Positions 1 through 64,000 of a stretch of 64,000 nt of DNA are shown here, piece by piece. Every line of letters begins with the position of its first letter. Positions within the stretch are counted from its first letter, which is position 1. A model generated the notes under the pieces. It did not search any database, was not told the origin of the DNA, and worked only from the letters and a program-made list of their open reading frames with translations. Source of the stretch: a virus; IMG/VR virus record IMGVR_UViG_3300045993_000562, positions 12,148 through 76,147 of that record, one strand, 5' to 3'. Position numbers and translations under genes: made by a program.

Positions 1-218
1 TCTTCTTTAAGGTCAGTATAGTTAACATGTTCTATTATCTCAAACAGAACATCTAAGTCCCCGAAGTCTGGCTTGCTAGAGTAACTTCTAATAGGGTTAA
101 TCCTAGCATTTCTAAAGTTTAAGCCCCTGAGGATAGGGACAACATCAAAGACTATCTTTTCGTAATCCACTGCTGAGACACGCCTCGTCTCACAGTTCTT
201 AAGTGCATTCCCACCCAT
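1..218 (-). CDS. Partial (runs off window) phage protein with Pol-beta-type nucleotidyltransferase motif
   Basis: Manual translation from ATG 218: MGGNALKNCETRR...SYSSKPDFGDLDVLF; GDxD NTase motif; GAGG RBS upstream. Confidence 0.6.
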   Translation of the reverse strand, partial: MGGNALKNCETRRVSAVDYEKIVFDVVPILRGLNFRNARINPIRSYSSKPDFGDLDVLFEIIEHVNYTDLKE

Positions 219-246
219 TATTGGTACCTCTAGGTTTGGTTGAATT

Positions 247-293
247 TGGAGCGGGATAAGAGACTCGAGCTCTACCAACTGAGTTAATCCCGC
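247..293 (-). pseudogene. Internally deleted tRNA (Gly-like body) lacking the anticodon arm
   Basis: GCGGGAT/ATCCCGC acceptor + TCCA; D-arm ACTCAGTTGGTAGAG joined directly to TCGAGTCTCTT; only 47 nt. Confidence 0.75.
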
Positions 294-304
294 ATTGATT
301 GAAA

Positions 305-763
305 CTAAGATTTGTTACGTATTGAAGTCCAACGGTCTTTAACATCCAGAAAAACCAACATAAACTTGTTAGTTAGTAATTCCACCCGTATCATTAGAAT
401 GTTAGTCACGTATATTATGGCCGGTACTAACGCCCAGTATATCAGGGAATACACTGACTTAGTTTCAAATACTATAGAACACGCCCCTAGAACTGCAGCT
501 ATACCCATTAACAATATAGGGAGTCTGATCAGGGCTAAACTCAGATTGTAAACCAGCCCATAGGTAGGGTTAGGGTTTTGTTCTATTAGTATAGCTATGT
601 ACGACGGGGTTAAGATGCTGATAAGTATCACCCCCCTATAACCTAGGTGATCCATAACCACGTGGAACACCGTATATCCCGCTAAGGTTATTAGGTATAT
701 ACCAATAGCGAATACAGTAAAAAGTAAAGTCATGGCGACTTTAGAGGGTTTTATTGACGGCAT
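305..763 (-). CDS. Hypothetical membrane protein
   Basis: 152 aa, about 4 hydrophobic segments. Confidence 0.6.
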   Translation of the reverse strand: MPSIKPSKVAMTLLFTVFAIGIYLITLAGYTVFHVVMDHLGYRGVILISILTPSYIAILIEQNPNPTYGLVYNLSLALIRLPILLMGIAAVLGACSIVFETKSVYSLIYWALVPAIIYVTNILMIRVELLTNKFMLVFLDVKDRWTSIRNKS

Positions 764-782
764 ATATTCTCACTTAAACTAT

Positions 783-861
783 TGGGGGGCCAGATAGGAC
801 TCGAACCTATATTGATCCAGTTACACGGCTACCGCTTAGAAGGCGGTTGTGATACTGACCC
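783..861 (-). tRNA. Atypical tRNA-Arg(TCT)-like RNA without a canonical D-arm
   Basis: Acceptor GGGTCAG/CTGGCCC + C-CCA; anticodon arm ACCGC-CTTCTAA-GCGGT; T-arm ATAGG-TTCGAGT-CCTAT; only 7 nt between acceptor and anticodon stems. Confidence 0.75.
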
Positions 862-876
862 ATACTCCAGGGTAGT

Positions 877-1104
877 TTAACCTTTAAGTAGCGCTATCTT
901 ACGACATTTAACCGTGAAGACCGGGATTCTACCGATCTCTCTATGAATGAACTTATCTTTACTGATGTCCCGATTCCTGGGACCTATCTTAATCAGATGT
1001 TGCACTTTCTTTTCAGCTTGTCGTTCTGCGTCACGGTGCTCCAACTCTTTACCAAACACCTTTGCTACCGCACGTCCGAACAATCCCATTTTATTCTTAT
1101 GCAT
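877..1104 (-). CDS. Hypothetical protein
   Basis: 75 aa, GGGAG RBS, downstream of a phage promoter motif. Confidence 0.6.
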   Translation of the reverse strand: MHKNKMGLFGRAVAKVFGKELEHRDAERQAEKKVQHLIKIGPRNRDISKDKFIHREIGRIPVFTVKCRKIALLKG

Positions 1105-1153
1105 AAAAAACTCCCGTTGAGTTAAGTTAAGTTGCAGTGTTTACTGCACTTTT

Positions 1154-1182
1154 CTTATACCAATTAATGGGAGTTAAATTGA
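1154..1182 (-). promoter_or_regulatory. Phage-type promoter TCAA-N16/17-GGTATAAG (first of about 17 copies)
   Basis: Intergenic CTTATACC on + strand at 1154, 5978, 10621, 14584, 17330, 24652, 27044, 32548, 37966, 40083, 41587, 52809, 57730, 58423, 60884 (GTTATACC at 34926, 48153), mostly followed 16-17 nt later by TTGA/TTTA. Confidence 0.8.
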
Positions 1183-1210
1183 GCTAAAAAGAGGGTCCAG
1201 CCTCTTTATA

Positions 1211-1627
1211 CTACCACCTACCGCTAGTCTTAACCAGCGAAGGTTTTAGTAAGAGTTCATCAGAGAAGACGATGGTTTTAATACCCCGCTCAGTGAAGTA
1301 TTCCTCAGTCATACCCATACGAGTAAGGTAATGCTGTGGGAGAATAACTACGTCGTCACCAACCTTGTCGTACTTATCGAACACAAGCTTCATGTCGTTA
1401 ATCATGTATTGTGGTACTACGTCGTCATCTGCTTGCATCTCTTCCACTTCTACAACTATATCCACGGGATCCAATGGATGTCCGTAAGCCATATCTACTG
1501 CACCCATAATGTTTCTATCCACCCACTCATCCATAGTGTCCCTTACGTAAGCTAGTCTGAAACTAAACCAGTCACGTATTGCCACATAGTATTGGGAAAG
1601 CGGCCACGCAGATGGCGTCTGCTTCAT
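1211..1627 (-). CDS. Hypothetical protein
   Basis: 138 aa ORF in operon; start uncertain. Confidence 0.55.
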   Translation of the reverse strand: MKQTPSAWPLSQYYVAIRDWFSFRLAYVRDTMDEWVDRNIMGAVDMAYGHPLDPVDIVVEVEEMQADDDVVPQYMINDMKLVFDKYDKVGDDVVILPQHYLTRMGMTEEYFTERGIKTIVFSDELLLKPSLVKTSGRW

Positions 1628-2120
1628 GATTATTCACTCCTTTCTCTAATTTATCTAATCCTAATATACACGCTGCTGCGGCCATACTGAATTTTTTGTC
1701 AAGTAGCCCTGACGAACTTGGATTATCGAACCCCCTAGTCTTTACTAGGGTTTTTACCAAGGCAGTTTTCCACTCTATAGATCTTACTAATAAAACGCTA
1801 GGATCACTTTGGTTACTGTTAATTTTACCACGATAGTGTAAGATACCCAGTATGGATCCGACTAAAATATTAATATCTTCTGCAACACTTGGAGAGGTTC
1901 CCCCGAAAGACACAAATCTTTCTAAAGTTACATAGTGAATGTCTTTACCCTCAGTGAAGGTGTTACATATGTAATCCGCACATGCTGACATGCTGGTAAA
2001 GGATGAAGTATCTAGAGTTTCTGCCTTAACCAATGAAAAGGTTTTATCCTCATTAATCCTAAGTAGGGATATCCCACAATTAGTTTTACCGGGATCTACC
2101 CCTAAACACATTTTTATCAT
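1572..2120 (-). CDS. RuvC-like Holliday junction resolvase
   Basis: LGVDPGKTNCG, central TLE, C-terminal NNHEADAI: RuvC acidic residues. Confidence 0.8.
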   Translation of the reverse strand: MIKMCLGVDPGKTNCGISLLRINEDKTFSLVKAETLDTSSFTSMSACADYICNTFTEGKDIHYVTLERFVSFGGTSPSVAEDINILVGSILGILHYRGKINSNQSDPSVLLVRSIEWKTALVKTLVKTRGFDNPSSSGLLDKKFSMAAAACILGLDKLEKGVNNHEADAICVAAFPILCGNT

Positions 2121-2195
2121 ATAATGTACCTATACTGTGATAAAAGGGGGACCTCATCAAATATGAAGAGGTATCACTTGGATAAGTGTAAGTCC

Positions 2196-2426
2196 CTACT
2201 TACTAGCCCCATTAATCCTATTCAACACTTGTAACCTCTCATGTGGCTCATATAGAGTCCACTCAGTTATTTCATCGCTTGTTCGCAGACAGCCCTCACA
2301 TACTCCACCTCTCAACACACACCTACCTTGACAAGGAGAATCCTCCCTACCAAGTGATAATAGGTTTATAGGAGGCAGTTCCAGGTCTGGCCAGGCTATA
2401 GAATTAGCCGCATTTGCTGCTTCCAC
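2196..2426 (-). CDS. Small Cys-rich DUF1289-like protein (start uncertain)
   Basis: SPCQGRC...VCEGCLRTSDEITEW...ERLQVL pattern. Confidence 0.6.
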   Translation of the reverse strand: MEAANAANSIAWPDLELPPINLLSLGREDSPCQGRCVLRGGVCEGCLRTSDEITEWTLYEPHERLQVLNRINGASK

Positions 2427-5013
2427 AGTCTGCGCACTTCTGGCATCCTTCGCTGTAGATAATGTTACTAGATTCGCATACCTCACACTTTTGACCCTCC
2501 GCTTTCTCACCATCTTTAATAAGGGTAGATAGGAACTTCTTAATTTGGAATAGGAAAGATCCCACAAAGATATCCTCCACCTGATCCAGGGTATGAACAA
2601 TGTTCCTTATCAGAATACCATGTCTTAGACACATGCTTATAACTCTGGCTATCTTAGTGGCATTACTATCTGCCCCGCTCTTATCCATTGTTGCCTCAAT
2701 GTGTCGTTCGGGAATACCCTTACGTCTAGCTAGCTCTACTAAGTGCTCCATAGCACCAGTAGTAGTTACACTCTTTTCATGGCTATTGGTGTGCACAAAT
2801 AATGCGAAAGGTCTAGTCTGTTCCTCATTCCAGATAATCGTCAAGTACCACTTACGATCTTCTGCTTTAAGGATCTTCATAGTTGCAGGGGAGCTATCAG
2901 GCAACTTAACATCACTAAGGATTATCTCCTCATCAGTAGATTCAGCGTTAAGCTCATCTTTAGCAGCCAATACTGAGGTCATAGTTCCAGACCGGTAGGT
3001 AGTTACGCCCTTCACATAATTAGACTTATACGCATCTAAGTAGATGTCACCAAAGGATGTGAACGGATACTCATTAGGCACGTTAACCGTCTTGCTCATA
3101 GCGGAATCAATCCACTTAGCAAATCCGGTCAGGTCATTGACGTGGTCGTTTACTGACATACTAACAGTGGTAGCTGCCCAGTCTGCCGTAGGATCCCACT
3201 CACCAATACGCTTCATGAATCGGACTCCGTAGTCCTCACACAGAACCTCTTTAGTTAATCCGCGGTTCTTGTCTATCTTATAAACAATCCCATTAGGGTC
3301 AATACCACGGAGGATTTCCTCATCACCCTCTTTTGCAAGTTTGAACATCTCTGTCTCAAACCACTCCCCCTCAAACCACCTAGGGGTTACTTTAGATATG
3401 TGATCTGGCATAGCGTTAACTATAACAGTGCGGATATACTCATGCATGAAAACCGGCTCTAAACCTCCGGACACTACGTTTGCAAATATGGAAGTGTTTC
3501 CAGTAGGCTGTATAGACAGTAGAGAGCTGTTGCGGATACCAGTCTTTCCCATTCTATCCAATACTGATTGAGGTAGTCCTAGACTCTTAACAAAAGCCCC
3601 GGCTACGTGTTTCTCAGGTTGACATAATGGGAACATGCCTTTTTCTTCTGCAAGGGTTACGGAATACGTGTAGGAGGTTTGGGCTATAGTCCTCATAAGG
3701 TCTTCACGAATAGTGTTTGCTTTTTCAGACCCCAGTCTCGTCTTGAGCATATACAATGCTGAGCCCCACCCAAGAATACCAACCCCAATGCGTCTTTTGT
3801 TGCGCATGGAGAACTCGTACTCAGGTAATGGAGCCTTAGATAAATCACTTACGTTATCTAAGAATCTTACCAGGTATTCAGTGTACATCTTTACTTTTTC
3901 CAGATCAAAACCAGTTCTTGTGTTGTTCAAGAAGTGTACAAGGTTTAGTGAACCCAAGTTACATACGTTGCCTGGGGACAATGTTTGCTCTCCGCAAGGA
4001 TTCGTAGCAAATATGGTTTCTAGGTAATTCAAAGGGCCATAGTAATTAGCACGGTCAAGGAACAATATACCAGGTTCCGCCCTATTGTAGGTGGACTCCA
4101 TGATCAGGTTCCACAACCACTTTACAGAAACCGTGTTATGGATAACCACAGGATATCCTTTAGATTTCCACAGGCCTATATCCCCGTTCCACTCTTGTTT
4201 ATACTTTTCAAAAGTAGTTTCAGGGAACATTAAGTCCCACTTATCTAATTCCTGGATTTCTGCTGCACTATCGTTTACGCTAGATTCAAGTTCAGAAATA
4301 CGTACCACTCTATCCATGAACTCATCCGTACAATTAACGGAGATATTAAACTTAGACAGGCGGCCGGGTTGCTGTTTAGCAGTAATGAATTCTACAAGGT
4401 CAGGGTGCCAGCAGTCTAAAACTCCCATCATTGCGCCTTTACGGATCTTACCCTTAGCTCTTTTATTTGAAGATTTCTTACCAGACCCAGAGGTGATGAT
4501 ATCGGAAGCCCTATCAAACAGCTCCATGTACTTAACTGCCCCGGGGGACTCAACTCCAATACCATGAATGAAGGATCCTCTAGGACGTATGTAGCTAAAG
4601 TTCTCCCCCCAGCCACCCTCTGATTTAAGGGTGTTAGCCTGATCATTCAGAGTCTTCATTATGTTGTTAAGGGAGTCAATATCGTGTGAGGCCCTTGGAG
4701 CAACATAACAATTCATAAGAGTAGTAGACTTCCACTCAGTTCCCGCGTTAGCATAAATGCGTCCGCCAGAAGTGGCTTTGAATCCACTAAGTAGGTCGTA
4801 GAACTTATCCGTCCACTCCCTCTGTAAATCTGATGTTTTTTCCATTGATGCGACGGCGGTGGCTACTCGCAACATCGTATCATTTACATCTTTATCGTTG
4901 TGGTCTTTATAAGTAGAGGCCCAGATTTCTTCTGAGAATCCGTCTTCAAAAACTGTTTGTGAAGTTGATTGTACTGCCTGAGTTGTATCTCGTTGTTCTA
5001 TTATCATTTCCAT
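2404..5013 (-). CDS. nrdJ: Ribonucleotide reductase, class II (adenosylcobalamin-dependent)
   Basis: SGGRI, MNCYV, TNPCGEQ, QPTGNTS, KGVTTYR motifs; C-terminal CxxC...CxxCGxSKC tail; no adjacent beta subunit. Confidence 0.88.
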   Translation of the reverse strand: MEMIIEQRDTTQAVQSTSQTVFEDGFSEEIWASTYKDHNDKDVNDTMLRVATAVASMEKTSDLQREWTDKFYDLLSGFKATSGGRIYANAGTEWKSTTLMNCYVAPRASHDIDSLNNIMKTLNDQANTLKSEGGWGENFSYIRPRGSFIHGIGVESPGAVKYMELFDRASDIITSGSGKKSSNKRAKGKIRKGAMMGVLDCWHPDLVEFITAKQQPGRLSKFNISVNCTDEFMDRVVRISELESSVNDSAAEIQELDKWDLMFPETTFEKYKQEWNGDIGLWKSKGYPVVIHNTVSVKWLWNLIMESTYNRAEPGILFLDRANYYGPLNYLETIFATNPCGEQTLSPGNVCNLGSLNLVHFLNNTRTGFDLEKVKMYTEYLVRFLDNVSDLSKAPLPEYEFSMRNKRRIGVGILGWGSALYMLKTRLGSEKANTIREDLMRTIAQTSYTYSVTLAEEKGMFPLCQPEKHVAGAFVKSLGLPQSVLDRMGKTGIRNSSLLSIQPTGNTSIFANVVSGGLEPVFMHEYIRTVIVNAMPDHISKVTPRWFEGEWFETEMFKLAKEGDEEILRGIDPNGIVYKIDKNRGLTKEVLCEDYGVRFMKRIGEWDPTADWAATTVSMSVNDHVNDLTGFAKWIDSAMSKTVNVPNEYPFTSFGDIYLDAYKSNYVKGVTTYRSGTMTSVLAAKDELNAESTDEEIILSDVKLPDSSPATMKILKAEDRKWYLTIIWNEEQTRPFALFVHTNSHEKSVTTTGAMEHLVELARRKGIPERHIEATMDKSGADSNATKIARVISMCLRHGILIRNIVHTLDQVEDIFVGSFLFQIKKFLSTLIKDGEKAEGQKCEVCESSNIIYSEGCQKCADCGSSKCG

Positions 5014-5125
5014 CTCGTTATTATTATGTGGGTACTTCTACTACCAAAAACATACCAGAATTTTTCAGTGAACTGTTATGTTAATACAAATTTATCTAAA
5101 AAACAAGGTTTTAAAATCCAATGAA

Positions 5126-5155
5126 ATCAACAGGATGCGTGTAACATCCTGTTGA
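5126..5155 (-). terminator. Hairpin, likely intrinsic terminator
   Basis: TCAACAGGATG-CGTGTAA-CATCCTGTTGA inverted repeat after ORF 5171. Confidence 0.55.
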
Positions 5156-5170
5156 CATTGAAGAAAATAT

Positions 5171-5545
5171 TTAGCTAATTACGATTGTTCCAGAATCGTT
5201 AGTTGCTTCTACTTCTGCTGACTCACCCTCTTCGTTCACTGGAGTAGCGTTGAAATCCGGGTTTGAAGCCCAAAGCCATTTACCAGCCGTACGTTGAGTT
5301 TTGTCCAAAGTTTCCGAAGGACAACTACTTCTCATGATAATGTTACATGAATCTACACGTGAATCCCTACAGTAACACATGCGGGTTCTAATCCAGCGAG
5401 GCCTGCCGTATCTATCCTCGACAGGATTTGAAGGGGCGTTGAGTTCCTTCTTTGACATAACAGGGTTAACCATTATTATCTCTTGATCAATCTCATCTAC
5501 GCCTTCTACTATGCGGTCGATGAATTCTGCAGTTTCTTCAGACAT
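5171..5545 (-). CDS. Hypothetical protein
   Basis: 124 aa, AGGAG RBS. Confidence 0.65.
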   Translation of the reverse strand: MSEETAEFIDRIVEGVDEIDQEIIMVNPVMSKKELNAPSNPVEDRYGRPRWIRTRMCYCRDSRVDSCNIIMRSSCPSETLDKTQRTAGKWLWASNPDFNATPVNEEGESAEVEATNDSGTIVIS

Positions 5546-5998
5546 GCGTACTCCTGGTTAAGTTAAAAATCTAATGCCTTTTCTCATCATGCCTTATGCA
5601 CATCTCGAGCACGGCCCGGACAACCCCTAGGTTGGTAGGGACGTTCTCAGCTGATGTGCGCAATCCAAGTATAGAGTAGCTCTATACGACGTGCGTACAC
5701 GTACAAAATACAAAAGGTGAAACTTTGAAACTTGTGTGTATACTGATTTCCGATAGGAAATTGGTTTAGCTCTTCGAAGCTTATCAATAGTATAAGTACT
5801 AATAGATCTCGAGCTCGCTCTCCACCTGCTGCTACCAATGACGAAGGAAATTGGTAGTGCTTTGATGAAGAGTGGTAACCGTAAAGTGTAACACTTCACT
5901 CACCACCGATACCTTTAACACCACTAGTCGAAACTATGGGCCTTAGATAAGTGGATATATACTATACTCACAAATTTCTTATACCGCAAATATTCGTA

Positions 5999-6253
5999 TT
6001 ATTGAGATGGTTGCAACGGGTGTCTATGATTGAAATCACCCTTGGCCTCATGTTTCTGGTAAAAGTCAATCATCTTTGAAATGACCTTCTCTCCGTCAAA
6101 GACCCGACGTAGTAAGGACTGAGAAGCACCCTTGTGCCCACGCTCTTCGATGAATGAGCAGTATTGACTCAGGTAGTCAAAGCACTCCGGTCGTAAAATT
6201 TCTCCAGTGTCTCCATCTACTAGACACTTCTCTTTTAAGTTCACATGAATCAT
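5999..6253 (-). CDS. Hypothetical protein
   Basis: 84 aa, AAGGAG RBS. Confidence 0.6.
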   Translation of the reverse strand: MIHVNLKEKCLVDGDTGEILRPECFDYLSQYCSFIEERGHKGASQSLLRRVFDGEKVISKMIDFYQKHEAKGDFNHRHPLQPSQ

Positions 6254-6332
6254 GTTATCTCCTTTCAGTTAGTTTTAGTGTTACCTAGTCAAACCCCTGA
6301 GTAAACAAGGGCCTGACGAAGTGCACTTACTG

Positions 6333-8813
6333 TTACAAACGTGGATCCAGACCTTTTTCCTTACCCAGCTCAGCAATCATCTTAACCATGAGTTCGGTTC
6401 TACGTTCACCTTTGTCGCTCAGCAAAGCCAAGGTCAATTCGTGCTCCTTGATAGAAGTACGCATTTTACCATTAGTTTTTTTCTGTTCGCAAAGCTTATC
6501 GTAACGTAGCCAAAAATCATAACCGTAGACAATTGTGAGGTAGGATTTGTTCCGAACCTTCATGTACGGTGCAACTTCCGGCTTGTAGTAACGAGGCTTA
6601 ACTACGATGCCCTCCATACCTTCGGCTGTAGTCTTCTTATTGAAGAACTCCTGAGCTTCCAGCAAACCTACTGCAGTGTTTACAACGATAAACTCATCGT
6701 CAGAGACCTTGCTGTAAGCCTCATCTGCACTCATGGTTGTAACCTGCTCCACCCCATCAATACTAAGTATTGAGAATGGTTTAGCGTGAGGCTCCCCAAC
6801 TTCCCCATACAACGCCAACTGTTGAAAGAAGACATTGAGGAACTCTTGACGTTCATCCAGTTTCAACTCTTTATGCAACGTGAGTTTAGCTAGCTCTTCA
6901 TCATGATCCAAATCAGTCAGCTCATTGAGAACCAGATCACCGTAAGCCTGAAAGTCTCTATTAATGAGACCAGCACCCAGTAGAGACCAAGGCATCAGCT
7001 CACAGTCTAGGATCAACTCGCTTTTCCAGAAGTCTAGTTTAACGAATTTATCGAAGGCGTCACTGATCAGCTTCTGAATACCATCCTGGTGAACTACATA
7101 CCCATTACGAGACACAGCGAAAGACTTCTCAGGAGTATCACGATACAGATAGAGTTGGCCACGAGAGCCCATGTACTTAGGCTCAATGACAACCTCCTCA
7201 ACACCGTAGTCCTTGAAGTACTTCAATGCCTCTTCTAGGGACTCGATGTCATCCTTGGTAGAACGAGCCGGAGCCATTGTACCAGACACGTACTGCACTC
7301 GTGAGTTTTCCAACCTGCGCAGAGTCTTCAAGTCGTCATCCGACAAGTCATACTGTTTCAAACTGAACTCTTGTTCCACTTTGATCGGAGTTACTGCATC
7401 GGTACGAAGAGCCTTTTCCTCGTACTCAAACAGTTTTTCACAATCAACTTGAATCAAACGGTCTTGTTCAGCCATGATCACCATTGCCGATAACTTACCT
7501 CCGTAGACGGCACCAGTATCCAGCATATACTTGTTCTTATAGTTGATCCGCTGAGAACAATGAGCTACATGGCCCATTATGTGCATAGGGTGGTTACCCT
7601 TAGCTTCAGTGAATAAGAACTCATAATGAGGGCGGGCATCATCAGCCATAAACCTACGCAAGTTACGTTGTTCACGTTGGGCGAAGTCTGACACCTTGCC
7701 GATGAACTCGTTCTTGCATGGTGCGTGAGTTACGTACACGGTTGGAGCGTTGATACGAGTTAGCTTCAAGTAAGGTACGGAACGTGCCCATATCTCTACC
7801 ACCTTATCAGCGTACTCTTGGTTTTCCGGCTTGAGCAAGAATCCTAATGAACTGAAGGATTTAGCTTCTAAGTCCAAGTTGGGATCAATCTCACCGAGGA
7901 TACGTTTCACAACGTAGTTCTCATGATTGGCACGCACTACTATGGCACCCCTGGCGTTTACCAGAGTCCACACCGTGTCAACTATCTCCTTAGTGAAACC
8001 ACCTTTGTCCAAGTAGTCACCGATCAGTACTATACGCACATTGTCATGAGTATAGGTTGAGTCTACAATCCGTAACATATCCATCAGAGCGGTGTTATGT
8101 TCGTGGACGTCACCTACTATCACAAACGTATCATCACCCTCCAGAGTGTAGTTAGGTAACATGGCCAACCCGTTAGAATCAACGGTTACAACAAAGCCGC
8201 CTTCCACGTTAGGACTCTGATTGATACGATGACGCATACGATATACAGCGTCGTAGTCTTTAGAACGGGTAGATGGCATCACCTCAGTCTTGAATCGTTT
8301 TGCTTGAGCTGCAATAACAACACGATACTTGTGCTCACGGCCTTCCGGTATAGCGTCATAAAACTCAGAATGAGGCAGGTCAAACAGGACTAGTTGCACA
8401 TGGTAACATGCATCCTTGGCAATCCTAGATACTTCATTGCGGAACCAAGGATCCAATCCCGTCGTGTCCACAATGACGTATGGAGTATTGACGGGGAAAG
8501 AGGTGAAGGCCTTTAACTCTGCGAACAGAAGTTGGAAAGCTTGCTCAGACAGTTCCTGCATCTCAGTAGTACAATAACTAGGGGTTTCCTTACCGGTAAG
8601 CACACTGCGGTAAGCATCACTAGTAAGAACAGAGACTGGACGCAGGCCTACCTTAATCTCATTAAACAGCTTCAGATATCCCTTCTCCAACTCAGCCGCC
8701 AAGTTCCAAGCGAATGTAGTCTTACCACAACGAGAAGGTCCAGCCAGAATGAACACCGTGTTTAATGGCGCTGAGATCTGAACTTGACTCTTTTTCAAAG
8801 CAACGGCGGTCAT
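6333..8813 (-). CDS. pnkp: Polynucleotide kinase-phosphatase-ligase (bacterial-type Pnkp)
   Basis: P-loop GPSRCGKTT; metallophosphoesterase GDVH/GDYLDKG/NHE; ligase EPKYMGSR, EGIVVKP, KVR; C-terminal DPRL. Confidence 0.92.
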   Translation of the reverse strand: MTAVALKKSQVQISAPLNTVFILAGPSRCGKTTFAWNLAAELEKGYLKLFNEIKVGLRPVSVLTSDAYRSVLTGKETPSYCTTEMQELSEQAFQLLFAELKAFTSFPVNTPYVIVDTTGLDPWFRNEVSRIAKDACYHVQLVLFDLPHSEFYDAIPEGREHKYRVVIAAQAKRFKTEVMPSTRSKDYDAVYRMRHRINQSPNVEGGFVVTVDSNGLAMLPNYTLEGDDTFVIVGDVHEHNTALMDMLRIVDSTYTHDNVRIVLIGDYLDKGGFTKEIVDTVWTLVNARGAIVVRANHENYVVKRILGEIDPNLDLEAKSFSSLGFLLKPENQEYADKVVEIWARSVPYLKLTRINAPTVYVTHAPCKNEFIGKVSDFAQREQRNLRRFMADDARPHYEFLFTEAKGNHPMHIMGHVAHCSQRINYKNKYMLDTGAVYGGKLSAMVIMAEQDRLIQVDCEKLFEYEEKALRTDAVTPIKVEQEFSLKQYDLSDDDLKTLRRLENSRVQYVSGTMAPARSTKDDIESLEEALKYFKDYGVEEVVIEPKYMGSRGQLYLYRDTPEKSFAVSRNGYVVHQDGIQKLISDAFDKFVKLDFWKSELILDCELMPWSLLGAGLINRDFQAYGDLVLNELTDLDHDEELAKLTLHKELKLDERQEFLNVFFQQLALYGEVGEPHAKPFSILSIDGVEQVTTMSADEAYSKVSDDEFIVVNTAVGLLEAQEFFNKKTTAEGMEGIVVKPRYYKPEVAPYMKVRNKSYLTIVYGYDFWLRYDKLCEQKKTNGKMRTSIKEHELTLALLSDKGERRTELMVKMIAELGKEKGLDPRL

Positions 8814-10090
8814 GCTATTACCTCCTTTTTCTTAAAATGTAACAGGATAGAGGAATGGATACCGTCTACGCTGTCACCAATTCCACGTAGGTCATCTGGG
8901 AGGATGCCATGCTGAGTCAGTACCTCACTAAACTTACTAGTACCGAGTTCCCACTTATGGTCGCTGTGACGAGAGCCTTCTTCTGAGATGTCATAGTTGA
9001 CGTTGAAGTCCTTATTAGGAACGGTGATTACAATCTGGTTGTAGTCGGTTTTCAACAGGGCTCGAAGTAACGACATGGCTTGATCCAATTCCATGTGCTC
9101 AATCACTTCAGTGAGTAAGATATCCGCCCCTTCTAGCATATAAGCAGCCGTATCAACATATCCTGCATTGATCTCCTCACAGGTAACTACAACGTTTTCC
9201 AGCCCCCAACCTTTAGCTTTTCCAGTGCTGTCTTCTGCCACCACTGGATCAGCATCAAATGCATCTACCATGCCATACTTTTTAGCTAGGCGTTTGGAGA
9301 AGAACAACTCTCCACATCCAACGTCTACTAAACGCTCTCCACCTTTTAGTATCTCGGCCACTGCATCAAAGCGGTGTCTGCGAGTGTCACCATAATTCAT
9401 CACAGTGCCGGCTAGTTGCATACTTTCACGATACGTGTTGAACGTATGCTTATCCGAGAACACGGTGCGGTTGAACAGGTAACGGATGAAGTACGGTGCA
9501 TTGACACGGTTCAGCGCACGAATGTAGAACTCGATTGCAGAAGCGTTCATGTCAATGTAACACTCTTTATCGTACATAGCCTGAATGAGACAGAATACAA
9601 CCATCACGTTCAGAATAGTCTGTACCGAGTTACCCTCGATATGTATGGTGTACATTTGTCCGGATAGAATCCCCATCTCGATTTTAGCCATGTTCACGAA
9701 GTGACGAGCACAAGCTGAAGCAATCTTAGGGTTTGAAACCTTGATTACTGTCTCAACGTAGCTAGTGAATTCCGGTGTATCAAACTCACTCTCTTTCTTG
9801 AGAGCTGAGGCTAATGCAGTAGTCACCATGCCTATTGGGAGATATGGGCTGCTGTACCTGGTTTTATCAAGGTATTCCCATTCGCTAAAACTTACAAAAG
9901 AGACTTCAGTGTCTGAATCCTTAAATAGGAGTTTGAACTCTGAATCATCTGCTTTATTAAACCAACCATATAGTTTTCCTTTACGAAGATCTCTTGTAAA
10001 AGGCTCCAGCGAGGTGCGGATGGTTGCTGGATTTTTGGACAAAATAAAAGACAACTTGGGGTTATTAGACCCTACTTTCAATATAGACAT
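8810..10090 (-). CDS. hen1: Hen1 RNA 2'-O-methyltransferase
   Basis: N-terminal LSFILSKNP and YLDKTRY ligase-activating domain; DVGCGE, EVIEH, TVPNKDFN, RHSDHKWE; ATGA overlap with pnkp. Confidence 0.88.
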   Translation of the reverse strand: MSILKVGSNNPKLSFILSKNPATIRTSLEPFTRDLRKGKLYGWFNKADDSEFKLLFKDSDTEVSFVSFSEWEYLDKTRYSSPYLPIGMVTTALASALKKESEFDTPEFTSYVETVIKVSNPKIASACARHFVNMAKIEMGILSGQMYTIHIEGNSVQTILNVMVVFCLIQAMYDKECYIDMNASAIEFYIRALNRVNAPYFIRYLFNRTVFSDKHTFNTYRESMQLAGTVMNYGDTRRHRFDAVAEILKGGERLVDVGCGELFFSKRLAKKYGMVDAFDADPVVAEDSTGKAKGWGLENVVVTCEEINAGYVDTAAYMLEGADILLTEVIEHMELDQAMSLLRALLKTDYNQIVITVPNKDFNVNYDISEEGSRHSDHKWELGTSKFSEVLTQHGILPDDLRGIGDSVDGIHSSILLHFKKKEVIA

Positions 10091-10109
10091 TGAAGTCTCC
10101 CTACGTTCG

Positions 10110-10589
10110 TTAAACTACTATGGTCACTTTGTGTTTCGCAGCTAACATCCTCATTGTGGCAAGGTCGGCCTCCCTATCTTTAGCAACTTTCTTAACCTTA
10201 GCTTTTGCTGCAGCTATTCTGCGTTTCTCAGCAGTCTGCTCCTTCCTCTCCTTTTGAACCATGCGAGTTCTGTATTCATCATCAGACTCTAAAGTAAACA
10301 CTTGAATGTTTGCGAAACCCTCGTATTCATAGAACTCCTCTACCACGTATTTCACTGAGGTGGGGTTAGGGTACTCTGACGTACTAATATCACTAGTCAA
10401 CTGATTCCACACGTCAGCTACGATAGCCCGAATCATATCTACGTAGGATTCAATTAACTCCCCGATAGGGTTATCGTTAGTGTCTAAATACAGATTAGGA
10501 GACTCTCCTATCTGTAGTACCGGTTCTGGAACACTAAAGTTAATAGTCTCCATACCTCTAAGTACGTATCTTCTGTCATCCATCATCAT
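10110..10589 (-). CDS. Hypothetical protein
   Basis: 159 aa, AGGAG RBS, promoter motif at 10621. Confidence 0.65.
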   Translation of the reverse strand: MMMDDRRYVLRGMETINFSVPEPVLQIGESPNLYLDTNDNPIGELIESYVDMIRAIVADVWNQLTSDISTSEYPNPTSVKYVVEEFYEYEGFANIQVFTLESDDEYRTRMVQKERKEQTAEKRRIAAAKAKVKKVAKDREADLATMRMLAAKHKVTIVV

Positions 10590-10633
10590 TCTCCTAAGTT
10601 AATAAAAGGTCCTACTATTTCTTATACCAATAA

Positions 10634-10831
10634 TCAGACCTCACATTGACGGATGATAACATCCACTATCTTCTCTATTTCTAACATACGAACTCTATCT
10701 AAAGAGGCCGGGTTCTCCTCACTGGACAGACCTGCTCTACTCAACTCGTCACAGAACTCTACATTGTTAGATAGGCCTTCATATTCTAAAAACAGGCTAC
10801 GCAATTCTTCAAACGGTTTCGAGGCCATCAA
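10634..10831 (-). CDS. Hypothetical protein
   Basis: 65 aa, AGGAG RBS. Confidence 0.5.
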   Translation of the reverse strand: MMASKPFEELRSLFLEYEGLSNNVEFCDELSRAGLSSEENPASLDRVRMLEIEKIVDVIIRQCEV

Positions 10832-11465
10832 TAATCTCCTGAATCTCTAGGTTACATTGTTCGATTAACTCCTCTGCTGAGGCCGAAGTGTCTTCATCTA
10901 ATCCTCTTTCAATAAGGTCCGAGATAGACCTTTGCAAGGAAGAGAGTTTGTTTGTACACGATTTGAGCGTAGGTAACAATGCTGACATGGAAGCATTGTC
11001 TACTAATCGTAGTATATCCCCCTCTAGCTCCTCTATCAAACCCTTCTCTATTACAACTATCTCAGAGTTTGGCCGTATATTGGCTGTACGCCTAGTGCTA
11101 CTTATCATCTCTATCCTTATAGAGAGACCCTCCCTACCTCTGAAGGTTTGGGTAGTGGGCACCCCACCAGGGGCCAGATACCTCATATCGGACATCCTGC
11201 CATCATCCCTATAGTCAAGGTTAAACACTTGCCCACTGAGACATGCGGGCCCCTCGAAGAACTTATCAGTAATGCTCTTAATAGAACACTCTAGGGTATT
11301 ACTCTTCGTAGTAAAAGGCTTCTGTTCTTTATTTACGTAAGGCTGATTGAAACTCTGCTGCATCAGCGCCCTGTTGTATAAATCCCTAGTCATTGCCCCT
11401 TCAAAAGGCGAGTTTGGAACCGCCTGGGCTCCAATCCCCCTACTAGTGGTTGCGGTTATAGCCAT
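10809..11465 (-). CDS. Hypothetical protein
   Basis: 218 aa, GGAG RBS. Confidence 0.6.
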   Translation of the reverse strand: MAITATTSRGIGAQAVPNSPFEGAMTRDLYNRALMQQSFNQPYVNKEQKPFTTKSNTLECSIKSITDKFFEGPACLSGQVFNLDYRDDGRMSDMRYLAPGGVPTTQTFRGREGLSIRIEMISSTRRTANIRPNSEIVVIEKGLIEELEGDILRLVDNASMSALLPTLKSCTNKLSSLQRSISDLIERGLDEDTSASAEELIEQCNLEIQEIIDGLETV

Positions 11466-11508
11466 CGTTTCTCCGATCTATTAAAGGAAAAGCCGGTTAT
11501 TAGCCGGC

Positions 11509-13104
11509 TTATTGTTTTGTTAAGATGATTGCTTCAATCTCTGCTTGGGTTACACCTCTATGTACTACTTCGGCGTTACCCCAAGAGGTTCCTATCTCAG
11601 CTTCAACTCCGATTGGAATATCTAACCATGGGAAAAACTCCATAGGCCAATCGTTCATGTATTTGAATCCAGCCTCTACTGCTGCTGCTGCATTGTGGAG
11701 AGGAACCTCCCATTCACAGCTGTCGAAAACAGTGCATATTGCCTTACCTCCTAATGGCTTCATTCCACTGTTATTCAATTCAGCGAATGCCACCAAACCT
11801 AGCGTGGATGTGGGACTTTGAATGTATGCGTTTTGGGAATTTCTCAAGGCTGCGTTATAGGCTGCAGTCTTTCGAAAGCAATCTAGAGTCCCATACTCTT
11901 GCCTCCTTTGACCGAATGGTGTAACTATTCTCTGATTAAGTTTAGCCTGCATATGTACAGTCTCAATAAAGGTCTTTACCTTTGGAAACTTATCAAAGTA
12001 TAGGTTTATCAGCCCCTTAGCCTCATCCTCTGAAATGTTCAGGCCTACTGCAATACCTTTGGCACTAGATCCATAGACTATACCGAATCCAACAGCCTTA
12101 GCACCCTGCCTTAGTTGTTTATACCTAGAGTTTTCCTTGGCCGTCTTATCTTTTAGTACAGCCTTAAACTCATCATATGGCACACCCAACATTGATGAGG
12201 CCGTAAAGGTATGGAAGTCGAAACCTTTAAAACAGGCCTCTTTCATGGCATCATCTCCAGATAAACATGCTAGAATTTTCATTTCAGCACTGGAGAAATC
12301 GAACAATATCATTACGTTACCTGGCTCTACATCGTAACAATCACGGATGTTGTACCCGTGTTTAGGTCTAGGTATCTGAGTAAGGTTGGGTTCCCCACCA
12401 GTTATCCTAAAAGAACTGGTACCATGTAAGAAGTAGCCGGGGTGCAGTCTAGAATCATGTTTTACGAAGTCGTCAATGTAGTTCGTAATGAACATGTTTT
12501 TTGAGGAGTTGATATCTTTTAACTTCGCTAGCCATGCTAGATATTGATGATCTGGGTTCTTGGGTATGTAATTACCAGGCTCTTTAGGGTCTATGCCTGC
12601 TAGAAGTAGGAGGGCGTCCCCATCGGTACTAGGTTCACCGGAGGTTGTTGTATATGGGGCTATAAAGTTCTTCTCGCCGTATAAGAACTTCTGCATTTCT
12701 ATCCCAGAAGAGTAGTTTATCTCTCTACCTATCATTTTGAAAACCCCATCCTCTAGTATGGCAATTTCTTCAGCCATACTAGTATTGATTCTACGGTTCT
12801 CAGCCTTGTTGTAGTGTAATCCATTGATCTCTAAATCTAAAATGTAATCCAGAGTTTTCAACGTCACATCTTCATTAACATCAATAAGGGCTGGCATGTT
12901 GACCTTGTTAAAGGTATCCCCACTTACACTCTCAATGAACTCAGGCCTCTCTATCAACCTAGGAAACACTTTAGAAAGCAACCTGCTGGTCGCTATACAA
13001 TCTAGCCCAGCATAGAGGTTCAGCTTATCGTATTCGAAATCCTCATACGTCCTATAGACTGGTTTGGTTTCAGCTTTCGCTTCCCCCGTTTGAATCACTG
13101 CCAT
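11509..13104 (-). CDS. Family A DNA polymerase, polymerase subunit (carries the ExoIII motif)
   Basis: YAGLD (ExoIII), PNLTQIP, motif A DFSSAEMK, motif B RQGAKAVGFGIVYG, motif C TVFDS; AAGGAG RBS before ATG 13104. Confidence 0.9.
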   Translation of the reverse strand: MAVIQTGEAKAETKPVYRTYEDFEYDKLNLYAGLDCIATSRLLSKVFPRLIERPEFIESVSGDTFNKVNMPALIDVNEDVTLKTLDYILDLEINGLHYNKAENRRINTSMAEEIAILEDGVFKMIGREINYSSGIEMQKFLYGEKNFIAPYTTTSGEPSTDGDALLLLAGIDPKEPGNYIPKNPDHQYLAWLAKLKDINSSKNMFITNYIDDFVKHDSRLHPGYFLHGTSSFRITGGEPNLTQIPRPKHGYNIRDCYDVEPGNVMILFDFSSAEMKILACLSGDDAMKEACFKGFDFHTFTASSMLGVPYDEFKAVLKDKTAKENSRYKQLRQGAKAVGFGIVYGSSAKGIAVGLNISEDEAKGLINLYFDKFPKVKTFIETVHMQAKLNQRIVTPFGQRRQEYGTLDCFRKTAAYNAALRNSQNAYIQSPTSTLGLVAFAELNNSGMKPLGGKAICTVFDSCEWEVPLHNAAAAVEAGFKYMNDWPMEFFPWLDIPIGVEAEIGTSWGNAEVVHRGVTQAEIEAIILTKQ

Positions 13105-14410
13105 CTTCACTTTCTCCTTCTTCGTTTTCATCCTCACCCTCAGTTGTTCCAGGGGCAGTACTTCTACCTTTGGTCAACTTTGGTAATAGATTTTCATATC
13201 CGCCAATACTTAGTTCGGGGGCGAAATCCCAAATTGCAGTTTTAAGAGAGAACGTCCCTTGGGCACCGCTATCCAAATCATGCAAAAGAAGCATGGTATC
13301 GAACTTTACCCCTTGTAGTCTTATACCCGTAGTATGGAAAATCATTAAAATATCAAACTTGATATTATGACCAACCTTATACATAAGAGGATCTAAAAGA
13401 ACTGGTGCCAATAAAGCCCAAGCTTCATCAGGGTCATAGTAGGTGTTACCACTATGCCATAATGGAATTACCACTGCTTTATAGATAGGCTCACCATTCT
13501 TGTCGCAGCTAGTACCGTCCCTCCAACCGAATTGAATAGTCAGAAGCTTAGCGTCTATAGCCATAGGATCCAAACCATTCGTCTCCGTGTCAATCGAGGT
13601 TATAGATCCAGTACCGCTGAAACTGGCCAACTTCGCAACAGCTTCACGAACGTCTTCAATGCTTTGACATATTGAGATATTCCGAACCTGAGCCTGTACG
13701 CCTTCCTCCAACGTCAGTAACTTCAAATCGCCACGTGCAAGCCTGGCTGCCTTCTCGAAGTCTCTACGAATTACCTCGAAGTAGTCATAGCTCCACATAG
13801 CCCCAGATGCGTTCTGACGAATCATTGTCAGTGCTTTAGGATGTAGTGTGATAACTACTTGACTACCCAATGCATTAGTAATCTCTCCTCGGTTACCGGT
13901 ATTAGAATGCTTCAACAATCCTAAGGCCTTAGTTACAGCCGTAGTTAGGCTGATGATCACTTTAGGTTTAGTGCGTTCAATCTCACCTAAAAGATAAGGC
14001 CTACACTTCATCAACGTTCTCTGTGATGGAGACTTTCCTTTAGGGAAGTTCTTTAAGTCATTAGGACACTTAAGCAAACTTACTACTTGATACGTTAATT
14101 GTCCAAACCCAGCCTTATCGGCTAACGTCTGAATGATACCTTTGTTAATTATCTCTCTTTGATCGTCTCTATAGTCGTACTTACCTCTGAGTTCAGGATG
14201 GTCCTGGATTATCAGAATGTCAACCGGCTTATTCAAAAGGGAAACCTTGGAGGGATTCTTACATGGGAGAATACATACCTTCTCACAGTAAGTCTTAGAT
14301 AAAGAAGAGAAGTCTTCCTTAGCTAATATTGCAATCTCCACCGATGGCGTCATCTTAGGTTTAGCGTACAACTCGTCTAGAGGCAAATCTTTCGTTGTTA
14401 ATCTTGCCAT
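13070..14410 (-). CDS. DNA polymerase N-terminal subunit: UDG-like domain + 3'-5' exonuclease (ExoI, ExoII)
   Basis: KC...CRPYLLGEIERTKPKVII...TLHP (family-4 UDG fold); IDTETNG, GHNIKFD, DTMLL; GGAG RBS before ATG 14410. Confidence 0.8.
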   Translation of the reverse strand: MARLTTKDLPLDELYAKPKMTPSVEIAILAKEDFSSLSKTYCEKVCILPCKNPSKVSLLNKPVDILIIQDHPELRGKYDYRDDQREIINKGIIQTLADKAGFGQLTYQVVSLLKCPNDLKNFPKGKSPSQRTLMKCRPYLLGEIERTKPKVIISLTTAVTKALGLLKHSNTGNRGEITNALGSQVVITLHPKALTMIRQNASGAMWSYDYFEVIRRDFEKAARLARGDLKLLTLEEGVQAQVRNISICQSIEDVREAVAKLASFSGTGSITSIDTETNGLDPMAIDAKLLTIQFGWRDGTSCDKNGEPIYKAVVIPLWHSGNTYYDPDEAWALLAPVLLDPLMYKVGHNIKFDILMIFHTTGIRLQGVKFDTMLLLHDLDSGAQGTFSLKTAIWDFAPELSIGGYENLLPKLTKGRSTAPGTTEGEDENEEGESEDGSDSNGGSES

Positions 14411-14626
14411 TATTAGACTCCATTTAATTAAAAAGAGGGTACCCAAATCGCCATGACTTGGATACCCCGAGGCTCTCATTGCTCTAGGAGGAGATTTTGA
14501 GCCAGTTGCTTTTTCCGGAAATCCAGATCTGCAACATGAAGACATTTGCCGTTGGGAGAAACAGCATCCTTCTTCACACTATACTTATACCACAAAACCA
14601 CTACTTTGTTTAACCAAAATAAGGCT

Positions 14627-15162
14627 TCCGCACTTTCTACGCACTTCCTTCCGCACTTTTTATTTGAGCTTTTTCTTTATAATCAAACACTTAACACTTT
14701 CTTCCGCACTTTATTTGAATTCTCCGCACTTTTTATTTATGGTTAAGTATTTGATTTGATTAAAGAAAAGACCCTTTTTCCGCACTTCCGCACTTTTTTG
14801 GAGAAAAATACATAACAATAGTATTTTATTAAATAATAAAAAATATGGGTTAAAACCTTGTAAATGCCTATATTTATATATCTGGTTTTTTAAAAAGTAG
14901 GTATATATAAGGGATATGTTTAAAACACCCACACCTTTTACTGATTTTCTTGGGTTTTTAAATAATACTATTGTTATATATTTTTCTCCAAAAAAGTGCG
15001 GAAGTGCGGAAAAAGGGTCTTTTCCTGTTTGTATTCAAATACTTAAGTGAAAATAAAAAGTGCGGAGAATTCAAATAAAGTGCGGAAGAAAAGGTTAAGT
15101 GTTTGATTATAAAGAAAAAGCCTAAATAAAAAGTGCGGAAGGAAGTGCGTAGAAAGTGCGGA
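14627..15162. repeat. Large imperfect inverted repeat with 7+7 CGCACTT iterons around an AT-rich core; putative replication origin
   Basis: Left arm 14627-14825 mirrors right arm 14964-15162; ~138 bp AT-rich spacer; adjacent to DNA polymerase genes. Confidence 0.8.
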
Positions 15163-15182
15163 GACGAATCTCCACACCTTTA

Positions 15183-16073
15183 TCACCCATTCACTATTTC
15201 ATTTTCAAGAGCCAGCATGCTCCTTAAGAACTCCTCACTCAGGTTAGACCTTGTTAAAGGGTTGTTCTCCCTATTATTGCGCAAGGCCGGATACATATTA
15301 ATGTTTATATCAGTGGAGTTCTCTACTACCATGAGCAAGAAGGTCTTTGAGCTGAATACTTCAGTGGAATCTACTCTACTGTTATTCACTACTACTCGAG
15401 TATGCGGGTCTATAACTCTTACAGTCTCACTAACTAACACTTGGATATTCACTGCCGCTACCGTCTTATGCTTATTGAATATCCCTGCTGTACTCCTATG
15501 CACATCAAACCTTAGAGTTGAAGCAATGTTAGAACCATCAATCCTAGCGGCCTTCTTACGGTTAGCCTCCTTAATAACTTCCTCTCTACAGATACTCTTA
15601 AGCAAGTCATTAAGCTTCTCACTATGATTGAGGGAATCAGCGTCCTTACCTATGAACACTCTACGAAGGTTTATGTTATCCTCCCCGTCGTCTTCGAAGA
15701 TCAATCCTGTAAATTCCTTTTTCACAGCTACCTGTAAAGGTGGTGCGTTTTCAGGAACTACAGTTTTAACTAGTGTCAACGGTGGGGCTGCTACTTCTAC
15801 AACCGGAGTCTTCTCAACTTTTACCAGAGGTGGAGGGCCGGCAGGCTCAACTTTAGTCAGGGGTGGAACATCAGCTTTCGGTACTGGTGTAAGCGGTGGT
15901 ACAGAATCCCCTTTAGAATCGTTTTGAGGCACCTTAGACGCGTTAACTTGTGTCAACCCAGGTGCCACTACCTTAACTAATTCTGGAGCGTTTAAAACAA
16001 CCTTTTCTACCTTTTGTAAAACCGGCACTGACCCTTGAGTAGAGCCATTACCTTCTACGAGTATAGTACTCAT
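15183..16073 (-). CDS. Hypothetical protein with N-terminal PPL(T/V)KV repeats
   Basis: 296 aa; about 5 PPL repeats; AAGGAG RBS. Confidence 0.65.
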   Translation of the reverse strand: MSTILVEGNGSTQGSVPVLQKVEKVVLNAPELVKVVAPGLTQVNASKVPQNDSKGDSVPPLTPVPKADVPPLTKVEPAGPPPLVKVEKTPVVEVAAPPLTLVKTVVPENAPPLQVAVKKEFTGLIFEDDGEDNINLRRVFIGKDADSLNHSEKLNDLLKSICREEVIKEANRKKAARIDGSNIASTLRFDVHRSTAGIFNKHKTVAAVNIQVLVSETVRVIDPHTRVVVNNSRVDSTEVFSSKTFLLMVVENSTDININMYPALRNNRENNPLTRSNLSEEFLRSMLALENEIVNG

Positions 16074-16089
16074 AACAACTCCTTTAGTT

Positions 16090-16323
16090 TCAGTGGGTTA
16101 TAGACGGTCCGGAAGGTTCCACCGGTACGCTGATCATTTCCATGCTAGCTACGTCCTTATAACAGGAGGTGCAGCGAAGTTTGGCACTACCTACTTCACC
16201 AATGATGGCTATGAAGTGAAAGTTGCCACACCCTTCACAACTCATAAGACTTTCGTCCTTGCCCCACGGTGCTCTTCTCCATTTGAAACCTGGAGCTTTA
16301 AAGATATCAAATATGTTCCCCAT
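16090..16323 (-). CDS. Small zinc-ribbon protein
   Basis: CEGC...CTSC; AGGAG RBS. Confidence 0.6.
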   Translation of the reverse strand: MGNIFDIFKAPGFKWRRAPWGKDESLMSCEGCGNFHFIAIIGEVGSAKLRCTSCYKDVASMEMISVPVEPSGPSITH

Positions 16324-16378
16324 GTCTACTCCTGTGTGTGAGAAAAAACGGGGCTTAGAATACGCCCCGTTGTGTTAC

Positions 16379-17278
16379 TTACTTGGTCAGTTCGGTTATA
16401 CGAGCCAGGTTCTTACGAATATCCGTAAGACTATTGACCAGCACAACTTTACTCTTGAGACCGCGGTTATCCAAAGCCTTAGTCATAGCATGGCTGCAGT
16501 GCTTCTGCCACACCAGGATGTGCTCCATGTTTTGGACACTGTCCACCGCACGCTTTGTGTTCTCATTCTTGATGAATCGAACGTACAGTTTGCTACTAAG
16601 GGTCTTCTTGATATCGCTAGCCTCACGATCCAACAGTCCCACTATACCCACTGTATGTATTAATGGATGTGCTGTTACCTGTACAACCTTTCCAGCCTGT
16701 GGGAGGTTGGGTAGCTCTGAACTAGCAGCATCCTGATGAATCCCCTCAACGGACATGGGGAAGAAATTGATCTTCCTCGGTTGAGTCTGAAGATTCACAA
16801 CTCGGGATCTCAGCTCAGCTTCAAGCGTCTCAGACGCCTTACGTACTGGTGATAGGATGTTCTCTATTTCCGTTTTGATGTACGTTGCTAAGTACTCTTC
16901 CAGAGACGGCATCTTACCACTGAGTGAAGCTCTTTCTTCAGCAATCAGAGCCATGTCCTTAACCGTCAGGTCTGCTACAGCTGTAACGCTCACTGGAGTA
17001 ACAGCCAGTGGACCAACTTCTACCGGTGTTGCTGCTGGAGAGGTTTGCACTACTTCAACTGGATTAGAATCCATCCAGTCTCTGATAGCGTATACCGCAC
17101 CTTGTGTCTTACGGCGGTCTGCTGATAGGACATCTTGGCATTGCTTTGTAGCAGCAGCCCTGCCGTGGTAACCAGAGTCCAAGGCTAGCAGCCTCAGATA
17201 CTCTGCATGGACCAGTGCTCTTTCTGCCGGGTTCCAAATTACGCATATCTTGCGCATCGGTGTTTGTACTTGTGTCAT
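16379..17278 (-). CDS. Hypothetical protein
   Basis: 299 aa, AGGAG RBS, promoter motif at 17330. Confidence 0.65.
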   Translation of the reverse strand: MTQVQTPMRKICVIWNPAERALVHAEYLRLLALDSGYHGRAAATKQCQDVLSADRRKTQGAVYAIRDWMDSNPVEVVQTSPAATPVEVGPLAVTPVSVTAVADLTVKDMALIAEERASLSGKMPSLEEYLATYIKTEIENILSPVRKASETLEAELRSRVVNLQTQPRKINFFPMSVEGIHQDAASSELPNLPQAGKVVQVTAHPLIHTVGIVGLLDREASDIKKTLSSKLYVRFIKNENTKRAVDSVQNMEHILVWQKHCSHAMTKALDNRGLKSKVVLVNSLTDIRKNLARITELTK

Positions 17279-17373
17279 GATTCACTCCTGTTAGAGTAGT
17301 TATGTAAAACGATATTGTTCTACATAATACTTATACCAAGAGGTGACGCCTAAGTTGAACTAAAAAAGACCTA

Positions 17374-17883
17374 CTAGTAGTAGATCTTTCCTTCCAACTT
17401 ATCTTTCTCCATCTGATCATACCTAGCTTTGAGCTCGGCGTTCTCATCATAGGAAAGTCCCAACACTTGCATCATCTTCTTCTTAACTAGCACGTTAGGT
17501 ATTCTTACCCCCCTCAGCAAGTTAAACCCCATCAGTGATGCTACCTCAGCCACGGCACCTGAGCGACAGATACCGGCATGACAGTGAACTACGACGTTCA
17601 TGTTCTGGGATTTAGCTAAGTCAAGAGCTGCCACTATGGCCAACGCTTGGCTATCCGTAATAGTAAACTCCCCGTATACGGGATGGTCAGCATTATCACA
17701 ATCAAAGAACTGGAACTGACGTACTTCCTTGAACTTATGTGCAGGTTTGGGGAATCCATCAGTTGAGAAGAACGACGCATTACCTGGGTCGGTTATCTGA
17801 ATGAGCATTGCATTATCGCCGCAATCGAAGTGAACTCCTTCTCTTACGGCTTCTGCACTTACGTTTTGTATGAATGGGGTCAT
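17374..17883 (-). CDS. Cys-based protein tyrosine/dual-specificity phosphatase-like protein
   Basis: HCHAGICRS (CX5R) motif. Confidence 0.85.
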   Translation of the reverse strand: MTPFIQNVSAEAVREGVHFDCGDNAMLIQITDPGNASFFSTDGFPKPAHKFKEVRQFQFFDCDNADHPVYGEFTITDSQALAIVAALDLAKSQNMNVVVHCHAGICRSGAVAEVASLMGFNLLRGVRIPNVLVKKKMMQVLGLSYDENAELKARYDQMEKDKLEGKIYY

Positions 17884-18018
17884 ATTATTTGACCGCGGTT
17901 GTGTTTTTGTGTTTCAAGGATTTACGCAGTAACTTGAGCCAAGTAGCTTTCTCCCCTTCCACATCCTTAGCCACACACTTCCCGTACAGCTTTTTAATCA
18001 GTTCCTTCACTTTCATTT

Positions 18019-18759
18019 TTAGACCCCCCAGTAAATTATGCTCCAAGTGCCGTCTTCAGCTTCTACTAATGCTGAACACGACTCAACCCAATCTCCGTCG
18101 TTCATATAGATTACCCCTTCAATAACCTTGATTTCAGGAGTATGGATATGCCCACAGATAATACCATCATAGTTGTGATGCTGACAGTATCTGACTAGAG
18201 TTTTTTCGAACTCAAATATAAAGCTAACAGCCTTCTTCACATTGTGCTTCAAGTACTTACTGAGACTCCAGTACCCGAACCCTAGCTTATGCCTGAACCA
18301 ATTGAACTTACCGTTCACCCATAACAGTACGTCATACGCCTTATCCCCAAGTATACCGATCCACGGAGCAAGCCTGGTTATTCCATCGAACATATCACCA
18401 TGAGTTATTAACAGGAGGTTACCGTCAGTATCTCTGTACTCAGCGTGGTTGACTACTTGGATGTTACCAAACATCAGTTGAGAGATGAATGGCCTGAGGA
18501 ATTCGTCGTGATTACCTGTGACGTAGGTCACCCTTACACCCTTACCGGCCATCTTCAGAACTTTGCTGATGACTTTAGTGTGAGACTTTTTCCACCGGAG
18601 TTTGTTCTGTTGAATCTTCCAGCCGTCAATGATATCCCCGACTAGAAAGAGATTGTCACACGTGTGATTCTTTAGGAAGTCCAACAATATATCAGCCTGA
18701 CAATCGTTGGTACCTAGATGGAGATCCGAAATGCAGATCGTTTTAAAATGAGTCTTCAT
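18019..18759 (-). CDS. Metallophosphoesterase (UDP-2,3-diacylglucosamine hydrolase-like family)
   Basis: SDLHLG, GDIIDGW, GNHD, HGD, GHIH, NDGDWVESC; GGAGG RBS. Confidence 0.82.
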   Translation of the reverse strand: MKTHFKTICISDLHLGTNDCQADILLDFLKNHTCDNLFLVGDIIDGWKIQQNKLRWKKSHTKVISKVLKMAGKGVRVTYVTGNHDEFLRPFISQLMFGNIQVVNHAEYRDTDGNLLLITHGDMFDGITRLAPWIGILGDKAYDVLLWVNGKFNWFRHKLGFGYWSLSKYLKHNVKKAVSFIFEFEKTLVRYCQHHNYDGIICGHIHTPEIKVIEGVIYMNDGDWVESCSALVEAEDGTWSIIYWGV

Positions 18760-18778
18760 CAGACCTCCTATCATTAAG

Positions 18779-19087
18779 TTACTTACACGTGTAAGTGTAA
18801 ACCACACGCTTGTTGCCACGACCTGTCACACAGGTACGGTTAGCCTTACCATTACAGGTCGTGTAAGGGAAGTTGTTAGCCGTAGCCTTGGAATCATTGC
18901 GCCACGAGGCACGCTGATCCTTGTTATCCTTGCTACGGGCCCACGCACCGGACTTGTGATCCTTGGTTGTTTTGCCTGTACGAGGCTTGATCTTGCTCTC
19001 ACCAGAGTTAAGCTTTGGTGATTCAAAGTGACGAGCAAAACGGTTGTCTTTAGCTTGTGCTACCGGTGCTACTACTGCTTTTGCCAT
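18779..19087 (-). CDS. Basic hypothetical protein
   Basis: 102 aa K/R-rich; AAGGAG RBS. Confidence 0.6.
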   Translation of the reverse strand: MAKAVVAPVAQAKDNRFARHFESPKLNSGESKIKPRTGKTTKDHKSGAWARSKDNKDQRASWRNDSKATANNFPYTTCNGKANRTCVTGRGNKRVVYTYTCK

Positions 19088-19135
19088 AATACTCTCCTTT
19101 GGTTAACGACGGATGAAACGAATGTACTACAAATT

Positions 19136-19210
19136 TGGTCGGTTAGGTAAGACTCGAACTTACATGCTCCTGGCCCCAAACCAGGCGACTCACCTTTAGC
19201 CTACTAACCG
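19136..19210 (-). tRNA. tRNA-Pro(TGG)
   Basis: Cloverleaf, CCTGG-TTTGGGG-CCAGG, encoded CCA. Confidence 0.92.
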
Positions 19211-19380
19211 AAATACCCTGATCTAATGCTAATCTGTAACTTTACCCAGAACAACATCACTTCAATTCTTCTGACTTCAATTAGCTCCCCTGGAGTTTTA
19301 GAGGCCATACTACATCTATAACAGCATACAGCTGGTAGTATGAAGAATGCTGCGCTTCTTTTAAAGAATGTTAGTTCCAT
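19204..19380 (-). CDS. Possible 58-aa protein between tRNAs
   Basis: GGAG RBS; MELTFFKRSAAFFILPAV...; stop overlaps the tRNA-Pro 5' end. Confidence 0.35.
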   Translation of the reverse strand: MELTFFKRSAAFFILPAVCCYRCSMASKTPGELIEVRRIEVMLFWVKLQISIRSGYFG

Positions 19381-19395
19381 ACATACTCCGTTGAT

Positions 19396-19470
19396 TGGCG
19401 CCCAATGTCTGATTCAAACAGACGACCTACCGCTTACAAGGCGGTTGCTCTATCACTGAGCTAATCGGGC
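19396..19470 (-). tRNA. tRNA-Thr(TGT)
   Basis: ACCGC-CTTGTAA-GCGGT, encoded CCA. Confidence 0.92.
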
Positions 19471-19475
19471 AAAAC

Positions 19476-19561
19476 TGGTGGGTAGGCCAGGACTCGAACC
19501 TAGATAGCCGGAGGCGACAGATTTACAGTCTGCTGATTTAACCATATTTACCATCCTACCC
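19476..19561 (-). tRNA. tRNA-Tyr(GTA)
   Basis: GCAGA-CTGTAAA-TCTGT, long variable arm, CCA. Confidence 0.92.
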
Positions 19562-19568
19562 TCAATTT

Positions 19569-19644
19569 TGGCTCCCCGACGTGGACTCGAACCACGGACC
19601 TAAGCATTAACAGTGCTTTGCTCTACCGACTGAGCTATCGAGGA
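19569..19644 (-). tRNA. tRNA-Asn(GTT)
   Basis: AAGCA-CTGTTAA-TGCTT, CCA. Confidence 0.94.
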
Positions 19645-19654
19645 ATACAACTAT

Positions 19655-19687
19655 AAAACAAAAACCCCAGATTTTTAGGCCTGGGGT
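19655..19687 (-). terminator. Intrinsic terminator of putative attenuator
   Basis: ACCCCAG-GCCTAAAAAT-CTGGGGT followed by TTTTGTTTT, immediately upstream of tRNA-Asn. Confidence 0.85.
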
Positions 19688-19713
19688 CGGATTCTTTGGA
19701 ACTACGAAACGTT

Positions 19714-19800
19714 CTAACTAATCTTAACCCCGAGCACGGTCGAGTTATCCTGTGAAGGATTACTTGTTGGTGTGTAATAGGAGTTATAGATCGGTTTCAT
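19714..19800 (-). CDS. Putative attenuator leader peptide MKPIYNSYYTPTSNPSQDNSTVLGVKIS
   Basis: 28 codons, 12 of codons 3-21 are N/Y/T/P; overlaps antiterminator strand GGGGTTAAGATT. Confidence 0.75.
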   Translation of the reverse strand: MKPIYNSYYTPTSNPSQDNSTVLGVKIS

Positions 19801-19807
19801 AGTGAGT

Positions 19808-19836
19808 ATATTAACTCAGAACCAGGAGAGTTGCAA
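19808..19836 (-). promoter_or_regulatory. Sigma70-type promoter, leaderless start
   Basis: TTGCAA-N17-TAATAT-N7-ATG. Confidence 0.6.
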
Positions 19837-19868
19837 GCCTATTTTCATAAACTTGCAACTTTACCCCT

Positions 19869-20261
19869 TTACAACGCTTCGATCATTTCCTTGATTTCTT
19901 CAGGCGTCTTGTTTGCCAGTGCTTCACCTTCTTTGGCAGCCAAGATAGACAAGAGATACTGCTTCTTAGTCTTATTAGCCACTGCGTTAGCAGAAGCTTC
20001 ATCTTCAGCCAGGCGAGTATCAATCACATGCTTGATGATGTCAAACTTCAACTGAGTCGTAGTGCTGACCTCAGTTTTCTTCGTTACGAACGAAATCTCG
20101 TTACCAGATTTTAACTCCTGGTACAGAGGTTTGATCATATCGTCCAGATTTACAGAACCAGCACGGCCTGAAAGTGGAACGTCAAAGAGGTCTTCTACTA
20201 CCAACGAGCCCTTAGGCGTGTCGAAGCGAAGTTTAGCACGAGCTGCTTTTTCGAATAACAT
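19869..20261 (-). CDS. Conserved phage hypothetical protein
   Basis: MLFEKAARAKLRF..G.L.VEDLFD pattern, coiled C-terminus. Confidence 0.7.
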   Translation of the reverse strand: MLFEKAARAKLRFDTPKGSLVVEDLFDVPLSGRAGSVNLDDMIKPLYQELKSGNEISFVTKKTEVSTTTQLKFDIIKHVIDTRLAEDEASANAVANKTKKQYLLSILAAKEGEALANKTPEEIKEMIEAL

Positions 20262-20274
20262 GGCTGTTCCTTTC

Positions 20275-22290
20275 TTAGAACACTACTTTAACTACACGAT
20301 TGAAGCTACCCTTAACGCGGCACAGAACACTGTTGCGCTGAGTAGAGGAGAACCCGATGCCGCTTAGTTGGTGATCAGAATTGTCCGTTTTCATCTTGGA
20401 CCCTACGACCTCCAATACCTTACGGTGGGGGGTTAGCTCTTCAGCCAGGAACTCATTGAAGAATCCACGGGCTTGGCCATCATTGACACATCCGTCCAAC
20501 ATGAACATGTAATGCTTATTACCAACTACCTTGTCGTCCCAGTGGTTTGGAGACAGCATGACTACGGAAGCCTTGTGGAAAGACTCTGTAGAAACACCCC
20601 AAACTTCCTTAGATGACTTAGAGGAAGGTAACGACTCAACGATCTCAAATCCACTGGCGTGAGTGTACTTGATCTTGGCTACGGTGACGGTGACGCCATT
20701 AGGTACCGCCTTAGCGTAGTGAATACTGTGGATGATTCCATCGTACTCAATCTCAATGTCAAAACCAAAGTCCACGTTCTCACGTTTACTGAAGTTATGG
20801 ACCTCAAGACGGTAATTACCCTCTTTCATGTTACGGCGATTTGGATAGCAGATATTCTCTACTGGAGTGCGGGTCGAACCGTGCCCAGCATTCATATCTA
20901 CGTCTAATACCCCCCTGGTTGAAGCACTATGTTTACTACGGAAGCAGATTTCGTTACCGCCAGGCTCCATCATGTGCAAGTCCAAGTCATCGTGGTTGAA
21001 CCAAGACAACGAGCAACGTAGGTCTCCATCAACCTTACCACCAGCCTGTTTGACACGCTCTTTGATGGAGTCTGCAACTTCACCGATATACGACCAGGAG
21101 AAGTTGTTAGGCCACTTAAGCATACACTTAGCTGAAGGGTCAACTGGTGCAATGAGACTGACGAGGTTACTAGTATGGCGATTCTCCACAAACACTTCTA
21201 TGGATTCAGCCTTAGGCAAGACGTTATGCAAGAAGGTGTCAATGTTGATTTCTTCCACCTTGTCAAAGTTCTTGACGTTCTCGGTAACGCCACTTGCAAT
21301 CACATCGAATACGTCCTTAGACATCTTCTTCTTGGCTTCACGATCTGCAAACAGAATGTTGTTCACAGTGATGTCGTCGATGGTAGCGTATCTGCGCTCC
21401 AGGGCCGTATCCAAGCCTAGCTCGTGTATTGTAGCTTTGGCTTTTTCCACCATCGCTTTAGTTACTAGAGCTGTAGGTCGCTTGTAGTTAGTAGGGGCCA
21501 CCATGGCTTCAAATGACTTTACAGCGTGTTCCAGGTCCTTACCTTCTGATAGGTCGACCATCAATGTTCCAATGGAGGAATTACGGATCTTACATACCGC
21601 CCCACCAGCCTTGATCTTGGACCAGCAGAAGACATCCCGATCAACATCAGTGACTAAGCCACTGAATATGATTTTCAGAACCTTAAAGGCCTTAACGAGA
21701 CCTTCATGTTCTTCCCCACGATACAGAGACTTTTGGCCAATTAGCTCCAGAACGGTATTGATGGAGTCCTCGGTTATCTCTGTGAGACTACGTAACAACA
21801 CGTCCTTAGACGAACGAGCCTCAGAAAGACGTGGTCCGATCTCCTTACCGTCAATTACATTGGCGGCAGGAATCTGAGCGAAGAAGTGATTCCATGTTAT
21901 GGTCTCTACGGCTGTAGCTTCATAGTTCTTGTCGAGGCCGGCCATATTCTCCGTATGGAAAAAGGGCTCTTCGATGACGCTAGCTTTGATTAGGGCTGAC
22001 ATGGCACCTGCTACTACTTGGTAGAATCCTTCAGCCTTAACATCCCACACACTGATGAGCTTACCGTCAACCACGGCTACTACGTCACCTACATCACGGA
22101 TGAACTTCCTGCAGCACTGGCAATCATGCTCTGTGCGTTCACGGAACTTTGGGTTGGTACCTTCTGGAAAGCTATTGAGATACGTGTTCCACAAGACGTC
22201 CTTCGCTAGACGCACTCGAAACAGGTCCATACCTTTCATGCTGTTGAACTGATTAGTTACAGCAGCTTTTAAACTCAAAAACTGTGACAT
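20275..22290 (-). CDS. Large phage protein with C-terminal YfaP/DUF2135-like beta domain
   Basis: 671 aa; HDCQCC; LSW..DDLDLH...LDVDMN...PVENI. Confidence 0.65.
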   Translation of the reverse strand: MSQFLSLKAAVTNQFNSMKGMDLFRVRLAKDVLWNTYLNSFPEGTNPKFRERTEHDCQCCRKFIRDVGDVVAVVDGKLISVWDVKAEGFYQVVAGAMSALIKASVIEEPFFHTENMAGLDKNYEATAVETITWNHFFAQIPAANVIDGKEIGPRLSEARSSKDVLLRSLTEITEDSINTVLELIGQKSLYRGEEHEGLVKAFKVLKIIFSGLVTDVDRDVFCWSKIKAGGAVCKIRNSSIGTLMVDLSEGKDLEHAVKSFEAMVAPTNYKRPTALVTKAMVEKAKATIHELGLDTALERRYATIDDITVNNILFADREAKKKMSKDVFDVIASGVTENVKNFDKVEEINIDTFLHNVLPKAESIEVFVENRHTSNLVSLIAPVDPSAKCMLKWPNNFSWSYIGEVADSIKERVKQAGGKVDGDLRCSLSWFNHDDLDLHMMEPGGNEICFRSKHSASTRGVLDVDMNAGHGSTRTPVENICYPNRRNMKEGNYRLEVHNFSKRENVDFGFDIEIEYDGIIHSIHYAKAVPNGVTVTVAKIKYTHASGFEIVESLPSSKSSKEVWGVSTESFHKASVVMLSPNHWDDKVVGNKHYMFMLDGCVNDGQARGFFNEFLAEELTPHRKVLEVVGSKMKTDNSDHQLSGIGFSSTQRNSVLCRVKGSFNRVVKVVF

Positions 22291-22352
22291 ATTCCCTCCT
22301 TAGGGGTATGTTGATTAAAAACAAACCCAGATTACTCCAGGTTTGTTCCGCG

Positions 22353-23237
22353 TTACTTGCCGCCAGTAAACATTGGCCAGTAGGACACTTTTGCGTTTGG
22401 CTTGATCTCGTTCCACTTCGGATGGTTACCCGTTGTTTCACGTAGCTCGTCTATATGACTTGCAATACAGGCCTTCAGCTTAGCCAGGTTCTTGATCTTC
22501 TCCGCAGACTTATAGTTATACGTTACCAAGTTGATCTGAACGGCCACTGACGGAACAGTAGTTTGGCTCAGGTTTGGATAGCGTAAGTTAGTCTGTGAGT
22601 AGGAACCTAGTTTGCCCAGTACGTCCATGCGGTCGAACGGGACCAGTTTGTACGTTGCACTAGTCAAGTCCTTGGCCCAACTTGCAGGCTGACCTGCTAC
22701 AATCATGATGGCGTCAACTTGACCGGCCTTCAACGCTTGCAAGGCACCGGCTTCATTGTCAAACTGGGTCAACGAGAATGGACGGATGTTAGCAGCACCG
22801 AACAGGATACGGGAAGTAATGTAACCACCGCCGTAAGCTCCTACCTTCTTCTGGAACAAGTCCGAGAAGCGGTTGATGTTTGGGTTGCTACTAGAGGCAA
22901 CGATATGCAACTCAGAGTTGAACAGGGGCATGAATATACGCACGTTATCAACCATCGGGTCGTTTTCGATCATCTTACGACCGAGTACGACGTCTGACTG
23001 GACGAACGCCAAGCTTGCTTCATTGTTCAACAGACCGTCGAGTGCCTGAATGGAGCCGGCTGCTGGAGACTCCAATAGCACTGGGGACTTGCAGACTTCG
23101 GTCATCTGAGCAAACAGCTTGCTGTACACGCTGTTAGAACTTGATCCAGTCTTGACGACCAGGTCGATCTTTGGAGCCACTTCTGCATGTGCAAAGGTAG
23201 CGAAGAGTAGTGCGATTGTGAAGAATAGCTTTTTCAT
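22353..23237 (-). CDS. TAXI-family (TRAP) periplasmic solute-binding protein-like
   Basis: Signal peptide; GSIQAL..L, AFVQSDV, PLFNSELHIV, ALKAGQVDA. Confidence 0.75.
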   Translation of the reverse strand: MKKLFFTIALLFATFAHAEVAPKIDLVVKTGSSSNSVYSKLFAQMTEVCKSPVLLESPAAGSIQALDGLLNNEASLAFVQSDVVLGRKMIENDPMVDNVRIFMPLFNSELHIVASSSNPNINRFSDLFQKKVGAYGGGYITSRILFGAANIRPFSLTQFDNEAGALQALKAGQVDAIMIVAGQPASWAKDLTSATYKLVPFDRMDVLGKLGSYSQTNLRYPNLSQTTVPSVAVQINLVTYNYKSAEKIKNLAKLKACIASHIDELRETTGNHPKWNEIKPNAKVSYWPMFTGGK

Positions 23238-23246
23238 GTTATCCCC

Positions 23247-23450
23247 TTACTTGTCTTGCGGTTGTGGTGCCGGCGCAGAGTAGGATCCATAAGGATCGTT
23301 GTTATTCTGAGCTGGGACTTGTTGCTGAGGTTGATCTGCCGCTACGCCTTCCGGTGCACGACCCTCTTGATAGTACTTGAGACCTACCAGTGCAGCGACC
23401 AGGACGATAGCCCCGATTACGCCCATGATGATGTTTTTCTTGCCTTCCAT
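23247..23450 (-). CDS. Small single-pass membrane protein
   Basis: N-terminal TM, Q/P-rich tail. Confidence 0.65.
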   Translation of the reverse strand: MEGKKNIIMGVIGAIVLVAALVGLKYYQEGRAPEGVAADQPQQQVPAQNNNDPYGSYSAPAPQPQDK

Positions 23451-23461
23451 TTGTGTTTCTC

Positions 23462-24199
23462 CTAGTGTCTAACTGGTTGTAGTTGAACAACCTGAACTGC
23501 CGGAACGTACTCTCCGGATCCGAATGCCGGCAAAGTCATTGGTGTCTTACGGCTCAGAATTACGTTGAGCTTGGACTGTGACTCGGCCAACTGCTTTTGT
23601 ACTTCATTGATAGCGACACGTGCACCTTCCGCTTCTTTACCGGACTTCTGGTTGAAAGTGAAAGCACCGAGTGCCGATTTGAAAGCCTGTCCAATCTTGT
23701 ATTGGGCTTCTGCTTTCTGCACTTCACGCTGGAACGTTTCGTGATCTTTCAATGATTGGTTACGTAGATTGATCATTTCGATACCAGCACCTTTTAGCAT
23801 ACTGATCTGGTTAGACCAATCTGCTAATTCTTCAGGAGACAGTGTTCCCCTATGTTCCTTGAGCAAGTTATCCAGTTGCATAACTTGAGCGTTGGACTCT
23901 GCAATACGCTTTTCTGTATTAGCAATCTGATCTGCATGGTTACGCAACTCACGTTTCAGTTTGGCAATAGGGTCAACCCTGATAGCCATTTCCCACATGC
24001 GATAGCTCAGTTGAGCCATAGCTTCGGAAATTGCCGGCAAGAAAAACCATAGTGACATGAAGAACAATCCACAGAGAGCAATAGTGACCATGTTAAGGGC
24101 CATACTTGCTAGGATTGGCAATGCGTAGAAACCGATACCGCCAGCTAGGGCGAGACCGATTACCCACTTAAGGTTCTTCACCTTATTTGGATCGTCCAT
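23462..24199 (-). CDS. Membrane-anchored coiled-coil protein (PspA-like architecture)
   Basis: Two TM segments, DPI motif, long coiled coil. Confidence 0.6.
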   Translation of the reverse strand: MDDPNKVKNLKWVIGLALAGGIGFYALPILASMALNMVTIALCGLFFMSLWFFLPAISEAMAQLSYRMWEMAIRVDPIAKLKRELRNHADQIANTEKRIAESNAQVMQLDNLLKEHRGTLSPEELADWSNQISMLKGAGIEMINLRNQSLKDHETFQREVQKAEAQYKIGQAFKSALGAFTFNQKSGKEAEGARVAINEVQKQLAESQSKLNVILSRKTPMTLPAFGSGEYVPAVQVVQLQPVRH

Positions 24200-24225
24200 A
24201 CTTTACTCCTTGTTTGTTTAGAAAA

Positions 24226-24310
24226 TGGTGCCCGGAAGAGAATTCGAATCTCCACACCTCACGGCGACCCGCCCTAAACGGGTTGCGTCTACCAGTTCCG
24301 CCATCCGGGC
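24226..24310 (-). tRNA. tRNA-Leu(TAG)
   Basis: TGGCGGAACTGGTAGACGC D-arm, ACCCG-TTTAGGG-CGGGT, CCA. Confidence 0.93.
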
Positions 24311-24317
24311 CGATACT

Positions 24318-24614
24318 TTAAGACTTGATGATCACAACTTCACTGCCTGGAAGATGAACGATTTGGATACCGATTACAGCCAGAGCCTGAACAACGTCGC
24401 CCAGGTCCTTTTGTGCCGCAGCCAATTTACGTGCTGAGTCTTGTACACCCAACGTTAGAATTTGGTGTACGTCTTCCAAAGCTTGGACGTGGAGATGTGC
24501 TTCATCACGTTCGATACTGTACTTAACACGCTTAACGTCGTTCATTGTGTAGCGTTCCATGAGGATGTCGTACATGTCCTTAGGGATGGTTACTTCTGTT
24601 CTTGGATCTGGCAT
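24318..24614 (-). CDS. Hypothetical protein
   Basis: 98 aa, AGGAG RBS, promoter motif at 24652. Confidence 0.65.
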   Translation of the reverse strand: MPDPRTEVTIPKDMYDILMERYTMNDVKRVKYSIERDEAHLHVQALEDVHQILTLGVQDSARKLAAAQKDLGDVVQALAVIGIQIVHLPGSEVVIIKS

Positions 24615-24684
24615 TTGAATCTCCTGTTGTGTTTAAAATGTCCTACACTTACTTATACCAAATTATACACTCGAAACTTAACGG

Positions 24685-25308
24685 CTACAAGTTAACATTT
24701 GAGAAAGAAGTATGTAGGTCCAAGACAGTACTATCCCCATCAATCTTGTCAAGACTAGTACCCATCCACGCCTCAAATTTGTCATCTCGATGTACGAACA
24801 TCTCGATAGCTATTTGAGTGAGTAGAGGTTTGGCCATATCCAAGAACGGTATTACCTGACCATCAGGAACGTATACGAACCGTTTCAGTAGTTGGTAGTA
24901 CCCACCTTGACAGATGCTGACGTGAGTGTTACTGGCACATGCAAATCCATCACCACGAAAGTTCCTCTTTTCAGGAATGCTCTCTATGGCTGTAACGGCA
25001 GTAGCCAGTCGTTCCAAAGCCAACTCACGACCCTGAGACTTGATAAATGGAAACCTCCCTTTAGGAACTTCCAGATCGGCAGGGAACGAATCCAACCCCA
25101 TATGGGAGTCGATAGTTTCAGTCACTACCGCCTCTTGGGGATGAGGGACGGCAATAGCTGCAGCCAGGTGTTGTAGTCCTTCAAGGTCTTGAACAATCTT
25201 GAAGGCCAGTGTCACAGTGCTGCTACGCATACTGACTACGCCCAACTCATTTCTCTTTGTGACTATACGCTGATTTGGCAGGTATATTACTGATGGGTGA
25301 TTACGCAT
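24685..25308 (-). CDS. Hypothetical protein
   Basis: 207 aa. Confidence 0.6.
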   Translation of the reverse strand: MRNHPSVIYLPNQRIVTKRNELGVVSMRSSTVTLAFKIVQDLEGLQHLAAAIAVPHPQEAVVTETIDSHMGLDSFPADLEVPKGRFPFIKSQGRELALERLATAVTAIESIPEKRNFRGDGFACASNTHVSICQGGYYQLLKRFVYVPDGQVIPFLDMAKPLLTQIAIEMFVHRDDKFEAWMGTSLDKIDGDSTVLDLHTSFSNVNL

Positions 25309-25317
25309 AAAAGCCTT

Positions 25318-26538
25318 TCAGAGCATGTGTTCGTAGGAGTATTCTCTAGTAGGCTGGCGGGTGACGTTAACTACTACACCATTCTTCCTATAGATAAACA
25401 TACCCGCCGCAGCGTCCATTTTCTCCATGTCAAATGGGGTAATTGTTAAAGTCTCCACCACTACACGATTAGTATCGTACTTTGGTTTAAGACCATTGCC
25501 GACAGAGGATCCGAAGATATTAAGGCTTTTAGATACCTCACCCAGTTCTAGATCCAACATACTCCCCTCGCCTTCTACTGCCCCATCCTCTATCACCAGG
25601 ATATTGAAAGAGCTACAAGTAGGGTTGAGATTCATCGTGGAGGTGCTAATCTTCAATTTCTCCTGCCCGCGGTACGCCTCCACCACACAAAGTGAGGTAC
25701 CTTCACTCATAGGCTTGGCATTTAAGAACTTGATTACCTCCGCTGCGGTTTCGTTGTAGCGGTTCATTTCCTCTACTATGGCCTGCAACATATCGAAGTT
25801 GAACTTAGAAAACAACGCCCCAGCCTTGCACACGGATTCTGTGTTACTAGCGTTAATCAGATTCACCTTGCAGTAGTCAATGATGAACTCGTTATCCAGA
25901 CCCTTATAGTCTAGGGAGTAGAAGAATCGACCGGGCCTATTGATCATGTGGTCATCAATCTTGCTTACGTCATTACACGTAATGATGAACATACGCTTCT
26001 GCTGGAATACACCGTCGAACAGAGTTAGGATGCTTTCCTGAGGATTAATCTGTTCGGCATCGTCGTAACCTTTTCTGTAAGTCTTTTCAAACTCATCAAA
26101 GATGACACAAAGGGGTTGCTGAATACTGCTCAGAAACGTGTTGAAGGCTTCACCGTGGTATGGTGAGGTAATGAGTATGGTAGGCATGTTCAAATGATCA
26201 GCAAGATCTATCGAAAGAATACGAGCCAACAAGGTTTTACCACAACCCTTTTCCCCGGTAAGCATAACGCCGGTGTTGTTTGGTCTCTGAGTAAACGTAT
26301 TGATAATACGGTCACGAGTCTGGGCCGCATTACCGTACAGCTTCGATTGTTTGAAAGGTTCTACCGCCTGTAGGTAATACCCCAGTTTTTCATCGTACAC
26401 TACGATGTAGTTACAAGGAGGCAGTAGTTCATGTACTACCGGTAAAGTGGGCATATCACCCCGTTTAATTACCATAAGGTTACTTCCCTTCGCTACAAAT
26501 ATTGTATCCGAAGGAAGTTTTTCAATCAGTTGATTCAT
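25318..26538 (-). CDS. AAA+ ATPase
   Basis: GEKGCGKT, VIFDEFEK, NRPGR. Confidence 0.88.
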   Translation of the reverse strand: MNQLIEKLPSDTIFVAKGSNLMVIKRGDMPTLPVVHELLPPCNYIVVYDEKLGYYLQAVEPFKQSKLYGNAAQTRDRIINTFTQRPNNTGVMLTGEKGCGKTLLARILSIDLADHLNMPTILITSPYHGEAFNTFLSSIQQPLCVIFDEFEKTYRKGYDDAEQINPQESILTLFDGVFQQKRMFIITCNDVSKIDDHMINRPGRFFYSLDYKGLDNEFIIDYCKVNLINASNTESVCKAGALFSKFNFDMLQAIVEEMNRYNETAAEVIKFLNAKPMSEGTSLCVVEAYRGQEKLKISTSTMNLNPTCSSFNILVIEDGAVEGEGSMLDLELGEVSKSLNIFGSSVGNGLKPKYDTNRVVVETLTITPFDMEKMDAAAGMFIYRKNGVVVNVTRQPTREYSYEHML

Positions 26539-27002
26539 TTCACACTCCTAGTGTTTTCAGTTAAAGGTCCAATGTACTTCACGAATGCTCGTTCCCAGCC
26601 AGTACCCATTTCAATCTGAGCCTGACGTAGTGGTACTTTTCCAGCGCATACCTGATCATGAAGCTCCTCTTCTAAAAGGTTCTTCATCCAGGCGTTACTA
26701 GGTCCCTTCCACTCTTGGAGTTGAAGGTTATCAGAGTCAAGCCAGTTGCCACCTAGACTGGTAGGTATAATGTGGTCCAGCTCATACTGACTTCTTGCGT
26801 GTTTAGAAAGATCTAGTTTTTCCATCAAACGGAACTTCTCAGATTCTAATTGAGCGTACGTAGGATGATTCTCCTCCAGCCACTCATTGGAGCAGATTTG
26901 TTCTAAAGTTATGGATACGTCTACGGACCCATCTGCCAACGCTGGGGTAGGGGTACATGAGAACAAGGTCGCGGTTAAGAATAGTGTAAAGAGTTGTTTC
27001 AT
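26535..27002 (-). CDS. Exported HNH-nuclease-like protein
   Basis: Signal peptide; YELDHIIPTSLGG...DNLQ. Confidence 0.65.
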   Translation of the reverse strand: MKQLFTLFLTATLFSCTPTPALADGSVDVSITLEQICSNEWLEENHPTYAQLESEKFRLMEKLDLSKHARSQYELDHIIPTSLGGNWLDSDNLQLQEWKGPSNAWMKNLLEEELHDQVCAGKVPLRQAQIEMGTGWERAFVKYIGPLTENTRSVK

Positions 27003-27052
27003 AGATCCCTCGGCTAAGTTAAATAAGCATCTGCTACACTATTCTTATACCA

Positions 27053-27292
27053 CTATGACGTTACGTAATTGACTATCCCATATATCCAAGCTCCAGCGAA
27101 AAAGAAGCAGGATATGAATACACCCCATTGCTTAGCCTTATACGTTATATAGAACCAGAAGGGCTGAGCTACTAGCCCTACTATAGCGCCGTAGAACCTG
27201 CTCTCAGCTGACACCCCGTTAACCAACCACATGGCCGTAACGCTAGTAATAGGGATGACTACTTGTGCTATCTTCCCCCAGTTCCAGCTCAT
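27053..27292 (-). CDS. Small 3-TM membrane protein
   Basis: 79 aa, hydrophobic, GLVAQPFW...KQWG. Confidence 0.6.
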   Translation of the reverse strand: MSWNWGKIAQVVIPITSVTAMWLVNGVSAESRFYGAIVGLVAQPFWFYITYKAKQWGVFISCFFFAGAWIYGIVNYVTS

Positions 27293-27780
27293 ACCATCCT
27301 CTGATTGATTCTCTTCCAGTCTTTAGCCTTCTTTTTAACCTCAGCAGCTAACTCCTCGATAGTGTCAACCTGTCTGATTCCATAGCGCTTACAAGTGATG
27401 TCTACGTTACCTTTACGCCAGTATCCCTCTGGGCAACACACGACTACGTCATCGTTGGCGTGCAGGCCAAGTTCCAGCAGGGTGATTGGGGATTTGGTTT
27501 CTTTATCGAAGTAAAAGACTACTAGGTGGGCTAAATCAGTGTTATCAAGCTCCCACTCTACCTGTTCTCGGAACTGCTTATTTTCAATTTCCTGTTTCCA
27601 TGTCGAGTCCCAGTCATTTCTACGTGGATTCATTATTACTATATCTTCGTTTTCTAGCAGACGAACGAGTTTTTCTTGCCATCTTTCAGCGGTGTCCCCT
27701 TCAATGGATCCCGCTGTGAAAATACGAAATTTGTAGAAAGCTTCGGTAGGGATCGGGTTTGGTGCTTTTATTTGAATCAA
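27289..27780 (-). CDS. Nucleoside 2-deoxyribosyltransferase-like protein
   Basis: FTAGSI..WQ..NPRR..QVEWE..SPITLLELG. Confidence 0.82.
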   Translation of the reverse strand: MIQIKAPNPIPTEAFYKFRIFTAGSIEGDTAERWQEKLVRLLENEDIVIMNPRRNDWDSTWKQEIENKQFREQVEWELDNTDLAHLVVFYFDKETKSPITLLELGLHANDDVVVCCPEGYWRKGNVDITCKRYGIRQVDTIEELAAEVKKKAKDWKRINQRMV

Positions 27781-28037
27781 TTTGAACCTCCTTTAAAAAT
27801 ATGGTAAACTGTTTAAATGATTAATAGTACTGAGGTGAGAAAATGTTCTGTTGATCCTGATACTTACGTTCATGTCTTACCTTGACGTAAAACAAAGCCC
27901 AGATTACTCCAGGCTTTGTTTGTTGTTAACTACATACGGCCTTCAGTGTTAGAAGCGACACTACAGACGAGATAGCACTGATAACTACTACGACTACTAT
28001 CATCATTATCAACACCTGAGTTTCTGTACTCCCAACT

Positions 28038-29729
28038 TTACGCTTGTATTCCATCGTACTCCTCCATCAATCGTCCACGGATTTGAGCCAACGTCTGTTC
28101 TTTAACCAGTACGCCGTCCTTGAAGACTACCTCCAAGCAACCTTGAGCTTCTTGCTCCCAAGTCTGTTGGTCGTACAGAACGTACTTACCGTCCTCACGT
28201 TCAACACGGAGTAAACCCTTGGCGGATTTCTTCATGCCGTCATCAGTCTTTGGATCTTTGAACAACTCACGGAACTCACCATCAACAATAGCCGCTGTGG
28301 CTTTAACTGCCATTCCATAAGAGTCTCTCGTAACAAATTGGTACGAAAAGCTACCGACGCCATACACGGAATTACCACTAGAGAAGCCTTTTCCAGCCAA
28401 TATAGCACAAATTTCTTCTGCACGACTGACGGTTATAGAGTCACCGTAGATAAGTCCTACACGTTCATGTAGTTGCTTGAATCCCTTATCGGTAATAGTG
28501 CCCCCAAATATACCCCATAAACATTCGACTGCACCTACAGCTTCAGGTACAGAGATTTGACGACCGTACGTCATTACTAGGCTGTCGTCCTCATAGTCAC
28601 CAAGGGCTGAGGCCGTATGGTATATACCTCTATTCTTCACGGCTTCATAGCAGTTCTCCCAGAACTTAACTACGTTGGAATATACTTCAAGACTACCATC
28701 TATTGAAGTATTCCACACTTTATGACCACATAGTATCTTTACAGGATCACCACTATCTGGGCGGAATACTACCTTTGCCATACCAAGTGCATTCACTGGG
28801 CGGTTCAGAATCACTTCCTTAAGCTCATGGGCCGTGATGGTGATGACCTTCCAGAAGTCCCAAGTATCCGACACTACCGAGACAATACCTGATGGGGTAA
28901 CTTCTGTAATCAGGCGACGAATGGTTTCTACTTCATTCTCGTTCCCACCAGCGCAGATTACACTATGCTCGCTGGCCGGAACACTACCTCCTACCATCTC
29001 TTTTTCCGCATCGGCACCATAGAAATTCTCGGCGTAGTCAATAGCCGCTATGGTATCTGTACCGAAGAAAGAAATTAGGTGACCTAATCCGGATTGAGAA
29101 GCATCATGTAAACCAGAAAGCCCACGCTCACTAAAGTCGTGAGCTTGCCACTTGACGAAGTCGGGATGAACACCGGTCAACTCTGCATACTTGCGCAGAA
29201 TCTTGTAGTACTCAAATGCAGTAGTAGCACTAGTGATAGTCTTCCAAGTTTCGCAAGACAGGGACGTCTCTAGATAATTAGTCAACCAGAAGAAATCAGG
29301 ATGCGTATTCTTGATAGTGTAGACAGGAACCCGCATAGGAACCAAACTACCTTCAGGCAATGCCTTTATCTCAATAGGCATATATCCTAGATCGTGTAGG
29401 GCTTCAAATCTGGCCATAGAGACCGAGTCGGGACCTAGTGCCGCATCCATACGACGTTTGTACTTTGCGACTACCTCATCCTTTGGTTGACTGAAGAACT
29501 CTTGATTCCAGCAGTCTATGAGGAACCATTTGATAAAACCTTGTAGTCCTGCAAAGACCACCGTCTCTGGGCATCCGTCATCAGATCTAATGTGCTCCGA
29601 ACGACTAGCCGAACGCGGTGTCATATTTGAGTAGATCATTTCAGTACCTTTGGGGTACATTTCCGCATGTGAGACTTTGTAGAAATCACATGCTGTCAGG
29701 GGGTTTATTGGGAAATACGATTTTGACAT
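28038..29729 (-). CDS. Nicotinamide phosphoribosyltransferase-family protein (likely Namat)
   Basis: DFYKVSH, HDFSERG, ASEHS, SVVSDTWD, RPDSG, KKSAKG. Confidence 0.88.
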   Translation of the reverse strand: MSKSYFPINPLTACDFYKVSHAEMYPKGTEMIYSNMTPRSASRSEHIRSDDGCPETVVFAGLQGFIKWFLIDCWNQEFFSQPKDEVVAKYKRRMDAALGPDSVSMARFEALHDLGYMPIEIKALPEGSLVPMRVPVYTIKNTHPDFFWLTNYLETSLSCETWKTITSATTAFEYYKILRKYAELTGVHPDFVKWQAHDFSERGLSGLHDASQSGLGHLISFFGTDTIAAIDYAENFYGADAEKEMVGGSVPASEHSVICAGGNENEVETIRRLITEVTPSGIVSVVSDTWDFWKVITITAHELKEVILNRPVNALGMAKVVFRPDSGDPVKILCGHKVWNTSIDGSLEVYSNVVKFWENCYEAVKNRGIYHTASALGDYEDDSLVMTYGRQISVPEAVGAVECLWGIFGGTITDKGFKQLHERVGLIYGDSITVSRAEEICAILAGKGFSSGNSVYGVGSFSYQFVTRDSYGMAVKATAAIVDGEFRELFKDPKTDDGMKKSAKGLLRVEREDGKYVLYDQQTWEQEAQGCLEVVFKDGVLVKEQTLAQIRGRLMEEYDGIQA

Positions 29730-29737
29730 TTATACTC

Positions 29738-30574
29738 CTAAATCTCTATATGTTTAACAATTTTTGAATCCAACTTAGCCTCATCGAAGCAATGATGATA
29801 GTACAACTCATCTATTATTCCGTCAAGAACAGAAGTTCCGTACCCAGCAATGAGATGAGTTACATATAACATAACTTTACCATTAGTTAAGGGTTTTAAT
29901 TTTTTCCCTAATTCGACGTAGGTTTTCAATCCGTCCCCCACGTCATCTACAATGAAGAAGTCCTTATCCCCAATGTGTTCCGAGTATACGACGGTATCGG
30001 TTATTTTACCAGTAGCAACGTCCCGCACCTTATCAGCACGAACCACCTCTTTGACGTTCATGGCTTTAGCCACTTCCAGCACCTTTTTATTGGCACCAGC
30101 ATCAGGAGAGACTAGAACTAAGTTATTCCTGGCGTCAAGGGACATACGTGTAGTTGCATGAAACCCCAATATCAAAGAGGCCTTTTGTACGGTGCAATTG
30201 TCAAGCAACGCTGGAGTAACATCACTATGAGGGTCTGTTATCCAAACACCGTGTAACTTCATAGAGTTAATTAAGTCACAGAATACCTTTATGGAAAAGG
30301 ACTCTCCTTCCGAACAGACCCTATCCTGCCTCCCGTATGGGACATACGGCAGCTCTAAGCATATTGGCCCAGACCCCATACGGCGCAAAGCATCTACTAC
30401 CATTAGAAGTCTCATTACTCCGGCTGAGTCGTATAGGTACGCAATGATATGTATGCTATAGCTAATAATTACTTGCTTGTTATCATCAATACGTACGTAC
30501 TCTTCTCCCCCAGGAAACTTAGAGTATTTCATGGCTATAGGTCTACCACCAACTAATACTTCTATCTTCGACAT
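29738..30574 (-). CDS. Ribose-phosphate pyrophosphokinase-family protein (likely Adps)
   Basis: FPGGE, PYVPYGRQDR, DPHS, SPDAGA, IVDD, YVTH. Confidence 0.88.
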   Translation of the reverse strand: MSKIEVLVGGRPIAMKYSKFPGGEEYVRIDDNKQVIISYSIHIIAYLYDSAGVMRLLMVVDALRRMGSGPICLELPYVPYGRQDRVCSEGESFSIKVFCDLINSMKLHGVWITDPHSDVTPALLDNCTVQKASLILGFHATTRMSLDARNNLVLVSPDAGANKKVLEVAKAMNVKEVVRADKVRDVATGKITDTVVYSEHIGDKDFFIVDDVGDGLKTYVELGKKLKPLTNGKVMLYVTHLIAGYGTSVLDGIIDELYYHHCFDEAKLDSKIVKHIEI

Positions 30575-30583
30575 ACCTTCTCC

Positions 30584-30832
30584 TCAAAATAACGACACAG
30601 CACTTTCGACTTGAGGGGCATCTTTGGGATGCATCTCTCCGGGGCTACGAGTGACGTAGTAAGACTCATCAGGCACAGCAGTAACCTGAACACTATCCAT
30701 AGTACAACAAAATGGATCGGTAGGGTTAGCGTACTTGATTATCGTACAAGCAGTCTTGTCACCGGCTTTGAATCGCTCAACCTTAGATAATAACGCTCTA
30801 AGGTTTCTTTCAGACAGATAAATGTGTTCCAT
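30584..30832 (-). CDS. Hypothetical protein
   Basis: 82 aa, GGAG RBS. Confidence 0.6.
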   Translation of the reverse strand: MEHIYLSERNLRALLSKVERFKAGDKTACTIIKYANPTDPFCCTMDSVQVTAVPDESYYVTRSPGEMHPKDAPQVESAVSLF

Positions 30833-30834
30833 CT

Positions 30835-30950
30835 CTATTCTCCCATATCATCAATGTGACGTTCACCCTTAAGACCGGGGAACCTTGGCAAACCGCCCGG
30901 TTTAACTGGGCTCCTAAACTTGTAGGTGTAAATCTTACTTTTGAAGTTTT
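30835..30950 (-). pseudogene. C-terminal remnant of ATP-dependent DNA ligase (OB-fold end)
   Basis: Manual translation KSKIYTYKFRSPVKPGGLPRFPGLKGERHIDD*; PRFP..R motif. Confidence 0.55.
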
Positions 30951-31418
30951 CTATAAAGCCTCTAGATATATAACTCTCAACCACTCAGCGAATTGATGTT
31001 CCCTAAGATTCACGTACTGCTTCCTGACTTCATTTAATGTTTGGACGTCAGCACTTAGTTTGTATGAGTTCACTTTTACTCGAAGCTCGTTACGCTCCTG
31101 TACTAACTGATGAACAGCTTCATGTAGCTCGTAATCTGCGTCACTATTAGCCAAGTCAGGCATGTGCTCCCAACAACGCTTAGCATCCGAGGCGTACAGG
31201 TCTCGTTCTGTTTCAGCCAGATGGAGCCTCTTCTCTAACTCCGTATCTGCACCCATTAACTCCTGTGGCATCTTACTCTCGATAAACCCTCTGGCGTCCT
31301 TATTTGCAAAAGGATTGTGCTCGATAGGGTACGTTCCAAGTTCATCATCGGCTTTCGGGAAGTGGATGATCCTACAGTTGTTCCAGAGCCATTCAAGTTG
31401 TTTGTTAGTTGTAGTCAT
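30951..31418 (-). CDS. Hypothetical protein
   Basis: 155 aa. Confidence 0.6.
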   Translation of the reverse strand: MTTTNKQLEWLWNNCRIIHFPKADDELGTYPIEHNPFANKDARGFIESKMPQELMGADTELEKRLHLAETERDLYASDAKRCWEHMPDLANSDADYELHEAVHQLVQERNELRVKVNSYKLSADVQTLNEVRKQYVNLREHQFAEWLRVIYLEAL

Positions 31419-32218
31419 TATGTAGCATCTTTATGAGGTAACTTTCTAAAGCTCCATTTATTGAAGCCGTGTTGTTGAATACGATCTTTCTCTGTCAGCT
31501 CTGTAACTTCCTTCTCAGGACTACCCAGCACACCCCCGATGAACATAGAGATTTCCTGGAACGCAGTGTAAGGATCTACCATGCGTTGAAACTGTAAGTC
31601 TTTAAGATTAACGTTAGTCTCAATGATGTTGGTGACATGGATGATAGGAGACGCTACCGCACGGTGTAAATCAAGAATAACGTTCTTGCTCCACCTATCA
31701 CCCAACGGAAGTACTCTCTTAGAGTGATCGAAGTCTTTAACCATTCTACGTATGCGTTCAAGTTCGTAACCACGTTCAAGTTCTTTATCCACGACAAACT
31801 TGTATGCAGTTAAAATCGCTGAATTAGCAGAGGCGTTTTCATAGAAGGTTTCCCATTTCTGTCCCAAGAAGTCGTTAGTTTCCAATGGCACTCTTACTTT
31901 GCAGTATGGATATACTTTACCGCAGAACAGAATTACTCCACGAGTCAGTATAGCGGTATTGACGTTGAAAGAGTTAAACCTGGGAAACTTTAGTCCCCCT
32001 ACATCCAACTCAAACTCAGTACCGTTTGGGAGTACCACTGACGGCTTATAAGGTTCAGTCTTAACCTCTACGAACTTAGTAGGAAGGTCTTCACTACGTA
32101 AGGTAGGTAGGACCTTTTGATGAAACGTCCTAATCAACCTCTTGTACACGATAGTCTTGTCAATACCAGCGTGTACTACACCGTCGTAATAGTCATGATG
32201 TTTGCTCAATATAAGCAT
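31418..32218 (-). CDS. Conserved phage hypothetical protein
   Basis: DYYD N-terminus; DPYTAFQEISMFIGG...HGF..SFRK C-terminus; GGAGG RBS. Confidence 0.7.
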   Translation of the reverse strand: MLILSKHHDYYDGVVHAGIDKTIVYKRLIRTFHQKVLPTLRSEDLPTKFVEVKTEPYKPSVVLPNGTEFELDVGGLKFPRFNSFNVNTAILTRGVILFCGKVYPYCKVRVPLETNDFLGQKWETFYENASANSAILTAYKFVVDKELERGYELERIRRMVKDFDHSKRVLPLGDRWSKNVILDLHRAVASPIIHVTNIIETNVNLKDLQFQRMVDPYTAFQEISMFIGGVLGSPEKEVTELTEKDRIQQHGFNKWSFRKLPHKDAT

Positions 32219-32519
32219 TTGGATCCTCCAAGTATTGTTTAGCCAGGTCAAGCTCAGCTTGTAGTAGATTTTTACCAAAAACGGTGGTCTCGGGAAGAGC
32301 CTTCCCAGTCATATTAACAAAAGACCATATCTGATCCCCACTGATCCTGAAATAACCTACCCTACCGTGTCCAGGTATAGTTAAGTAAGCGTCCTTGTCT
32401 ACCCATAAAATAACGGTCCCATCCTGAGCTGATATACAGGTACCATCAGTCTCGGTATCTATAGTGTGGGAGTATATTGTGTCGTTTACACGAAACATCT
32501 TTAGAATAGTTATTGCCAT
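32193..32519 (-). CDS. Hypothetical protein
   Basis: 108 aa, AAGGAG RBS, promoter motif at 32548. Confidence 0.65.
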   Translation of the reverse strand: MAITILKMFRVNDTIYSHTIDTETDGTCISAQDGTVILWVDKDAYLTIPGHGRVGYFRISGDQIWSFVNMTGKALPETTVFGKNLLQAELDLAKQYLEDPNAYIEQTS

Positions 32520-32594
32520 TTGAATCTCCTTTAATTGTCTACATAATCTTATACCACCAAAGTTGGACTTTATTTAGCTAAAAAAACCAACTTG

Positions 32595-33215
32595 AAAAAC
32601 CTATTTAAAGCATCCTAAGTGCAGAGTCTATGTCCAGGAAAGGAGGGCAACTAGACACAGACAACTCAGGACGCTTTAAATAGTACCCTTATTCTAAATC
32701 GCTATAGTAACGAGGGTACTACGTACATTTGTACAACATACAAACTTACTCAACCGGGTTCAGGTTTAATTATAATGATGTTAAATCCACGCTCTACCGC
32801 TGAGCTACCCCAGTATTAACCGCCCTATTCTAAGGTAGTTAGCACTGGGAACGGGATTTGAACCCGCGCCTTGGATTAATAGTTGTATAGCCGAAGAGTG
32901 TTTGTACGTTTTTTACATTTACGATGTGTGGTAATACGATGATTATGACTATAAGTGCATACAATAATACCCGACGTCTGAATGCGTCTACCAATTCCGC
33001 CAACCCCAAGCTAACTACATTACTATGCAGTTAATTTGGAGTCCTGGAATCGAACCAGGAAAACTTCAGACGGAGTACATCCTATGCGTCATGATAACGA
33101 TAACGATGACCACAAATCTTCAATGCTGTACTACGAATTTAATGCCTAACTTGCCAGAATTCTCTTGGTACTCAAGGCACTGGACATGACCAACAAGTCA
33201 GGACTTTACCCTACC
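32595..33215 (-). ncRNA. Candidate structured RNA with two circularly permuted tRNA-like modules
   Basis: Modules 32975-33072 and 32784-32877 in order T-arm, loop-closed acceptor, D-arm; YATMRT repeats; 3' hairpins and U-tract; no ORF >=60 aa. Confidence 0.8.
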
Positions 33216-33219
33216 AGCC

Positions 33220-34011
33220 TTACCGAACGCCCACGTTAGTGGACTGCTCGTTCAGGGGAGCTAGAATACGCGAAATCAGCGTATCACCAATGGAGTCTTC
33301 TACAGCAACAGAAGTGTTAGCACGCATGCGGGCCTTTTTCACTTCACCGATCAGCTCGTCCACATTACGCAGAACTTGAGCCTTCTGTAGAGAGGTAGCT
33401 GCACCGCTATACGAGATAGTGGTATTTGTACCTACAACTACGTCCTGATTGATCTCTTTGATCTGAGCAGGATGTTTGTCGGTTGCTTCGTAGAGTACTA
33501 CTGGTGTCGTCTTCTTCTCTGTCTTGGTAGTGACATCAGGATTACGGGCCTTCCAGGCTGTACGGCCGGTGGAGGTATCCGCGTCCCACACTTTGGATGC
33601 GTCAAGTGTAGGCATCTGTGTCAACATACCGCGTAGATTAGTCAGACGAACTTCTAACCCCAGCAACTCATCAACAGGTACTTCACGGGCAATTACTGCG
33701 CCACCGAAGTACAAGTCAGAAGCTGCTGACTGGTTTGTTTTGTTCTTGCGGAAGATGATGTCTTCAGCTTTTGCCCAATGTTCAGCGTAGTATTCCAAAG
33801 TCTCTACTACTGTAGTTGGCAAAGCTTTGAACTCAGTGTTGGATACTTCCAACGCCTGGTTCTCAGGGCTATCCGCAATCATCTTCAAGGTCTTGTTGTG
33901 GCCTTTGAAGAATTGTTCTTTCTGGAACTTACCAGCAGTATCTGCGGTAAGAACAGACAATTGAGTTAGTAGACCCTTCTCAACTGCCAATAATTCGTGT
34001 AGCTGTGCCAT
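33220..34011 (-). CDS. Uncharacterised protein directly upstream of the permuted-tRNA RNA
   Basis: 263 aa; MAQLHELLAVEKG..., VLYEATDKHPAQ, SGA, VKKARMRAN; resembles a widespread unknown family (from memory, unverified). Confidence 0.75.
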   Translation of the reverse strand: MAQLHELLAVEKGLLTQLSVLTADTAGKFQKEQFFKGHNKTLKMIADSPENQALEVSNTEFKALPTTVVETLEYYAEHWAKAEDIIFRKNKTNQSAASDLYFGGAVIAREVPVDELLGLEVRLTNLRGMLTQMPTLDASKVWDADTSTGRTAWKARNPDVTTKTEKKTTPVVLYEATDKHPAQIKEINQDVVVGTNTTISYSGAATSLQKAQVLRNVDELIGEVKKARMRANTSVAVEDSIGDTLISRILAPLNEQSTNVGVR

Positions 34012-34012
34012 G

Positions 34013-34330
34013 TTAAGCTCCTTGTAGGTTATTCAAACGACGTGCGATCTCTTGTTTACCCTGATGTGGGGAGTACTTGCTAGATCCCTTCAGGAACTTC
34101 TGAATACGATTAGCCATGTTAGCTATCGCCAAGTTCAGGTCCCAGATTGGACGAACAATACCATACTTCTCTTTCAGTGTGTTATTAACACCCTGTTCGT
34201 GACGATGGTACCCTGTCAGCTTTTCCTCTTGAGCTGCAACGTCTGTGAATTGGTAGTCTGCATCACGACCAGACTGAGCTCGTTGTTCACGACGAGTAGC
34301 TTTTTGTTTCAATGTGTTACGTGCACTCAT
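34013..34330 (-). CDS. Hypothetical protein
   Basis: 105 aa, AAGGAG RBS. Confidence 0.65.
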   Translation of the reverse strand: MSARNTLKQKATRREQRAQSGRDADYQFTDVAAQEEKLTGYHRHEQGVNNTLKEKYGIVRPIWDLNLAIANMANRIQKFLKGSSKYSPHQGKQEIARRLNNLQGA

Positions 34331-34397
34331 TTTCCGCTCCTTAAAATAACGATGAAAGAAAGGCCGGGATCTGCACCCGGCCCTCCAGTTTGATCAC

Positions 34398-34817
34398 TTA
34401 GGCTACTGTAGGAGTCCAATCCTTAGGAACGGACTTCAGTTCAGCCCTGGTACCGGCTGGGATGCCCAGACCGATAGCAGATGCCAGAGGCAAGAAGTTG
34501 TTAGATGAAGCGCCGTATTGACGTGCACGTGCAACGCCTGCACATACTTTGTCGATGCCAGAGATCTGTTCCAACAGAGCTTGTTTTGCTTGAGCTTGTG
34601 TTGCGATGAAGCCGTCAGCGTTTTGGCTGAGGTTCAAGATTTCGTTTGCTGCTGCTTTCACAACTGCTGCTTTACGTTCTTGAGCTTCAGAACGCAATGC
34701 TGCTGCCAAGTCAGCGTTAACGCCCATGCCACCGAAGTCGGTAACTGCTTGTTCTACGTTAGCGTCAGCCAAACGAGCGATAGTTGCGATGTTTACTAAT
34801 GTGCCTACATTTGCCAT
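34398..34817 (-). CDS. Ala-rich helical hypothetical protein
   Basis: Start MANVG, AGGA RBS, promoter motif at 34926. Confidence 0.65.
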   Translation of the reverse strand: MANVGTLVNIATIARLADANVEQAVTDFGGMGVNADLAAALRSEAQERKAAVVKAAANEILNLSQNADGFIATQAQAKQALLEQISGIDKVCAGVARARQYGASSNNFLPLASAIGLGIPAGTRAELKSVPKDWTPTVA

Positions 34818-34954
34818 TTTGTTTATTCCTAGGAAAAAATGAAAGAAGATGTACCTCAACCTAAAGAAGAAGTACCTTTTACAGCCTCTGTACAGAGGTA
34901 TGAGAGTGTTTATGTCCCATACTGTGTTATACCACCATACATAGGAATATTGAA

Positions 34955-35155
34955 TTAAGAAACGAGTTGTTCTGAAGCGATTTTGATTAGTTGAGGTATG
35001 GACGCTATTGAATCTATGACCTCCAGTACGGCTCCGTCTGTCATATACACTACAGTTCCTTTACCAGAGCCCTTAATAGGTGCCATAGCCCTCAATATAT
35101 GATCAGTGTTAATCAGGAACGCTTCTCCTCCTACTAAATGCATAGTCACCAGCAT
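34955..35155 (-). CDS. Small hypothetical protein (FlbD-like pattern)
   Basis: FLIN.D.I...TVVYMTDG....V.DS. Confidence 0.45.
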   Translation of the reverse strand: MLVTMHLVGGEAFLINTDHILRAMAPIKGSGKGTVVYMTDGAVLEVIDSIASIPQLIKIASEQLVS

Positions 35156-35156
35156 G

Positions 35157-35396
35157 TTACTCTCCTAATGCAAGCTCAGCCACTCTGGCGAAAGCTTTAT
35201 CTACGTTATGTTTAACCTGCTCATCCGTAAGCTCACCGTTACCTCTACGGTGTGAATACGACCAATTACCTATGGCGTCCAGAATCTCCACAATCTTAGC
35301 TGGATGCAGACTCACCTCTCGGTAAAGCTGTATTCTGTGCATCAAACCCTCTAGCACAGAGTTATGGTATTTCAGTTCTTCTATGTCTAGTCCCAT
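35157..35396 (-). CDS. Hypothetical protein
   Basis: 79 aa. Confidence 0.6.
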   Translation of the reverse strand: MGLDIEELKYHNSVLEGLMHRIQLYREVSLHPAKIVEILDAIGNWSYSHRRGNGELTDEQVKHNVDKAFARVAELALGE

Positions 35397-35511
35397 GTTT
35401 AACCCTTTTAACTAAAAGAAGATGTTAGTCAGCCACGATGTTCTGTGGCCGCCTCAGCCTGGCTTATGGATTTCCAGCGTCCGCCCAATAGTCGCAACAC
35501 AACTGGATTCG

Positions 35512-35739
35512 TTAACAATAAGGTTCGTCGCCTTCCTCGTCAGGTTTCGTCGGCGTGAAGAATGACAATTTTACCAGAAAGACTAGAGCAGAGATGACCA
35601 GAACTGACACTACTACGGCTAGAACTATATGTCTAGTGCTGAGATCCCAAGTAGCCATCCATACAGCTACTATGAAAGCTACTAGTAGTCCTAGTAATAC
35701 TCTGGCTCCTTCTTGGGTACTTTCATAAATCGGTTCCAT
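35512..35739 (-). CDS. Small 2-TM membrane protein
   Basis: 75 aa, AGGAG RBS. Confidence 0.6.
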   Translation of the reverse strand: MEPIYESTQEGARVLLGLLVAFIVAVWMATWDLSTRHIVLAVVVSVLVISALVFLVKLSFFTPTKPDEEGDEPYC

Positions 35740-35757
35740 ATATTTCTCCTAAATTTA

Positions 35758-36084
35758 GAGTGACGAAGGTGTGCTATTACGCCAAAAAGCTCTAAGGGTC
35801 TCTACCGGCATCCCCCACTATTACTCTGCTGCTACCCTATAGTGAAGTTAAGTATTTATGCAAATGTTCCGCTCGGTTGCTAGATCCACCGACCAAACCG
35901 GTAAAACTGTATAGATGCTAACTTTGTCCGCTTGCGCTGGCGAGTTAGTACCATATCCTTCCCCCGCAGTTATACGATGGTATATCAGCCGTGATATTAT
36001 CCCCCGTCGAGGTATCTTACCCCATACGATCTGCTTGCTACTCATTAAAGATGGCTGCCTCTAAGCCAACTACCTACGCCACTC
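35758..36084 (-). ncRNA. Candidate RNA mimicking 23S rRNA helices 43-44 (uL11-binding domain) with large insertion
   Basis: 5' GTTGGCTTAGAGGCAGCCATCTTTAATGAG and 3' GCGTAATAGCACAC; closing stem GAGTGGCGTAGG/CCTTCGTCACTC. Confidence 0.75.
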
Positions 36085-36129
36085 ACGTAAATACCTTGGA
36101 GTACTTACGTGAGTAGTGTGTTATTAAAA

Positions 36130-36430
36130 ATCAAATGGGCCGGGATCATTATCACCCAGCCCACTCTATTCTAGCTCTGGTTAGAAACCGCTAGACAGGT
36201 TCCGCTTAGGCTTGTGCAGCCCATGCTCCTTGCGAGTCGTTTGCAGGTATTTTACTTTTGCCATTTACGTCGGTCAACTGACGATTCCATCGAATGTTAG
36301 TAATACTAGATCGAGTCTGTATCTGGCCCATTAAGAAGACCCCTTGGTAAGAGTCTTTTTGGTGGACCGGCCGGGGTACTGCCCCCCGGGTCTCCAATAT
36401 CTTTCGCATTCAATGCTTTACAGGTTACCC
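36130..36430 (-). ncRNA. ssrA: Circularly permuted (two-piece) tmRNA, tag (A)ANDSQGAWAAQA
   Basis: Acceptor piece ends CCGGTCC-A-CCA at 36360; 30-nt intervening hairpin; coding piece starts GGGCCAG at 36329 (G3-U70); resume codon GCA at 36244, stop at 36206. Confidence 0.9.
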
Positions 36431-36551
36431 TGTGAATTCTTCTTAAATAGAGGGCCTATTCTACCTCTACGTAGTTGTAAGTCCAGCTTGTATTTTAACA
36501 CAAGGGCGGAATCGAATCTATGTGTATAAGACTTATTTTGTAACACTGAGT

Positions 36552-37034
36552 TTAATCCACAATCTTAACCGGCTTGCAAACCCCGTCTAGATAGTCACGT
36601 ATGTGGTCTCTTACATCAGTCTCGGGTAACAGACGCATCATGGCTTTAAATCCTCGAATAATTCCCGGTATGAGGTATATCACAACGATAAACGCAATTC
36701 CAAGAAGACCGCCACCTATGTATATCGATGCCCCAAATAATAGGAGCACACGGATAAATGGGGACATAGTCCTAATGAATTCTGTTGCTTCATTAGGCAT
36801 ACCTAAACTGATTAATCCTAGTATGGAGAAAAGCAGGACTCCTATGGAGAAAAGCAGAATAATAACTGCTTTAGCCAAAGCCATTAGGATACTGCTAATA
36901 ACTTCGCAGGAGCTTTTAGTATCCTGTACATACTCACCAGAGTTATCCCAATGGAAGGTTGACTCTCTAAACCCACCAAACACTGCCAATTTAAACCAGA
37001 AGCTGCTGCGTGAAATAATCATTTTATCAAACAT
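36552..37034 (-). CDS. Hypothetical membrane protein
   Basis: 160 aa, 2 TM, AGGAG RBS. Confidence 0.65.
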   Translation of the reverse strand: MFDKMIISRSSFWFKLAVFGGFRESTFHWDNSGEYVQDTKSSCEVISSILMALAKAVIILLFSIGVLLFSILGLISLGMPNEATEFIRTMSPFIRVLLLFGASIYIGGGLLGIAFIVVIYLIPGIIRGFKAMMRLLPETDVRDHIRDYLDGVCKPVKIVD

Positions 37035-37064
37035 TCTTCTCTCCTGAAATTAAGGGTTAAATTA

Positions 37065-37770
37065 ATTAACATCCCTCAATCAAATACCACAGTCCATCTC
37101 GTTAGAGTAAGGAAAGATCAACACACCTGAATTCATGAAGTAGTTACCGAAGTCCCTAAAGGACCGGCCACTAACAGGTGTTGCACTTTATACTAGTGTT
37201 GATAAAGTAAGTGATTGAAGGCTGCTAACTTACGGTTAAGTGGGAGTTTGGCCCTATGCCTTACTACTCGGGGGAGTCCGCCACTATGAGGTCATTTCTA
37301 TATGTTTCCACACGTACTTCTTCCTGACCTACCGCCTCGAAACAACTTCCTAGACTGGTTGCACCCAGTACTAGGCTTAGGATTCGTTATGGAGTTTTGC
37401 TGCAATACTCATCCATAACTCCGTTATCGCTTATCAGGCGACCCTTACATCCTTAGGTAGGGGATTTGAAAATCAGCATCAATAGCTACGCCTTTCGACT
37501 AACTATCAGGAGTCGTTCTCACTCCTGTTCCGTCTTTACGGCGGCTGCGGTTTAATATTGTATCCGCTCTTTTTTGAACTCAACGTAGTCTTGACTCAAA
37601 GGGGATAAGAGACAAGGCGTACTATTGATGCTGACTAGTCCATGGTTTCGCAATCATTGTAATGGGTGTGGAGTTGTAACCACCACTAACGATTACGACT
37701 TATTCACAGGAGAGACGCATGACCGTCCTACCACAGCCGGGCTTATCCACCACGAGTTTCACCGGTTTTG
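37065..37770 (-). ncRNA. Candidate large structured non-coding RNA(s)
   Basis: ~700 nt without ORF >=60 aa; long-range stems and GNRA-capped hairpins on the minus strand. Confidence 0.55.
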
Positions 37771-37775
37771 TATCT

Positions 37776-37928
37776 TTAAAACAACTTCTGCTGAATCATA
37801 GGCTTCGTCGTCAGTGCAACCCTCAGCTTTTGGAATATTGCTATCCCTAATTGCTTAGAAGGTCGTGACTTCATAACCGATGACATCTTGCTTATTTGCT
37901 TGAATCTTGGATCCAGTATCGTTGCCAT
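37776..37928 (-). CDS. 50-aa basic protein
   Basis: GAGG RBS; MATILDPRFKQISK...; promoter motif at 37966. Confidence 0.5.
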   Translation of the reverse strand: MATILDPRFKQISKMSSVMKSRPSKQLGIAIFQKLRVALTTKPMIQQKLF

Positions 37929-38184
37929 TTCAACCTCATGTTAAAGTGTTGTTCATTGCAAGATACTTATACCAAGACTAGGGGTGAAAATTTAATCCAG
38001 ATTAGAGGGGTATGACGGAGGGACAAATGTTCCCTTTAATTCTGTGCCCTTCAACACTTTCCCAATACTCTCCAGCACCTTACCCATCTCCTCATAAGAG
38101 GTAGGTACATTTGCACTGAAACCAATTTGCATACCGGCGATGGAGATTTTCCAACGCACGGTCTCATCCACCTTGATGTTGAGA

Positions 38185-38439
38185 TCAGGTAGATAAGAGT
38201 TGATGCGGCGGTTGATTATCACTGATAACAATTGTAGGACTTTCATGTCGAACCATTGCGCCAGTCTCTTTGCTAAATTGCCCATAGGCTCTCCTATACA
38301 TTGCCATTGCAAACGTTTCGTTGTCAGGGATACACAGTCTCCTGTGTAACTCCTGCTCTTCTCTTTTGTGCCCCTCTAAAATATCTAGATGTAAAATAAA
38401 GAGTTTCTTAATACCTTGACTAGCTATACTGTGTGTCAT
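38185..38439 (-). CDS. Hypothetical protein
   Basis: 84 aa, GAGG RBS. Confidence 0.45.
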   Translation of the reverse strand: MTHSIASQGIKKLFILHLDILEGHKREEQELHRRLCIPDNETFAMAMYRRAYGQFSKETGAMVRHESPTIVISDNQPPHQLLST

Positions 38440-38458
38440 TGTTTATACCTCTGAAGTG

Positions 38459-38540
38459 TGCCGGGGACAGGATTCGAACCTGCATGCCAAAAGGCGACGA
38501 GGCTTAAACTCGTTGCGTCTACCAGTTCCGCCACCCCGGC
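38459..38540 (-). tRNA. tRNA-Leu(TAA), no encoded CCA
   Basis: Leu-type D-arm, ACGAG-TTTAAGC-CTCGT. Confidence 0.9.
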
Positions 38541-38707
38541 ATTGATTCGGTTACAAACAGTTCCCAGCAGCTTTACACTGGTAAATAGCAGATTCCTTCC
38601 AGGTGTCCACTACTGTGAGTACTGGTTCTACCGGCATAGATTCTACCCACAGCCAGATAAACGCCATAGCCACTAGTAATACTAGCGTCATTTTTGAATC
38701 TTCCATG

Positions 38708-38962
38708 TCAGAACTCCACTCCTAATGTAACGGCATCCGTCTCTACTCTTTTAAATGCCCGGTTAAAAATACCCTGCAAAGCTGCAGCATCCTCTTGGGA
38801 TAGGACGAGAGTAGCACTGAAACCATCAGAGTTTTTCTGCCCCTCTTTAGGTTTGAAGGCTATTGCTACTTCATGCCCTGCGGCTACCTTTACTGCACAT
38901 GATGATAAGAATTGGCAATCGTTAACCAATCGTGCAGCTGTGTTTATTACTTTTGCTTTCAT
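38708..38962 (-). CDS. Hypothetical protein
   Basis: 84 aa, AGGAGG RBS. Confidence 0.6.
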   Translation of the reverse strand: MKAKVINTAARLVNDCQFLSSCAVKVAAGHEVAIAFKPKEGQKNSDGFSATLVLSQEDAAALQGIFNRAFKRVETDAVTLGVEF

Positions 38963-39002
38963 CGAGCCTCCTATTATCCACTTTAGTTTCCGCGTTGTTT
39001 AA

Positions 39003-39077
39003 TGGTGTCCTCGACGGGAATTGAACCCATACCTAGCCCTTAGGAGGGGCTTGTTGTATCCATTCAACTACAAGGAC
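39003..39077 (-). tRNA. tRNA-Arg(CCT)
   Basis: AGCCC-CTCCTAA-GGGCT, CCA. Confidence 0.93.
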
Positions 39078-39110
39078 GTTGTTTAAATGTTGCTTATTCA
39101 AAGCCAATCC

Positions 39111-39759
39111 TGGGCGGTACTGGACTTGAACCAGTGACCAAAGGATTCGTACCACTTCGTCTTTCGACGCCAACACTCCAAACTCCACCTTAGACTATAT
39201 ATCACCATCAGCGAGCTTCATTTCCTTTTAAGGATTATTGTTCGTGGTCTGGACTATGCTATCACCGTATTTACCCTTTAATACCTACTACTCTTCAATC
39301 GAGGCGTGGTCTATTTCGTAAACTTAGGCATTCCGTCTCTAGTCTCTACACCTTCCTTAAATCAGATTAGACACCTATTCGCTCCGTAGAGGGTGTTCTG
39401 GAAATCTGCACCACGGGATACAACTATTGTTTAAACCTTCATAATACAAGGTCTCCCAATTAAGGCTTGGCTCGGCGTTGGCATTCTAATTACAGGTACA
39501 CCCCTCTCTCATAGTCATGACGGAGTGTTTAAGTTTAGTGACTAACCTATTATTAGTGAAGCGTCCGCCGAATTTACGGAAATTCATCTAGCGTCTTTCG
39601 ATTGAGTTGTTACGCCAGTGTCCCGTGGAATGCCGTTACCGACAATTGCTTGACGGGAAAGGGGGCTTAGACTCACAGTAAAGACTACCAACTCATTTTT
39701 CACTAGCGCACAATTTTACTGATGAGTCCTCTGCTCTAAACCAACTGAGCTAACCGCCC
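39111..39759 (-). tRNA. tRNA-Ile2(CAT) interrupted by a group I intron (exons 39722-39759 and 39111-39147)
   Basis: Spliced anticodon arm GAGGA-CTCAT^AA-TCCTT; body resembles bacterial Ile2 tRNAs. Confidence 0.88.
39148..39721 (-). mobile_element. Group I self-splicing intron (Azoarcus tRNA-Ile type), 574 nt, no ORF
   Basis: AAATTCGGCG, AACGCCGAGCCAAG, GGTGTAGAGACTAGA, GCATAGTCCAG core; 5' exon ends in U, intron ends in G. Confidence 0.9.
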
Positions 39760-39785
39760 AGGATTGACTTTGAATGTACTGATTT

Positions 39786-40022
39786 TTAGTGCTTCTGACC
39801 AGTCACCTGTGCAACAAACAGAGTGAGTTCCCCGTCAACGGAACGGTCAGTCTTCTTGATACCGAGGTGGTGTTTGACACCTTCCAAGGTCTTGAACGCA
39901 GCATGAGGAGCTTGACCCTTGCTGACGTTTTCCTTTACAGCACTTGCAATCCCACCTTTACTGAAAAATTTGGTGAAATTGCGTTGTGTAGCTTCATCGT
40001 ACTTTTGTTGTACAGACTTCAT
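39786..40022 (-). CDS. Hypothetical protein
   Basis: 78 aa, AGGAG RBS, promoter motif at 40083. Confidence 0.65.
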   Translation of the reverse strand: MKSVQQKYDEATQRNFTKFFSKGGIASAVKENVSKGQAPHAAFKTLEGVKHHLGIKKTDRSVDGELTLFVAQVTGQKH

Positions 40023-40083
40023 AGCTTTCTCCTAATTGAGTTGAATGGTTTGGTCTCGCAAGTCTTAATTCCTTACAACTATC

Positions 40084-40311
40084 TTATACCACAGTTACTT
40101 CAGGTAATTGACCTACGCTAGGCTCTTCCCCGCTGAACAAAACACCAGCCAGGTTGAGTATGGAAGTAGCCTTAGGTAGGTTCATTAGCCTCACTTCCGA
40201 ACGTAGTACCAGGGGCCATACTTCATCCCACACCCATAGAAACTCCTTACGCAACATAACTACCTGTCGTCTAAGGTCCTCCATCTCTTTTACTAAGCTT
40301 TTATCAGGCAT
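40084..40311 (-). CDS. Hypothetical protein
   Basis: 75 aa, AAGGAG RBS. Confidence 0.5.
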   Translation of the reverse strand: MPDKSLVKEMEDLRRQVVMLRKEFLWVWDEVWPLVLRSEVRLMNLPKATSILNLAGVLFSGEEPSVGQLPEVTVV

Positions 40312-40688
40312 TGCATCTCCTTCGGAATTTCTACTTCATAACCCAGTTTACCTGCTACAAAACATCTCATAGCGGCGATAAGCACAGTAGGCCCATCACC
40401 AATGGGTAAATACCCGCTCTCTATGTAGCACTGCCATCCTATAACCTCCAATTTTTCATTACGGAACACGTTACTTTGTATTCCCTCTTTTTCGATGATC
40501 GGATATGACTCTGTAGGGTCGGTAGAGTACTGTGGTACACGGAAATCCTCATTACTGCTCTCCCAAGTCTCCTCGAAATAGCACGGCTTACCCATACAGG
40601 TCCCTACTCGTTTACCCAGAGCTTTAGCTACAAGCCAATCTAGTATCTGGCCGTCTACTTCTTGGACGTTAACTTTGATGGTTTCCAT
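40293..40688 (-). CDS. NinX/DUF2591-like phage protein
   Basis: LDWLVAKA...YSTD....PII...GPT.LIAAMRC.VA.KLG.EVEIP. Confidence 0.75.
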   Translation of the reverse strand: METIKVNVQEVDGQILDWLVAKALGKRVGTCMGKPCYFEETWESSNEDFRVPQYSTDPTESYPIIEKEGIQSNVFRNEKLEVIGWQCYIESGYLPIGDGPTVLIAAMRCFVAGKLGYEVEIPKEMQCLIKA

Positions 40689-40935
40689 AGAGGTATCTCC
40701 TAAATTCTACACAGCTAAGGATAAACCTCCACCTGTACTCCGGTAAGGTTGCGTGGTGGGGCTTTTCATGGCCCCGTTTTCTACTTTGCATCAGACTTCG
40801 ACGGTAAGTGCTGTACGTAGTTTTAACAAACTCCATACAAGCCTCCTTCCCGTCACGGCCTTCAACGAAGGGTATTCTGACCTGTTCAGAATTGAACGGA
40901 TTTGTAGATGTCATATACTCAACCTTTTCTTCCAT
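40669..40935 (-). CDS. Hypothetical protein
   Basis: 88 aa. Confidence 0.55.
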   Translation of the reverse strand: MEEKVEYMTSTNPFNSEQVRIPFVEGRDGKEACMEFVKTTYSTYRRSLMQSRKRGHEKPHHATLPEYRWRFILSCVEFRRYLYGNHQS

Positions 40936-41126
40936 TGTTTAACGTCCTTTTTCCCATCTCCCTTTCCAGTTCCAATATCCACTGTTTTAGGATAGGCTTC
41001 ATCCTCTCTGTCCTAGAGTAGCTACTATCAAAAACTTTAGCCTCAAAAAGCTCAGACTCCAATTGGTATATTCCCCGTTTAGAGTAGTAAGCCTCAGCAT
41101 TCCACTTGACAGGAGTATACGCCATA

Positions 41127-41543
41127 CTAGGGAATAACGGAGTTAACACAGTTAGCCGTATCTGGCACTGGTGGGATTGAGGCGCTTATCTTTCTTTCTA
41201 CTCTATCAATGCAGTAAGGGCACGTAGCAGCTGAGCCTGTCTTTATTGATACATGGACCCACATGAGGTTAGATACTGCATCTACTCCGCCACAGGCTAA
41301 AGGTATTACATGATTCATCTGCCATCCAGGGCATTTGCCTGTTGGTAGTCCAGTTGACGGACATGGGTGTATCTTTTGAAAGGCTTTAAGAACATCAGCC
41401 CTACGGATAATGTCTCCACTTGCATTCCTCTTCACTACGTCGGTGTACCTGGTCTCAATCAAAGGATCTGCCAGCTGACCTGAATGACTAGAACATGCTA
41501 ATAGACTGAGTATTAGTGCTACGATCATTACTATGTATTTCAT
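41127..41543 (-). CDS. Exported/lipoprotein HNH-like protein
   Basis: LLAC lipobox-like; FQKIHPCPSTG...CPGWQMNHVIPLACGG.D..SNL.W. Confidence 0.7.
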   Translation of the reverse strand: MKYIVMIVALILSLLACSSHSGQLADPLIETRYTDVVKRNASGDIIRRADVLKAFQKIHPCPSTGLPTGKCPGWQMNHVIPLACGGVDAVSNLMWVHVSIKTGSAATCPYCIDRVERKISASIPPVPDTANCVNSVIP

Positions 41544-41660
41544 AAGTTTCTCCTAAATGTGTATTTTAAGTCTTGTTCTCTTTAGTCTTATACCATCTTT
41601 AAGCACAAATAATTAAGGCCTCCGAAGAGGCCCTAATTTAATTACTACGTACTGGCTGCT

Positions 41661-41924
41661 TTAGATTTCAAGGTTGCTAGACTGACGAATACGGATAGTC
41701 TTTTTAGCAGGGATCTGCAAAGCCGCACCGGTGTTAGGATTACGGCCCATACGAGCTTGGCGGCTAACAACCTTCAATTTACCAATTCCAGACAGTGTTA
41801 CATCGTCCCCGCTCTTAAGAACTGCTGAGATGACGTCAAGAAAGTGATTTAACCTACGTTCTGCCTCCGCTTTAGAAATATCCCCAGTTTTTGCCAATGC
41901 TGCTACGATTGCTTGCTTGTTCAT
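41661..41924 (-). CDS. HU-family DNA-binding protein
   Basis: MNKQAIV...V.LSGIGK....RQARMGRNPNTG..LQIPAK. Confidence 0.92.
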   Translation of the reverse strand: MNKQAIVAALAKTGDISKAEAERRLNHFLDVISAVLKSGDDVTLSGIGKLKVVSRQARMGRNPNTGAALQIPAKKTIRIRQSSNLEI

Positions 41925-41965
41925 GTTTGTTCTCTCTTATTATTATTATTATTATTATTATGGTG

Positions 41966-42262
41966 TTATTTCAAAGGCTCTAGAACCGCAATCAAACCGA
42001 ACGTCTGATTAACTGGAGCTAGTTGCTTACTGTATGCTTCACGTACTGCATAGAACTCGTCGTCTGCGTACACAATGCCCAGTGAAGGTTTAGGACCCCA
42101 CTTCTTTACGTTCCATCCAGAGTCTGGGTAGATGTAAAATCTTGCATTACCGTGACCATAGAAGTTACGGTAGTTTTGGATTCCTTGAGGCTTACGATTA
42201 ACCCAAGGCTTCTTCTTTGTTGCCACTGCTACTACTGGTGTTACACTTTTCGCTTCGCTCAT
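41966..42262 (-). CDS. Hypothetical protein
   Basis: 98 aa; upstream TTGACT-N17-CATAAT promoter. Confidence 0.65.
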   Translation of the reverse strand: MSEAKSVTPVVAVATKKKPWVNRKPQGIQNYRNFYGHGNARFYIYPDSGWNVKKWGPKPSLGIVYADDEFYAVREAYSKQLAPVNQTFGLIAVLEPLK

Positions 42263-42364
42263 TTTCCCGTCTCCGGTGTTGTTGTTGAGGATTGAATTAT
42301 GAATGAAGCTAAAAAAGAAGTCAAGCGAAATTGAAGAAATACCCTCAATTTCGCCACGACATCA

Positions 42365-45256
42365 CTACCTATCGTTTAACCCTGCTATGTTTCTGATACA
42401 GTTAGGTGCTTTACTGGCATCTATCTGCAAGACTTCTCGCCTATGTAATCCTAATATTGCAGTAGCCCTATCCTTTATGTAGTAAGGCTCATCACGAATA
42501 GCTGCAAGTACGGCATTACGAGAGAACGGGAAATTCCTTCCACAAGAGTCATCCACTGCTTTATACACAGCTGAAAACCACACATTCAAAGTGGTACCAT
42601 TCACACTTACATGATTCTCGTTGATGGTTCTAGCGTTACCCTCTTTAGCCATCAAATGCTCCACTTCTTCAAAGAACTGAGCCACGGTAGACTCACTTTT
42701 CTGAGCAGAACTATCTATGGTAGAGGCCTCATACAAGTACTTGCGCATATCAAATTCAGGCAGATACTTCTCAGCTAGCCTTATTGCAAAGATGCCCACT
42801 ATAGACCAACTTTTAGACTTACGAGCAGAGCCTTTAGTAGCTTCACGTATCTCCTTGTCAAGCTTCCGCATTTCACCCTTCAAAGCTTCATGGTCTTCGT
42901 TGACTGACTCCAGTATCCACTTATATCCGACAGAGGATAGTAGATCACGGTTATCATCAAACCATCTAAATGACTTGTCTGTTTCACGACCCTTGCCTTC
43001 CATGTTCTTCAAGCGTACTACTAGACAACGTTCCTTAGTAGCTGGATCGGTAAATTGATCCTCACCGGAGAACATCATACAACATCTGATCACTCGCTCT
43101 TTAATAGTATGACCATCCTTAGTACCTAATGGCCTACTACCCCTATCAAAGAAATCCCGTAATGCACTTTGATGCTCGGCTGTTTCCTTATCTGCACGAA
43201 TCTCATCTACCCACAGAGGCAGGGATGCGTAGTACCCGGCCTTAAGAGCCAACCCAACACCGGTCTTTATCTGAGCCACTGCAGTTCTGGTTCTAGCCAA
43301 GTCATACAAGTCCATTATCCATGAGCATACCGAACCTTTACCCTGTCCAGCAGTACCCCACACGAACAACATAGGGAAGTTACGGTTCATTTTGAAGACG
43401 GTATTTGAGTACGCACACGCATTCATCCAGCCTAGCATTATAAGTGCTTCACCAGGATCATTCAGGTTGGCTACCAGGTTCTTAACAACATTACCGGTAA
43501 ACTCGTCTCGTTCTTCCTTGGTCAACTCGTCATTTAAGTAAGGGAGATTCATGTCCTCACCGTCTACATGATTACTAACGTTGATGGACTCTGGTTTTAT
43601 TCCTGAAGTCTTGCCACTTAACCAAGTGATACCGTTGTCGTCAGGTTTAATTATAGACCCAGTATCGGATATGAACATGTTCCTAAAAATCCAACCACGC
43701 TGTCTATCCACCCTACCTACCCATCGAGTAGTTTTGACTTCGTTTTCACCCTTAGCGAACACCAACTCCCAGGTAACTATAAGGTCATTGTCTGTGCCCC
43801 AGAAATCGCCATCAACTGCATTTGCAAGTAAGGTCCTAAACGAACGGATAGAAGTCTTAATATCGGATTTAACCTCAACAGGCTCGCTTATCTTACCTGT
43901 CTCCTTAATGATCCTTACTTCCCTCTTGCGGTCACCATCATTATCCACGAACACATTAAGGAGTCTGATTACACAGTTACTTATCTTCTTGTAAGAAGGT
44001 ACCCCCTCCTTAAACACCATCTTATAGTAGCATCCGTCCTTCTCCATAATAGGACTGCTACCCTCTGGCTCGTTACCTTCTGATCCTGAATCCCCTTCTA
44101 CTTTCACTTGACCCATAATGGGAACTTGGGCGGTAGAGGTAATTCCAGAGGAGATGATGATGGATGAGCTAGCTTTAACGGTAGTTACGTTGTCATTCAA
44201 GAACTTAACGATATCCACTCCACCCGCTGCCAGATGGTCATCTATGTCCTTACCTTCCGGTGGCAATACATGAGTGAGACTCTTAAAGTTACCCTTAATC
44301 TTCTCCAGTTTCTCACGATACTTATCTCCAGCAGCATCCGGATCGAACGCAGTTACTATATGCTTAGAGCTGAGGTTCTCACGCAGCCAGTCTAACTGAC
44401 TACCGCTGATCTGACCTATAGTGCCGATGACCGACAACTTTGCAGGGTCTGAGTTCTCCCAAGAACTGATCACGTCATTCTCACCCTCTACTAGAAGTAC
44501 CGAGTCAGCTAGACGGGTTGAGTCCTGACCATAGAAGGTTGCGCCGTTAAGCACGAACTTATTAGGTAGCTGGTACGCAATCTTCTTATTAGGATCCTTA
44601 AAGGTAAAGTGACTAGGTCTACCTTTACTCATGTGTGGATAGATGAAGCAGTCGTTAGGTAAGAAGTCCTTACCTGTCTTAGTGTGTTTAAGACCTGCCT
44701 CCAGCAACAGCTCAGGATCGTATCCTAGGCTCTCTAGATACTCGATGAGGCCACCATCTGACCAACCGATGTGAAAGTGTTCTAGGGCCCTTACAGAGTG
44801 TTTACGGACCCTTGTCTGATACTCTATAGGTGTCATACCACTCAGTTTCTTCTGAGGAGAGTTACATGACTCCATGAAGCATACCCTATAGTAGTTGGCA
44901 GCAGCAGTGAATACGTCTTGAATAGGATTGAAATCACGTGGAAGTTGGATGGAGTATTCCTTAGCCAGCTCTTTAGCCGCTTCTACTAACGAGATCTTCT
45001 TACGCTCTGCTCTCCACTGGATTACATCTCCATGTGAGTCGCAGCTAAAGCAATGGTAGATGTTGTCTGAATAGTCTTCAGAGTTACGACTGCTCTTGAT
45101 CTTGAAGCAATCCATATGTCCGCAGAATGGACATCCACCCTGATCTTGCTCATCTACTATGGCAAAAGTATCTGTACCTGCCTCTTTTAAATCTAAATCT
45201 AAATCTTTGGAAATGACTTCTAACAAGTCAACTTTTGACTTTACTGTATTAAACAT
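42365..45256 (-). CDS. DNA primase-helicase (Zn finger + TOPRIM + C-terminal P-loop domain)
   Basis: CPFC..CFSC; LVEGENDV, AFDPDAAG, KDIDD; GTAGQGKGS, WVDE. Confidence 0.85.
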   Translation of the reverse strand: MFNTVKSKVDLLEVISKDLDLDLKEAGTDTFAIVDEQDQGGCPFCGHMDCFKIKSSRNSEDYSDNIYHCFSCDSHGDVIQWRAERKKISLVEAAKELAKEYSIQLPRDFNPIQDVFTAAANYYRVCFMESCNSPQKKLSGMTPIEYQTRVRKHSVRALEHFHIGWSDGGLIEYLESLGYDPELLLEAGLKHTKTGKDFLPNDCFIYPHMSKGRPSHFTFKDPNKKIAYQLPNKFVLNGATFYGQDSTRLADSVLLVEGENDVISSWENSDPAKLSVIGTIGQISGSQLDWLRENLSSKHIVTAFDPDAAGDKYREKLEKIKGNFKSLTHVLPPEGKDIDDHLAAGGVDIVKFLNDNVTTVKASSSIIISSGITSTAQVPIMGQVKVEGDSGSEGNEPEGSSPIMEKDGCYYKMVFKEGVPSYKKISNCVIRLLNVFVDNDGDRKREVRIIKETGKISEPVEVKSDIKTSIRSFRTLLANAVDGDFWGTDNDLIVTWELVFAKGENEVKTTRWVGRVDRQRGWIFRNMFISDTGSIIKPDDNGITWLSGKTSGIKPESINVSNHVDGEDMNLPYLNDELTKEERDEFTGNVVKNLVANLNDPGEALIMLGWMNACAYSNTVFKMNRNFPMLFVWGTAGQGKGSVCSWIMDLYDLARTRTAVAQIKTGVGLALKAGYYASLPLWVDEIRADKETAEHQSALRDFFDRGSRPLGTKDGHTIKERVIRCCMMFSGEDQFTDPATKERCLVVRLKNMEGKGRETDKSFRWFDDNRDLLSSVGYKWILESVNEDHEALKGEMRKLDKEIREATKGSARKSKSWSIVGIFAIRLAEKYLPEFDMRKYLYEASTIDSSAQKSESTVAQFFEEVEHLMAKEGNARTINENHVSVNGTTLNVWFSAVYKAVDDSCGRNFPFSRNAVLAAIRDEPYYIKDRATAILGLHRREVLQIDASKAPNCIRNIAGLNDR

Positions 45257-45323
45257 TGTTTGGTTCCCCAATTGGTTTTGCTAACCCAATTATAACAGGG
45301 TCAGGGTTTAAAGTGTAGTGCTG

Positions 45324-45584
45324 TTAACATAGCTTGCCAGTATGACAAGTAATATCGTATGGCCAAGTGTAAGGAGCTCCAGTTACATGGACAGGAAGTA
45401 TGGGTGGCCATGCATCAACAGGCTTACGTGGAATGTACTCATCCAATTTTACATCTGGCGTTACTTTAGTGAACACTAACTTGAGATGATTCCTTATTAC
45501 TTCTAATTGTGCAGCAGAAAGCTCCTTCGAGTCTGTTAACTCGAAGAAGCCCTGAAGCCAGTATGCAAATGCTTCTGGGGTCAT
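45324..45584 (-). CDS. Conserved phage hypothetical protein
   Basis: MTPEAFAYWLQGFFEL...I.NHL.LVF.KVTP. Confidence 0.65.
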   Translation of the reverse strand: MTPEAFAYWLQGFFELTDSKELSAAQLEVIRNHLKLVFTKVTPDVKLDEYIPRKPVDAWPPILPVHVTGAPYTWPYDITCHTGKLC

Positions 45585-45585
45585 A

Positions 45586-46545
45586 TCATTCCACTTTCTT
45601 GATAGTAAAGTACTTTTTAGTACTAGATTCATTTTCTTTCAAAAGTCCAGCCTTGCATTCTTCATCGAACTCGCAATACTGGCACTGGCTACCACGAACG
45701 TGCTTAAAGAACCCTTTCTCTTTGGTGCTATCAACTGCACCATTGATTCTCCAGTCCAAGTCTACACGCAGGTCTTTCTCAATCATTGCACGGTCTTTGT
45801 AGTCACCCCAAATCAACTTACCTTCTTTGATGAAGTGAATACCTGATTGTGCTCCAGTAACTGGCTCGATGCCATGATGGAACAATACCTTATACGTATC
45901 TAACTGAGGCTGGTAGTTCTTGGTAGTGTTATTAAACTCACCACCACCGTGCTTGTGGTCAATGATAAGCAGATCTGATGATTTAGGATCAGAGACTTCT
46001 AACTGAATGATTAAGTCAATGATACCCCTAAAGTATACGTCGTCACCGAAGAATCCAGTAGGTTCGTAATCTTTAGTAATGCCAAGCTTCAACTCAGTAT
46101 GGACACGTTTAACCTTAAGGTTAGTGTGCATTGTATCCATTCTCCTAGCAAAGTCACCGATGCTGCCTACCAGTGTTTCGATACGTTCATTCCACTGTTC
46201 TTGAGTAAGAGAGGCTTTACCGAAACCTCCGGCTTTAGCTCCTACGATCTCTTTCTCAGCTTCTTTCATAGCGGAGGTTACGTCTTTGCCTCTCATCACC
46301 AACTCAAGCACCCTATGGGCGCTAGTACCTATGTCAGAGATAAGCGTGTCACGAGTTAGGTAATCACGCTTAACCTTAAGTATGTACTTTAAGTAGAATT
46401 GATAAGGGCATTGCTTAAGCATTTTTAACTTAGAGAACGACCAAGGACCGAGCGCATACTTATCCAGAAGTATGTCTGTAATCTTAGACTCAGCTACCTT
46501 TACGTCGTCTATAAGTCTATCTACAGGAGTTAAAGTTTTACTCAT
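45586..46545 (-). CDS. PD-(D/E)XK exonuclease (RecB/Cas4-like)
   Basis: WSFSKL...CP, G..AH, GIIDL, IIDHK, QL..Y, CQYCEF...C. Confidence 0.82.
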   Translation of the reverse strand: MSKTLTPVDRLIDDVKVAESKITDILLDKYALGPWSFSKLKMLKQCPYQFYLKYILKVKRDYLTRDTLISDIGTSAHRVLELVMRGKDVTSAMKEAEKEIVGAKAGGFGKASLTQEQWNERIETLVGSIGDFARRMDTMHTNLKVKRVHTELKLGITKDYEPTGFFGDDVYFRGIIDLIIQLEVSDPKSSDLLIIDHKHGGGEFNNTTKNYQPQLDTYKVLFHHGIEPVTGAQSGIHFIKEGKLIWGDYKDRAMIEKDLRVDLDWRINGAVDSTKEKGFFKHVRGSQCQYCEFDEECKAGLLKENESSTKKYFTIKKVE

Positions 46546-47042
46546 TAATGAACCGTTATATTTCCAGTCCCTACTATTGAAGGGCTTATTGTTTGAGCAT
46601 TGGGTGCGCTGTAGTTCAATGACTGTCCAGTTAATGAACTCATCAATTCCAACGTACCGTTAACTCTTTCTTCCGTCATGTAATCTGGCAACAACTTAGA
46701 GCCAGCTTCAGACAGGTAATCCAGATATAGAAACCTGAACTTGTGGGATACTACAGTGACTAGAGCTACAGATGCTTTTAATACTCTGATTACAGATGAG
46801 TCGTACAGTGGATCCACTTCAATGTCACTATCTGGAGTAGGTCTGACCATTCTCGCTGGAGCTCCGACTAAAAAAGAGTCTTCAGTTTCTAGGATAGCTA
46901 CACCGAAAACAACCTTGCCGTCTACTAGATAGAAACACCTGCACTTAGGGTATTTGTCACTTTGAAAATTATCTGATAACTCAACAATCTGCTTCATGTG
47001 AAGCGGTAATTTGTCGAAGTCTATTTTATCCCTATTTGCCAT
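46545..47042 (-). CDS. Hypothetical protein
   Basis: 165 aa. Confidence 0.6.
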   Translation of the reverse strand: MANRDKIDFDKLPLHMKQIVELSDNFQSDKYPKCRCFYLVDGKVVFGVAILETEDSFLVGAPARMVRPTPDSDIEVDPLYDSSVIRVLKASVALVTVVSHKFRFLYLDYLSEAGSKLLPDYMTEERVNGTLELMSSLTGQSLNYSAPNAQTISPSIVGTGNITVH

Positions 47043-47096
47043 ATTGTTATTATTGTTGTCTTTAAACGGGACCGCACTAGGCGGCCCCTTGGCTTA

Positions 47097-47960
47097 TTAC
47101 ACTGAATACTTCTTAGCTGAATCAGACACTACGCCTTCTGTAGTAACTGAAATGTTAGCAGCAGGAGTTGACTGAGGCGCAATCAACACAGGGATTATAT
47201 CCCCACGTGCACGCTTGTCCATGATGCCCTTATGGAAGATGTCCAGCATCTCCTTACGATCACCGTTAACACCCTTAAAGATCTCATAAACGAAATCCTT
47301 ATACTCAGCTGGTACGTCACGTTGTTTAGGCTCATTGTAGTACTCGATAGCGTACGACTCTACTTGTTTGTACTTAGCGTTAGTTTTAGTGCTAACACCA
47401 TACTTACGAGAATACAACTGAGTACCTGAATCCTTGATTTTACCAAACCACTCTTTACCGATGGCGTAGTTAGTCTTAGAGAACGAAATTTTGAATACGT
47501 CACTCAAGTCCGCTTTGATGACCATGAATTCATAGGTGATACCACATTCCGAACGTTTAGTTTCTTCACTCCACTGAGAGTGAGGACATACCTTACAATC
47601 GTTACCGATGTAACCTACTTTTGCGTCTGGGCTGGAGCAAATCAACTTTGCTTCGTTTTGGTCAGGCGACCAGAACTGACGACCATTCCAAACACCTAGA
47701 GGGATAACATCCAGCGGTTGAGCTACTACCGAATCTCCCAAGATAAGACTACCGATAGATGCGCCTTTTGGTAGCTTAGTACGATCTGTTGTTGCTTGCA
47801 CCAACTTGACATTAGTTGGCCTCCAACGAGCACGTTCTGGATCATCACCCAAACCCTCAATGACTGATGTCATCTTAGTAACCAATGCCAATGCATTAGC
47901 TTGTACTTCACGAGGTAAGGCTGCTGCCAGTTTTTCTAATTTTTCTACGTCTGCTGTCAT
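47097..47960 (-). CDS. Hypothetical protein, possibly ssDNA-binding
   Basis: CSSPD...C..CP..W...C pattern; position in replication cluster. Confidence 0.45.
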   Translation of the reverse strand: MTADVEKLEKLAAALPREVQANALALVTKMTSVIEGLGDDPERARWRPTNVKLVQATTDRTKLPKGASIGSLILGDSVVAQPLDVIPLGVWNGRQFWSPDQNEAKLICSSPDAKVGYIGNDCKVCPHSQWSEETKRSECGITYEFMVIKADLSDVFKISFSKTNYAIGKEWFGKIKDSGTQLYSRKYGVSTKTNAKYKQVESYAIEYYNEPKQRDVPAEYKDFVYEIFKGVNGDRKEMLDIFHKGIMDKRARGDIIPVLIAPQSTPAANISVTTEGVVSDSAKKYSV

Positions 47961-48165
47961 TTTGATATTTCTCTTTTTATAGTTATAGTTTTGTGTAAGA
48001 TCCACTTTCGACAATCTCCCGAAGTTCACTTAAAGTCAAACCCCAGTTGTCGTAGATCCTTTGTGATACATTGCCAGAATTGTACTCTTTCAAATCCTCA
48101 TCTGTCAAGGTAATAGTACCGTTTTTTTCAAGCATGATACTCTTCCCAATTTGTTATACCAAAGA

Positions 48166-48447
48166 CTAGGAGTTTAATGAACCTAGATACTCTGGAATTT
48201 CCACCTTAGAGAACCTAATATTGTTACTCATAGGGTCCTCCAGCATAGGAGTAGCTATGTTACCCACTACGTCCTTCAGCATGACTTCCTTGTCCTTATC
48301 GACTCTCAATACGGACAATATAACTATAGCATCTTTTAACACTCTGATGCTAGTAGTTTCGCTAATGCCGCTGTCAGAGCCTAGCTCAGTTATTACTAAG
48401 TCCAGCTCAGTAGACACTAATTCTGTTATTCTATGACGGATACTCAA
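48166..48447 (-). CDS. Hypothetical protein
   Basis: 93 aa, coupled to upstream ORF. Confidence 0.55.
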   Translation of the reverse strand: MSIRHRITELVSTELDLVITELGSDSGISETTSIRVLKDAIVILSVLRVDKDKEVMLKDVVGNIATPMLEDPMSNNIRFSKVEIPEYLGSLNS

Positions 48448-48644
48448 ATTCCACCTCCACCAGGGTTTACTTCAATAACCAAACGGTTACTATTAATGTA
48501 CCCACCACGTTTAGGGTGTTGCCCCATAATGGCTACACGGAGGTTATCTATAACATTTAAGTCATCCTTACTGCCATTACTAGACTCGAACGCAAAAGCC
48601 AACACTCCACTCTTTTCGTCCTCTTGCATTTCCACTTTTACCAT
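48444..48644 (-). CDS. Hypothetical protein
   Basis: 66 aa. Confidence 0.55.
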   Translation of the reverse strand: MVKVEMQEDEKSGVLAFAFESSNGSKDDLNVIDNLRVAIMGQHPKRGGYINSNRLVIEVNPGGGGI

Positions 48645-48646
48645 AA

Positions 48647-48889
48647 TTATATTCCCATAGGACGTACATTGAGTCCTTTTTCCGCTAGAACAGCACCTAT
48701 GTCGTCTATATGTAAACAGTCACACATACAGGCATAGTCATTTAAAGGTTGGACCATTGCTATGTTACCATTAATGAACTCGTTACCTTGTACTGCGCTG
48801 TGTAGTACACCAAAGGAGACGATAATACCCCCCTCTAGTCTTACTACCTTATCCCCATTTTTTGCTATCCTACCATTGCGATAATGCAT
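48647..48889 (-). CDS. Small protein, paralog 1 (MHYRN...ACMCDCLH)
   Basis: Clear similarity to the adjacent ORF. Confidence 0.75.
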   Translation of the reverse strand: MHYRNGRIAKNGDKVVRLEGGIIVSFGVLHSAVQGNEFINGNIAMVQPLNDYACMCDCLHIDDIGAVLAEKGLNVRPMGI

Positions 48890-48923
48890 TTTTTAGTTAC
48901 CTCGTTAGTTTTATTTAGTTTTA

Positions 48924-49172
48924 TTATTTTGATGCTGGACGTTTGTCTAGCCCTTTTTCCTTAAGCATCGCTGAAATATCATCCATATGAAGGCAGTCGC
49001 ACATACAGGCTTCACTAAAAGACTTTGCCCTATCATCGGCTATAATACCATTACAATAGTCATTACCGGGGACTGCCCGCATTAGTACCCCAATGTGAGT
49101 GATCTGTCCTTTATCATTAAGTTGAACTATTTCGTCGCCGTTCTTTGCTTCTCTCAAATTTCTGTAATGCAT
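48924..49172 (-). CDS. Small protein, paralog 2 (MHYRN...ACMCDCLH)
   Basis: Clear similarity to the adjacent ORF. Confidence 0.75.
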   Translation of the reverse strand: MHYRNLREAKNGDEIVQLNDKGQITHIGVLMRAVPGNDYCNGIIADDRAKSFSEACMCDCLHMDDISAMLKEKGLDKRPASK

Positions 49173-49175
49173 GAT

Positions 49176-49742
49176 TTACATTTCCTCTTTAGTTATATAC
49201 ATCTCTGTAATTACGCTATCCACGTTCTCCTGCAACGCTCTAGCTAAATAGAAGTTAGAGAACCTCTTATCTTCAGTGACTTCCAATTTAGAAAATACTG
49301 GAGGTTTGAAATTGAGATAATCTTCTTCAGACTTAAACTCCACTTCCCCTACGATCAACCCTGAATGCCTACCGGAGAATACATCCACCTCTAGTAGGTG
49401 CCCCGCTTCTCCCAGGTTAAGATAGTACCTATCCTTAGATATAGTATAGCGACATGAGTTAATGAGATCCTCAGCATCCGAGAAGGGTATCTCGTATTCA
49501 TACTCAGGAACCCCAATTGATCCCTCTACTCTACTAAGTTTTATGGTTAAGTATCCGAATTTTGATGAGGAGACTGAACGTTGGGCCGAATCCATATAAG
49601 TAGTAGTGCAAAGTCTGACTCTAACTACGCTACCTAAAGACTCACTAAGGTACCCTTGGTTAATCTTCTGTGCCATTATGTAAGGCCTATCATTCATAAA
49701 CCCTTGGGGCAGTATGAACTTACGTTCCATCTCTATAGGCAT
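49176..49742 (-). CDS. CYTH-domain protein (triphosphate tunnel metalloenzyme)
   Basis: EMERKF, QGYL, RVR, EYEYEI, EVDVF.G...GL..GEVE. Confidence 0.88.
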   Translation of the reverse strand: MPIEMERKFILPQGFMNDRPYIMAQKINQGYLSESLGSVVRVRLCTTTYMDSAQRSVSSSKFGYLTIKLSRVEGSIGVPEYEYEIPFSDAEDLINSCRYTISKDRYYLNLGEAGHLLEVDVFSGRHSGLIVGEVEFKSEEDYLNFKPPVFSKLEVTEDKRFSNFYLARALQENVDSVITEMYITKEEM

Positions 49743-50329
49743 CCAGAAGCCTCCTCTACTATCTTGCCTACAATCATGTCCTCAGTCTCACTATCGTACT
49801 GCCCGTACGAGTAATAAAACGGAAACGATCCTGGCCAGTGTTCAATCTCCTCTGTAACAGACGCTATACGCTTAGACACATAGTCCAATAAGTTTGGCGT
49901 TATTGTTACTCCTAAAATATCCCTGGCTAGAATCCTACGAACCAACGTCTCTAGCTCACCACCAATGTACACAGGGATTAGACGAATGTCGTTGTCCTTG
50001 CAGTACTGACTGATCTGTTTAAGCCCATTAGGCTCTACTACAATTACTGGTGTTGCGTTGCTACTGTGGATGCCATCCACTTCTTCCGTGGATAACCCAT
50101 AATAGCAGTTGTTAAACGAAACATGCTCTACGAACTTCCACTCTTTGAGCATTTGTTTGAACTCCTGCTCAGAGACGAAATAGTAGCTCTCTCCATCTGC
50201 CTCACCATGTCTAGGCTTACGAGTAGTGTGGCTTACTACGTTTTTGAACCCGTGTTCGTTAACCAATCTATTAGCCAGAGTTGATTTACCGCTTCCACTA
50301 GGTCCAGTTATTGTTACAATCGTTTTCAT
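49733..50329 (-). CDS. gmk: Guanylate kinase
   Basis: GPSGSGKST, SHTTRKPR.GE.DG..YYFV. Confidence 0.85.
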   Translation of the reverse strand: MKTIVTITGPSGSGKSTLANRLVNEHGFKNVVSHTTRKPRHGEADGESYYFVSEQEFKQMLKEWKFVEHVSFNNCYYGLSTEEVDGIHSSNATPVIVVEPNGLKQISQYCKDNDIRLIPVYIGGELETLVRRILARDILGVTITPNLLDYVSKRIASVTEEIEHWPGSFPFYYSYGQYDSETEDMIVGKIVEEASGCL

Positions 50330-50364
50330 TAAAACCTCTATTACATTGAAGAAATGAGAGTGTA

Positions 50365-51123
50365 CTACGTTCTACGTGATTGGTCAACTAGTTCACGCCA
50401 CCTAGTCCAAAGTAACATAGCGTAGTCTCGATGAGAACAGGTACCTCGGTAATAACCTAAAGCCCACCCATCATTAACCTCTACTAAAGCCGTCTTACCG
50501 TTATCAAGGACTCCGAAGTCCAAGGAGTATCCCGACGGACAGGCTACGTCACTGGAAATTCCCAACGTCCTAATGGCGGAGGTTACTACTCCTATATCAG
50601 GCGTAGGTCCATCGTCAGGGCCATCATCATACCTACCATATCCAACTATCTTGCCGTTTAGTACGTAGTACCTAACTTCCGTAGTGAACTTAACAGGGTC
50701 AGAGATCCAAACTGGATAACCTTCATTAGGAGTAGATATACATACTGAACCACGTATCCCAGTACCATACAACTCACGCTTCAAGCACCCAGTAAACCCC
50801 TTTACGTCAAACCTAGGCTTAACGAACTGGTTAAGCTTAGCATCCCTCAGAGTGCCTGGGCCCAGTGCACGATGTAGAAAGGTATCATTGCGTAGTAACG
50901 AAGGGTATGACATGGAGGTGGGTAGGTTTACTCCACATATCTCAGCCCACCTTTTAACAAACTCCACGGTGCCAACTGGGCAGTATTTTGCCACTGGGCT
51001 TAGTGACCCCAATCCTTCCAGTGTAGCCATTTGAACTTCTACGTCGTCCATTATCATTGCTGCTGAACGGACGGCTCTCTTTTCCATTAGAGAAACTTCG
51101 TCAGATTGAATTAGGAACTTCAA
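50365..51123 (-). CDS. ATP-grasp domain protein (DUF4343/R2K-like)
   Basis: PVGTVEF, FVKP, EVRYYV, LDFGV, LVEVNDGWALG.Y. Confidence 0.75.
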   Translation of the reverse strand: MKFLIQSDEVSLMEKRAVRSAAMIMDDVEVQMATLEGLGSLSPVAKYCPVGTVEFVKRWAEICGVNLPTSMSYPSLLRNDTFLHRALGPGTLRDAKLNQFVKPRFDVKGFTGCLKRELYGTGIRGSVCISTPNEGYPVWISDPVKFTTEVRYYVLNGKIVGYGRYDDGPDDGPTPDIGVVTSAIRTLGISSDVACPSGYSLDFGVLDNGKTALVEVNDGWALGYYRGTCSHRDYAMLLWTRWRELVDQSRRT

Positions 51124-51177
51124 GTAACCTCCTGTTTTCAGTTGTAATTTAAAAAATCCTATGATAGAATCAGCTTC

Positions 51178-51984
51178 ATGACAAATTCTCTCTCGCACTA
51201 CTATGAACAAATCTGCAAGGCCCCTATGCTTAAACGTGAGGAGGAGTATGATCTATTCCTAGAACTCCAGGACGCTGGGGTCCCTGAGTCACAGAAGGTT
51301 AAGATAAGGGAGAGGATAATCAAGGCAAACCTTAGATTTGTGTTTAAACGTGCTAAATACTTCTCCAAGAACGAACCAGACTTGTTCAAAGAGCTGATAG
51401 CAGCAGGGAACGAAGGATTATTAGTAGGGCTTCACAAGTATATACCTTCAATGCAAGTAAAGTTCCTATCCTACGCCGGTTGCTGGGTTGATCAGAGGAT
51501 AAAAAGTCATATGTCACATATGAGAATAGTTTCACTACCTATATGGAAACAGCAGTTAGCCGCTAGAATTCAGAAGTTTACAAATACCTTAGATCATGAA
51601 CCCACCATACCTGAGCTAAAAGAAGAATTTCCAGAAGTCCCAGTAAAACATTTAGAAGATCTACATAAAACAAAGTACCTTACGTTCTATCTTGAAGACA
51701 TGAACAGTGAGGACCCCTCTTTTCAAATCGACCCCATCGGAACTGAGGTGGAGTCGAGACTTGATAAAGAGAGGTTATATGCCATTATACAAGAGCTACC
51801 ATCTCCACAGCGTGAAGTTATAGAGCTCTACTACGGATTGTCTGTAAACTCTGACGATGAGATGAGTAATGCTGATATTGCCGAGAAACTCCGCTTATCA
51901 AAAGAACAGGTCCGCCAATACAGGAAAGAGGGGTTGGCTGCCCTTAAGACACGATTAACTCCAGCTCTATCTAGCAACTCTTAG
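51178..51984 (+). CDS. Sigma70-family RNA polymerase sigma factor
   Basis: Region 1.2 YYEQI...L..EEE; region 2 ANLRFV...ELIAAGNEGL, KFLSYA; region 4 HTH; upstream TTGTAA-N17-TAGAAT-N7-ATG. Confidence 0.9.
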   Translation: MTNSLSHYYEQICKAPMLKREEEYDLFLELQDAGVPESQKVKIRERIIKANLRFVFKRAKYFSKNEPDLFKELIAAGNEGLLVGLHKYIPSMQVKFLSYAGCWVDQRIKSHMSHMRIVSLPIWKQQLAARIQKFTNTLDHEPTIPELKEEFPEVPVKHLEDLHKTKYLTFYLEDMNSEDPSFQIDPIGTEVESRLDKERLYAIIQELPSPQREVIELYYGLSVNSDDEMSNADIAEKLRLSKEQVRQYRKEGLAALKTRLTPALSSNS

Positions 51985-52030
51985 TTCTTGTAATAACGCC
52001 AAGAACCCCAATTCCAAGACGGAGCTTTTT

Positions 52031-52765
52031 TCACTTGTTTTGTTTTCCTTTGATTCCTACAGGTTTAACTACTGTAGGCACTTGAGCCAATGCTTCGGCC
52101 CTTCGTGCCTCTTCCATTTGCAGCTTAGTACGCCTTACTCTCTTCTGCTTCTCTACTACTACAACTGGTGGTGCACTGGTTGCAACGACGGGTACCGATT
52201 TCTCCCGTACATCACTTGAGTTTTTGGTTTTCCCATTGTTAATAGGCCGCTGAACTCCTGTAGCAGGGAGGACTCCGTCTGTACCCTTAACATTGGACTT
52301 ACCGGAGTTTTGTGGTAAGTTATTACTCCCTCGTCCCGGTTCTGATAGTCTGTTCTCAATCCTGATTGACACATCAGTACTTCCACTTCTTCCATTTCCA
52401 GGTGGTTCGGAGGTGATAGGGATACTATCTCGTCCAGGTCCTTTGATATTGTTGTCATTATTATTCGTTCCCAAGTTCAAGTTTGTTTTGATGACCTTTT
52501 CAGATCTTCCGCGTTTCTTAGGTAGCACTTCTATTTTCAGGTTTCCAAGTATGAATGAGTACACCTCCGCTATTACTTCATCTGCAACCGGTTTGGAAAT
52601 ATCTAAAAGGTCAGATACATCTGAAGACCTACACCACATAGGATATGCTACGTACTTTAAAAATCTCCCTTTACCCTCTTTAACAGAGAGAAAGTAGTAC
52701 TCCTCGTGGCCTACCTTACAACCTAAATACTTGGGTTCGCTATTTGCTATACTTACTATGCTCAT
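52031..52765 (-). CDS. Hypothetical protein with disordered basic C-terminus
   Basis: 244 aa; promoter motif at 52809. Confidence 0.55.
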   Translation of the reverse strand: MSIVSIANSEPKYLGCKVGHEEYYFLSVKEGKGRFLKYVAYPMWCRSSDVSDLLDISKPVADEVIAEVYSFILGNLKIEVLPKKRGRSEKVIKTNLNLGTNNNDNNIKGPGRDSIPITSEPPGNGRSGSTDVSIRIENRLSEPGRGSNNLPQNSGKSNVKGTDGVLPATGVQRPINNGKTKNSSDVREKSVPVVATSAPPVVVVEKQKRVRRTKLQMEEARRAEALAQVPTVVKPVGIKGKQNK

Positions 52766-52839
52766 AGTGTTTTCCAGGTTGGATTAATGTTACTTCTGTT
52801 ACATTGTTCTTATACCATGATTAAGTGGCGGAATTGAAA

Positions 52840-53082
52840 TCAGACTTCCTCCTCGTTAAACATATCTACTGATACGTCGTAACCATTTAATGGAACGAGT
52901 TTAAGCCTATGAGTGGAGTATATGACTTTTTGATCAATATCCTCGAATACCCCATTAAACCTAGGGAATTCCTTAGGTATATATCCCTTGGATATTAACT
53001 CAGCTATCAATTCATATTCTTTGACACGGCCACTGGAGTAACACTTAATTCGTTCTTTAAACTTAAAAGTATACTTAAACAT
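52840..53082 (-). CDS. Hypothetical protein
   Basis: 80 aa. Confidence 0.55.
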   Translation of the reverse strand: MFKYTFKFKERIKCYSSGRVKEYELIAELISKGYIPKEFPRFNGVFEDIDQKVIYSTHRLKLVPLNGYDVSVDMFNEEEV

Positions 53083-53088
53083 ATGTCC

Positions 53089-53640
53089 TCATGAAATATG
53101 TAGGAAACTCAAGTGATCTATATTCTTATCAGCCGTATACGAGAACACTGGATTCATATACATCTGCAACGGTCCACACAATGCCACCCTTACATCAGAC
53201 TCAGCCAGCATCTCCATAGTCTTAGGGAAACCCTCGGCCCAAGCGTGGGCCTGCTCCCTATTATCAAACGCCCTTTTCTCAAGGTAGATCTCTTTAATGC
53301 CAGACTGAATGATGCCCCTTGCACACTCCATACAGGGAACTAGCCCAGTCACGAATATACGTGAGCCCATTAGACTGGTGCCTGAACGGCAAGCATTGAA
53401 GATGGCGTTACGCTCTGCATGTTCCATCCACAGGTACTTCTCAGGACGTTCCATGCGCTCTGGTACGTTATCATTGACACCCCTAGGCATGCCGTTGTAT
53501 CCCCAGGACAGTGGAGAACCATCCATAGAAGTCACTAATGCTCCTACTTTAGTAGAGGTGTCCTTACTAAATTGTTCAGCAATGGACTTGGCTACCTCCA
53601 TGAATTTCATGGCTTTTTTATTGCTTAACATTTTCCTCAC
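53089..53640 (-). CDS. dCMP deaminase
   Basis: KVGA, GYNG, HAERNA, PCMEC. Confidence 0.9.
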   Translation of the reverse strand: MRKMLSNKKAMKFMEVAKSIAEQFSKDTSTKVGALVTSMDGSPLSWGYNGMPRGVNDNVPERMERPEKYLWMEHAERNAIFNACRSGTSLMGSRIFVTGLVPCMECARGIIQSGIKEIYLEKRAFDNREQAHAWAEGFPKTMEMLAESDVRVALCGPLQMYMNPVFSYTADKNIDHLSFLHIS

Positions 53641-53923
53641 CTCCTGAGCTAGGCCTCGGTGCTACAGCTTGGTCAATAAGACCATTATAGTCTATAAGAC
53701 CCATAGGGTGAACTAGATACAGTTGTCCTATAGGTATACTCATGTTATCAGGTACCTCCTTGAATAGGTTAGTACCATCTAAACATGCCCCATCTACTAT
53801 TAAGGCACCATCCATATGATCAATACCTAGCCTATAATTACCTACCTGAGCTTCACCAGTAGGACCTTGTTTCTTTTGAGGCTCATCTTCTTTTACGCCG
53901 TGCTGATTGAAAAATATACCCAT
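53618..53923 (-). CDS. Hypothetical protein
   Basis: 101 aa. Confidence 0.55.
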   Translation of the reverse strand: MGIFFNQHGVKEDEPQKKQGPTGEAQVGNYRLGIDHMDGALIVDGACLDGTNLFKEVPDNMSIPIGQLYLVHPMGLIDYNGLIDQAVAPRPSSGGEENVKQ

Positions 53924-53926
53924 TCA

Positions 53927-55546
53927 TTACCTCCAAATTATTGCGTTCTGTAGCCACTTAGGTAGTCTACCCGAGTTCCTAGATACGAACCTATTGAACC
54001 TGTTGTCCATAAGGAACGTTGCTCCGAAGTCATTCTCTGACCTATTGATACGACCTATCTGTTGCCCAAACACTATCAACGCCTGATAGTTATACCAGTT
54101 AAAATCGTTTTCCACCTTATCCCTAATGAACTCATCATTGGTGTTGGCATAGGGAACTCTTAGGATTATCTGGAACCTAGCCCTATCCTCTCTAAAATCC
54201 ACACCCTGCTGGCACACTGGTGAGATGAATACCCTGTTACCTTCTGACTCGTAGAACTCAGCCAGTCTATCCTGGAAGTTAGTCTTATCATGGCTCATAG
54301 CCCTGTTTTCAGGCAAGGCATTTAGTAACTGGTCAGCGGCTTCATATGACGGAGCATGAATAAGCCCTTTAACATCAGAGAAGATTTCCATGATACTCTC
54401 TATCTTCTCAATGATGTCACGGAAGTTCTCGTTCCACCCTACAAAAGACGTATCAGCTTGGTACTTCTCCTTCATGTAGATAGGTCTGTTTCCTACGGGA
54501 AACGTAGAGGGTATACGGATGAAGTAAGCCTCAGCGGGGTTTATCCCTAGATTCCTACAGAACAGATCCTTATCGTATATAGTCCCAGACATGAGGACTA
54601 CTCTATCCCCGAATGCGAACAGGTTGTTCATAGCTGCATTACCTAGCTTATGCGGTATAAACTCAAACGTCGGAGTAGTAGAACCCCCCAGTACGTTGTG
54701 TTTAACAGTGAACTTATCTTCTAGGAACTCAGAGTATAGACGCAGGGACTGAACCTGATCAGTATACACATCCAAGTCAGTTCGATATTCTGGGTTAGCC
54801 AGTTTAGCCCTGGACTGAGCGTTAGATACTACAGGAGCACACTTAGTGTCTAAAAGGAAATCACACCATCCATCTAATCCATTAACCGTAGTAGGTAGGT
54901 CGGACTCTCGTAGCCTCCTGGCTACAGTAATCTTCTTTGTTATGAAGTCACACATAACGCCCTCTATTTCATGGGCCTCATCAATAACCATGATTGACCT
55001 CTTCTCAAATTTCTCTGCGAAGTTAGTCTGGTATATAAATGAGTGAAGATTATGGACAACGATGTTGTTATCTTGAGCAATCTCCATAGCCCTAACATAC
55101 GGGCAAACACCCATGTCCATAGCACATTGCGCTGCCACCCCACTACTTGTTCTACAAGGTGCATTACTACAGTTAGTCTCGTCAATGCCGGGTGATGGCA
55201 CACTTCCGTTTTCTACCTGACGTATCACAGTCTTATATCGGGCATTATTAGAATACTTAGTGCAGGGATATGAACCTCTGCCCTTCATTAGTACAACTTC
55301 ATCCGTGAAGTCATCGAAGTACTGATTCTGAAGGCTCTTCCTCGGAGTTATTAAATGGGCGTCCCCCATTGCTTTAGCTAAAGTCATAGCTATAGCAGAC
55401 TTACCACATCCAACAGGGGCCTCAAGTATTACAAACTTCTGCCCCGCTGAAAACACTTTGTCTATTTCATTCAGAACAGCAGTCTGCCCTGAACGTGGAG
55501 ACTCTAATGGAAAGTAATCCATCAGGTCTCTTCCGTTATATTTCAT
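53927..55546 (-). CDS. DinG/XPD-family SF2 helicase
   Basis: EAPVGCGKS, KGR..Y.C Fe-S cysteines, DEAH, MSGT, QGVDF, QQIGRINR. Confidence 0.88.
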   Translation of the reverse strand: MKYNGRDLMDYFPLESPRSGQTAVLNEIDKVFSAGQKFVILEAPVGCGKSAIAMTLAKAMGDAHLITPRKSLQNQYFDDFTDEVVLMKGRGSYPCTKYSNNARYKTVIRQVENGSVPSPGIDETNCSNAPCRTSSGVAAQCAMDMGVCPYVRAMEIAQDNNIVVHNLHSFIYQTNFAEKFEKRSIMVIDEAHEIEGVMCDFITKKITVARRLRESDLPTTVNGLDGWCDFLLDTKCAPVVSNAQSRAKLANPEYRTDLDVYTDQVQSLRLYSEFLEDKFTVKHNVLGGSTTPTFEFIPHKLGNAAMNNLFAFGDRVVLMSGTIYDKDLFCRNLGINPAEAYFIRIPSTFPVGNRPIYMKEKYQADTSFVGWNENFRDIIEKIESIMEIFSDVKGLIHAPSYEAADQLLNALPENRAMSHDKTNFQDRLAEFYESEGNRVFISPVCQQGVDFREDRARFQIILRVPYANTNDEFIRDKVENDFNWYNYQALIVFGQQIGRINRSENDFGATFLMDNRFNRFVSRNSGRLPKWLQNAIIWR

Positions 55547-55589
55547 CGTACTCTTTCCGGTCTGTTTCAACCTATTAAATTGTTTAAGT

Positions 55590-56174
55590 TTAAAGCACTG
55601 CCCTTAGAGACTGACCAGTGTGTTGGCACATAGTATCTACTAATGCCAGTATAGCACCTGCTACCGAAACTACATCTTCTTCTAACTCGGTCATCTCTTC
55701 TTCAAGTTCTGCCGCATTGTTCTTCAGCATAACTTGCATTATATTGCTATTGCCAGAATCTAAATCCTGCCAGATCATAGTAGATAGGTCGGTCACACTC
55801 TGTACTAAAGCGATGATGGTGAGAGTCTTATCGGCCCTGGCCATGACTGGTATACTATCACGAATCTCCATAACTTCAGAGTATAAAGGTGCATCCACCA
55901 TGAGTTTGTTGAGAATACAGAACAGGTACATTACTACCTCTTCTAGGTTCTCCTTGCAGCTCTCAAAAGTGATTTCAGGTACTTTCTTCTTACTTTTCAT
56001 CTTGGACTGGAAGGAGTGTGCATGAATGTCTGACAGTATGTCACTTCCTGCCAATATCATTGAGTTGATACAATACGCCAGTATCTCCTCGTTGTGCTCG
56101 AATCCCTCATCATCAAATTCAGCTGCCATCTGTGAAGTCAGGACTATATCGTTTGTTGAGTCATCTTGTGCCAT
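55590..56174 (-). CDS. Acidic hypothetical protein
   Basis: 194 aa. Confidence 0.6.
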   Translation of the reverse strand: MAQDDSTNDIVLTSQMAAEFDDEGFEHNEEILAYCINSMILAGSDILSDIHAHSFQSKMKSKKKVPEITFESCKENLEEVVMYLFCILNKLMVDAPLYSEVMEIRDSIPVMARADKTLTIIALVQSVTDLSTMIWQDLDSGNSNIMQVMLKNNAAELEEEMTELEEDVVSVAGAILALVDTMCQHTGQSLRAVL

Positions 56175-56934
56175 AATTAAATCCTATAACGTTTTGGAAG
56201 GGATTATGCGTGATAATATGTTCTAAGGTGGATAGAGAAGCCGGGTACCCAGGTATACTTATATGGGCATAGATTCCAGTCATTGTACCCTCATGCTCCT
56301 TGACGTGAGCTAGGCGCTCTACCAGATATGTACGTATTGATTCCAGTTTATATTCCCCCGACAGCTGAGGATAGCAGTGATTATAAGGTATCTTACTAGT
56401 CACAGAACATTCTGATCCTACTTCCATCCTGGAACACGATATCTCTATTTCATCTGATATGTAGTAGTGGAGAATACTGATACCAGCACCCTTCCTTCTA
56501 CTATCGAGCCTATCTATAACTACTAAGACTCCAAGTGTTCTGAGCATAAGCAGAGAGTACTTCACTATTTTCCTCTCGGCCTCAGGGATTTTGAAATGGG
56601 TAACTACTCCCCATAATAAGTCTATAGTAAGTAGGTAGTAAGAATGGACGAATAGACGCCCATATATACCATCTTCACTAACCTCTAGTCTAAGGGACGT
56701 AGACATGAATGGTATTCCTAGACGAAGGCAGAGGAGTAGGTCCTGTATAGGGCCGTAAGGCCTTAGTAGTGGCCTACGTCTAACACCCGTATTATCGTTA
56801 ACCCTCGCTGATATTTGTCTATTTATCTCCCTCATCCATTCAGGTCTACCGTTGGCGCCGCCTTGACCTGTAGGGCATTTAAACCTGATTTTTGTATACC
56901 CAGGATATAGCCGTTCTAATTCTTTGATTGACAC
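56161..56934 (-). CDS. Hypothetical protein
   Basis: 257 aa, AGGAGG RBS. Confidence 0.6.
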   Translation of the reverse strand: MSIKELERLYPGYTKIRFKCPTGQGGANGRPEWMREINRQISARVNDNTGVRRRPLLRPYGPIQDLLLCLRLGIPFMSTSLRLEVSEDGIYGRLFVHSYYLLTIDLLWGVVTHFKIPEAERKIVKYSLLMLRTLGVLVVIDRLDSRRKGAGISILHYYISDEIEISCSRMEVGSECSVTSKIPYNHCYPQLSGEYKLESIRTYLVERLAHVKEHEGTMTGIYAHISIPGYPASLSTLEHIITHNPFQNVIGFNYGTR

Positions 56935-56981
56935 GTGTACCTCCTGGAACTTAGGATAAGTGTTGTTGAAATTGGTTTAGT

Positions 56982-57317
56982 TTAAACGTGGTCTTCTGTC
57001 AGAAGCCAGTTTACGAAATCAGGGTTATGTTTGATTATTGCTAAGAGTGCTGCTGCCAACTGATGTACCTGTTGTTCTTTCATACCTAAATGAAGAGTCT
57101 CATCTGCTGCATGTATTAACTCATGTAAGACAGTGTCTTGATTATAGGATAGGGACTCTTTCTCCCTATACCACAATATCTGTTTGTCTAACTCCATTAA
57201 ACCATCGGCGTTTGGCTCATAGTCAGGACTCATCTTCTTGATTCTGAATTTTTTACCTAGGACGTCAATCCTATGTGGCGGATCTTGAAGTTGAGGGGTT
57301 TGAGTAGTATCAGACAT
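56982..57317 (-). CDS. Small HEXXH metallopeptidase-like phage protein
   Basis: DTVLHELIHA...E; leaderless TTTACT-N17-TAACAT-N6-ATG. Confidence 0.65.
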   Translation of the reverse strand: MSDTTQTPQLQDPPHRIDVLGKKFRIKKMSPDYEPNADGLMELDKQILWYREKESLSYNQDTVLHELIHAADETLHLGMKEQQVHQLAAALLAIIKHNPDFVNWLLTEDHV

Positions 57318-57476
57318 AGTGATATGTTAGCCTAAACAAAAGGGGAAGTAAACCCCTTTTGTCATTACTACTTTTCTGATGCACCATTAATCACGGATAT
57401 GACAAACCCGAAAATCATTACTGGCACTGCTATGACCACTACTACAGTTACTATCAGGCCTAGGATGAAGCTCATG

Positions 57477-57686
57477 TTACCTCCTTATTTGTCTGGTTAT
57501 GGGGTCCCAGTTTCCAGCAGGATTCTGACCGCAGTCAGTCCATACTACCGTTGAGCCGTGAGGCACGTTACCAGGCTGACTACCCATACATACCGGTGTG
57601 TCTGGTACTTCTGAGTGTACCAACATTACCCCTACCAACAGGGCCGAAATGATTGCTGCCACGCCAATAGCTTTAAGTGTTTCCAT
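57477..57686 (-). CDS. Small membrane/exported protein
   Basis: 69 aa, N-terminal TM; promoter motif at 57730. Confidence 0.55.
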   Translation of the reverse strand: METLKAIGVAAIISALLVGVMLVHSEVPDTPVCMGSQPGNVPHGSTVVWTDCGQNPAGNWDPITRQIRR

Positions 57687-57760
57687 TCCTACTTCCTCCT
57701 GTGTGAGTAAATCGGTCTGTTACAATATACTTATACCAACACGGGAGGGTTTAATTGACC

Positions 57761-58381
57761 TTAACGCAGGGCTTTTAAGGAGTCGTAAACACTTATTACT
57801 TTAGTGTAGTACTCTTCGTTAAAGTTGCCTATACGGTAGTTAGTGGGGCCTGCGTTATACGCTAGTAAGGTAGATCTAATGTTACCGAACATACCATAAT
57901 ACTCCTCGTACACTCTAGACCCTACTTCCATGTTGACATACATGTTGAAAACATCCCTACCACGAAGTTTAGTGAGGTGAGACTTCTCCTCTACTTGCAT
58001 TAAGCCGAATGAGCCGTTGTTAGAGGCGTTTAGGTTGAAGTGGGATTCTACTGAGATGATGGCCAGAATCATCTCTGACTCCGTGTACTTTAGTTTTCTC
58101 TCCATATTGCGGGAGTTAATGACTATCTTACGTATAGAGTCTTTAGATCGTCGCTTATGCATAGACTGATACAGGAACTCAGTTAGAGACTCTACTCTGT
58201 CTACTTTACTATCCTGTGGCCCTATTATATCCGCCACTAGCCTCTCAGTAGCCCGGCTTATAGCTTCTGTTTCTGTACTTGGTGTTACCATACTTCCATA
58301 GAATACATTGAGATTACTGGAGTTAACTGAGGAACACCATAATACTGTCGTAAGGATAATACTTATTAATAATCTATACAT
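57761..58381 (-). CDS. Lytic transglycosylase (SLT) with N-terminal signal
   Basis: AIISVES.FN..A, GLMQV, AYNAG. Confidence 0.88.
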   Translation of the reverse strand: MYRLLISIILTTVLWCSSVNSSNLNVFYGSMVTPSTETEAISRATERLVADIIGPQDSKVDRVESLTEFLYQSMHKRRSKDSIRKIVINSRNMERKLKYTESEMILAIISVESHFNLNASNNGSFGLMQVEEKSHLTKLRGRDVFNMYVNMEVGSRVYEEYYGMFGNIRSTLLAYNAGPTNYRIGNFNEEYYTKVISVYDSLKALR

Positions 58382-58423
58382 CTGCGTCTCCTTAAATAAG
58401 GTGCGTATATGTGCACATTTTTC

Positions 58424-60244
58424 TTATACCACAAAACTGTTAAGTTCTGTAGTCAGCTTAGTAGCTATATCTACAAGCATATCAGTCCGTATAGATACCT
58501 TATCACTAAGTATCTGTTCTATACTTCTCTCCACTGCCGTATTGGTAAGTATCAGGTAATACTCACATTTATGGTTCTGACCTATTCGGTGTATCCTATC
58601 CTGTTGCTGCATGAATACTTCCAGGCTATAGTTAAGACTATAAAACACCTCAGTAAACACTTCAGGTGATACGTCTGGCAAGGCTTCCACGTTCATAGAC
58701 TCTAGCTTATCAGGACTACTACCTAACACCGTTATACCGTAGTTGACTGACTTTGCCTGACATACTAACCAACGTATAGTCGGGTCTCTATTGAACTCCC
58801 TAACCTTATCCCCTATATGTTTCTCCCCGCCTTTTATCGTTGAGAACTTCTCACCCCTAGACTCTAGTAGTGAATGTATAAGAGTATATTCTGCTTGCAT
58901 GTTGAACCAGATTATAGCTTTTCTAGATTTTAGCTCGTTATCCAGTAGACTGTTAAGTGCTGCTATCTTAGGCTGTTCAGGCATAAAGACAGTTTTCCTA
59001 TCCTTAGCTTTCTTAACCTCTATATCCCCTATCTCCGGCAGTAGCTCAAAGGCCTCTTCCCTATCTTTGGAGATATACACAAATCCATTAGCTACTTGAT
59101 ATAGCTTACTAATCATCACTAAGGGGTTATCAATGTCTAAGGTCTCACCCTCGATTTGAGTCGTGTAATTCCTAGACAGTTCACTATATATCCTACGTTG
59201 TTCATCAGATAGTTGTGTATACCTTTTATGGAACGTCTTACCCGGGAGTTCCAGCCACTCATCCTTCGTCATTACTATACAGCAGGACTCAAGAATAGCT
59301 CTGGCTTCGTCTATGTCCCGGTATCCTACTATGAACTTAACGTTTGAATCCTTAGGCCCCTTACTTATGGTGTACCTATCCTTGAAGTGGTAGTAGTTAG
59401 TCCCCACTAGTGAAGGCTCTAAGTACCTCACGGGGGCGTACATGTCTAGTACTGAGTTATTTATCAAGGTTCCAGATCCACCGCACTTATATGGTATCAC
59501 CTTGCTTATATCCGTCATAGCCTTGGTACGCTCAGTGGAGTTATCCTTTATTAGGAACTCGTCTAGGTGTATGAACTCAAATCCAACCGCCTTAAGTTGA
59601 TCTTTGAATGTCACCGACCTACTGTAGTTTATTACTGTAACATCATGGGATTCTATCTCAACCTTTTCCCGTTCCCAGGTGGCGTCTAGGTCCACTACGT
59701 ACGAGGTCTTCTTCTTACCCTCTTCATCGACGGTTTTAACGGGAACTTTCATAGTTTCCCCAAATACGTGTACGCTTAAGTCATTACGATGTATCTCTGC
59801 CTCGTCTTCCCATACGAATAGTAGAGGCTTGGGACAAACAACCAACGTCCTTTTGAACCCCATAAGCTTGATGTAGTCCAATACTACCTTGGACTTACCC
59901 ATACCAGGATCTAGGAGTAGACCCCCACTACCTACTGTGTACATATATCTAAGTGCTATTAGTTGATGCTTCAGAGGTTTAGTCTTGAATGTAAACTCAG
60001 GTGGTAACTCCAGTAAAGCCATGTCAGACTGTATAAACTGCATTACATCCTCAGCTACTACTACACCTTTAAACTTCTTCAGGAGACGGCTTATCAAATT
60101 ATATGCCACGTGTTTCCTGGCAGGCATAACGTACGATACGCCGTTCTTAATTAATCCTGGGAATTTATATAATGCTGAGTAGTCTGTAGCTTTGTCGCAG
60201 GTGACTATTATTGATGTTTTATCTTGGCTAAATCTAATTTGCAT
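58424..60244 (-). CDS. SNF2-family helicase
   Basis: DPGMGKS, LVVCP, LDE, SGT, QQQDRIHRIGQ. Confidence 0.88.
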   Translation of the reverse strand: MQIRFSQDKTSIIVTCDKATDYSALYKFPGLIKNGVSYVMPARKHVAYNLISRLLKKFKGVVVAEDVMQFIQSDMALLELPPEFTFKTKPLKHQLIALRYMYTVGSGGLLLDPGMGKSKVVLDYIKLMGFKRTLVVCPKPLLFVWEDEAEIHRNDLSVHVFGETMKVPVKTVDEEGKKKTSYVVDLDATWEREKVEIESHDVTVINYSRSVTFKDQLKAVGFEFIHLDEFLIKDNSTERTKAMTDISKVIPYKCGGSGTLINNSVLDMYAPVRYLEPSLVGTNYYHFKDRYTISKGPKDSNVKFIVGYRDIDEARAILESCCIVMTKDEWLELPGKTFHKRYTQLSDEQRRIYSELSRNYTTQIEGETLDIDNPLVMISKLYQVANGFVYISKDREEAFELLPEIGDIEVKKAKDRKTVFMPEQPKIAALNSLLDNELKSRKAIIWFNMQAEYTLIHSLLESRGEKFSTIKGGEKHIGDKVREFNRDPTIRWLVCQAKSVNYGITVLGSSPDKLESMNVEALPDVSPEVFTEVFYSLNYSLEVFMQQQDRIHRIGQNHKCEYYLILTNTAVERSIEQILSDKVSIRTDMLVDIATKLTTELNSFVV

Positions 60245-60494
60245 TTTTCTTTAAAGACTCTATATCGAATTTAATGTCCTTAAGAAACATAAGTACCTTA
60301 TCTGTTTCCACCTCTAAGTCTTTGAATGCTTTAAGCATTAGAACCATGTTTGACCTATCTTCTGTGTTAAAAGTCCAGACTCTGACTATCATATGTCTGT
60401 TATCCGTAAAAAACTGTGGATACTCACTCTCAATATAGTTGTAGTCTTTCCTGACTAAAAATTTATCATAGTCCAGATATACATACCCTATCAT
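60234..60494 (-). CDS. Hypothetical protein
   Basis: 86 aa, coupled. Confidence 0.6.
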   Translation of the reverse strand: MIGYVYLDYDKFLVRKDYNYIESEYPQFFTDNRHMIVRVWTFNTEDRSNMVLMLKAFKDLEVETDKVLMFLKDIKFDIESLKKNAN

Positions 60495-60883
60495 GCTGAC
60501 TCCTTATCAAAATTATTGTATGAAGCCTTGCATCCACTAAATAACGTAGCTTTCGCAAATCCTGGGTGTATAGAATCCATGACCGTCTCCGCCCCACGCA
60601 GGTCTTTAACTGAGAGTATGAGGATATCACTAAATATGAACTTCCTGGTTATATGCTTAGGCATGCCCGCCCAAAAGTCTATACTCTTCTCTGAGAAGTT
60701 AATATCAGTCATTACTATACTGTACCCATTTGGGTTAAATACTGATAACCAAAGAGCCACTGCGTCCTCGGTATTTATACCTGTGACCTTATCCAGTACA
60801 CGGTTACCCGTTAAGATTACTAGTCTGAATGCTCTCAGGCCATGAATTAACAGCCTAAAATAAAACGGAATTCTTCTAAACAT
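60491..60883 (-). CDS. Hypothetical protein (start uncertain)
   Basis: 130 aa ORF. Confidence 0.5.
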   Translation of the reverse strand: MFRRIPFYFRLLIHGLRAFRLVILTGNRVLDKVTGINTEDAVALWLSVFNPNGYSIVMTDINFSEKSIDFWAGMPKHITRKFIFSDILILSVKDLRGAETVMDSIHPGFAKATLFSGCKASYNNFDKESA

Positions 60884-61009
60884 CTTATACCACCTATTAA
60901 AATCGTATTGAAACTATAAGACTAGTGTATCATATCTGGAGACACCTGACAATAACACGCGAGATGATTTACGTTGCATTTTGAATCCTATCATGTTAAA
61001 CTACTTTCA

Positions 61010-62083
61010 ATGTATAAAACTTTCAAATATAGAATTAAAGACTCAAATTCATCACTAGTTAGTACTTTAACTGAGATGGGTTTCGCTGTTAATCGTGTTT
61101 GGAATAATGCAAATGAAACACAACAGAAAGCCCTTGCTCTTAAATCTAAGTATCCTTCAAGTTTTGATTTAAATAATGAAACAGCTGGGTGGGGAAAACC
61201 CTTAGGTATCTACTCAGATACTGTTCAAGAGGTTAATCAGGAATACTGTACCAGGTTATACCAATTTAAGAAACCTTATCTTAGGTGGAGGTCAAATAGA
61301 AAGAGTCTTACCTGGATCCCATTTAAGGCTAGATCAATTAAAATTGATAAAGTTACTGGAGCAGTCAGGTTTCTCAAGAACGAGTTCAATCTATTCTACT
61401 CCAGACCAATTGAGGGTGAAATCAAAACTGGCAGTATAACAAAGGATGCTAGAGGTAGGTTCTACCTGAATGTAGTCTGTAAACTACCAGATTTCGAAGG
61501 CCCAATAGAATTAAATCCCGTAGGAGTTGACCTTGGTTTAAAATCACTAGCTACTCTCAGTGACGGCACTTCTTTCGGTGCACAGAGGTATTTCAGAAAG
61601 TACCAAAGTAAGCTTGCTATGGCTCAGAGGGCAGGTAAGAAGAAACTTGCCAGAACCATTCACGCCAAGATTTCAAACAAACGTAAGGATTTCAATCATA
61701 AAGTAAGTAATGAAATAACGAATGAGTTTAGCCACATCCTCATTGGTGACGTTAAGTCTTCTGACCTAATTAAGACTAAAATCAAAGGCATGGCTAAATC
61801 AGTATATGACGTAGGCTGGTTTCAGCTTAAGTCTTTCCTTCTTTATAAGGCATTGGCCAAAGGGAAGATATGTCGAGAAGTTAGTGAGAAATGGAGTACA
61901 CAAGCATGTTCTGAATGTGGCTCCATTTCTAAGTCCTCACCCAAGGGTAGGGCTGGTTTAAATATAAGAGAATGGACTTGTCCTGACTGTAATACAACTC
62001 ATGATAGAGATGTAAATGCAGCTAAGAATATTCTCCGATCTGGACTTAGATCGCTGCAAAACAATAACTTAGTCACTATCTAA
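61010..62083 (+). CDS. tnpB: TnpB RNA-guided nuclease (IS200/IS605 family, no TnpA)
   Basis: KTFKYRI, VWN, GVDLG, TQACSEC...WTCPDC, DRDVNAAKNI; leaderless TTGCAT-N17-TAAACT-N7-ATG. Confidence 0.92.
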   Translation: MYKTFKYRIKDSNSSLVSTLTEMGFAVNRVWNNANETQQKALALKSKYPSSFDLNNETAGWGKPLGIYSDTVQEVNQEYCTRLYQFKKPYLRWRSNRKSLTWIPFKARSIKIDKVTGAVRFLKNEFNLFYSRPIEGEIKTGSITKDARGRFYLNVVCKLPDFEGPIELNPVGVDLGLKSLATLSDGTSFGAQRYFRKYQSKLAMAQRAGKKKLARTIHAKISNKRKDFNHKVSNEITNEFSHILIGDVKSSDLIKTKIKGMAKSVYDVGWFQLKSFLLYKALAKGKICREVSEKWSTQACSECGSISKSSPKGRAGLNIREWTCPDCNTTHDRDVNAAKNILRSGLRSLQNNNLVTI

Positions 62084-62126
62084 GTTAGCAGGAATCCTCG
62101 GCCTTTAGGCCTGGGGAGGAAGTCAA
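62030..62126 (+). ncRNA. TnpB omegaRNA scaffold 3' part / IS right end
   Basis: GGAATCCTCGGCCTTTAGGCCTGGGGAGGAAGTCAA, typical IS605-group right-end hairpin ending TCAA. Confidence 0.75.
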
Positions 62127-62163
62127 TATACCAAGGAATTGGATTTTAACCAAAGGACATATA

Positions 62164-63342
62164 ATGACACAAGACTTCGTAGCACAGGGTGACTCAAACT
62201 TCACAGCCATTAGGTACTACACCCAGTTTGACCCATATTTTTACTCAGTGGATAACCGCCCACTACAAGATATTGAAACCAATCTTAAGGATATTAGATC
62301 TGGCGGGGCAGATGCAGCTAGAAGAGGAGTACTAATATCTTCTTTAGCTCAAAGCATGTTGCAGAAGTACTTGATTACTCCTGGAGCCACTAGGTTCGTA
62401 ACTGGTCTAGAAGTATCATCCCCATCGACTAATGCTATTAGGGTAGCACAAGGGGCAGTATATGAGAACCACATAATATCCTCTGGATCTACTATCTCAG
62501 TAGTTAAACAGGCTATTAAACTAACAGACTCTGACTTTACGTTTACACCACCAGTCACAGTTACTCACGCTCAGACATTTACCATAGAGGGTAAATTTTT
62601 AGAACTAACTAGTGGGGACATGGCTGCTTCTACTCTACCTTATTTGGATGCAGCTAATGCTTACCTACCATCCACTCTTATACCTGGTGAATTAAAACTT
62701 CAGATTAACGTAGCTTCTGTATCCGCAGTCGCTGGTTCTCAAACCCCTCCGGCTACTACCTCTGGTTGGTTCCCTATTTATAACGTGACATTTACTCAGG
62801 GTGTAACTAATCCAGTGGTGTCTGCTCATGCTAATTCTCCAGAAATGGCAGGACTATATAAGTCGGTACGTCCAGTGGCTCATACCACCGGTGGAGCAGC
62901 ACAGTCCATTATTGATGACTCTATAGCTAACACGTTTGCAGATGCAGCTACTTCAAGCGTTCTGTTACCTCTAGCCCTGGGCCCTGAATCACTAAACCCC
63001 TTTAAACCTATTAAGGTGAAACTAAGTGTAAGCACTACTATAACTGGTGGTAACTGGGCACTACGTTTAAGATATAAGGGTTTGTCAGCAGGTGACCTAA
63101 CTACTTCAGCTAGAACCTCCAGTATTATAGCAGCTACGGCTGTTACGGCGGCAGCTAGTGCCGTGCAGCTAGTTACTCTATCTACAATAACCATACCAAA
63201 CACAGAGTTTTCTGGATTCGTAAACGGTAACTGGGTTATAAATAGGGATAGGTTAGTTGCTATTCTAGATAGAGTAGGGGCTGACGTTGCTGATACTAAT
63301 ACCGGTGTTATGAACTTATTTGAAGTCGAACTGTTTCAGTAG
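62164..63342 (+). CDS. Putative virion structural protein
   Basis: 392 aa, T/S/A/G-rich beta-type composition, NRPL motif; opposite strand to the early genes. Confidence 0.5.
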   Translation: MTQDFVAQGDSNFTAIRYYTQFDPYFYSVDNRPLQDIETNLKDIRSGGADAARRGVLISSLAQSMLQKYLITPGATRFVTGLEVSSPSTNAIRVAQGAVYENHIISSGSTISVVKQAIKLTDSDFTFTPPVTVTHAQTFTIEGKFLELTSGDMAASTLPYLDAANAYLPSTLIPGELKLQINVASVSAVAGSQTPPATTSGWFPIYNVTFTQGVTNPVVSAHANSPEMAGLYKSVRPVAHTTGGAAQSIIDDSIANTFADAATSSVLLPLALGPESLNPFKPIKVKLSVSTTITGGNWALRLRYKGLSAGDLTTSARTSSIIAATAVTAAASAVQLVTLSTITIPNTEFSGFVNGNWVINRDRLVAILDRVGADVADTNTGVMNLFEVELFQ

Positions 63343-63738
63343 GGAGTTACTTAACTTATAAACTTCTCTTAGTTCGTTAAGAATTTTAGGGGCGCTTTCT
63401 TGGTTTACACTATCCAAGAGCGTCCCTAAATTTTTGGTTAGGACTACAAATTTATCTATTATCACACCCTGCACCCTGTGCTTAGATATGCATAGTGCTG
63501 ATTTATTAACCAGTACTTCAATCTCCCTTAAGAACGTCGCATGTATAAGTGGATGCTCATGTAGGTACATAAGTTCAGAGCTAGGTACGTATGAGTCAGA
63601 CCCATTGAAGTAGTCACGTATTTGTGTGTTGCTTGCTATAGTAAAGTCCAAAGTATTCTCCAATAATCTAAAAACAGGGGTAGGATCAATTACCCCCGTT
63701 GCTACACATGTTAACACAACTACGAATAGATGTGTCAA
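63316..63738 (-). CDS. Hypothetical protein
   Basis: 140 aa. Confidence 0.5.
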   Translation of the reverse strand: MTHLFVVVLTCVATGVIDPTPVFRLLENTLDFTIASNTQIRDYFNGSDSYVPSSELMYLHEHPLIHATFLREIEVLVNKSALCISKHRVQGVIIDKFVVLTKNLGTLLDSVNQESAPKILNELREVYKLSNSLLKQFDFK

Positions 63739-63761
63739 CTGTGCCTAATTCACCGTTAACC

Positions 63762-64000
63762 TTACGACTGAACGTCGATCACGTTCATTTCTTTGCTGCT
63801 GTTGTACTTCTGGATTCCCCCGTAGATCAGGGTGCCGATTGCCACTACAGCCGTTCCGGCTGCCAACAGTGTGAAGGCGTTAGCGGCCCTCTGTACTGCG
63901 GCGTCCTTAGCGATACGATGATCGCTTTCCATTTGACGGCGCATCTCAGGAGTTATTGCGGTTCCTTCAGCTGCAGGTGCTGATGCAGGTGCTGATGCAG
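63762..64000 (-). CDS. Partial hypothetical protein with ASAP repeats and C-terminal TM
   Basis: Frame stays open to the window end: ASAPASAPAAEGTAITPEMRRQ... Confidence 0.55.
   Translation of the reverse strand, partial: ASAPASAPAAEGTAITPEMRRQMESDHRIAKDAAVQRAANAFTLLAAGTAVVAIGTLIYGGIQKYNSSKEMNVIDVQS

Follow-up and report, generated by a model that had tools for sequence, protein, structure and literature searches.

A short intergenic leader ahead of four tRNA genes of this uncultured wetland phage has the makings of a transcription attenuator of the ribosome-mediated (leader-peptide) kind, which would gate the tRNA block. Going by sequence comparison and by modelling of RNA folding, that is the best reading of the locus, and one to which we give about an even chance. 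The leader carries a promoter, a small open reading frame (ORF), RNA segments that can pair in mutually exclusive ways and an intrinsic terminator. These parts are conserved in a second lineage, the modelled RNA switches between terminating and non-terminating states, and the codon content of the ORF suggests a match to the downstream tRNAs.

The stretch of DNA that was analysed (the window) is 64,000 nucleotides long and is part of a 76-kb IMG/VR record that CheckV rates as ~43% complete; wetland and pond metagenomes hold near-identical DNA. The comparison is between two lineages only, the window's and that of two metagenome contigs, L004 and L005 (98% mutual identity). The lineages have about half of the leader in common, and they share segments 2-4 as defined below.

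The leader and its tRNA block

All of the genes that surround the leader and the tRNA block are on the minus strand. The original prediction, made from the letters of the sequence, had placed a promoter, a 28-codon ORF and a terminator with its U tract ahead of genes for tRNA-Asn, -Tyr, -Thr and -Pro, in that order, and every one of these parts is found where it was predicted to lie (Table 1).

Table 1. Features of the leader and the tRNA block, in the order in which they would be transcribed (positions in the window)
Feature	Position	Strand	Remarks
Inverted repeat GTTGCAAG-N14-CTTGCAAC	19830-19859	minus	directly past the stop codon of the upstream 130-aa gene
Sigma-70-like promoter TTGCAA-N17-TAATAT	19808-19836	minus	sole match in the window
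Leader ORF, 28 codons, MKPIYNSYYTPTSNPSQDNSTVLGVKIS + TAG	19714-19800	minus	ATG at the predicted transcription start
Segment 1 (codons 2-7)	19780-19796	minus	pairs with segment 2 on free RNA (anti-antiterminator) in MFE folds
ORF-internal hairpin AGUAAUCCUUCACAGGAUAAC	19743-19764	minus	corresponding 18 nt identical in both lineages
Segment 2 GGGGUUAAGAUUAGUU, last ORF codons	19716-19731	minus	alternative partners: segment 1 or segment 3
Invariant block, 27 nt	19696-19722	minus	covers the stop codon; includes a GAAC/GUUC hairpin (8-nt loop)
Segment 3 AAUCCGACCCCAG	19681-19693	minus	antiterminator 3' arm and terminator 5' arm
Intrinsic terminator	19655-19688	minus	9-pair stem (19688-19663), 8-nt loop, U tract
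tRNA-Asn(gtt)	19569-19644	minus	ARAGORN and Rfam
tRNA-Tyr(gta)	19476-19561	minus	ARAGORN and Rfam
tRNA-Thr(tgt)	19396-19470	minus	ARAGORN and Rfam
tRNA-Pro(tgg)	19136-19210	minus	ARAGORN and Rfam

Matches to the promoter's two hexamers at their exact spacing are expected 0.18 times by chance in the window. Agreement with the consensus extends to 8 of 12 positions, a score that explains why the promoter tool does not list it; the L004 counterpart, TTGCAA-N16-TAAAAT with a TG extension, is listed. The A of the ATG is the eighth base past the -10 hexamer in the window and the seventh in L004. A second candidate promoter, inside the leader, was rejected because its TTCCAA to TAAAA(A/T) spacing is not conserved (18 versus 21 nt). 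A separate promoter for the tRNAs is ruled out by the distance from the end of the terminator to tRNA-Asn, which is 10 nt; having no room for a promoter of their own, the tRNAs must depend on read-through. Strong terminators are sparse on this strand, the first 40 kb containing only two or three, the leader's included.

The inverted repeat upstream of the leader occurs once in the window and has the -35 hexamer inside its 3' arm. It is kept in L004 and L005, where a G-C pair has been exchanged for A-T on both arms, and it may serve as an operator or form a hairpin at an mRNA 3' end.

An intergenic promoter that is followed, after ~145 nt, by an intrinsic terminator is the usual signature of a small-RNA gene. 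The leader might accordingly be an independent small gene, with its own promoter and terminator, for a small RNA of that length or a peptide of 28-29 residues, the tRNAs being supplied by constitutive leakage. The high nucleotide conservation of the leader would suit such a gene, as would the presence of another non-coding RNA, a tmRNA, in the phage's repertoire. Nevertheless, we consider this distinctly improbable: the 5' third of the leader is its least conserved part, unlike the seed regions of small RNAs, and the C-terminal half of the peptide varies freely in amino acids. A fixed product, moreover, needs no three-state switch of the kind described below, which shuffled sequences seldom yield, and the tRNAs would still be left without a promoter of their own.

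The remaining tRNAs of the phage (two Leu, one Arg, one at 786-861 that is detected by Rfam only, and a split tRNA with anticodon CAT) sit immediately 3' of protein genes and have no such leader. Descent of the leader from a degenerate tRNA was considered and discarded: the leader gives no tRNA hit and the loop of the conserved hairpin is not anticodon-like. The protein genes 3' of tRNA-Pro have no clear promoter within the window. For the genes downstream of the tRNA block (a metallophosphoesterase and a DSP-type phosphatase) no clear link to RNA repair was found. The ORFs of the spacer between tRNA-Thr and tRNA-Pro have no Pfam match, and the idea, formed by eye, that this spacer holds an HNH remnant finds no support there.

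A second lineage and the leader reading frame

The counterpart of the upstream 130-aa gene in L004 and L005 is 71% identical to that of the window; relatives of this gene include P0002 (71%) and P0004 (67%), with more distant ones down to P0015. Both contigs retain the inverted repeat and the promoter, an ATG where transcription is predicted to begin, a 29-codon frame, the terminator and tRNA-Asn. Past tRNA-Asn, the order is a small ORF (in the place of tRNA-Tyr), tRNA-Thr, tRNA-Pro and a homologue of the 102-aa gene. The L005 array goes on to tRNA-Val, -Asp and -Gln; its last members are a tRNA-Ser(gga), called with low confidence, and a Ser(GCU)-like gene that is truncated.

Between the stop codon and the terminator, 55 of 61 positions (90%) are identical in the two lineages, the 27-nt invariant run included. 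Synonymous sites next to it, scored in the adjacent gene as the third positions of codons whose residue is unchanged, reach only 56%; window and L004 tRNAs are 84% (Asn), 82% (Pro) and 59% (Thr) identical. Since the stretch from stop codon to terminator stands above the synonymous level and above tRNA-Asn and tRNA-Pro, it must be a functional RNA or DNA element. Conservation well above the neutral level extends over ~230 nt of intergenic sequence, promoter hexamers and ATG included. Relatives at 50% identity (L002/L003) have neither the tRNAs nor the leader, from which we conclude that the leader unit travels with the tRNA block.

Searches for further copies covered several collections. Neither cultured phages (INPHARED, 'near' and 'distant') nor GTDB genomes yield a match to the leader; scans of IMG/VR with the neighbouring proteins and with three leader DNA patterns did not find a further copy, and the unit is absent from the only IMG/VR relatives (L002/L003 and L008). 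Contigs from four wetland and pond DNA runs hold no leader variants. No Rfam family, T-box included, matches 19645-19870 at E values up to 1.

These comparisons bear on the plainest account of the locus, according to which the hairpin merely ends or stabilizes the upstream mRNA at an operon boundary, and promoter, ORF and codon match are coincidental; RNase P cutting at tRNA-Asn would then leave the hairpin as a protective 3' end. A promoter with 8 of 12 consensus positions that the promoter tool passes over is what one might expect of a coincidence, and the codon enrichment analysed below comes to p ~0.05 under the strictest null. But coincidence fits poorly with conservation well above neutral of ~230 intergenic nucleotides that take in the promoter hexamers and the ATG, with a switch behaviour that is specific to the native sequence when set against shuffles, or with the absence of the whole unit from distant relatives that have no tRNAs. 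We therefore regard this account as very unlikely.

The leader ORF has no Shine-Dalgarno sequence; strong ones are found in neighbouring genes (AAGGAG in the next gene downstream). Translation of the ORF, if any, must therefore be leaderless. In Caulobacter, 375 leaderless mRNAs are efficiently translated (PMC4117421), and an alphaproteobacterial host would make leaderless initiation at the ORF credible. The alpha-type permuted tmRNA that the phage encodes is a weak hint of such a host.

The L004/L005 frame reads MMNTNINSAIYTPSNPSQDD[G/V]VLFGVRIS. Its length differs from that of the window's ORF by changes of 3 nt and 6 nt, both of which keep the frame. In the C-terminal half, the substitutions that separate the lineages fall on the three codon positions without bias. 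A second reading frame is likewise open across the leader in both of them, and because of this the conservation of the ORF is by itself a poor guide. It is mainly the ATG at the predicted start and the in-frame insertions and deletions that suggest a coding function.

Alternative pairings and the modelled switch

The original prediction held that the end of the ORF (GGGGTT..GATT) could pair with AATC.GACCCC to form an antiterminator that excludes the terminator. That pairing does exist, as the RNAalifold consensus of three sequences, in which segment 2 is paired with AAUC/AAUUC..GACCCC. The minimum free energy (MFE) folds of both leaders are different: they pair segment 1 with segment 2 (GGGGUY..GAUU/GAAUU) and also form the terminator, with z scores of -2.9 and -2.6 for the two leaders. 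Since one method yields the 1:2 pairing with the terminator and the other the antiterminator, the two states must be close in energy. RNAalifold identifies no strict two-sided compensatory substitution among these three sequences from two lineages. The TAG stop codon lies directly 3' of segment 2.

A ribosome on the leader was represented by a mask of 28 unpaired nucleotides around each A-site codon, and the probability of the terminator was computed for each position. The model is one of equilibrium with an assumed footprint, and it is agnostic as to what masks the 28 nt. With free RNA the terminator probability is 0.97 for the window and for L004 alike, and with the ribosome at the stop codon it is 0.98 for both. 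With the A site at codons 2-6 of the window's leader it falls to 0.31-0.35, and at codons 7-8 to ~0.75. The L004 leader responds more strongly: the probability drops to 0.01-0.08 at codons 6-10 and to 0.12-0.6 at codons 3-5 and 11-17, with values of 0.01-0.5 over codons 3-13. The dip of the window's leader is a shallow one (0.31), and in the model a ribosome at codons 9-21, where most of the codons that match the tRNAs are found, is without effect on its terminator.

Controls for this behaviour were dinucleotide shuffles of all of the RNA upstream of the terminator. A three-state switch as strong as the native one arose in 2 of 260 shuffles for the window and in none of 230 for L004. When only the N-terminal third was shuffled, the free-RNA terminator probability was as high as the native one in 8% (window) and 6% (L004) of cases. 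The attenuator geometry (promoter, short ORF, and the pairings 1:2, 2:3 and 3:4) is conserved in the second lineage and switches in silico.

In a leader-peptide attenuator built from these parts, the transcript would start at the A of the ATG and so be a leaderless mRNA. RNA that is not being translated, including RNA that arrives by read-through from upstream, would form the 1:2 pair, leaving segments 3 and 4 to form the terminator, and transcription would stop 10 nt before tRNA-Asn. A ribosome that is delayed near the start of the ORF, at Pro, Tyr and Asn codons in the window or at Asn and Thr codons in L004/L005, would cover segment 1, so that segment 2 pairs with segment 3 and pre-empts the terminator; RNA polymerase would then read into tRNA-Asn, -Tyr, -Thr and -Pro. 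A ribosome that reaches the TAG would cover segment 2 and the terminator would form again. The attenuator would thereby place the tRNAs that it governs under negative feedback by their own supply. Taken to its conclusion, the leader would be a self-contained sensor of decoding speed, in which a leaderless multivalent peptide written in the codons of its own tRNAs turns on exactly those tRNA genes. That fuller proposal we put forward tentatively, at a little less than an even chance.

The model's indifference to the identity of the masking agent leaves room for a different ligand. The leader could be a terminator/antiterminator RNA switch that answers an RNA-binding protein, of phage or host origin, or a small RNA that acts at the 5' part or at the invariant block, with the ORF incidental. 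The strongest conservation is, in fact, of untranslated nucleotides: the 27-nt block is unique in the window, its 8-nt hairpin loop suggests sequence-specific recognition, and its invariance is not explained by the attenuator model, any more than is the upstream inverted repeat, whose conservation over the -35 hexamer hints at protein control. The missing Shine-Dalgarno sequence and the second frame that is open across the leader point the same way. What makes this an unlikely explanation in our view is that features of the ORF would have to be accidental in both lineages: an ATG exactly at the predicted start, a codon content that fits the downstream tRNAs, changes of length that are in frame and a stop codon that adjoins segment 2. 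The leader, moreover, matches no Rfam family.

Codon content and comparison with known attenuators

As had been pointed out when the system was proposed, the leader ORF has three codons each for Asn, Tyr, Thr and Pro, ACA and CCA among them; ACA occurs twice and CCA once. The proposal gave the matching codons as 12 of 19; the 12 stand, but the 19-codon sub-range had been picked, and the fair figure is 12 of 27. The same four residues make up 18.2% of the phage's long ORFs, and the 76-kb record contains 151 ORFs that start with ATG and run for 24-34 codons, of which a single one, the leader, has at least three of each. However, the first 60 nt of the leader (the 5' two-thirds of the ORF) contain little G, a composition that is enough to favour Asn, Tyr, Thr and Pro and that raises their expected number to 7-8.4 of 27. 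For that reason shuffles of the ORF itself were taken as the null.

Against mononucleotide shuffles the window's total of 12 has p = 0.015, and against dinucleotide shuffles p = 0.052. Adding the requirement of at least three of each residue, a post hoc criterion, lowers these values to 0.0007 and 0.0035, respectively. For the L004 leader scored against Asn, Thr and Pro, p = 0.036-0.05. The tRNAs called with confidence in the L005 array are those for Asn, Thr, Pro, Val, Asp and Gln, and 14 of the 28 codons of the L005 leader match them (p ~0.011-0.015). The number of Tyr codons goes from three in the window to one in the lineage that has no tRNA-Tyr, which is a single comparison and not a correlation. 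The N-terminal thirds of the ORFs, where the model places the sensor, have diverged, to K-P-I-Y-N-S-Y in the window and M-N-T-N-I-N-S-A-I in L004/L005, and are still rich in matching residues: P, Y, N and Y in the former, N, T, N and N in the latter. With U34 modification and standard wobble rules, the anticodons of the four tRNAs should suffice for 11 of the 12 matching codons, ACC being the exception. The 14 tRNA blocks of a T5-like Klebsiella phage served as a negative control, and none of them has a terminator together with a matching leader.

The match between the leader's codons and the downstream tRNAs is suggestive rather than decisive, its confounding factor being the G-poor composition. 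The claim that the leader senses the same tRNAs that it encodes is plausible. A possible enrichment is seen in two related lineages, but the p values are modest, and most of the window's 12 matching codons lie outside the sensitive zone, since only codons 2-6 (up to 8) affect the switch in the model. An accompanying remark, that the leader's Ser codons might reflect a lost or distant tRNA-Ser, gains weak support from the two Ser-like genes at the end of the L005 array. When Ser is added to that array, 18 of the 28 codons of the L005 leader match (p ~0.002-0.003).

The closest models for such a unit are the leaders of enterobacterial biosynthetic operons, trpL, hisL, pheL and leuL among them, of which some are multivalent (thrL for Thr and Ile; ilvL for Ile, Leu and Val). 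The phage unit resembles them in having a short ORF, apparently rich in several regulatory amino acids, between a promoter and an intrinsic terminator; in the four-segment scheme of alternative 1:2, 2:3 and 3:4 pairing; and in the sense of its response, which here is a modelled one, with free RNA or completed translation leading to termination and stalling at early codons to read-through. It differs in that its ORF has no Shine-Dalgarno sequence and would be leaderless, that its regulatory codons are scattered, and that its stop codon comes after segment 2. More fundamentally, it would control tRNA genes instead of biosynthetic enzymes, and would therefore report tRNA supply or decoding speed, not amino-acid supply, with a product that, as proposed, feeds directly back on the sensor.

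The pheM leader peptide of E. coli attenuates pheST, the genes of phenylalanyl-tRNA synthetase. The resemblance is that leader-peptide attenuation there also governs a component of the translation apparatus and senses how much charged cognate tRNA is available; the target, however, is a synthetase in a cellular genome, and a single amino acid is involved, whereas the targets in the phage are the tRNA genes themselves. T-box riboswitches are likewise terminator/antiterminator leaders that couple tRNA status to translation-related genes, but their ligand is uncharged tRNA itself, which they recognize without any ORF, and the phage leader has no T-box match.

To our knowledge, all of the leader-peptide attenuators that have been described control genes for amino-acid biosynthesis or for synthetases. 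The phage unit, with tRNA genes as its targets, would fall outside every one of these families. Nowhere in the literature searched, which did not extend to older subscription journals, did we find tRNA genes, those of phages included, described as targets of a leader peptide. Even so, what was put forward as a candidate new system is better seen as a variant form of leader-peptide attenuation. If the attenuator reading is right, it extends the textbook mechanism to tRNA genes, and the phage's tRNAs are supplied on demand, when the codons that match them are read slowly.

Slow reading of those codons might come from a mismatch of codon usage, from host shut-off or from host nucleases that cut Asn- or Tyr-type tRNAs. 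What phage tRNAs are for, and how their genes come to be expressed, is debated, with compensation for codon usage and evasion of tRNA-cleaving defences as the two main views (PMC10264068; PMC11555353). These papers, whose subject is the function of phage tRNAs, offer a rationale for carrying Asn, Tyr, Thr and Pro tRNAs into a cell whose own tRNAs fail. That the leader serves as a counter to tRNA-targeting defences is speculation, and compatible with that published work (PMC10264068; PMC11555353). At ~230 nt the unit is small enough to be transferred to a reporter, which makes its function directly testable.

The leader promoter and the tRNAs that follow it

A conserved inverted repeat separates the stop codon of the 130-aa gene from the promoter of the candidate leader-peptide attenuator, with the -35 hexamer of that promoter lying within its 3' arm. 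The repeat may serve as an operator or form a hairpin at the 3' end of an mRNA. It is retained in L004 and L005 (metagenome contigs of a second phage lineage with the same leader unit), where both arms carry a G-C to A-T exchange.

Colicin E5-type anticodon nucleases have the GUN-anticodon (queuosine) tRNAs as their target set. Members of this group in the window array are tRNA-Asn(GUU) (19569-19644) and tRNA-Tyr(GUA) (19476-19561); in the L005 array they are tRNA-Asn(GUU) and tRNA-Asp(GUC) (L005 5719-5793).

Features within and beyond the tRNA arrays (strand and remarks where available)
Feature	Location	Strand	Remarks
tRNA	window 786-861	(-)	Rfam, 36.7 bits
Spacer tRNA-Thr/tRNA-Pro	window 19211-19395	(-)	185 nt, 58-codon ORF
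Conserved inverted repeat	window 19830-19859	(-)	8 bp, 14-nt loop
Permuted (two-piece, alpha-type) tmRNA gene	window 36212-36433	(-)	RF04321, 73 bits; RF01849, 62.8 bits
tRNA gene, anticodon CAT, apparently split	window 39111-39759	(-)	halves around ~590-nt insertion
Corresponding L004 spacer	L004 4966-5100		42-codon frame
tRNA-Ser(gga), then Ser(GCU)-like 5' half	L005 6320-6490		tRNA-Ser(gga) 97 nt; 3' of tRNA-Gln
45-codon ORF	L012 9073-9211		Klebsiella phage vB_KpnS_FZ41, MK521907; ends 8 nt before tRNA-Asp

Spacers, array ends and a control phage

The tRNA-Thr of the window and that of L004 are only 59% identical, which suggests that the tRNA cluster undergoes internal turnover. In the spacer that follows, the L004 frame contains a Cys/His motif, CRCCHGALH; Pfam returned no match for this frame or for the spacer ORF of the window. 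L004 and L005 diverge within tRNA-Val. Toward the end of the L005 array, tRNA-Ser(gga) is called by ARAGORN in relaxed mode only, and the Ser(GCU)-like 5' half after it is interrupted by the end of the contig.

In the T5-like Klebsiella phage that served as negative control (L012), the ORF preceding tRNA-Asp opens with MEDEDEDEDEDEV, contains Cys motifs and probably encodes a genuine small protein; a simple scan saw no terminator at the ORF/tRNA-Asp junction.

Other RNA genes of the window

The tmRNA gene, being of the alpha-type permuted form, hints weakly at an alphaproteobacterial host for the phage. The tRNA at 786-861 was missed by ARAGORN and found by Rfam. The CAT tRNA gene also drew no call from ARAGORN; its 5' half reads GGGCGGTTAGCTCAG...CTCAT and its 3' half ends in GGTTCAAGTCCAGTACCGCCCA, the insertion appearing to lie 3' of the anticodon. 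Inside the gene, Rfam gives a sub-threshold match to a group I intron (39286-39639, 23.6 bits, E 0.0011).

What the first reader, a model, noticed from the sequence alone, without database searches (positions are those of the whole stretch)
35758..36084. Phage RNA mimicking the 23S rRNA GTPase-associated centre, directly downstream of tmRNA
Seen: 5' AGGTAGTTGGCTTAGAGGCAGCCATCTTTAATGAG and 3' GCGTAATAGCACAC, closed by an 11/12-bp stem and separated by a ~260-nt structured insertion. Established (from memory): bacterial 23S H43-H44 reads AGGAUGUUGGCUUAGAAGCAGCCAUCAUUUAAAGAAAGCGUAAUAGCUCAC and binds uL11/uL10, thiostrepton and translation GTPases. Both halves match in order, with the insertion at the H44 position. 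Inference: not an rRNA gene but a domesticated mimic that could titrate uL11 or the stalk (uL11 is needed for RelA activation), act as a decoy for rRNA-targeting toxins, or recruit elongation factors.
Basis: partly seen in the sequence, partly recalled or inferred. Interest (0 to 1): 0.88.

Follow-up and report, generated by a model that had tools for sequence, protein, structure and literature searches.

The report
Phage RNA copying ribosome's uL11-binding centre
Just downstream of its tmRNA gene, this uncultured phiCbK-like phage encodes a roughly 325-base non-coding RNA whose two ends fold into a self-closed copy of the 23S rRNA domain that binds protein uL11 and meets translation factors; it belongs to a very large phage RNA family that I found in no database or paper, and it probably imitates that ribosomal site away from the ribosome.

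Summary
On the minus strand, 36081-35757 (36084-35758 with the outermost pairs), there is a near-exact copy of the E. coli 23S rRNA GTPase-associated centre (GAC, nt 1051-1108). It is closed by its own stem and split by a ~250-nt insert between positions 1090 and 1091.

It is not an rRNA gene. The flanks are a permuted tmRNA and a small ORF, and Rfam gives no hit on it.

It belongs to a large phage RNA family, with more than 150 copies fetched here. The closing stem, the base of H43 and the base of the insert all covary strongly. Two thirds of the copies with tRNA genes in the fetched DNA sit in tRNA arrays, always on the same strand. No neighbouring protein gene is conserved, and no carrier encodes uL11 or uL10.

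Nucleotides that build the GAC tertiary fold and the uL11 contact (U1060-A1088) are about 100% conserved. Positions that the cited papers link to factors and thiostrepton are relaxed (A1067, A1095, both about 82%).

Cultured carriers include phages pf16, BF, GAP32, CBB, XacN1 and Aeromonas 4_4572.

Best reading: a trans-acting mimic of the ribosomal site, bound by host uL11. Its function is untested.

This scan has already noted the same family on other DNA, in at least 136 genomes.

The parts
36458..36485 (-). Sigma-70-like promoter candidate upstream of the tmRNA gene. It is the only promoter-like site on this strand upstream of the tmRNA; the other minus-strand site (36277-36249) lies inside the tmRNA gene, and none lies between the tmRNA and the mimic.
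   Evidence: TGGACT-16-TAGAAT, 9 of 12. This is a consensus match only, and the number of sites found is no higher than in shuffles.
36206..36433 (-). Circularly permuted (two-piece, alphaproteobacterial-type) tmRNA gene. Its tag frame runs 36244-36206 and encodes ANDSQGAWAAQA followed by a stop.
   Evidence: Rfam tmRNA_permuted 73 bits and alpha_tmRNA 62.8 bits. Translation. ARAGORN did not call it.
36125..36160 (-). G+C-rich hairpin (8-bp stem) followed by a U-rich tail. It is either the 3' helix or terminator of the tmRNA coding piece, or a leaky terminator in front of the mimic.
   Evidence: Read from the sequence.
36081..36114 (-). 14-bp hairpin directly in front of the mimic. Its last four bases can instead extend the mimic's closing stem. 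It may be a processing site.
   Evidence: MFE fold and sequence.
35757..36081 (-). The whole GAC-mimic RNA as delimited by the family model.
   Evidence: cmsearch with R1: 60.2 bits, E 5.8e-15, model positions 1-169 of 169. It is the only hit in the window and in the 76-kb record.
36072..36080 (-). 5' strand of the closing stem (the H42-tip equivalent). It pairs with 35762-35770.
   Evidence: 8 standard pairs plus U-U. In the family, 7 of 7 pairs of this helix show changes on both sides.
36049..36071 (-). H43 equivalent (nt 1058-1080), with the loop that carries A1067 (36062). G36059 stands in place of A1070.
   Evidence: Family conservation.
36040..36048 (-). Three-way-junction strand and lower H44 5' strand (nt 1081-1090, one base shorter than in E. 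coli). It includes A1088 (36042) and U1090 (36040).
   Evidence: G1087, A1088, G1089 and U1090 are 79-80 of 80 conserved in the family.
35783..36039 (-). Inserted variable domain. Its base helix pairs 36039-36034 with 35796-35788 around a 3-nt AGA bulge. A long-range helix pairs 35904-35898 with 35808-35802. The rest is unresolved. Sequence blocks are shared with the inserts of Serratia phage BF, Erwinia phage Kaldavass, Xanthomonas phage XbC2, GAP32 and CBB. It has no sarcin-ricin-type hairpin.
   Evidence: Alignments A2 and A3. By my reading of those alignments, both helices are kept through changes on both sides between the window and the jumbo-phage versions. In the family, 5 of 5 base-helix pairs show double changes. 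SRL motif scan is negative for the window.
35771..35782 (-). H44 hairpin top and 3' strand (nt 1091-1102). The hexaloop at 35780-35775 carries A1095 (35778). A35772 stands in place of U1101 and can pair with U1090.
   Evidence: A1101 is 38 of 38 and U1090 is 80 of 80 in the family.
35762..35770 (-). 3' strand of the closing stem.
35512..35750 (-). Ribosome-binding site (AGGAG, 35750-35746) and a 75-aa ORF with two hydrophobic stretches, starting 18 nt after the mimic. I do not count it as part of the RNA, but it is probably on the same transcript.
   Evidence: No PHROG match.

Best explanation
The locus is a gene for a stable, trans-acting non-coding RNA of about 325 nt.

Shown: its two ends form a self-closed copy of the top of H42, H43 and H44 of 23S rRNA. 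A lineage-variable domain is inserted in the 5' strand of H44. The RNA belongs to a large phage family kept by selection on structure.

Inferred:
- It is transcribed with, or just behind, the phage's tmRNA and then cut out, as its relatives in tRNA arrays would be.
- It adopts the compact GAC tertiary fold.
- In that fold it is bound by the host's uL11 C-terminal domain. The phage encodes no uL11 of its own.
- The resulting RNA-protein particle imitates the base of the ribosomal stalk away from the ribosome. It competes with ribosomes for something that recognises this site. The most likely target is a host stress or defence factor directed at the GAC, which would help keep phage translation running.
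For: Copy of the GAC:
- One mismatch in 21 bases and one in 14 against E. coli.

Family and structure:
- R1 scores the window at 60.2 bits.
- 119 distinct elements came from two independent motif scans.
- 91.4% of cells are paired. The covariation score is 0.561, against 0.135 in shuffles and 0.17 or less when the partners are slid.

Fold and uL11 determinants:
- G1059, U1060, U1066, G1071, C1072, A1077, C1079, A1084, A1085, G1087-U1090, G1091-U1094 and A1098-A1101 are 97-100% conserved.
- The U1060-A1088 pair is a uL11 contact (PMC2175356).
- uL11 binding requires the tertiary fold, and the GAC is an autonomous folding unit (PMC6239185).
- E. coli has A1090 and U1101. The family has U1090 and A1101, which I read as a compensated pair.

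Positions that the same paper calls invariant in rRNA but not part of the fold are relaxed here: A1070 (67 A, 11 G) and A1095 (31 A, 5 G, 2 C). A1067 is 64 A, 9 G, 3 C and 1 U.

Trans-acting, translation-related context:
- 43 of 119 elements have a tRNA within 50 nt and 66 within 1 kb. All 66 are on the same strand.
- In L041 the RNA starts about 5 nt after a one-piece tmRNA, on a contig that also carries RNase P RNA.
- No neighbouring ORF family is shared by more than 4 of 82 loci.
- uL11 is found in 0 of 50 carrier records and uL10 in 0 of 50, with the controls positive.
Against: - No binding, expression or phenotype data exist. No RNA-seq run holding this DNA was listed.
- Thermodynamic folding alone does not single out the GAC topology. 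The z-score is -1.39, and the constrained fold is 22 kcal/mol above the MFE.
- uL11 on ribosomes is abundant, so a sponge or decoy would need tRNA-like abundance.
- The insert makes up 78% of the molecule and is unexplained.
- A subfamily carries a sarcin-ricin-type hairpin in the insert. That points to ligands that see both rRNA sites (translation GTPases, toxins) and not to uL11 alone.
- The terminator-like hairpin at 36160-36125 could end the tmRNA transcript. That would leave the mimic without a recognisable promoter.
Confidence: 0.5

Rival explanations
1. Pure uL11 sponge. The RNA soaks up free or exchanging uL11, so that ribosomes made or repaired during infection lack it. RelA is then no longer activated, and the stringent response that would shut down translation capacity is blunted.
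For: The uL11-contact and fold nucleotides are conserved, while A1067 and A1095 are relaxed. No phage uL11 was found. The RNA sits among highly expressed stable-RNA genes. That RelA activation depends on uL11 is established knowledge cited from memory; PMC5829649 shows that the thiostrepton loop and the SRL contact the RelA-bound tRNA.
Against: Ribosome-bound uL11 greatly outnumbers free uL11, and infections are short. This reading does not explain the sarcin-ricin hairpin in a subfamily or the large variable insert.
Confidence: 0.17
2. Decoy or competitive inhibitor for ribosome-inactivating host toxins that attack the GAC, and in some relatives the SRL. This would parallel phage tRNA arrays that counter tRNA-cleaving defences.
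For: A bacterial toxin aimed at exactly this site exists: Tre23 ADP-ribosylates H44 at nt 1095-1098 (PMC8661411). The RNA lies beside tRNAs and tmRNA, in a phage that also encodes a kinase/phosphatase/RNA-ligase-like repair protein. A subfamily adds an SRL hairpin, which is another classic toxin target.
Against: No anti-phage system is known to target the GAC. Tre23 is a type VI secretion effector. Positions 1095-1097, the Tre23 target, are the most variable of the H44 loop. A sacrificial substrate is a weak defence against a catalytic toxin.
Confidence: 0.15
3. Factor platform. Alone or with uL11, the RNA binds translation GTPases (EF-G, EF-Tu complexes, IF2, RF3, HflX-like proteins) or tRNA complexes off the ribosome, to trap, buffer or recruit them.
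For: EF-G binds isolated oligoribonucleotides that mimic the thiostrepton domain and the SRL (Munishkin and Wool 1997, known here only from its title in the reference lists). The window keeps A1067 and A1095. A subfamily combines the GAC with an SRL hairpin whose stem differs in sequence in each of five members (my reading).
Against: A1067 and A1095 are replaced in about 18% of family members. The window has no SRL hairpin. There is no uL10 site and no phage uL10, so the bL12 stalk could not be recruited.
Confidence: 0.1
4. Cis-acting element. Either it is a leader that lets uL11 (or another GAC ligand) control translation of the 75-aa ORF that starts 18 nt downstream, as r-protein leaders do, or it is a processing or stability module for the tmRNA transcript.
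For: An RBS and ORF follow directly. Several relatives are also followed at once by an RBS and ATG. The 14-bp hairpin competes for four bases of the closing stem.
Against: Most relatives lie between tRNA genes with no ORF behind them. No downstream gene family is conserved. The RBS is not sequestered by the structure.
Confidence: 0.05
5. Non-functional captured rRNA fragment, an intron-like or intervening-sequence remnant of an rRNA gene, or host contamination.
For: High identity to 23S rRNA. The model R1 also scores the true E. coli GAC at 55.6 bits.
Against: Only about 58 nt of rRNA-like sequence is present, closed by a stem that differs in every relative yet stays paired. Family-specific signatures are absent from rRNA (A1101, the UUUG linker). 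Rfam gives no LSU or intron hit at E up to 10, whereas a real contaminant is recognised at once (Pd_22F, LSU 2235 bits). There are hundreds of copies in unrelated phages.
Confidence: 0.02

Closest known systems
GTPase-associated centre of bacterial 23S rRNA (top of H42, H43, H44; E. coli nt 1051-1108; the minimal uL11- and thiostrepton-binding RNA)
   Same: Same helices in the same order. It is 30/36 and 13/14 identical in the two blocks (hand count). The loops carrying 1067 and 1095 are kept, and so are the nucleotides of the tertiary core and the U1060-A1088 uL11 contact.
   Different: It is a free-standing phage gene closed by its own short stem, not part of an rRNA. It has a ~250-nt domain inserted between 1090 and 1091, with a UUUG linker. 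The A1090-U1101 pair of E. coli is U1090-A1101 here. G stands at 1070, and one junction base is missing. In the family, A1067, A1070 and A1095 are not invariant.
Autoregulatory ribosomal-protein mRNA leaders that mimic rRNA binding sites (for example the L10 leader, Rfam RF00557, which imitates the L10 site next to this domain; from established knowledge)
   Same: An RNA outside the ribosome that imitates an rRNA protein-binding site and is expected to bind a free ribosomal protein.
   Different: Those leaders are cis-acting 5' UTRs of cellular r-protein operons with only loose sequence likeness to rRNA. This RNA is phage-encoded and near-identical in sequence. It usually lies among tRNA genes with no r-protein gene nearby, and Rfam gives no match to any leader.
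Phage tRNA arrays and phage tmRNA (translation-supporting or counter-defence stable RNAs)
   Same: Same genomic niche and strand. Here it is adjacent to a tmRNA, as in L041. It is presumably made and processed with them.
   Different: tRNAs and tmRNA work on the ribosome as substrates. A 58-nt rRNA domain cannot replace its counterpart inside the ribosome, so it must act by imitation.
Large phage-associated ncRNAs found near tRNA genes (GOLLD, ROOL)
   Same: Large structured RNAs of unknown function, common in phages and often beside tRNAs (from established knowledge).
   Different: No Rfam match to either at E up to 10. Neither is described as containing an rRNA-domain copy.
GAC-plus-sarcin-ricin-loop composite members of the same phage family (L150, L086, L076, L256, L258)
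   Same: Same GAC core, same insertion point and the same type of insert base helix.
   Different: Their 310-360-nt inserts carry a hairpin with the SRL consensus; in L150, 12 of 12 bases are identical to E. coli nt 2654-2665. The window has an unrelated short hairpin at the aligned place.

Membership tests
Phage GAC-mimic RNA family (undescribed; model R1 built here) | Full-length match to the family covariance model | tested here: met
   60.2 bits, E 5.8e-15, model positions 1-169 of 169. Other members score 50-124 bits.
Phage GAC-mimic RNA family (undescribed; model R1 built here) | Own closing stem, free in sequence but paired | tested here: met
   8 standard pairs plus U-U in the window. 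In the family, 7 of 7 pairs show changes on both sides.
Phage GAC-mimic RNA family (undescribed; model R1 built here) | Family signatures absent from rRNA: insert between 1090 and 1091, a U-rich linker ending in G, and A at 1101 opposite U1090 | tested here: met
   All are present at 36040/36039, 35788-35783 and 35772. Family frequencies.
Phage GAC-mimic RNA family (undescribed; model R1 built here) | Location among stable-RNA genes on the same strand | tested here: met
   A tmRNA lies 130 nt upstream on the same strand. tRNA-Leu and tRNA-Arg lie 2.4-3 kb upstream on the same strand. Family statistics.
Bacterial LSU rRNA gene (Rfam RF02541) | GAC embedded in a full-length 23S rRNA | tested here: not met
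   No LSU match at gathering score or at E up to 10. The flanks are a tmRNA and an ORF. A true rRNA in a phage record is detected at 2235 bits.
Bacterial LSU rRNA gene (Rfam RF02541) | H43/H44 sequence and pairing of nt 1051-1108 | tested here: met
uL11-binding RNA (functional class) | Nucleotides of the tertiary fold and the U1060-A1088 contact are present | tested here: met
   U36069 and A36042, and all core positions. The role of these residues comes from PMC2175356 and PMC6239185.
uL11-binding RNA (functional class) | Measured binding of uL11 | not testable with these tools
   Needs a gel-shift or calorimetry assay with host uL11.
Ribosomal-protein leader (for example L10_leader) | 5' UTR of an r-protein operon, with a match to a leader model | tested here: not met
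   No Rfam leader hit. The downstream ORF is a 75-aa hydrophobic protein with no PHROG match. No uL10 or uL11 genes in 50 carriers.
tmRNA (the element as a 3' domain of the tmRNA) | Covered by tmRNA models and always linked to a tmRNA | tested here: not met
   The tmRNA models end at 36212 and 36236. ARAGORN called a tmRNA in only 3 of the family loci. In L041 the one-piece tmRNA match ends at 11100, before the element starts at 11105.
Group I/II intron or rRNA intervening sequence | Match to an intron model, with rRNA exons on both sides | tested here: not met
   No intron family at E up to 10. The rRNA-like flanks are only 35 and 14 nt and pair with each other.
GOLLD / ROOL / other curated large ncRNAs | Match to the Rfam model | tested here: not met
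   The same holds for four relatives.
GAC + SRL composite subfamily | Hairpin with the bulged-G motif, a C-G pair and a GNRA loop (the SRL consensus) inside the insert | tested here: not met
   The motif scan finds it in L086 and L150 and, with one change, in L076, but not in the window. In alignment A6 the window's aligned stretch is not SRL-like, and in the folds it forms an unrelated 5-bp hairpin.

The most novel reading that the evidence does not exclude
Phages use free-standing copies of ribosomal RNA functional centres as a general counter-measure. The copies hold the GAC alone, as here, or the GAC plus the sarcin-ricin loop in relatives. Loaded with host uL11, they would act as replicas of the factor-binding site. 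Such replicas would neutralise a still-unrecognised class of host defences or stress sensors that read or attack this site (GAC- or SRL-directed toxins, RelA-type alarmone synthetases, ribosome-dependent GTPases). This would be the rRNA counterpart of phage tRNA arrays.
Probability: 0.3. Interest if true: 0.92.

Novelty: categorically new. Interest (0 to 1): 0.8.

Why it matters
If the reading holds, viruses of bacteria copy a piece of the ribosome's RNA and deploy it as a separate molecule. I know of no described precedent. Rfam 15 has no such family, and seven full-text searches found no paper on it.

The family is widespread. It occurs in phages of Pseudomonas, Serratia, Erwinia, Cronobacter, Pectobacterium, Xanthomonas and Aeromonas. 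It also occurs in contigs binned to many other bacterial phyla, and here in a phage distantly related to phiCbK.

The question is directly testable, because cultured carriers exist and the biochemistry of the 58-nt GAC with uL11 is a classic, well-controlled system.

It could reveal a new layer of the phage-host conflict over translation. It could also supply a natural, stable uL11-binding or factor-binding RNA module.

Tried and rejected
- **Known Rfam family.** Rejected. The only hits in 35400-36500 are the tmRNA models plus three chance matches with E about 5.
- **Close relatives of this particular RNA, to support the insert by covariation.**
  - BLAST of the locus against 50,697 phage records gave only a 77-nt match in Erwinia phage Kaldavass.
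  - BLAST of the insert against all fetched loci found nothing.
  - A search with the upstream 160-aa ORF found no relatives.
  - The single metagenome scan returned only the contig already held as L013.
  - The insert structure therefore rests on comparison with the jumbo-phage versions only.
- **RNAalifold on the subfamily.** It reproduced only the core or mis-paired the core.
- **Universal insert motif.** None found. The best 7-mer occurs in 9 of 82 inserts.
- **Conserved partner gene.** None found.
- **Phage-encoded uL11 or uL10.** None found in 50 carrier records. bL12 is over the cut-off in 2 of the same 50 records, with no link to the RNA.
- **Presence in the nearest cultured relatives.** phiCbK and Karma have no match.
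- **SRL mimic in the window.** Not present.
- **Paenibacillus phage Pd_22F.** Rejected as a minimal member. It carries a true 23S rRNA.
- **Genome-collection scan.** About 45 of the 74 hits are not family members. By my arithmetic, that many chance 17-mer matches are expected in 596 Gb.
- **Two papers could not be read.** PMC1484425 and PMC24907 are not held.
Full report
**1. What is in the sequence**

The feature lies on the minus strand. Reading 5' to 3':

- A permuted two-piece tmRNA spans 36433-36206. Rfam tmRNA_permuted scores 73 bits and alpha_tmRNA 62.8 bits. The tag reads ANDSQGAWAAQA.
- A G+C-rich hairpin with a U-rich tail lies at 36160-36125.
- A 14-bp hairpin lies at 36114-36081.
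- The element itself follows.
- An AGGAG ribosome-binding site and a 75-aa hydrophobic ORF (35739-35512) come next.

I took the true E. coli sequence from rrlH of NC_000913. Against it:

- The 21-mer at 36070-36050 has one mismatch. Shuffles of the window give 0.00 such matches.
- The 14-mer at 35782-35769 has one mismatch. Shuffles give 0.02.

The two blocks are in rRNA order. They are closed by a stem of 8 standard pairs plus one U-U (36080-36072 with 35762-35770). Four further outer pairs compete with the upstream hairpin.

**2. It is not an rRNA gene, intron or known RNA**

- Rfam 15 gives nothing on the element, either at gathering thresholds on the whole window or at E up to 10 on 35400-36500.
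- The rRNA likeness stops after about 58 nt, and the flanks pair with each other.
- A true 23S rRNA inside a phage record is recognised by the same tool at 2235 bits (Paenibacillus phage Pd_22F). This shows what contamination would look like.

**3. It belongs to a very large phage RNA family**

Fetching the family:

- An exact 18-mer from H43 found 48 stretches in IMG/VR. All but two have the same layout.
Of these, 104 have an H43-like motif upstream.
- Together they give 119 distinct elements, with inserts of 48-368 nt.

The shared layout is:

- a free closing stem;
- the H43 core;
- a junction ending in GAGU;
- a variable insert;
- a U-rich linker;
- the H44 hexaloop hairpin, followed by ACAC;
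- the complement of the closing stem.

Covariation, measured on a 30-sequence alignment with the structure I wrote down:

| Measure | Value |
|---|---|
| Cells paired | 91.4% |
| Covariation score | 0.561 |
| Same score in 500 shuffles | 0.135 (none reached the observed value) |
| Same score with partners slid by 1-3 columns | 0.17 or less |
| Closing stem, pairs changed on both sides | 7 of 7 |
| Base of H43, pairs changed on both sides | 2 |
| Base of the insert, pairs changed on both sides | 5 of 5 |

A covariance model (R1) scores the window at 60.2 bits (E 5.8e-15) over its full length. This is the only hit in the window and in the 76-kb record.

**4. Anatomy relative to the ribosome**

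Positions were mapped onto E. coli numbering.

- The insert leaves the 5' strand of H44 between U1090 and G1091.
- E. coli has A1090 and U1101. The family has U1090 (80 of 80) and A1101 (38 of 38), which I read as a compensated pair.
- The window lacks one junction base and has G at 1070.

For an unbiased view of each half I read it from the set that had been selected on the other half.

| Positions | Conservation in the family |
|---|---|
| G1059, U1060, U1066, G1071, C1072, A1077, C1079, A1084, A1085, G1087-U1090, G1091-U1094, A1098-A1101 | 97-100% |
| A1067 | 64 A, 9 G, 3 C, 1 U |
| A1070 | 67 A, 11 G |
| A1095 | 31 A, 5 G, 2 C |
| 1096 | 29 A, 9 G |
| 1097 | any of U, C or A |

What the papers say about these positions:

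- PMC6239185 states that uL11 binding needs the tertiary fold. It also states that the GAC is an autonomous folding unit, and that A1070 and A1095 are invariant in rRNA although they make no tertiary contacts; A1095 contacts cofactors.
- PMC2175356 names the U1060-A1088 pair as a uL11 contact, and links A1067 and A1095 to thiostrepton.

So the family keeps what the fold and uL11 need. It relaxes what only the translating ribosome needs. The H42-like stem is short and arbitrary in sequence, so I infer that a uL10 site is not copied.

**5. Context**

- tRNA neighbours: of 119 elements, 43 have a tRNA within 50 nt and 66 within 1 kb. All 66 are on the same strand.
- tmRNA neighbour elsewhere: in L041, a complete 163-kb phage contig, the element starts about 5 nt after a one-piece tmRNA. 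That contig also carries RNase P RNA and more than 20 tRNAs. The tmRNA neighbourhood seen in the window therefore recurs with a different tmRNA type.
- Neighbouring proteins: within 3 kb of 82 non-redundant elements, no ORF family is shared by more than four loci.
- Ribosomal proteins: across 50 carrier records, 19 of them at least 90% complete by CheckV's estimate plus four complete cultured phages, uL11 and uL10 homologues are absent. bL12 is over the cut-off in two. Controls were positive.

Any protein partner must therefore be the host's.

**6. Who carries it**

- The window's phage is a distant relative of Caulobacter phiCbK-type phages (55% identity in a 671-aa hallmark protein). This fits the alphaproteobacterial type of its tmRNA.
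- phiCbK and Karma themselves have no match.
- Cultured carriers confirmed with R1:

| Phage | R1 score (bits) | Position |
|---|---|---|
| Pseudomonas phage pf16 | 97 | between tRNA-Asn and tRNA-Pro |
| Aeromonas phage 4_4572 | 86 | in front of tRNA-Met |
| Xanthomonas phage XacN1 | 84 | behind a 2'-5' RNA ligase gene |
| Serratia phage BF, Erwinia phage Kaldavass, Xanthomonas phage XbC2 | 83-87 | in a ~290-nt gap between annotated genes (Kaldavass has a 30-aa 'hypothetical protein' called over its 5' end) |
| Cronobacter phage GAP32, Pectobacterium phage CBB | 81-82 | locus annotation not fetched |

  In the six records whose annotation I fetched (all but GAP32 and CBB), no RNA feature is annotated at the element.
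- In 185,579 species genomes the 3' motif found 74 stretches. About 29 are full members, mostly MAG contigs and a few Clostridia isolates. By my arithmetic the rest fit chance 17-mer matches.
- The DNA itself is held by wetland and pond metagenomes, three of which may be its source.

**7. The insert**

- Across the family the insert has no universal motif.
- The window's 250-nt version shares sequence blocks with the BF/Kaldavass/XbC2/GAP32/CBB versions. Mean column identity is 71% in A2.
- Two helices are kept through changes on both sides between the window and those phages, by my reading of the alignments:
  - the base helix around an AGA bulge (36039-36034 with 35796-35788);
  - a long-range helix (35904-35898 with 35808-35802).
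- The rest is unresolved, because no closer relatives could be found.

**8. A family-level observation that bears on function**

- Five distinct long members (L150, L086, L076, L256, L258) carry a hairpin inside the insert with the sarcin-ricin-loop consensus.
- In L150, 12 of 12 bases are identical to E. coli nt 2654-2665.
- The motif occurs 3 times in 82 inserts, against 0.125 expected.
- The stem differs in sequence in each of the five (my reading), and a UUAA motif follows it.
- The window has no such hairpin.

**9. How it most likely works**

Shown: a selected, structured, non-coding copy of the GAC among stable-RNA genes, with no phage-encoded partner.

Inferred:

- It is made with the tmRNA or tRNA transcripts and cut out.
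- It folds like the 58-nt GAC.
- It is bound by host uL11.
- It acts away from the ribosome by imitation.

What the imitation achieves is open. I rank the options as follows:

1. A decoy for a GAC-directed host factor.
2. A uL11 sponge that blinds RelA.
3. A decoy for rRNA-directed toxins. A precedent for such a toxin is Tre23, which ADP-ribosylates nt 1095-1098 (PMC8661411).
4. A platform for translation GTPases.

Two rivals rank lower:

- Cis regulation of the downstream ORF is unlikely as a family function.
- A non-functional captured rRNA fragment is effectively excluded.

**10. Comparison with what is known, and novelty**

- The closest thing is the rRNA domain itself.
- The closest concept is the r-protein leader that mimics an rRNA site. 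This RNA differs: it is viral, it most likely acts in trans, it is near-identical in sequence to rRNA, and it lives in tRNA arrays.
- Seven full-text searches found no description.
- Earlier stages of this scan noted the same family on other DNA in at least 136 genomes, and the SRL-bearing form in at least 6. I reached both points independently here. Those notes are not independent evidence.

**11. Verdict**

- The feature is real.
- The function is untested.
- This is a new member, with a long insert and a tmRNA neighbour, of an apparently undescribed class of phage RNA.

Noticed in passing
L150:5602-6021, L086:3678-4067, L076:7729-8119, L256:2359-2746, L258:8363-8802: A 390-440-nt subfamily of the same RNA carries a sarcin-ricin-loop-type hairpin inside the insert. 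In L150, 12 of 12 bases are identical to E. coli 23S nt 2654-2665. The stem differs in sequence in each of the five members, and a UUAA motif follows it. One molecule therefore copies both rRNA elements of the factor-binding site.
   Followed up: partly
L041:10015-11317 (IMGVR_UViG_3300044739_000018, 163 kb, direct terminal repeats): The phage contig encodes RNase P RNA (class A, 120 bits), a one-piece tmRNA (89 bits) and more than 20 tRNAs. The GAC mimic starts about 5 nt after the tmRNA.
   Followed up: partly
window 36206-36433 (-): A permuted, alphaproteobacterial-type two-piece tmRNA with the tag ANDSQGAWAAQA. ARAGORN missed it; Rfam found it.
   Followed up: partly
window 6333-8813 (-): An 826-aa ORF combines polynucleotide-kinase, phosphatase and RNA-ligase PHROG matches. 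It is a candidate RNA (tRNA) repair enzyme, which fits a phage that defends its translation apparatus.
   Followed up: no
window 11509-13137 and 13070-14545 (-): The DNA polymerase is split into two overlapping ORFs that match successive parts of PHROG 17. This could be a split gene, a frameshift or an intervening element.
   Followed up: no
window 28038-29729 and 2404-5013 (-): Auxiliary metabolism genes: nicotinamide phosphoribosyltransferase (648 bits) and the ribonucleotide reductase large subunit.
   Followed up: no
window 19136-19644, 24226-24310, 38458-38540, 39003-39077, 786-861 (-): Eight tRNA genes, all on the minus strand: Pro, Thr, Tyr, Asn, Leu (twice), Arg, and one called by Rfam only. 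The mimic lies outside the main cluster.
   Followed up: no
L255 (Paenibacillus phage Pd_22F, MZ092003.1 82765-85217): This deposited phage genome contains a true bacterial 23S rRNA (Rfam LSU 2235 bits, cut at the end of the fetched stretch) that is not annotated. It is host DNA or a transduced or misassembled segment.
   Followed up: partly
L120:8148-8537, L201:3995-5391, L068:3763-4943, L175:818-4061: Some contigs give two R1 matches. In L120 they lie about 60 nt apart, though in long members the model can also split one element into two partial hits.
   Followed up: no
L171:1531-1623 (Erwinia phage Kaldavass): A 30-aa 'hypothetical protein' is annotated over the 5' core of the RNA. This is probably a mis-annotation of the non-coding gene.
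   Followed up: no
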